IMG/VR virus record: IMGVR_UViG_3300029707_000042 | Location: 1 to 9,839 of that record | Direction: 5' to 3' (one strand) | Source: a virus | Lineage: Duplodnaviria > Heunggongvirae > Uroviricota > Caudoviricetes | DNA: 9,839 nt | Shown: piece by piece, positions 1-9,839 of the stretch | Numbering within the stretch: the first letter of the stretch is position 1 | Layout of the letters: each line of letters opens with the position of its first letter | The notes under the pieces: generated by a model | What the model saw: only the letters and a program-made list of their open reading frames with translations | What the model was told of the DNA's origin: nothing | Databases searched by the model: none | Translations under genes and position numbers: made by a program

Positions 1-48
1 TTCGTTGACTTCAACAACGCGCACCCCGTGGTGGTAATCCTGAGCCAT
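1..48 (-). CDS. Phage tail sheath protein (P2 gpFI-like), first 16 codons only; the gene continues beyond the window start
   Basis: Reverse complement of 1..48 reads ATG GCT CAG GAT TAC CAC CAC GGG GTG CGC GTT GTT GAA GTC AAC GAA = MAQDYHHGVRVVEVNE. This matches the N-terminus of P2-type sheath proteins as I recall it (MSDYHHGVQVLEINE...). AGGAGG Shine-Dalgarno on the minus strand at 58..63, 9 nt upstream of the ATG. Only 16 residues are visible, so the call depends on recalled similarity. Confidence 0.5.
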   Translation of the reverse strand, partial: MAQDYHHGVRVVEVNE

Positions 49-123
49 AGTGGCGAACCTCCTGATTGGATTAGGCTTCGCCCTATGTTGAAGTGATTGT
101 GCCTGACAAACAGCTAAACGCAG

Positions 124-143
124 TTGTGTCGTTATTCACACAA
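124..143 (-). promoter_or_regulatory. Putative P2-type late-promoter activator site (TGT-N12-ACA dyad) upstream of the sheath gene
   Basis: Sequence ttgtgtcgttattcacacaa at 124..143 has perfect inverted 6-bp arms TTGTGT/ACACAA and contains TGT (125..127), a 12-nt spacer, and ACA (140..142). The dyad centre is about 85 nt upstream of the sheath ATG at 48, compatible with the roughly -55 position of Ogr/Delta-type activator sites in P2/P4 late promoters. No strong -10 hexamer is evident. Confidence 0.3.
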
Positions 144-190
144 AATAACGGTATTTGTCTGCTTGCAGGGATAATCAACATAATGCTGAT

Positions 191-757
191 TCAGGGGGAT
201 TCATTGATCTTATTTGCCGGAAATTTTCTATAAATGGTAGAAACGCCTACATCAAAAATCAGTGCAATACGCTGTCTTGATTCTCCGGCCTCGAGTAAAC
301 GCCCAATCTGTGCCCACTGTTCGGTGGTCAACTTAGGACGGCGTCCACCTACTCTGCCTTTGGCACGAGCTGCAGCCAGCCCTGCCCTGGTACGTTCAAC
401 TATCAGTTCGCGTTCCATTTCAGCCAGGGCACCCATGACATGAAAAAAGAAACGGCCCATTGGGGTACTGGTATCAATACTGTCAGTCAGGCTTCTGAAA
501 TTCACACCACGCTGGCGCAACTCTTCTATCAGCGTAACAAGATGCCGCATACTGCGCCCCAACCTGTCCAGCTTCCAGACAACCAGCGTGTCTCCTGCCG
601 ATAGTGTCCTGAGTAGTTTTTTCAGCCCCGGTCTGTCGGACTTAGTGCCACTGATTTTGTCCTCAAAAATCCGCTCACATCCCGCGCAGTTCAGTGCATT
701 ACGTTGCAAATCGGTGTTCTGGTCATTTGTTGACACGCGTACATAGCCAATAAGCAT
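191..757 (-). CDS. pin: Serine DNA invertase (site-specific recombinase, Pin/Gin/Hin/Cin family)
   Basis: Translation MLIGYVRVSTNDQNTDLQRNAL...LVVWKLDRLGRS...GRFFFHVMGALAEMERELIVERT... has the resolvase/invertase catalytic N-domain with the active-site serine in the RVST motif and a C-terminal helix-turn-helix (GVSTIYRKF). It is near-identical in pattern to Gin/Pin as I recall them. The ORF track starts at 763 (MIMLIGY), but the second ATG at 757 has an AGGGGG Shine-Dalgarno at better spacing. Stop codon TGA at 191..193. It lies immediately beside an invertible tail-fibre segment. Confidence 0.95.
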   Translation of the reverse strand: MLIGYVRVSTNDQNTDLQRNALNCAGCERIFEDKISGTKSDRPGLKKLLRTLSAGDTLVVWKLDRLGRSMRHLVTLIEELRQRGVNFRSLTDSIDTSTPMGRFFFHVMGALAEMERELIVERTRAGLAAARAKGRVGGRRPKLTTEQWAQIGRLLEAGESRQRIALIFDVGVSTIYRKFPANKINESP

Positions 758-812
758 GATCATCCCCCTGAATAAAAACCGGAGATGATGCCAGTTAGCT
801 GTTACCTCTGCA

Positions 813-838
813 TTTTCTTAAACGTTGGTTTGGGAGAA
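813..838. repeat. Crossover site A of the invertible segment (pix/gix-like 26-bp imperfect palindrome)
   Basis: TTTTCTTAAACG TT GGTTTGGGAGAA fits the 12-2-12 layout of hix/gix/cix sites with the AAAC..GGTTT core. Its inner half plus core (TTGGTTTGGGAGAA, 825..838) is exactly the reverse complement of 2660..2673 in site B. Confidence 0.8.
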
Positions 839-1321
839 GGCTCAGCGTTACCCGTTGGTGTGCCTGTTCCGTGGCCTTCAGCCACACCACCAACAGGCTG
901 GCTGAAATGCAACGGTGCACCTTTTTCTGCCGAAGAGTACCCAAAACTGGCAAAGGCTTACCCAAAGTTAAAATTACCGGATTTGCGCGGTGAGTTTATT
1001 CGCGGGTGGGATGATGGGCGAGGTGTTGATTCCGCGAGACTGCTACTTTCAAGTCAGGCAGCATCTATCCTTGAACATAACCATGAAATGCAGGGATGGA
1101 CCGGCAACCCACTCATGGCTAGAGATGTTTATTCATCCATGTCATCCGTATTTGCGGTGCAGTTGAGCATTGGCGATGGCGGGTTATTGTATTCGTGGAA
1201 GGATGGGAGTGGAACAACAAATGACAGTAAACGAATGAATAGAACAAATCATGTCAGTTCCGGCGCCGGTGATGGTAGCCCGCGAAACATTGCATTTAAC
1301 TACATTGTGAGGGCTGCATAA
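827..1321 (+). CDS. Silent alternative tail-fibre C-terminal (receptor-binding) cassette; has no independent start and would be fused to the constant fibre N-terminus after inversion
   Basis: In-frame continuation from the crossover site (GLGE codons are shared with the expressed fibre gene). The product contains the conserved fibre motif ...CNGAPFSAEEYPKLAKAYP...LPDLRGEFIRGWDDGRGVDSAR typical of Mu S / P1 S / P2 H / lambda Stf C-terminal regions. Stop TAA at 1319..1321 is directly followed by a tail-fibre-assembly gene. The ORF-track start at 785 is judged an artefact. Confidence 0.75.
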   Translation, partial: GLGEGSALPVGVPVPWPSATPPTGWLKCNGAPFSAEEYPKLAKAYPKLKLPDLRGEFIRGWDDGRGVDSARLLLSSQAASILEHNHEMQGWTGNPLMARDVYSSMSSVFAVQLSIGDGGLLYSWKDGSGTTNDSKRMNRTNHVSSGAGDGSPRNIAFNYIVRAA

Positions 1322-1924
1322 ATGGAACAGGCTATTTTGGGAAAAGACGGTTACGCTTTAAATGATGGGGAAATCATCGTACATAACTATGATGGCGAAA
1401 CGCGGGAATATATTTCTACATCAACTGAATATCTCGCTGTCGGCGTCGGTATCCCGGCATGTTCTTGTTTAGATGCACCAGTTACACATAAAGCTGGTTA
1501 TGCAATCTGTCGCTCTGTAGATTTAAATTCATGGGAATATGTGCCAGACCATCGCGGTGAAGTTGTCTATAGTACCGAAACGGGAGATACCAAAGAAATC
1601 ACAGTTCCGGGTGATTACCCTGAAAATACAACCACTATCGCCCCGTTAACGCCATACGATAAATGGGATGGTGAGAAATGGGTGACGGATACCGAGGCAC
1701 AGCATAGCGCCGCAGTAGAAGCGGCAGAAGCACAGCGCCAGTCGCTGATTGATGCTGCAATGGCTTCCATCAGTCTGATTCAACTGAAATTACAGGCTGG
1801 GCGGAAGCTGACGCAGCCAGAAAACACCCGACTTAACGCTGTGCTGGATTACATTGACGCGGTGACGGCAACAGATACCAGCACAGCGCCGGACGTCATC
1901 TGGCCTGAACTGCCGGAGGCGTAG
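1322..1924 (+). CDS. Tail-fibre assembly protein (chaperone) partnered with the silent fibre cassette
   Basis: 200-aa ORF starting one nucleotide after the cassette stop. C-terminus ...LDYIDAVTATDTSTAPDVIWPELPEA matches the Tfa-family C-terminal pattern and resembles the C-terminus of the convergent gene 1896..2336. Position is equivalent to Mu U' or e14 TfaE. Confidence 0.85.
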   Translation: MEQAILGKDGYALNDGEIIVHNYDGETREYISTSTEYLAVGVGIPACSCLDAPVTHKAGYAICRSVDLNSWEYVPDHRGEVVYSTETGDTKEITVPGDYPENTTTIAPLTPYDKWDGEKWVTDTEAQHSAAVEAAEAQRQSLIDAAMASISLIQLKLQAGRKLTQPENTRLNAVLDYIDAVTATDTSTAPDVIWPELPEA

Positions 1925-2336
1925 GCCATTCAATATCTGGCGCACCGGAAGTATCGACCAGTTCCAGTGCGTCCAGATAATCCAGCCACAAATTATATTG
2001 CACCAGTTCCTCACCTTTCAGACGACCAATTGATGCTTTACCTGGCCATTGTTTACTGTTGATGTATTCGTTGGCCTGGTTAATCAATTGCTGCTTTTTA
2101 GTTTCGGCTGATGCAATTTGTTCTTCACGTGTTGGTGGAGGAACATCTGCCCAAGCTGGCATTCCGTCGCCTGCGGTAATTCTGCGCTTACCTTCGGGCG
2201 GCGTGTCATGGAAATATTCCCTGAAAATAGCTTCGTCTATGTCTACGCCTTTTCCTTCTGGCCATTGCCCTTTTGCAGCGTAAACAGACTGTAGGGCGTA
2301 AGGGTACGCCAGATTATCAATATATAAATATTTCAT
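1896..2336 (-). CDS. Tail-fibre assembly protein (chaperone) for the currently expressed tail fibre
   Basis: 146-aa ORF. ATG at 2336 lies 2 nt after the fibre stop (TAA 2339..2341). C-terminus ...LDYLDALELVDTSGAPDIEWPTPPAVQAR is Tfa-like. The 3' end overlaps the convergent tfa gene by 29 bp. Confidence 0.85.
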   Translation of the reverse strand: MKYLYIDNLAYPYALQSVYAAKGQWPEGKGVDIDEAIFREYFHDTPPEGKRRITAGDGMPAWADVPPPTREEQIASAETKKQQLINQANEYINSKQWPGKASIGRLKGEELVQYNLWLDYLDALELVDTSGAPDIEWPTPPAVQAR

Positions 2337-2338
2337 AA

Positions 2339-2962
2339 TTAACGCCCTTTCGCAAAGAAAGCTCCACCTTCAAATCCATAGTTACAATGCGCAACAAATC
2401 CTGTTCGCGTCCAGTTAGTTGCGCCCCACATATTCCCACCACCAAAACCGCCGTCATATACAATCACTACGTATGGCTCCTGCGTAAAAGGAATGGGGAA
2501 AGTCACATTTGTAGATACCGCCGCGGCGTTAGTCGGGAAATTAATTCTTCCCCACTGTTCAATTGAACCATCAGGCAATTTTTGCCAGCCAGATCCTGAT
2601 GAATAAGCTGACATGTCTGGTATCTGATTCGCCCCAGTCCCCACATTCCTTTTCGCCGCTTCTCCCAAACCAAGGTTTTCGAGAGCCGTTTTCACCGTGC
2701 CATCCGATTTGATATCGCCAAACGGATTCTTGCGGCTTAACAGCAGCGCACGAAGTGCGGTAAGCAGCTGGTCATGCCGCCCTTTCTCCAGGCTGGCACC
2801 GGAGGCCTCCACCACGCTACAAAGTTCTTCCTGCAACATGTCAAAGTAGTCATCATCCAGATCGGTGGCAGGTGTGCCGGTCTGGGGGTTACCACGGGTA
2901 AAACCGTTCTTACCCGCGCCGAACTTATCCTTCTGCGCGGTTTTCGTGTCTATACGATGCAT
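2339..2962 (-). CDS. Short tail-fibre protein in its current orientation (constant N-terminal part 2673..2962 plus variable C-terminal part 2339..2672 inside the invertible segment)
   Basis: 207-aa ORF. ATG at 2962 with GGAG Shine-Dalgarno 6 nt upstream, starting 3 nt after the stop of the upstream gp48-like gene. The N-terminus (..[28 protein letters not shown]..) resembles the fibre N-terminal constant region of Mu S-type fibres. Crossover site B lies inside the coding sequence at the ENLGLGE codons. Confidence 0.85.
2660..2685. repeat. Crossover site B of the invertible segment (pix/gix-like), located inside the tail-fibre coding sequence
   Basis: TTCTCCCAAACC AA GGTTTTCGAGAG has the 12-2-12 layout. 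2660..2673 is the exact reverse complement of 825..838. The outer halves differ from site A (7 of 12 positions match). Confidence 0.8.
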
Positions 2963-2965
2963 GGA

Positions 2966-3550
2966 TTACTCCGGATATTTAAAAATTACGTAGGTATGCG
3001 AAGGGCAGAGTTTGTTAAGCACGCACTCGACAACGGTGTCGCCCCAGATACGCAGTGCGGAATCACAGGGATCGCCACATGTCATCCAGGTGGTGTTGGT
3101 GGCGGCTGGCATGTTGACCTGCCAGTAATACCGCCATTCCGGCGCATTCACTGCGTCAGTACAGGCCGATGAGCAGGTGAACGTGCTTTTATCGTATCGC
3201 GTGATAGTGGCGTCTGGTCTGCCCAGGGCAGCAAGCTGTGCAAGATAAAAATCCTCATTGATGCCGCCCGCCAGATTAACCTTCGCATCCAGCCGTTGCT
3301 GACGCTGGCGAAGGGTCTGTGTCCCTGCGGGAATACATTCATCCGGCAGACCGCACAGACGCTCCCAGCGGTTTATCAGTTCAGTGGTGGTGCGCGGATC
3401 CAGCTCCCGCATCAGGGCATCCGCACGCTGATGAACGCGGGTTAATGACGGTGCCGCACCGGCAATCGCCGGATCGCTGACTGACCACGCCGGACCGGGC
3501 GGCAACAGTGCCGACAACAGACGGATATAATCATCGTTTGTCACGTCCAT
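2966..3550 (-). CDS. Tail/baseplate protein, Mu gp48 / P2 gpI-like (DUF2313, YmfQ-like)
   Basis: 194-aa ORF. Start overlaps the stop of the J-like gene. It sits immediately upstream of the tail-fibre gene, as in Mu (gp48-S) and P2 (I-H). Call is from position, size and general sequence character, not a verified alignment. Confidence 0.75.
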
Positions 3551-4590
3551 GAAATCGTCCCCAGAACCGCCAGCTCATTTTTTGCAATGGAGATATTGTC
3601 CGCCGGGGCAAGCAACTGATGGCTGTATTCCCCGTTCGCACCGGAAATCGCTTCACTGATACGTGACACCTTCAGTTCTCCCTGCGGATAACCATCACGC
3701 AGCAGGAACGAACGCAACTCGGCGGTGATGGCAGCCCGTATTTCCGGTGTGTCCGGCGTCACGCGGATATGAAAATCCACTTTATGCGCCACCGGCCTGA
3801 ATACATACAAATCAGAGCCTGCCACCGGGGCCAGTGGCTCGATATGTTGTCTTGCCGCCGTTTCCGTTGACTCTTCCGGAATGGGATTAATCAGGTCACT
3901 GCTGGCAATCATCACACCGACAGTCCCCGTTCCCATCCAGTGTCGGTATGTCCATGCGCGGGTAATGCCGGGCACTTCTTTAGCCCAGACGACATAGTCC
4001 CCGTCAGCCCCGCCCTGAGGCGTCCAGTAATACCGCTCAATGACGCGGGCGCGCCACGTTTCCAGCTCTTCAGTATCAAATCCGCCTGTCAGGGTGTCAG
4101 CCACACCGGAAGACGGCAGACCATTCACCGGCGTGACCAGGATTAATGCCGTACCGTCGTCAGCGTTACCGACCGCGCCTGTAGTTGAGCAAGTGATCGG
4201 CACACGCAGGACACCACCAGTGCTGGTTGCATCGGCAGTTGCCGTGTACTGAACCAGGTCATCGCGCTGAATAACACTCCCGGCGGTCACCTTCAGGCCA
4301 TCGCTGACACCTTCCCAGCGCATATACCCGCTGGCAGCCGTGGCCCCCTTGCGCGGACACCGTTTCATCGCAGCATGTCGCGCCAGCCAGGACTCATCGC
4401 ACAGATCAGGCAGCATGTTCATTGCCAGATAATCGATGTAACCGTAAACCGTATGCAGCGCCGCCGCATACACCTTTGCCCGCACGTCTTCATCCATGCG
4501 CCGGAGCGTGTCGCTGACGTCCAGCCTGGCGAATAAATCGTTACGGAGCATACTGATATTTTCTGCCAGCGTCNNNNNNNNNNNNGCCAT
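3541..4590 (-). CDS. Baseplate J-like protein (Mu gp47 / P2 gpJ family); 5' end uncertain because of the N run
   Basis: About 340-350-aa ORF with the conserved position between the gp46-like and gp48/I-like genes. The true start is either ATG 4590 (upstream of the N run) or the internal ATG near 4551 (ISMLRND), which would give a short overlap with the preceding gene like the other junctions in this operon. Confidence 0.8.
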
Positions 4591-5005
4591 GCGTTATCGC
4601 ACTCCACAGATCATCAAAAGAAATCATTACCGGTCCGTCACGACGCCAGAGAGTGATACTGTTACCCAGTTCATTAATCCCGGTGCGGCGGATATCCAGA
4701 TCAATACGGGACACCACGCCATCATCAATCATCCATTGCAGGCATTCGCGGATATACCCCCTTACCGTCTGCACCAGCTGATTGGTCAGTTTGCTGCGCT
4801 GAAGCAGCCACAGTCGGGAGCCGTAACGGTCATTCTGTACCGCAGGCCAGGTATCCCCCCACCATCCCATCGGGACGTCGGCGTTGTCATCAGGCTCCGC
4901 CCGCCGCCAGGTAAACAGGGAAATCACCACGGCGCGGGTCAGCGGATCCAGCGGTGCGCTGGCGCAGGTGCGTTTACCGTTCACCGTCAGCCACAGTTCC
5001 ATCAT
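4541..5005 (-). CDS. Baseplate protein, Mu gp46-like (phage GP46 family); 3' end interrupted by the 12-nt N run
   Basis: ORF starts with ATG at 5005, overlapping the stop of the V-like gene, and is about 150 aa. Small protein between the spike (gp45/V) and J-like genes, as in Mu. The C-terminal about 14 codons are uncertain because of the Ns at 4574..4585. Confidence 0.65.
   Translation of the reverse strand: MMELWLTVNGKRTCASAPLDPLTRAVVISLFTWRRAEPDDNADVPMGWWGDTWPAVQNDRYGSRLWLLQRSKLTNQLVQTVRGYIRECLQWMIDDGVVSRIDLDIRRTGINELGNSITLWRRDGPVMISFDDLWSAITHGXXXXDAGRKYQYAP
4574..4585. other. Run of 12 ambiguous bases (N): assembly gap or masked sequence
   Basis: Seen directly in the sequence (gtcnnnnnnnnnnnngccat). 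It falls at the junction of the gp46-like and J-like genes. Confidence 0.99.
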
Positions 5006-5550
5006 GCCTCCATCGCTTTATCAGGTTTGTCGGTGTTACTGCCCTGACCGTTCTCTCTGTGACGATGCCCGTTATAGGCAAGCCGCATCGCTGACATGGT
5101 GGTGCCGCTGGAGTCGCACAGGTCTTTCACCTGTCCTGTCACTTCCAGGTCCATTTCAAAACGTGCTTTAGGTGAATTGCGAAACGTGATCGTTTTACCT
5201 GCACCGTCCACCACGATCCCCTCCCGGGTCAGCGTCACGGACTGCCCCTGATCGTCATAGACAGCCACCTCACCCGTCTGCAGCCCTTTCAGGCGGTAAC
5301 GCCGATCCGACACCGTAACAACCACCGCATGAGAACGGTCGCCATCCGGAAACAACACCACCGCTTCCGCACCGCTGTTTGCCCTTGCGGTAAAACCGTA
5401 AGGTTCAAGATGTTCAACCCCGGCTTTGGGTTCACCGGCAATCAGGGACACATCCACGGTCTGACATTTCGTTGCGGCACTGATGCTTTTCACCACGGCC
5501 CGCCCAATCAGCCCGAGGAGTTGTCGCTGTATGGTTTCAATCGCCCTCAT
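5002..5550 (-). CDS. Baseplate assembly / spike protein, Mu gp45 / P2 gpV-like
   Basis: 182-aa ORF. The start ATG shares one nucleotide with the upstream stop (TGATG). The C-terminal region contains an H-x-H motif (YNGHRHRENGQG), like the metal-binding apex of gpV/gp45-type spikes. Position between the gpD-like and gp46-like genes. Confidence 0.8.
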   Translation of the reverse strand: MRAIETIQRQLLGLIGRAVVKSISAATKCQTVDVSLIAGEPKAGVEHLEPYGFTARANSGAEAVVLFPDGDRSHAVVVTVSDRRYRLKGLQTGEVAVYDDQGQSVTLTREGIVVDGAGKTITFRNSPKARFEMDLEVTGQVKDLCDSSGTTMSAMRLAYNGHRHRENGQGSNTDKPDKAMEA

Positions 5551-6629
5551 CAGAACGGGTCCTCCTGTACTCTGGCTTTTTTCTTTTTCCGCGCGCCGGG
5601 ATCTTCGGGTTCAGGCAGATAAGCATCAGGCGGGCCGACACGGATTTCCGTCAGGGTGCCGTTCTGGTCCTGAGTAAACGTGACTTCCGAAACAAGCAGT
5701 TCGGTATTGTCGAAACCACAGACCGGATCAAAGACAATCACCCGCTGGTTGGGCTGCCACAGCGTACCGTTACCCTGTCGCCAGCCCTGCACCACATAGG
5801 TGGTTTCATCCGTCCGCGCCGCCCGTTGTCGGGCTTCAAAGTCAGCACGCGCAATACAGCCTGCCCCCGTGGCCTGCCCTGTCTGCCTGATATACATCGG
5901 ACGGTAACGGGCAATAAATGCGTCCTCTGTGCGGGCCCGCAGCGCGGTGGTGGTGGCCTCACCGAAATCATCGTCGTTTCCGGCACGCTGCCCCGCCACC
6001 TGGTAAACTGAAAACCGCTCCCGGATACTCTTCTCCGTATCACAGGAAAGGATGTTTTCCCCAAGTACCAGCGCGGTATGTGCCCGCGTTGAGCCAATAC
6101 CGCCAATCACCAGCCTGCCGTGCGGGTCGTCGTAAGCCAGTGCCTGCTGCTGACCGAGTATTTTGTTGATTACCTCAATCACCGTTTCACCGTGATCAGG
6201 CTGGACGTCAGGAATAACACCCGACGGCGCACCGTTGTTCACCACCTCAATGCCGAAGGGCGCAGCAAGCGCCTGCGCAATCTGTACCAGCGATCGTCCG
6301 TTAAACTGTGTCGGTTCGGCTGCACAGTCAATCAGATCAGCGGTTAGACTGCGTCCGGCAATACCGGTGCTGACCGAACGGGCATCGTAACGAACGGGCG
6401 TCGCCTCCACCCAGCCGGTGATCACCAGCTCATCACCAATCAGCACTTCCACTTTTGAACCGTTTTTAATGCGCGGCTGAAGCGTGGTGATACCCTCATC
6501 TCCCGGCCACTGGCGGGTGATCTCCACACTGAAATCCCGCGCCAGTCGTTCAACACCGGCACCGATGCGCACCGATGTCCAGCCATTCCACTCCCGGCCA
6601 TTTACCCGTAGCGTGACGTTATCGTTCAT
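5550..6629 (-). CDS. Tail/baseplate hub protein, Mu gp44 (P) / P2 gpD-like
   Basis: 359-aa ORF. ATG at 6629 overlaps the stop of the gp43-like gene. Size and position match Mu P / P2 D-type proteins. Basic C-terminal tail (ARKKKKARVQEDPF). Confidence 0.75.
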   Translation of the reverse strand: MNDNVTLRVNGREWNGWTSVRIGAGVERLARDFSVEITRQWPGDEGITTLQPRIKNGSKVEVLIGDELVITGWVEATPVRYDARSVSTGIAGRSLTADLIDCAAEPTQFNGRSLVQIAQALAAPFGIEVVNNGAPSGVIPDVQPDHGETVIEVINKILGQQQALAYDDPHGRLVIGGIGSTRAHTALVLGENILSCDTEKSIRERFSVYQVAGQRAGNDDDFGEATTTALRARTEDAFIARYRPMYIRQTGQATGAGCIARADFEARQRAARTDETTYVVQGWRQGNGTLWQPNQRVIVFDPVCGFDNTELLVSEVTFTQDQNGTLTEIRVGPPDAYLPEPEDPGARKKKKARVQEDPF

Positions 6630-7999
6630 TGCACTGGCACCTTCAGAGGGATCACCGGCACAAAGCCGGGATGCGTAATGGCATTACGCCGGATAATGTC
6701 CGCGTCACGCGCCGCGTTATCAAACCAGGTCGCCGCCAGCACCAGCGCGGGTAAAACCTCATCCGGCGTGCGCTGAATGATCCGTGCAGACTGTTCAAGG
6801 CGCGTGTTGATATCCGCATTCAGATCTGCTTTCACCCGGCGCAGCGCCAGAAACAGCGCATCACTGGTTGTACGGGACAACTCCTTATCAATTGCCGTAT
6901 TCAGTGTGTCGCGAATGTCAGTCAGTTCTTCCCACGTCGGCAGGTCAACCGTGTTTTTCACCGCCGGTGCATTGTTCAGTGCCGGATGCGTGACGGAAGG
7001 CCAGCCAGTGCTCTGCGCAGGTGTTGTTGCCTGCCCCACTGCGGAATTCTGCATCACCGCGGAAGTTGTTGGCGCAGGTAATCGGGTGACGGCATACGCC
7101 GCTTCGCTGATTGCGGTCGTACGAAGGGTGCTGGCAACCACGTTACGCTGCTGCGTCGCCGTGGCGGTGGTTTTACTGTCCGTTTTCCAGACGCCGCGCG
7201 GTTGCAGATCGCTGCCGAGGCTGACACCGGAAAGCGTTTTGATCATGGTGACCAGGTCGCTGGCGTTACCATAAAGGCGTTTCCCGGTACGCCACATTTT
7301 CTGCACCTGCTCAACGAAATTTTTGCCTGACGATGGCGGCGGCAGAAGTACCGAGATATCCCCCTGCAACAGCCTGGCGGCATCCGATACGGCAGAATCC
7401 ACCACTTTCATCGCATCAGAAACATACCCCAGCATTATGCTGGCATTACCGATAACGTCGTTCTGCACGAAATCCGCCACACCATCGATACTGAAACCGC
7501 TGAAGCTGTCACTGATGCAGTCATCCAGTGCAGAACAGGATGACATCAGCGTCTGCGCCGTCGCCGCACCTGATGTGGGGTAAGAGAGTTCTCCTGCTTC
7601 GACAAACTTCAGGTCAAAGCGGACAATACGCCCTTCACTTTTCGATGTGCTGACCCGAACTTCCCCGTCAACACAGACTTTCAGCTCACCATATGTCGGG
7701 TGGACAAGCGTGCCGGGACCGGGTTTATTCAGCGCTTCAATCAGGCGATCGCGCTGGTCAAAGCAGTCATCTCCCACCACATAAGCTGTGATGGACGGGC
7801 GGAAAGTGACTTTTCCCAGATCTTCGGTATAGGGCTTGTCGCGGTTCGGGTATTCATGTGTTTCCACACGGCGACCGGTTCCCGCACTTTCTTCTTCAAC
7901 CTTAAACGGCACACCTCGAAATGATGCTTCAAGTAGCTTTTCACGCCAGCCACTTCGAGAATCAGAGGATAGGTACGAAGAAATATGAGAAAAATCCAT
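6626..7999 (-). CDS. DNA circulation protein, Mu gp43 (N)-like tail protein
   Basis: 457-aa ORF. GAGGTG Shine-Dalgarno 5 nt upstream of ATG 7999. N-terminal region (..FRGVPFKVEEESAGTGRRVETHEYPNRDKPYTEDLG..) resembles the DNA-circulation N-terminal domain family. Position between tape-measure and gpD-like genes as in Mu and SfV-type tails. Confidence 0.75.
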   Translation of the reverse strand: MDFSHISSYLSSDSRSGWREKLLEASFRGVPFKVEEESAGTGRRVETHEYPNRDKPYTEDLGKVTFRPSITAYVVGDDCFDQRDRLIEALNKPGPGTLVHPTYGELKVCVDGEVRVSTSKSEGRIVRFDLKFVEAGELSYPTSGAATAQTLMSSCSALDDCISDSFSGFSIDGVADFVQNDVIGNASIMLGYVSDAMKVVDSAVSDAARLLQGDISVLLPPPSSGKNFVEQVQKMWRTGKRLYGNASDLVTMIKTLSGVSLGSDLQPRGVWKTDSKTTATATQQRNVVASTLRTTAISEAAYAVTRLPAPTTSAVMQNSAVGQATTPAQSTGWPSVTHPALNNAPAVKNTVDLPTWEELTDIRDTLNTAIDKELSRTTSDALFLALRRVKADLNADINTRLEQSARIIQRTPDEVLPALVLAATWFDNAARDADIIRRNAITHPGFVPVIPLKVPVQ

Positions 8000-8014
8000 G
8001 GCGTCACCTCAAAT

Positions 8015-8040
8015 AAAAACCGCGTGTAAACGCGGTTTTT
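8015..8040. terminator. Rho-independent terminator, structurally bidirectional; terminates the inserted gene 8056..8544
   Basis: AAAAACCGCG-TGTAAA-CGCGGTTTTT: GC-rich CCGCG/CGCGG stem extended by A5/T5, with a 6-nt loop, followed by a T/U tract on both strands. It lies 15 nt after the stop of the inserted gene and ends about 12 nt before the gp43-like RBS. Confidence 0.7.
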
Positions 8041-8055
8041 TATTAGGTAATAAAA

Positions 8056-8544
8056 TTAACGATCATAATCAACATTATGAGTATCTATTCTACATGATGA
8101 ATAAGTAATTCCGCTTTCACCACTAATATTTACGCCAGCCTTTACCTTCCCTGTTTTCGTAACATCAACAAAGAATTGCCCTCTTGGCATTTTAAATGCA
8201 AAAGAGAAACCAATAATTTCCGAGTCAAAGTTATTTTCATCCTCACTAATTGGTACAATAAAAGTCAATGGTGCAGATTGTGAGTTATTTTCAAAATCAA
8301 AAGCACCAATGCTTTTATTAAACTCGTAGGATGCTTTTTTTATTAAAAGAGTTCCACTTGCCGACTTTGCTGGGCATATTACAGACAGTCTATTTATTCC
8401 CTCTACATCTAGATCTATATTCTTATCCGCTGAAGTTTTAACGTTATCTATAAAGTATGTAGCAAGCTGCTTTTCCGTTACTGGCTTCGCAAAGGAGTTT
8501 AATGGCAGTCCTACAGCCAACAACAATATAAACATTTTCTTCAT
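8056..8544 (-). CDS. Inserted (moron-like) gene for a small secreted protein of unknown function, with a Sec-type signal peptide
   Basis: Reverse complement of 8521..8544 is ATG AAG AAA ATG TTT ATA TTG TTG (MKKMFILL...), with TAGGAGAG Shine-Dalgarno 3-4 nt upstream. The N-terminus MKKMFILLLAVGLPLNSFA-KPV is a classic signal peptide with an AxA-like cleavage site and no lipobox cysteine. The gene is visibly AT-rich compared with the flanking tail genes and is followed by its own terminator. The ORF track begins at an upstream GTG (8577), which I consider less likely. A long ORF in AT-rich DNA is unlikely to arise by chance. Confidence 0.7.
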   Translation of the reverse strand: MKKMFILLLAVGLPLNSFAKPVTEKQLATYFIDNVKTSADKNIDLDVEGINRLSVICPAKSASGTLLIKKASYEFNKSIGAFDFENNSQSAPLTFIVPISEDENNFDSEIIGFSFAFKMPRGQFFVDVTKTGKVKAGVNISGESGITYSSCRIDTHNVDYDR

Positions 8545-8608
8545 ATTCTCTCCTACATTCAGCACAAACTTTACCACTCAATAACCCTACTTGATTAAAG
8601 TAGTTATA
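8545..8608 (-). promoter_or_regulatory. Putative promoter region for the inserted gene (possible extended -10 TGgTAAAGT); also contains a short hairpin CTACTT-gatta-AAGTAG at 8587..8603
   Basis: 63-bp AT-rich spacer between the tape-measure stop (TAA, 8609..8611) and the inserted gene's ATG. On the minus strand, TGGTAAAGT (complement of 8568..8576) resembles an extended -10 element. No convincing -35 hexamer is present. Speculative. Confidence 0.25.
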
Positions 8609-9839
8609 TTATCGTCTGAATGGAGAATACCCCACATCGTGCGTGATTTTCATCAGGGGATCGGCTTTGCCCGGTACATCAATTATCTTCATACCTGGCG
8701 GAGCATTCTCGAACGTGACTTTCAGCTCGCTGTGCTGTGTCATGGAAGAAGATGGATTCAACAGCGGAACATTGGGTTTGTACTGACTCAGGCTGGCCTG
8801 ATACTGCTCGTACTCTTTACGATCAAAAAAAGGCGTCCAGTCTGAAGCCAGAAACAGCCCTTTATTATCCAGCCAGTTAACCGTATCTTCAGGAACAACA
8901 CTTTCCAGAGTATCTTTAACCGGCTCATACATCAGGGTTCCCAGAAAACCATATACCCCGGCCTTCCCGATAAAGCCGCGGCCTTTCCCCATCAATCCCG
9001 TTTCTGCCGATACCTTCCCCAGCGTACGCATCTCTCTGGTCACTGCGGTAATGGATTTGGTAACGTCAGCAACCCATTTGGTTGCCATAAACAGGGCAAT
9101 CGCTTTCAGAACAGTTTCCCATCCCCCCATCATCTGCGCCGTTTCATCCACCACGTGCCAGACTTTTTTTATGACAGGACCTACGGTTTCCCAATTATCA
9201 ATAATGAGGTAAGCGCCACCAACCAGAAGAGCAATCAGCCCCTTAGCAGGCGTCATATTCATCACACCGCCGAGAACTTTCATGATTCTGGACAAAGAGC
9301 CTGCAGCGGCCCCCACTGTCAGTAAAGCCAGACCGATTTTAGCAATGGTCTTAACGAGCTCCGGGTTTTCACGGACAAACGTTCTCACTTCCTCAAGGAG
9401 CGGTTTTACCGCTTCAAGACCATCATTAACCTCAGGAAGAAACGTTTCCCCCAGAGTGGAAGAAATGGCATCAAGTTGATTTTGCAGAAGTAAAAGCTGG
9501 TTTTCCGTCGTCGCTGCCCTCGAAGCATATTCCTTCTGCATCGAACTGCCATACTGCTGGGAATCCGCAACCCGCCTGAAGTTGGTACGCAACAAATCAA
9601 GGTTAGTCAGCAGAGGAGCTATCGCGCCCAGAGACTCTTTCCCGAACAGGGCATTCAGCACAGCTGCCTGTTTTTCTTTAGGCACTTTAGCCATCGCATC
9701 CAGTACAGACAGCATGGTTCCCCGGGCATCTTTCTGCATATCAGCAGCTAATTTCTTCGGATTGATCCGCAGAAAACGTAATGCCTGTTTCTGCGATTTT
9801 GTCGCGGAATTTCCCGCGGTCAGGGAAAGCATGAAGTTC
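8609..9839 (-). CDS. Tail tape-measure protein, C-terminal part (the gene continues beyond the window end)
   Basis: Open frame running to the window edge with no upstream stop. The product has the usual tape-measure character: helical, Q/A/L-rich N-proximal part and a hydrophobic glycine-rich segment (IAKIGLALLTVGAAAGSL...GLIALLVGGAYLII). Position is immediately upstream of the DNA-circulation and baseplate genes, as in Mu-type tails. Confidence 0.8.
   Translation of the reverse strand, partial: NFMLSLTAGNSATKSQKQALRFLRINPKKLAADMQKDARGTMLSVLDAMAKVPKEKQAAVLNALFGKESLGAIAPLLTNLDLLRTNFRRVADSQQYGSSMQKEYASRAATTENQLLLLQNQLDAISSTLGETFLPEVNDGLEAVKPLLEEVRTFVRENPELVKTIAKIGLALLTVGAAAGSLSRIMKVLGGVMNMTPAKGLIALLVGGAYLIIDNWETVGPVIKKVWHVVDETAQMMGGWETVLKAIALFMATKWVADVTKSITAVTREMRTLGKVSAETGLMGKGRGFIGKAGVYGFLGTLMYEPVKDTLESVVPEDTVNWLDNKGLFLASDWTPFFDRKEYEQYQASLSQYKPNVPLLNPSSSMTQHSELKVTFENAPPGMKIIDVPGKADPLMKITHDVGYSPFRR

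Follow-up and report, generated by a model that had tools for sequence, protein, structure and literature searches.

The Din inversion systems, among them Gin/G of phage Mu, Cin/C of P1, Pin/P of e14 and Hin/H of Salmonella, share a serine invertase and a segment with alternative tips and assembly genes, bounded by inverted 26-bp crossover sites with a 2-bp core. The invertases of this family are able to cross-complement one another. Among the P2-like phages, 500465-1 and Cartapus are annotated in the order V-W-J-I-H-G-G′-H′-invertase-FI-FII-E-E′-T-U-D-ogr (G and G′ being tfa and tfa′), and the same order is found in the P2-like prophages located at ybjL in ECONIH4, TUM9803, MS 115-1 and O25b:H4. 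P2 itself is without an invertase, and fun(Z) lies between G and the late promoter pF, i.e. at the place where its relatives hold the inversion system. In PinE prophages of the SfV/SfIV/e14 type, the genes run from the tape measure through N, P, gp45, gp46, gp47, gp48 and the fibre gene into the cassette, which is followed by the prophage's own pinE and then by the prophage end or attachment site.

The DNA considered here (the window, meaning the whole stretch of 9839 nucleotides that was analysed) contains parts of both arrangements. As judged from gene content and DNA identity, its unusual feature is that a P2-type arm, consisting of pin and the F operon, is joined via one Din cassette to an SfV/Mu-like tail module instead of to V-W-J-I-H.

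The pin–FI junction

At the left end of the window, an ATG at position 48 opens a reading frame on the minus strand, and the reverse complement of 1–48 translates to MAQDYHHGVRVVEVNE, that is, 16 codons that then continue past position 1. The pin reading frame occupies 191–763 on the minus strand, which together with the sheath ATG at 48 leaves a spacer of 142 bp (49–190) between the two genes. The original prediction had described a sheath gene beginning 142 bp past the pin stop, with 16 N-terminal residues resembling gpFI of P2, and both observations hold. Residues 4–16 of the translated segment are identical to residues 3–15 of P2 gpFI at 9 of 13 positions, and the resemblance is not due to chance, since prophages with 100% identity over 1–839 extend the same reading frame into a sheath protein of 390 aa. 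The full-length protein of the ECONIH4 prophage aligns with P2 gpFI from end to end, with 68% identity across 393 positions, and the sheath reading frame of the relatives carries the Pfam domains Phage_sheath_1 and Phage_sheath_1C. At the DNA level, 669 E. coli records match at least 80% of positions 1–800, and nine of these are 100% identical; among the matches listed, the annotation names the reading frame a phage tail sheath protein. The same segment is 99.6%, 98.4% and 97.9% identical to the isolated phages 500465-1, KP12 and Cartapus, respectively. The window ends inside the sheath gene, and the full-length sheath as well as FII, E/E′, T, U and D were read only in relatives with 97.6–100% identical DNA. 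Every examined relative that reaches past position 1 proceeds from FI into FII-E-E′-T-U-D(-ogr), and a corresponding continuation from FII to ogr would be expected beyond position 1 of the window.

Late promoters that depend on Ogr or Delta contain a TGT-N12-ACA dyad approximately 55 nt upstream of the transcription start. A P2-style dyad of this kind had been claimed upstream of the sheath gene, and a perfect TGT-N12-ACA dyad, TGTGTGAATAACGACACA, is indeed present at 142..125 on the minus strand, followed by a GGAGG ribosome-binding site at ~58–62. The dyad is centred 85.5 nt from the sheath ATG, and the reference record of P2 places the annotated activator site of pF at a distance of 82.5 nt. 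The position of the dyad is thus equivalent to that in P2, but the motif count proves nothing by itself, TGT-N12-ACA being no more frequent in the window than in shuffles (3 occurrences against 2.77 expected). Likewise, no recognisable −10 element was found in the region 49–190, and the promoter DNA around the dyad could not be aligned with P2 beyond the dyad position. The spacer itself is kept in Cartapus and ECONIH4, i.e. among invertase-bearing P2-like phages. Given that the position of the dyad matches P2 pF, the intergenic region 49..190 (minus strand) presumably represents an Ogr-dependent late promoter corresponding to pF, and it would then act as such for the sheath gene.

The adjacent pin gene (191..757, minus strand) is the allele found in P2-like prophages and encodes a protein of 188 aa; an upstream ATG at 763 would give 190 aa, and annotated relatives take the ATG at 757. 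The protein matches the Pfam families Resolvase (PF00239, 2e-53) and HTH_7 (PF02796, 1e-15), as well as Mu Gin (3UJ3/4M6F) in full length (E 1e-92, residues 1–184), with the VRVSTNDQ motif conserved and the catalytic Ser9 present. By these features Pin is a bona fide Din invertase, and from its high identity to Gin, a Fis-bound recombinational enhancer would be expected in the 5′ part of the gene. The pin DNA is 100% identical to that of P2-like prophages at the ybjL site. Moreover, in all ten distinct neighbourhoods listed for the exact 188-aa Pin, a protein recorded in 9140 index blocks, the order is V-W-J-I-H-cassette-pin, followed after 142 bp by FI-FII-E-E′-T-U-D. As this order is canonical in invertase-bearing P2-like phages, pin–FI is not a mosaic junction. 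The segment 1–190, comprising the 3′ flank of pin, the pF region and the start of a gpFI-type sheath gene, instead has every appearance of the ordinary invertase/F-operon junction of a P2-like (Peduoviridae) prophage. A mosaic junction between two tail modules had been predicted within 1–190; this placement has to be given up, as P2-like identity of 100% runs through pin to 839 and the seams are found at 813–838 and 2660–2685. Judged by these identities, the seam between P2-type and SfV/Mu-type genes is situated 0.6–2.5 kb deeper in the window, where the cassette is bordered by its flanks.

Modules, crossover sites and cassette

Local BLAST of the window against fetched prophage loci resolved three modules. 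Module A (1–839) is P2-like and 100% identical to the P2-like prophage of ECONIH4, module B (820–2678) is an invertible tail-fibre cassette with 98.7% identity to cassettes in other prophages, and module C (2659–9839) is SfV/Mu-like, with 99.6% identity to an SfV-like prophage that B25FEP carries at dusA (L005). An inverted repeat, 820–839/2659–2678, marks the crossover sites, and the overlaps between the modules are these sites themselves: database matches to A end at 839 and matches to the cassette begin at 820, just as SfV-like matches to C begin at 2659 and P2-like matches end at 2676–2684.

The left, invertase-side 26-bp crossover site (813..838) is composed of the outer half TTTTCTTAAACG, the core TT at 825–826 and the inner half GGTTTGGGAGAA, and the right, fibre-side site (2660..2685) of the inner half TTCTCCCAAACC, the core AA at 2672–2673 and the SfV-type outer half GGTTTTCGAGAG. 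The two sites are inverted relative to each other, follow a 12 + 2 + 12 bp layout with identical inner halves and an AA/TT core, and flank a segment that lies beside the invertase gene. In all alignments of flipped cassettes the mismatches recur at 824 and 2674. This indicates that each flank retains its outer half-site on inversion, and that the true borders are the core dinucleotides (825/826 and 2672/2673). All loci compared agree in the inner half TTCTCCCAAACC and in the AA core, and they differ in the outer half according to context, with GGTTTTCGAGAG next to SfV-type fibres, GGTATG(C/T)GAGAA next to P2 H and CGTTTA(A/T)G(A/G)AAA next to invertases. The window combines an outer half-site of the P2-arm type on the pin side with one of the SfV type on the fibre side. 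Comparing nucleotide identity on either side of pin with P2-like and SfV-like genomes, as the original prediction had suggested, thus locates the breakpoints at the crossover sites and not at pin–FI, and the proposed recombination at or near the invertase locus is borne out by these borders.

The cassette between the cores (827..2671) was delimited by its Pfam content and by its 98.7% identity as a unit elsewhere. It comprises, as assigned by Pfam, an alternative fibre tip with a Collar domain (~842–1321, plus strand), a tfa gene (1322–1924, plus strand), a second tfa gene (1896–2336, minus strand) and the expressed gp53-like fibre tip (2339–2671, minus strand). The whole cassette was found at 98.7% identity and in the opposite flip state in prophages of SfV-like (L004/L011), P2-like (L010) and E217/Pam3-like (L014, L016) type. 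Both orientations relative to the flanks are represented in this comparison, which is one between genomes and not within one population, the orientation being opposite to that of the window in T43, L010, L011, L014 and L016. Similarly, the exact 146-aa assembly protein is encoded in SfV/Mu-like prophages (L009, L011, L012 and L018), P2-like prophages (L010 and L015), E217/Pam3-like myovirus prophages (L013, L014 and L016) and a further mixed context (L017). The cassettes that carry it are always bounded by the same crossover sites and located beside a Din invertase, in at least four tail backbones. For the junction reading frame 785–1321 and the 200-aa tfa product, no exact protein is on record. 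As the cassette is found at 98.7% identity in both SfV-like (L011, T43) and P2-like (L010) prophages, B can be assigned to neither parent, and the seam between A and C may fall at either crossover site or anywhere inside B.

In its present fusion state, the tail fibre gene (2339..2962, minus strand; Pfam Gp53-like_C) consists of an SfV-type constant N-terminal part (2674–2962) and the gp53-like tip supplied by the cassette. The constant part (2679–2962) is of the SfV type and not P2 H. The idea that a Mu-order baseplate block had been grafted onto an H-G-pin-FI backbone is therefore inexact, the cassette belonging to neither backbone. A single metagenome contig of low coverage (L008) was found to encode the exact 207-aa fibre protein. 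It runs parallel to 2329–9839 of the window, collinear and at 99.7% identity; the right part of B together with C thus exists elsewhere in the same flip state. Beyond 2329 this contig is chimeric.

The remainder of the window, 2966..9832 on the minus strand, was assigned to an SfV/Mu-type tail module on the basis of Pfam and DNA identity. From the fibre gene onwards, it encodes gp48/YmfQ (2966–3550), the baseplate protein J/gp47 (3541–4590), gp46 (4541–5005), gp45/V (5002–5550), the gpP hub (5550–6629), the DNA-circularization protein gpN (6626–7999), a cargo reading frame (8056–8577) and the C-terminal part of a tape measure (8609–9832) that runs past the window end, all on the minus strand. 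The Pfam matches follow in the Mu/SfV order (PhageMin_Tail, DNA_circ_N, GpP, Gp45, GP46, Baseplate_J, Mu_Gp48), as had been predicted for the genes from tape measure to fibre. DNA identity of the module amounts to 99.1% with APEC37 and 97% with phages SfIV, SfV and SfII. The exact gp48 was recovered from 10 distinct SfV-like contexts, each of which closes with an invertase of its own and then the attachment region. No RNA family matches were returned by Rfam in the window. Two tail modules, the P2-type arm (A) and the SfV/Mu-type module (C), are juxtaposed here as originally perceived.

Occurrence and origin of the arrangement

The window as a whole was retrieved from neither phage records nor complete E. 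coli genomes, the best places beginning at position 296 at least and carrying their own pinE. A and C occur together in none of 50,697 phage records, and the alleles of the window are joined in none of 5426 complete E. coli genomes. Likewise, an SfV/P2 hybrid was seen in none of 30 distinct places around the exact tfa, gp48 and Pin proteins, sampling by exact proteins showed no A–C arrangement in 20 distinct contexts from draft or complete genomes, and the genome, viral and metagenome contig collections gave no exact match to an 86-nt pattern that spans the left crossover site. When a query consisting of full FI and pin fused to positions 2690–4570 of the window was used, both halves were found together in one of the 5426 complete E. 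coli genomes, that of FORC_042 (NZ_CP025318.1).

In FORC_042, the genes are arranged as smpB-ssrA-hyp-ogr-D-U-T-E′-E-FII-FI-pin-cassette-SfV fibre-ymfQ-J-gp46-V-P-N-hyp-tape measure, and the locus proceeds after the tape measure with chaperone, tube and Mu-type sheath genes and, further on, capsid, protease, a truncated portal and IS3. A segment of 10.1 kb, from within ssrA (attR) through the cassette, is 99.96% identical to Cartapus. This identity stops at 23492, inside the fibre-side site (23468–23493), and that to SfV-like DNA begins at 23467; on the inner side, the flank is identical to Cartapus for 60 nt or more, and on the outer side, the half-site and the adjoining DNA are of the SfV type. 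Relative to the window, the FORC_042 alleles are 97.6% (A) and 97.3% (C) identical, and the cassette is a different, shorter one. On account of these allelic differences, the architecture probably arose independently at least twice, provided that the window is real. With its truncated portal and IS3, and without P2 baseplate or head genes, the FORC_042 prophage is by all indications a defective fusion. The other option of the original prediction, a second contractile-tail module starting at this point, fits best with these observations, as the P2 arm in FORC_042 lies beside an SfV-like prophage with its own Mu-type sheath, tube and tape measure.

A stable and viable hybrid phage lineage would be a functional genome in which SfV-like head and tail genes are combined with a P2-like F operon. 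Phage genomes are mosaic and the cassette is common to many tail types, which would allow for such a lineage. Still, the absence of A + C from the phage records, the defective nature of the FORC_042 analogue and the fact that two complete sheath, tube and tape measure sets of different types would have no obvious use in one virion render it highly improbable.

P2-like prophages of the Cartapus/500465-1 type and SfV-like prophages of the T43 type both integrate at ssrA with their tails pointing towards ssrA. The shared site and orientation mean that FORC_042 is explained by two lysogens in tandem that lost the DNA between their inversion loci; such a deletion would take out pinE, the right end of the SfV prophage and the P2 genes from int to H. 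For the window, the best explanation, and one that we consider probable, is an ordinary P2-like 1–190 combined with a prophage–prophage recombination through a shared cassette, which joined the P2 arm to an SfV-type tail. This is an ordinary kind of prophage mosaicism or fusion, of which the window is a further example. A P2-like genome and an SfV-like prophage, each carrying a Din system with the same or a similar cassette, would have recombined through that cassette, either as tandem lysogens at one attachment site, where a deletion would remove the SfV invertase end together with the P2 integrase-to-H part, or via insertion of a circular P2-like genome into an SfV-like prophage. The layout of FORC_042 at ssrA implies the former route. 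In the resulting locus, the P2-type Pin, as the sole invertase beside the SfV-type fibre gene, should go on flipping its cassette, and a second, partial contractile-tail gene set would also be carried. Translocation of a cassette between P2-like and Mu-like prophages has been described within one strain lineage (bioRxiv 10.1101/2022.05.07.487787).

The exchange would have occurred by RecA-dependent homologous recombination inside the 0.8–1.9 kb of shared cassette, which is favoured, or have been catalysed by the invertase between equivalent sites. In the latter case Pin or PinE would have recombined equivalent sites of two prophages, by tandem deletion or circular-genome fusion, with no need for cassette homology. 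Several observations are in line with such a reaction. The borders lie exactly at the core dinucleotides; the inner half and the asymmetric core AA are the same at all sites; and an identical cassette recurs, each time between these sites, in four or more unrelated tail backbones. In FORC_042 the 99.96% Cartapus flank reaches the core with the SfV-type outer half-site directly after it, and the closest SfV-like relative, JNE132847 (99.5%), has a different cassette, its homology there amounting to the site and 86 bp at 87%. However, topology confines the wild-type enzymes of the Din family to inverting the DNA between inverted sites in cis: the invertasome aligns the sites for inversion (PMC3798978), and near-equal rates of inversion and deletion have been reported only for the Fis-independent mutant Hin-H107Y (PMC4817059). 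Furthermore, borders at the sites are equally expected from homologous recombination anywhere in the shared cassette, the cassette of the window is known in both P2-like and SfV-like backgrounds, and a Cartapus-type half-cassette is contiguous with the SfV fibre gene in an SfV-like prophage (L026), at 95.8% identity across the site. The topological bias, the identical borders expected and the half-cassette in L026 argue for RecA-dependent exchange, and fusion by the invertase itself appears improbable. The position of the breakpoint had been considered as a means to discriminate site-specific from homologous exchange and was dropped, as the same cassette in both families gives the same apparent borders. 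The broader notion that Din crossover sites serve as portable inter-phage recombination sites, with the window and FORC_042 as two independent products, is to be regarded with comparable doubt.

The chromosomal locations of the closest alleles constrain how a real join could have arisen. Prophages with the 100% identical A allele are inserted at ybjL, and those with the closest C alleles at dusA. According to the K-12 gene strands, prophages at these two sites are presumably in direct orientation, 1.27 Mb apart. In direct orientation, a simple exchange between the two would yield a deletion that is lethal, and the real event would consequently have needed a tandem or insertion configuration; none was observed for the alleles of the window. 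A search for an undeleted tandem, with T43-type SfV right-end cargo and Cartapus RES/integrase as query, found none in complete genomes, and this was a narrow test that covered one pair of ends. A chromosomal inversion between ybjL and dusA was also considered and rejected, as the direct orientation presumed from the K-12 strands would demand a lethal deletion or a multi-megabase duplication.

These constraints also bear on the reading of the window as an assembly chimera, in which separate and normal P2-like and SfV-like prophages carried near-identical cassettes of 1.86 kb, with both orientations present in the population, and the contig was threaded across the repeat; A, B and C would then be contiguous in no cell. 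Not only would A and C alleles typical of ybjL and dusA prophages, respectively, be unable to recombine viably, but the junction pattern occurs in no contig collection and the alleles are not joined in any of the complete genomes. The cassette is present at 98.7% in both prophage types, the module borders at the repeat edges are exactly the pattern of a repeat-mediated mis-join, and the related low-coverage contig L008 is demonstrably chimeric at 2329. On the other hand, most assemblers break at a two-copy repeat of 1.86 kb, and the window crosses it cleanly on both sides. The cassette of the window is moreover a distinct allele without any internal switch between two known cassette variants, and the complete genome of FORC_042 has the same architecture with an interpretable origin. 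In combination, these observations make a mis-join rather unlikely, albeit a more serious contender than catalysis by the invertase, and recombination between prophages through the shared cassette is preferred.

Implications and comparison with described systems

For annotation purposes, a P2-type sheath gene directly after a Din invertase gene is to be taken as normal, and what deserves to be flagged is a P2-type invertase/F-operon arm with a non-P2 fibre across one cassette. A shared, promiscuous fibre cassette provides common DNA through which unrelated prophages can fuse, delete or exchange tail arms. The same cassettes are a likely origin of contig mis-joins in short-read assemblies. Should the invertase rather than RecA be responsible, the crossover sites would allow phage modules to be exchanged, and prophages to decay, independently of homology. 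If the sites were truly portable between phages, prophages would be fused and truncated, and tail arms and cassettes moved between P2-like, SfV/Mu-like and other myovirus backbones, in a homology-free manner.

Compared to the invertase-bearing P2-like phages 500465-1 (Wadgaonvirus), Cartapus (Elveevirus) and Klebsiella phage KP12, the window is 97.6–99.6% identical over 1–839 and has the same pin, 142-bp spacer, FI start and invertase-side half-site. It departs from them on the far side of the cassette, where these phages continue into P2 H-I-J-W-V behind the outer half GGTATG(C/T)GAGAA, whereas the window has an SfV-type fibre, gp48 and gp47 behind GGTTTTCGAGAG. Phage P2 itself shares the F operon with a gpFI homologue at 68% identity and has its pF activator site at a distance from the ATG equivalent to that of the dyad, and differs in having fun(Z) between G and pF in place of an invertase. 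Conversely, the SfV/SfIV/e14-type PinE prophages are 97–99.6% identical over 2659–9839 and have the same order from tape measure to cassette, but where they continue with pinE and the prophage end, the window has a P2-type pin (~79–82% identical to pinE) and a P2-type sheath. The ssrA prophage of FORC_042 agrees with the window in its P2-type FI-pin, single cassette, SfV-type fibre and baseplate genes, and a seam at the crossover site with no P2 baseplate genes between; it differs in its alleles and in its other, shorter cassette, and its chromosomal context is known. With regard to the Din family at large, the inversion system of the window is the same as in its other members, and only its flanks are derived from two different phage families.

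Spread and reading frame of the invertible fibre cassette

The 146-aa tail-fibre assembly protein encoded within the cassette (window 1896-2336, minus strand) recurs in identical form at loci L009-L018, whose inversion cassettes sit in at least four contractile-tail backbones unrelated to one another. Such exact conservation shows that the cassette, delimited by the crossover sites, has spread horizontally in one piece, and very recently.

The cassette also carries an alternative fibre tip, which is silent and is listed among the ORFs with its start at the ATG at position 785 (plus strand). This codon lies outside the cassette, in the P2-arm sequence that runs from the invertase gene pin to the crossover site. 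Because expression of the tip requires inversion, which fuses it to the constant part of the fibre, the start at 785 (785-841, plus strand) is artefactual, produced by an ORF call that spans the crossover site.

Observations at related loci

A further invertase locus where two different tail modules meet was observed in L017 (GCA_029115715.1, JAEFLB010000001.1, 6478-12000). Here, a lambda-type tape measure gene, full-length at 853 aa, overlaps at its end with a convergent Din invertase gene; next come, both on the other strand, the same cassette as in the window and a P2-ish baseplate.

In the composite prophage of E. coli FORC_042 (L020), the SfV-like half (37583-40314) contains a truncated portal gene that abuts an IS3 element and a remnant of ypjA. 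Read at the sequence level, this arrangement indicates that the composite element is defective, with further decay since.

The metagenome contig L008 (ENA ERZ827420, NODE_529, 10625-11844; coverage 3.7) matches the SfV-like module as far as window position 2329 (99.7% over 2329-9839), past which it changes to DUF3793 and flavodoxin genes. Consequently, the contig is apparently chimeric, with the break where the tfa gene begins.

Irregularities within the SfV-like tail module

A run of 12 N (4576-4587) falls within the overlap of the gp46 and baseplate J genes and breaks the translations of both ORFs; it presumably reflects masking rather than biology.

A 173-aa ORF (8056-8577, minus strand), flanked by the tape measure gene and the DNA-circularization gene, displays a GC fraction of 0.34, as compared to 0.55-0.60 in the adjoining genes. 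Its N-terminus is signal-peptide-like (MKKMFILLLAVGLPLNSFA), and a Pfam search returned no match. The ORF probably represents a moron or cargo gene; in other SfV-like prophages the same slot is occupied by different genes, or by no gene.

Follow-up and report, generated by a model that had tools for sequence, protein, structure and literature searches.

The window, a stretch of 9,839 nucleotides analysed as a whole, very probably carries an intact copy of the e14-type Pin/P-segment inversion system known from E. coli prophages, in which a 1.8-kb segment flips and so exchanges the tail-fibre tip together with its chaperone. Inversion switches of this kind, the e14 P segment as well as its relatives in Mu, P1 and P2-like elements, are textbook cases. 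The switch in the window is one already described, the e14 P-segment system, and is not new (PMC12529663, PMC4272514); it is unusual only in its location, at the junction of halves from two prophage types. The features on which this assignment rests are the following.

1–48, minus strand: start of a P2-type tail sheath (FI) gene, which runs off the window (positions 1–839 are 100% identical to the P2-type prophage of CP015085.1)
191–757, minus strand: pin, serine DNA invertase, 188 aa from MLIGYVRVS (Pfam Resolvase, 2.3e-53; HTH_7, 1.5e-15)
668–739, minus strand: putative enhancer, a stretch homologous to the P1 cin enhancer (pin nt 19–90)
785–1321, plus strand: pin-proximal ORF of StfE type, an 18-aa leader with its own ATG plus a collar cassette at 827–1321 (Pfam Collar, 4.5e-15)
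813–838, plus strand: pin-proximal crossover site (site L), 25/26 identical to the K-12 e14 site and equal to the pin-proximal site of isolates MEI1-1023/MEI2B-1023
827–2671, no strand: invertible segment between the core dinucleotides, equivalent to the e14 P segment (computational flip; natural inversion of the equivalent interval)
1322–1924, plus strand: TfaE-type tail-fibre assembly chaperone, cognate to the collar cassette (Pfam Caudo_TAP, 2.5e-31; position of K-12 tfaE)
1896–2336, minus strand: TfaP-type tail-fibre assembly chaperone, cognate to the gp53-like cassette (Pfam Caudo_TAP, 4.6e-30)
2339–2962, minus strand: tail fibre of StfP type, 207 aa, present state (Pfam Gp53-like_C; PHROG tail fibre, 4e-80)
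2660–2685, minus strand: fibre-proximal crossover site (site R), 26/26 identical to the K-12 e14 site
2966–3550, minus strand: YmfQ/Mu gp48-type baseplate protein, directly upstream of the fibre gene (Pfam Phage_Mu_Gp48; position of e14 ymfQ)

The two crossover sites are inverted relative to each other, and both are 12-2-12 dyads around a TT core. Site L reads TTTTCTTAAACG TT GGTTTGGGAGAA on the plus strand and site R reads CTCTCGAAAACC TT GGTTTGGGAGAA on the minus strand; common to both are the 14 nt TTGGTTTGGGAGAA (inner half plus core), present exactly twice in the window, once per strand. The inverted repeat extends to 19/20 nt, and the AAAC(C/G)-NN-GGTTT architecture is present in both sites. 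Coordinates and the shared 14-mer agree with the initial annotation, which had also placed the sites on GLGE codons of the fibre gene and the cassette; G-L-G-E codons indeed cover both copies, in the same frame. No third site was found within 839–2659 when this interval was scanned with AAACCNNGGTTT (≤2 mismatches) and with the 14-mer (≤3 mismatches), and the additional candidates, all outside the segment, were chance-level matches. Exactly two sites were counted in 20/20 loci examined (the window and 19 related loci), with inner half and core unchanged in 37 of the 40 sites. Since there are only two sites, the simple two-state switch proposed earlier stands. A multi-site shufflon was considered and rejected, the window and each of the 19 related loci having two sites only; the window likewise lacks the more than two sites that mark multi-site inversion systems, such as Min of p15B and the multi-segment P2-like locus of EPEC, and that allow several cassette permutations there.

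Within the segment, two fibre C-terminal cassettes oppose each other, each followed by its own Caudo_TAP gene, as the claim of one cognate chaperone per cassette requires. The 207-aa fibre was found at the claimed position, as was the cassette at 827–1321 on the plus strand. The fibre is 200/207 identical to the LR-46 fibre and consists of a constant N-terminus (2674–2962) and a variable gp53-like C-terminus (2339–2671). In the present state the TfaP-type chaperone is expressed; the exact protein occurs in 904 blocks of the collection, in several tail backgrounds. Look-up of the exact TfaE-type protein returned no record. The pin-proximal ORF matched the PHROG tail collar fibre family (1e-62), and its leader is conserved with K-12 StfE. 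All four reading frames, those of the cassettes and of the chaperone genes, are still open. When the segment was flipped computationally, both reading frames were kept, with an in-frame fibre of 207 aa in the present state and of 261 aa in the flipped state; the latter was identical to a natural fibre protein at 254/262 positions, which bears out the proposed in-frame swap of the C-terminus. The collar cassette had also been called silent. This is correct in that it is not joined to the fibre in the present state, but the term is too strong, because the cassette belongs to an ORF with its own ATG (785–1321) whose K-12 counterpart after inversion, StfE2, was reported to be expressed and active (PMC12529663). 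Upstream of the fibre gene, the YmfQ-type gene is the first of a Mu-tail-type structural module that reaches the end of the window.

The identification of a Pin-type invertase held up: besides its Resolvase and HTH_7 domains, the protein has 85% identity to K-12 PinE (74% to Mu Gin, 77% to P1 Cin) and keeps the catalytic Ser9 as well as all other residues invariant among five aligned invertases. An alternative start, the ATG at 763, would give 190 aa. The P1 record places the recombinational enhancer at cin nt 19–90, where pin aligns without gaps. Identity between pin and cin is 78% in this stretch versus 69% in the rest of the gene, and identical codons are used at 10/19 conserved residues there versus 35/95 elsewhere. 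This excess points to a candidate enhancer but is suggestive only, because the active-site segment, where the protein is most conserved, is encoded by the same stretch. G-N13-C 15-mers at pin nt 22 and 71 are kept in most homologues, a criterion too degenerate to count as evidence for Fis. A promoter and terminator scan gave chance-level counts with no clear promoter for pin or for the cassettes; no promoter-like site for pin was detected in 764–860, nor a convincing promoter signal near the crossover sites. Transcription of the fibre gene is expected from an upstream late operon.

From this anatomy the following mechanism may be proposed. Pin, a small serine recombinase, would bind both 26-bp sites, assisted by Fis on an enhancer in the pin 5' end, by analogy with the Hin/Gin/Cin/Pin family. 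Cutting at the 2-bp TT core of both sites, followed by 180-degree rotation and rejoining, would invert 827–2671. In the present state the constant 96-residue fibre N-terminus carries the gp53-like C-terminal domain, with the TfaP-type chaperone following; in the inverted state the same N-terminus would be joined in frame at G-L-G-E to the collar-domain C-terminus, with the TfaE-type chaperone following. If the system is active in this genome, as its parts suggest, the two states could confer two alternative receptor specificities on virions or on a prophage-derived tail structure. The composite element of two prophage halves may be defective, like its relative in strain FORC_042 (see below), and host-range switching of a viable phage is uncertain here for that reason.

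Natural inversion at these site sequences was observed. Over 12 kb the sister isolates MEI1-1023 and MEI2B-1023 differ in one respect only: an interval of 1,848 bp in one is the exact reverse complement of that in the other, and the sites at its ends have the sequences found in the window. The flipped junction was colinear in six finished genomes at 96.4–96.7% identity, and both states are present among the loci with the exact TfaP-type protein; the segment thus occurs in both orientations among relatives. For e14 itself, flipping in clonal K-12 cultures has been shown by whole-genome sequencing and PCR (PMC4272514), and the TTGGTTTGGGAGAAGG repeat is known to flank the 1,797-bp P segment, which is inverted by PinE, PinQ and PinR (PMC12529663).

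These observations bear on three other accounts of the region. A 14-nt inverted repeat arising by chance is not rare in 9.8 kb (an estimated 0.2–0.4 pairs expected), and other inverted repeats of 12–17 nt do occur elsewhere in the window. The significance of the sites was therefore drawn from other features, namely the family-specific dyad architecture, the identity with e14 sites, the in-frame placement in two fibre cassettes beside an invertase gene, and the inversion at these sequences in MEI1-1023/MEI2B-1023; against these, a chance match with no recombination function is effectively refuted. It is also very improbable that the region is a frozen relic, with sites and pin present and inversion lost, for instance because the enhancer or pin expression is gone. 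Such decay would fit with the defects in the composite relative (IS3 and a truncated portal in FORC_042) and with the undetected promoter-like site for pin at 764–860; however, the Pin ORF is intact with every invariant residue in place, both sites are canonical and match proven sites, cassettes and chaperone genes have stayed open, and other Pin paralogues are able to act in trans (PMC12529663). An account compatible with Pin-mediated inversion, which we consider improbable though somewhat less so, is that the host has co-opted the switch for phage defence, as reported for K-12 e14. Inversion would then join the 18-aa leader ORF to the gp53-like cassette, and the relevant output would be the resulting 124-aa StfE2-type protein, masking receptors of the outer membrane, not the virion fibre. 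Consistent with this, the leader ORF and its ATG are conserved (MMPVSCYLCIFLNVGLGE in the window, MPFACYFFIFINVGLGE in K-12), the ORF that results from the flip, at 124 aa, is built like the 125-aa StfE2 of K-12, and the composite element is unlikely to be a viable phage; in K-12, the StfE2 defence phenotype and trans-acting Pin paralogues have been reported (PMC12529663). But the resemblance stops at the leader-fusion architecture: only 33/126 residues are identical to K-12 StfE2 overall, 14 of these in the 18-aa leader, so that the gp53-like domain is unrelated in sequence and receptor masking is not transferable to it. Moreover, the cassette now in the pin-proximal ORF is the collar one (StfE type), reported to be ineffective (PMC12529663), and the ATG of this ORF directly abuts GGAG, a poor spacing for translation initiation.

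The pin side of the window (1–839) is of P2 type and the fibre and baseplate side is of Mu-tail/e14 type. By the sheath gene start at 1–48, the pin side is recognisable as a P2-type prophage right arm; in CP015085.1 the gene after pin encodes a 390-aa sheath protein, and strain 2017.02.04CC has the same layout. Judged by sequence comparison, pin and the left site come from a P2-type prophage, and the fibre gene and the right site from a Mu-tail-type prophage. Across backgrounds the outer half-sites track the background while the inner half-site is near-constant. Mismatch profiles showed the segment at ~1700–2600 to be about equally close to P2 and Mu-tail backgrounds, and the segment allele is present at 98.7% identity in at least three contractile-tail backgrounds; for these two reasons, the P2/Mu-tail junction can be placed only to ~840–2685. 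No match starting at position 1 was found in finished genomes with window 150–3600 or the whole window as queries. With a two-flank query, a composite was found among finished genomes in E. coli FORC_042 (NZ_CP025318.1), where the ssrA island carries a P2 right arm, extending from ogr to the sheath gene and on to pin, that is fused across the invertible segment to a Mu-tail-type fibre, baseplate and head module. Its flanks match the window at 97.3–97.6% identity, and neither crossover site is damaged; as in the window, a similarly placed extra ORF lies between the tape-measure and DNA-circularisation genes. In FORC_042 the segment, ~1.5 kb long, is of another allele: its two cassettes are both gp53-like, and its chaperones differ from those of the window. 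This composite stands between its native neighbours smpB-ssrA and ypjA-pinH-ypjC, as in K-12. An origin through a long-range chromosomal inversion was rejected, both flanks being native neighbours.

The adjacency in the window could nevertheless be an assembly artefact, the P2-type pin side (1–839) and the Mu-tail-type fibre side (2686 onward) belonging to two prophages of one genome that were joined through a near-identical segment; each prophage would then still have a real switch, in an arrangement other than the exact one seen here. Several observations favour this. In the ten places listed, the exact Pin protein stands only in P2-type contexts, and seven of these contigs break off within the left site or close to it. 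A search of genome_contigs, viral_contigs and metagenome_contigs for the exact 82-nt right junction gave no match. The exact fibre protein occurs on one contig only, a metagenome contig at 3.7x coverage, which continues with unrelated genes immediately beyond the stop codon of the fibre gene and is probably itself chimeric. With one allele at 98.7% identity in several backgrounds, the segment is also a repeat able to mislead an assembler. We nevertheless regard an artefact as unlikely, because the finished chromosome of FORC_042 contains the same composite with both sites intact and between native neighbours, from which the window probably represents a real local prophage fusion. A more far-reaching reading, which we consider doubtful, is that the crossover sites serve, besides the two-state switch, as portable recombination joints between unrelated prophages. 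A P2 right arm and a Mu-tail module would have been fused at or within the segment, with the window and FORC_042 as conceivable but doubtful records of such events; just as tentatively, the working switch would have been kept and its cassettes later replaced precisely between the sites. Retention would possibly reflect host use, as a tailocin-like particle or a StfE2-type defence. If the joins were catalysed by Pin and not by homologous recombination, a DNA invertase would be responsible, in natural genomes, for site-specific fusion between elements and for the exchange of cassettes.

As a switch, the locus adds nothing new, and the exact site sequence has already been published. It matters for annotation, since the two states give different fibre proteins and the pin-proximal cassette is routinely labelled as a separate "phage tail protein", and for assembly, since short-read contigs tend to break at the locus. 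It is mildly interesting for prophage evolution, with a segment allele shared across backgrounds and one lineage in which the halves are fused across the segment.

Alignment against e14, which the initial annotation had proposed as a check, gave the K-12 gene order (ymfQ-stfP-tfaP-tfaE-stfE'-pinE) in the same orientation state. Sites R and L are identical to those of K-12 e14 at 26/26 and 25/26 positions, respectively, and the repeat published for e14, TTGGTTTGGGAGAAGG, is also the one seen here. DNA identity is 95.8% over the constant region of the fibre gene and ymfQ. In contrast, the cassettes and chaperones are different alleles, with 82–85% DNA identity over the parts that can be aligned; the gp53-like domains of the two elements are essentially unrelated. 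A complete Mu-type baseplate and tail module lies upstream in the window, whereas it is truncated in e14, and the 3' flank of pin is a P2-type sheath gene in the window and mcrA in e14.

In the P2-type prophages of E. coli (for example in CP015085.1 and strain 2017.02.04CC), the invertase gene lies between fibre gene H and sheath gene FI; invertible P2-like loci are known in EPEC (PMC4272514). Window 1–839, comprising the sheath start, pin and the left site, is 99.8–100% identical in these prophages, and in strain 2017.02.04CC the whole of window 1–2684 is matched at 95.8% identity. The inner half-site and core are the same as in the window. The P2-type segment, however, serves a gpH-type fibre of 438–518 aa (PF12571) with the fibre-proximal outer half-site TTCTCGCATACC, whereas that of the window serves a Mu-tail-type fibre of 207/261 aa with the outer half-site CTCTCGAAAACC.

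Mu Gin/G and P1 Cin/C use the same recombinase family and the same 12-2-12 site design, the window sites being organised like those annotated as cix in the P1 record and like the boundaries of the Mu G segment. The logic is also the same, a constant fibre part being combined with variable Sv or Sv' and with chaperones U or U'. P1 cixL and cixR share a 14-nt inner half plus core (TTGGTTTAAGAGAA), as the window sites do, and their enhancer is located at the 5' end of the invertase gene, where the window has its putative one. The Mu (~3 kb) and P1 (~4.2 kb) segments are larger than that of the window, and the fibres that they serve are much longer. Mu has a TC core and full identity between its two sites, whereas the core in the window is TT; in P1 the 3' end of cin faces the segment, whereas in the window it is the 5' end of pin.

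The genes, assigned by domain and profile matches, and the two crossover sites, the pin-proximal site L and the fibre-proximal site R, lie in the following order.

191–757, minus strand: Resolvase/HTH_7 protein (pin)
813–838, plus strand: site L, TTTTCTTAAACG TT GGTTTGGGAGAA
827–1321, plus strand: collar-domain fibre C-terminus
1322–1924, plus strand: Caudo_TAP chaperone
1896–2336, minus strand: Caudo_TAP chaperone
2339–2962, minus strand: 207-aa fibre with a gp53-like C domain at its end
2660–2685, read on the minus strand: site R, CTCTCGAAAACC TT GGTTTGGGAGAA
2966 onward, minus strand: Mu gp48/YmfQ, baseplate J, gp46, gp45, gp44, DNA-circularisation protein and tape measure

The two chaperone genes converge, sharing 29 nt at their 3' ends (1896–1924), as they do in all loci with this segment allele.

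Both sites are 12-2-12 dyads centred on AAAC(C/G)-NN-GGTTT, and the TT core is common to the two. The 14-mer TTGGTTTGGGAGAA occurs in exactly two copies in the window, one per strand, within a repeat that reaches 19/20 nt; in each repeat copy, the reading frame of a fibre-related ORF encodes G-L-G-E. The initial annotation had described two inverted sites sharing a 14-bp inner half plus core and falling on GLGE codons, and the sequence agrees with it on both points. Its view of a two-site switch, not a multi-site shufflon, also holds, since motif searches of the segment (827–2671, between the TT cores) found no third crossover site. Other inverted repeats of similar length are listed elsewhere in the window, and one of 14 nt in 9.8 kb is not improbable alone. 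The case therefore rests on the site architecture and on the context, both sites lying inside two opposed fibre C-terminal cassettes that adjoin a serine invertase gene.

When the segment was reverse-complemented computationally, the constant 96 residues of the fibre came into frame with the collar cassette to give a 261-aa product, 254/262 identical to a natural 262-aa fibre in a Mu-tail-type prophage. With a 1-kb query, the flipped junction was matched colinearly (96.4–96.7%) in six finished E. coli genomes; for the unflipped junction, 17 records reached 80% coverage or more, and the 15 of them that were listed matched it at 98% coverage. The exact window TfaP, the chaperone of the gp53-like cassette, was found at 10 loci, two in the window state and eight in the other. 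That the site sequences recombine is indicated most directly by isolates MEI1-1023 and MEI2B-1023, whose chromosomes are equal in length and, over 12 kb, identical except for an exact 1,848-bp reverse complement with ends in the same site sequences as those of the window.

Pin is intact, with 85% identity to PinE, 74% to Gin and 77% to Cin, and carries the active-site serine in MLIGYVRVS. In the P1 record the Cin enhancer is annotated at cin nt 19–90, to which the part of pin at window positions 668–739 aligns gap-free. Nucleotide identity to P1 is 78% in this stretch and 69% in the remaining gene, and identical codons number 10/19 and 35/95, respectively. This somewhat higher conservation, which extends to synonymous positions, fits an enhancer but is not decisive, since the active-site region is encoded here too. 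A perfect 12-nt inverted repeat (ATTCAGGGGGAT / ATCCCCCTGAAT, 189–200 and 762–773) exactly brackets the pin ORF, so that it overlaps both the stop codon and the ribosome-binding region of the gene. Chance could account for it (~0.5 such pairs are expected in 4.2 kb), though its placement is curious.

The collar cassette 827–1321 had been called silent. It is not joined to the fibre, but the term needs qualification: the cassette lies inside an ORF (785–1321) with its own ATG, and equivalent ORFs in other genomes are annotated by PGAP as 'phage tail protein'. In K-12, inversion puts the gp53-like cassette behind the leader of this ORF, and the product, StfE2, reportedly blocks adsorption of T2 (PMC12529663). 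The leader is conserved in the window, where inversion would yield a computed StfE2-type ORF of 124 aa, 33/126 identical to K-12 StfE2, mostly in the leader. The gp53-like domains are unrelated, so the architecture is common to both and the phenotype cannot be assumed.

Judged by sequence identity, the window appears to be a composite of a P2-type pin side (1–839) and a Mu-tail/e14-type side (2686–9839). Positions 1–839, which take in the initial 48 nt of a tail sheath gene along with pin and site L, are 99.8–100% identical to P2-type prophages but only 71–81% identical to the pin side of two Mu-tail-type prophages (L019, L021). Rightward of site R the window is 97–99.7% identical to Mu-tail/e14-type elements and unalignable with P2-type ones. 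Among the ten places shown, the exact Pin protein occurs only in P2-type contexts, adjoining the sheath gene. Across 20 loci the inner half and core are constant in 37/40 sites, the remaining three having one substitution each, and outer half-sites and flanks track phage background; in the window the pin-proximal flank is P2-type and the fibre-proximal flank Mu-tail-type. The segment shares 98.7% identity with a single allele that circulates across several backgrounds, Mu-tail, P2 and Wedge1-type among them.

A mis-assembly through this shared segment was first suspected: many short-read contigs stop in or beside site L, and the exact window junction was not found in three public contig collections. 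However, one finished chromosome, E. coli FORC_042 (NZ_CP025318.1), carries the same arrangement, the only one recovered when the two flanks alone were the query. Its flanks are 97.3–97.6% identical to the window, both sites are intact, and the segment there is another allele, in which both cassettes are gp53-like. The order there is smpB, ssrA, P2 right arm (ogr to sheath), pin, segment, then Mu-tail-type fibre, baseplate, tail and head genes, IS3 and ypjA'-pinH'-ypjC. In K-12 the CP4-57 island lies between smpB-ssrA and ypjA-pinH-ypjC, ordered and oriented as they are in FORC_042, so the composite arose locally in FORC_042, the simplest route being a deletion between two elements resident together; the K-12 order and orientation of the flanks rule out a long-range chromosomal inversion. 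We consider it quite likely that the window composite is real. Either Pin acting at the sites or homologous recombination within the segment may have made the join.

Seven public contigs with the exact Pin protein (L009–L015) end inside or beside the left site, equivalent to 764–838; short-read assemblies evidently break at this invertible or repeated segment. Metagenome contig L016 (ENA ERZ827420 NODE_529) is 99.7% identical to window 2329–9839; at its positions 10624–11844, DUF3793 and flavodoxin genes directly follow the fibre stop codon in place of the tfaP present in the window. Coverage is 3.7x, and the contig is probably chimeric. L027 (GCA_029115715.1, 1–12441) looks like another composite: it has the same segment allele, lambda-type tail genes Z, U, V, G, T and a tape measure overlapping pin on the pin side, and P2-type I, J, W baseplate genes on the fibre side. 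The free Shigella phage SfIV and relatives (H34–H36) match ~1410–3600 (part of tfaE, tfaP, fibre and baseplate genes), with no match to pin or the collar cassette; what they carry looks like a fixed remnant of the invertible region that lacks the invertase.

Farther right, a 173-aa ORF (8056–8577, minus strand; within 7952–8618) between the tape-measure and DNA-circularisation genes looks like a moron. It has a signal-peptide-like N-terminus, matches phrog_5586 (unknown function) and gave no Pfam match; its surroundings form an island of 34% GC, compared with ~51–59% for the neighbouring genes. The ORF is missing from the LR-46 relative and present in L016; at the equivalent position FORC_042 carries a hypothetical ORF. 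Where the baseplate J and gp46 genes overlap, the sequence is broken by a 12-N run (4574–4585), which looks like masking and not a scaffold gap, since the reading frames on either side carry on.

K-12 e14 has the same gene order and orientation state as the window (ymfQ, stfP(ycfK), tfaP, tfaE, stfE', pinE). Its site CTCTCGAAAACC TT GGTTTGGGAGAA is 26/26 identical to site R, and TTTTCATAAACG TT GGTTTGGGAGAA is 25/26 identical to site L. The e14 P segment, 1,797 bp between 5'-TTGGTTTGGGAGAAGG-3' and its complement, is reported to be inverted by PinE, PinQ and PinR (PMC12529663), and both orientations coexist in clonal K-12 cultures, as detected by WGS and PCR (PMC4272514). By annotated coordinates, P1 cixL and cixR have TTGGTTTAAGAGAA in common, the same sharing of inner half plus core as in the window, and the two Mu gix sites are identical over their full length. 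Such sharing is a trait of the invertase family. The defining features of the Hin/Gin/Cin/Pin family were found, with the enhancer as a candidate and inversion seen in relatives, and the window system belongs to it, as the e14 P-segment type; the e14-type sites, intact Pin and in-frame flip support the original reading of a Pin-type fibre switch. The system is already known, site sequence included, and only two points go beyond the textbook picture: its setting in a composite prophage, and the way one segment allele has spread as a module.

Follow-up and report, generated by a model that had tools for sequence, protein, structure and literature searches.

Comparison of phage and prophage genomes strongly supports the assignment of a 162-aa open reading frame, located between the tail tape-measure gene and gene N, as an accessory gene that is optional and not part of the virion, occupying a cargo slot that recurs in SfV-type prophages with Mu-like tails. 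The frame, hereafter the cargo ORF, is an uncharacterised prophage accessory gene within the tail operon, and its product is predicted to be secreted. The function favoured here is that of a periplasmic binding protein excluding superinfecting phages, a reading to which we give a probability of about 40%.

The window, i.e., the whole stretch of 9,839 nucleotides analysed, belongs to a prophage of the SfV/SfIV type with a Mu-like contractile tail. Over region 7700-8900, the window does not differ from Escherichia phage vB_EcoM-720R4 (ON470603; 100% identity), which has the same gene order, and shares 99.9% identity with a prophage integrated beside dusA in ETEC H10407. In the H10407 prophage, a contractile, Mu-like tail is combined with an HK97-like head and with lambdoid regulation that includes a Q-type antiterminator; a Q antiterminator has also been described in SfIV (PMC3851460). 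All features discussed below are on the minus strand. Upstream of the cargo ORF lies the 3' part of the tail tape-measure gene (8609..9832; phrog_17727, 4.6e-110), which runs out of the window at its end and encodes a protein of 633 aa when complete, as in ON470603. Downstream lies gene N (6626..7999), encoding a Mu gp43-like DNA circulation or baseplate hub protein (PF07157, 1e-33; phrog_184, 8e-144). The tail fibres encoded in the window are of the Mu type and are accompanied by a Gin-type invertase. By analogy with Mu, the receptor of this phage is presumably LPS and not FhuA.

The cargo ORF occupies 8056..8544, including the stop codon. It starts with ATG and is preceded by the Shine-Dalgarno sequence AGGAG (8550..8554), read from the sequence 5 nt 5' of the start codon. 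The identical 489-nt CDS is annotated in the RefSeq record of ETEC H10407 (ETEC_RS23655, WP_000738066.1), which confirms the preliminary description of a 162-aa frame with a good Shine-Dalgarno sequence. An AT-rich spacer of 64 nt (8545..8608, GC 0.33) separates the tape-measure stop from the ORF start and shows no consensus promoter. A weak extended -10-like sequence, TGGTAAAGT, was spotted in this spacer by eye only.

The base composition of the cargo ORF sets it apart from its neighbours, as previously claimed. Its GC content is 0.344 and its GC3 0.264, versus 0.55-0.58 and 0.58-0.64 in the six baseplate and hub genes gp43-gp48; the partial tape-measure gene has a GC content of 0.50. Measured against the tail-gene pool, the codon adaptation of the cargo ORF is 0.54, the minimum of the window, versus 0.66-0.79 for the tail genes, which themselves make up the reference pool. 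The low-GC block reaches past the junction into the first 48 nt of N. These first 16 codons (7952..7999, GC 0.35) are divergent from SfIV and co-vary with the type of cargo, and therefore contain the recombination boundary of the cargo module.

The accessory status of the gene is evident from close relatives. The gap between the tape-measure gene and N measures 24 nt in SfIV and 609 nt here, and the cargo ORF is absent from SfIV, SfV, and O157 prophages. Among viral loci sharing the same tape-measure allele (98-100% identical) and an N at least 95% identical, 13-14 contain the ORF and 24 lack it. In complete E. coli genomes, the ORF was found in 101 of 5,426, and the whole junction in the same number; the junction probe has partial matches in 1,091 of the 5,426, for the most part in the 5' region of N. 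A 49%-identical paralogue of the cargo ORF is present in eleven E. coli genomes, and phrog_5485, an unrelated gene of 176 aa, occupies the slot in 178. In some strains the slot is interrupted by IS1 or IS5.

The contents of the slot were surveyed in the 80 IMG/VR loci closest in N, all with N at least 95% and P 98-100% identical; the survey is thus biased to loci with near-identical N, and its denominator is the 75 loci with a locatable tape-measure end. An empty junction of 36-78 nt was present in 30/75, so that the tape-measure gene and N can hardly be called normally adjacent, as had been assumed. The cargo-ORF family, PHROG 5586, was found in 13/75 loci, phrog_5485 in another 13/75, and phrog_8976, a gene of 170 aa, in 14/75. 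The remaining 5/75 contain a gene of 148 aa that matches PF12869 (tRNA_anti-like) and phrog_8545 (1.5e-49); it lies on the opposite strand and must therefore have its own promoter. The annotation of phrog_8545 reads "superinfection exclusion Sie-like", which is a database label; a literature search on tRNA_anti-like Sie proteins found none. The four cargos share no sequence similarity with each other. They are all of 148-176 aa and GC 0.31-0.37, and every one has an N-terminal signal peptide or membrane anchor. The type of cargo goes with the allele of the tape-measure gene and with the initial 4-18 codons of N; the allele of the window is associated with the ORF in 13 loci and with no cargo in 24.

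Between the ORF stop and N, directly 5' of the N Shine-Dalgarno sequence, lies an intrinsic-terminator-like hairpin with a T-run (8010..8041), formed by a GC stem (8020-8024 / 8031-8035) with an A/T extension. It falls outside the interval 8056-8608 to which a self-contained unit with its own terminator had been ascribed. A consensus terminator scan returned no sites and missed this hairpin, which was recovered by direct folding (dG -20.4 kcal/mol, z = -3.7, 0/200 shuffles folding as well). GC-rich hairpins with T-runs precede the N start, within 46-61 nt of it, in 5/5 tail-embedded lineage representatives, with stem sequences that all differ. Equivalent hairpins are also found in SfV and an O157:H7 prophage, both lacking the ORF, and in EC974, a locus with an alternative cargo; among the junctions compared, only the SfIV type is devoid of one. 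The terminator is thus a resident feature of the backbone junction and not specific to the ORF, and the attribution of a terminator to the cargo has to be abandoned. The cargo is inserted between the tape-measure stop and this resident terminator.

No sigma-70-like promoter passed a rule-based scan of 7700-9000, which a weak or activator-dependent promoter could escape, and a relaxed scan upstream of the tail-embedded homologues, in the lineages scanned, gave none scoring at least 9 of 12. The idea of a self-contained unit is therefore not borne out. Since no promoter was detected and the ORF has the same orientation as the tape-measure gene and starts 64 nt after its stop, the simplest reading of the sequence is that both are co-transcribed. 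Rfam identified no known RNA element in the window, and no expression data for the ORF were found in the literature on the accession, on vB_EcoM-720R4, or on the H10407 prophage. Set against the moron definition of Juhala/Hendrix, as stated in PMC3594210, the cargo ORF is extra DNA missing from close relatives at the same junction (the SfIV gap and the 24 same-backbone loci) and contrasts in composition with its flanks, a contrast that holds in all four lineages described below; it has no terminator of its own.

The preliminary description had taken the low GC content as an indication of horizontal acquisition, and a recent acquisition is not supported by the distribution of homologues. A locus search with a 4-sequence alignment, the full family alignment being too divergent, recovered homologues of 43-55% identity in the same position and orientation in 37/37 IMG/VR loci, which fall into four lineages (A-D). 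Compared with the window, the tape-measure proteins of the other lineages are 48-74% and the N proteins 53-73% identical; across the four lineages, tape-measure identity is only 45-74%. Synonymous sites of the cargo gene are saturated between lineages (pS ~0.7, with pN 0.22-0.39), which fits co-divergence of the gene with the tail module; it is not a recent arrival. Because the cargo gene is AT-rich in every diverged lineage (GC 0.35-0.39 versus 0.47-0.56 in the flanks), its low GC content here is a maintained property and no timestamp of transfer.

Full-length intact copies persist in lineages A-D, and the substitution pattern indicates a functional gene under purifying selection. The gene also changes fast. 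In the block formed by tape measure, ORF, N, and P, it is the least conserved member in 9 of 10 pairwise comparisons and is tied with the tape measure in the remaining one. Between loci L044 and L050, for example, the cargo is 58% identical and its neighbours 81-89%. Within lineage A, omega reaches 0.82 versus 0.06-0.23 in the flanks, an estimate resting on only 10 substitutions (8 non-synonymous, 2 synonymous).

The cargo protein matches PHROG 5586 over its full length (residues 1-161 on profile positions 1-161 of 161, E = 2.6e-85). This is its sole PHROG match, and the function of the PHROG is annotated as unknown; the family had thus already been catalogued when the protein was called undescribed, and public sources label it "hypothetical" or "phage protein". 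PHROG 5586 is a tiny Enterobacterales family. An exhaustive HMMER search of 1.84 billion cluster representatives retrieved only 17 relatives, and the named carriers are Escherichia, Shigella, Salmonella, and Pantoea. Scans with the single protein, a 3-sequence profile, and an 11-sequence profile gave no matches in NCBIfam and PADLOC and none of significance in Pfam and PDB sequences. The distant members are 26-30% identical and were detected with E = 1e-6 to 3e-9 against a profile built without them. Two of them stand alone on phage-plasmid-like contigs, with ParA and repressor genes as neighbours; IncFII RepA and PemIK are also encoded on one of these contigs (L007). A third follows a tape-measure gene and a HIRAN-domain gene. 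On the phage-plasmid-like elements, the homologue stands alone with its own terminator, near replication, partition, and repressor genes. All contexts of the family are prophages or phage-plasmid-like elements. Protein tblastn did not confirm matches in Firmicutes MAGs (L015-L017; 25-28% identity over 80 aa), which were discarded as spurious.

The protein begins with MKKMFILLLAVGLPLNSFAKPV, and codons 1-19 (8488..8544) are predicted to encode a Sec signal peptide, MKKMFILLLAVGLPLNSFA, that would be cleaved before K20. Signal-peptide calls are rule-based, and the pattern consists of MKK, a hydrophobic core, and SFA/K, the slash marking the cleavage site; the tripartite pattern and an aligned xxA/K recur in 12/12 full-length members, in agreement with the signal peptide proposed earlier. 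A lipoprotein was considered and rejected: a lipobox-like LTSC occurs in lineage B only, and the pattern seen in another member (P0014), at residues 6-9, is too N-terminal. Two cysteines are present in the mature part of 12/12 full-length members. In the cargo protein these are C57 and C151, 94 residues apart and close to the spacing of about 100 already noticed; across the family, C151 is invariant and C57 nearly so.

The search for homology and structure, recommended for this protein, yielded a fold model and, by sequence, only the function-less PHROG 5586. With an 11-sequence alignment, AlphaFold returned a model of pLDDT 85.9 and pTM 0.79; a 3-sequence alignment gave an unusable pLDDT of 38, so that the 11 sequences were needed and the fold is a prediction from a shallow alignment. 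The model comprises a helix (24-41) and eight strands arranged as an antiparallel up-and-down, calycin-like barrel. Its fold matches include avidins, FABPs, lipocalin-like proteins, and GID4, with no significant structural match to any specific calycin or lipocalin-like member. In the periplasm, the cargo protein is accordingly predicted to fold as an N-terminal helix followed by an eight-stranded barrel. C57 lies just past the first strand of the model and C151 within the last one, which makes a disulfide between them plausible. Besides the start Met, the invariant or near-invariant residues are Cys, Gly, and Phe, a set that fits a binding scaffold rather than an enzyme.

Several lines of evidence agree with the earlier proposal that the cargo encodes an exported protein and not a structural tail component: its presence or absence on near-identical backbones, its unrelated slot-mates, and its homologues outside tails. 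An envelope-located, non-virion product of a temperate phage is what the predicted signal peptide, the optional gene, and its genomic contexts describe, and this is the setting of known exclusion and defence proteins. In the mechanism favoured here, the product would be exported by Sec to the periplasm, fold as a barrel, and bind a component of an incoming phage. Possible targets are the tail tip, the tape-measure-derived channel, or the cell-wall hydrolase entering the periplasm during infection. The protein could thereby shield the lysogen, or a cell under infection, against other phages, by a logic analogous to superinfection exclusion by HK97 gp15, Cor/Llp, and T4 Spackle, and its fast change in sequence would be the outcome of an arms race with these targets. 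Late transcription antiterminated by Q would pass the hairpin into the baseplate genes, and a transcript that is not antiterminated would end there. This exclusion reading is based on the Sie-like annotation of a slot-mate, the precedent of HK97 gp15, and the conflict-like rate pattern.

Other observations weigh against exclusion. PADLOC, PHROG, and NCBIfam linked the protein to no described family of exclusion or defence proteins. No promoter was found for the putative expression from the repressed prophage. The argument from location depends on the database annotation of one slot-mate family, and the fold is generic and would equally suit the binding of small ligands or lipids. In addition, many of the ORF-positive genomes listed have 2-3 sites matching the tail junction, an anecdotal observation that gives no sign of the cargo gene preventing polylysogeny by related phages. 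A broader form of the exclusion reading is more doubtful than the reading itself. According to it, the tape-measure/hub junction of SfV/Mu-type tails would be a hotspot for envelope-targeted anti-phage cargo, and PHROG 5586 a soluble periplasmic exclusion family that intercepts the tail tip or the tape-measure complex and is inherited with the linked tape-measure allele.

Two further explanations are unlikely to a similar degree. The first is a lysogenic-conversion factor aimed at the environment of the host, acting either as a periplasmic inhibitor or binder against lysozyme, proteases, colicins, or T6SS toxins, or as a colonisation aid. The lysozyme inhibitors MliC, PliC, and PhiA have the small eight-stranded beta-barrel in common with the cargo protein model. 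MliC and PliC insert loop motifs, SxSGAxY and YxxxTKG, into the active site of lysozyme. The SASG of the cargo protein is similar to the loop motif of MliC but occupies a different place in the fold; it is present in lineages A-D and is not kept in the distant members, which have SFDG, EATG, AGGL, and KGTN, and YxxxTKG is absent from the family. Identity to MliC/PliC/PhiA is at most 14%, and the N-terminal helix of the cargo protein is an extra element. Searches for MliC/PliC in Pfam with 11 members, at E up to 10, gave no match, nor did PDB sequences at E up to 10, and the protein shows no sequence relation to any other inhibitor family. The carriers, moreover, also include commensal, wastewater, and environmental isolates, and a conversion factor would leave the strict linkage to one tail slot unexplained.

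The second is a helper, expressed late, for the lytic cycle of the phage itself. Produced alongside the tail proteins and active in the periplasm of the dying cell, it would spare progeny from ejecting DNA into infected cells or debris, or tune lysis. Llp of T5 provides a precedent. The late-operon orientation, the start shortly past the tape-measure stop, the apparent lack of a dedicated promoter, and the location upstream of the resident terminator all suit such a role, as does the position long held in four tail lineages. Against it, the gene is dispensable, being absent from the 24 same-backbone loci and disrupted by IS1 in strain PEC122 and in locus L042, and the phage-plasmid-like homologues lie near maintenance and immunity genes and not near late genes.

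Less probable again is envelope remodelling by a calycin-type carrier whose small hydrophobic ligand would be a lipid, an isoprenoid, or an LPS precursor. It is very improbable that the ORF serves in tail structure or assembly, or that it is decaying and non-functional: the former could explain why the position between tape measure and N is kept in four lineages, but virion assembly in the cytoplasm is incompatible with the conserved Sec signal peptide, the gene is missing from many phages that have the same tail genes, and unrelated genes substitute for it, while decay conflicts with the purifying selection and the intact full-length copies in all lineages.

Should the cargo protein prove to exclude phages, a soluble mechanism in the periplasm would join a class made up mainly of membrane proteins and lipoproteins, and the gene would mark a defined slot for mining in a very common prophage type of E. 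coli, Shigella, and Salmonella. The backbone probe matches ~20% of complete E. coli genomes, and four unrelated cargos, exported or anchored, can already be recognised in the slot. If no phenotype emerges, the gene will be one more hypothetical prophage ORF. In either case, the low GC content of a phage gene can outlast deep divergence and is thus an unreliable sign of recent transfer, and a terminator beside a cargo gene may be a property of the backbone.

The closest systems for comparison include the other occupants of the slot. The phrog_5485, phrog_8976, and phrog_8545 genes share with the cargo ORF the junction, the size, the low GC content, and an N-terminal signal or anchor; sequence similarity is lacking. 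Cor of phi80 and N15 and Llp of T5 are outer-membrane lipoproteins with a lipobox that block FhuA, whereas the cargo protein family has no conserved lipobox. Like the product proposed here, Cor and Llp are exported, are encoded in or beside tail genes, and prevent superinfection (PMC3594210). HK97 gp15 is a tail-operon moron adjoining the tape-measure gene, and it blocks DNA entry (Cumby et al. 2012, reviewed in PMC3594210). It is an inner-membrane, YebO-related protein of proven exclusion activity, expressed from its own promoter and followed by its own terminator. In contrast, the prediction for the cargo protein is a soluble beta-barrel residing in the periplasm, without sequence similarity to gp15, no promoter was found for its gene, and its terminator is common to cargo-less relatives. 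Both are nevertheless small accessory genes located beside the tape-measure gene in the tail operon of a temperate coliphage, with a GC content unlike that of their flanks and an envelope-directed product (predicted in the present case), and both are missing from close relatives.

The cargo gene between the tape-measure gene and the N gene, hereafter the ORF, is not confined to prophages integrated in chromosomes. The whole junction, comprising the tape-measure gene, the ORF and the N gene, was found at positions 185719-186918 of NZ_CP126947.1, a 204-kb conjugative plasmid of the APEC strain E18005; therefore, at least part of the prophage has moved onto a plasmid. Many ORF-positive E. coli genomes contain two or three separate matches to the tail junction (window 7700-8900), with about 1.5 matches per genome among the 30 genomes listed, compared with 1.1 overall. 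Carriage of the ORF thus does not obviously bar a second related prophage.

The slot between the tape-measure and N genes is interrupted in some strains. In E. coli PEC122 (L012), the ORF carries an IS1 insertion at its 5' end, and a paralogue of the ORF in L042 is split by an IS1-like element, identified by the ORFs that it carries. The alternative cargo occupying the slot in EC21Z-014 (L010) is disrupted by IS5. IS elements are drawn to this AT-rich slot, and the cargo that it holds is dispensable. Within the ORF, a run of seven A residues occurs on the coding strand at window 8335-8341 (…LLIKKAS…). Three database clusters, P0008-P0010, which derive from read-archive assemblies, have a frameshift exactly at this run, which could reflect sequencing error or slippage. 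In L105, the slot holds an opposite-strand Sie-like cargo gene, and the space between this gene and the convergent tape-measure gene contains a GC-rich hairpin at 3449-3470 (CAGGGAGGGCCGTCCCTCCCTG, dG -17.9 kcal/mol) that looks like a bidirectional terminator.

Additional genes were found at and beyond this junction. The members of lineage D, one of the diverged tail lineages with an ORF homologue in the slot (L045-L049, L051 and L054), have about 1.9 kb of extra sequence between the N and P genes, at about 7879-9749. It encodes a 528-aa tail-protein-like ORF (phrog_5939/1419) and a 94-aa ORF (phrog_18574); the baseplate module therefore has a second site of variation here. In one metagenomic contig, L008, a HIRAN-domain gene with weak PADLOC matches to PDC-M03B lies at 2387-2974, between the tape-measure gene and the member of the ORF family. 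Promoter-like hexamers, TTGACC and TATAGA, were noticed by eye ahead of this gene; a relaxed scan returned no site there. The ETEC H10407 prophage (L005) carries GrlR-family and PerC-family regulator genes at locus positions 33095-33415 and 39761-40255. Since both families are known from virulence regulation of attaching-effacing E. coli, these genes might be further cargo.

Elsewhere in the window, a run of 12 N at 4574-4585 interrupts the stretch where the gp46-like and gp47-like genes overlap, and shows up as X in the translation of each. Both genes are intact across this position in related loci, e.g., L020 (…THGGQ* and MADSEFQRPTLAEN…). In addition, a serine invertase of the Gin/Cin type (window 191-763, minus strand) adjoins an invertible tail-fibre region, the two together spanning 191-2962. 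In this region, alternative fibre C-termini and assembly genes are encoded on opposite strands. Inverted repeats of 20 nt, 95% complementary, are found at 820-839 and 2659-2678. This tail-fibre region resembles the G segment of Mu.
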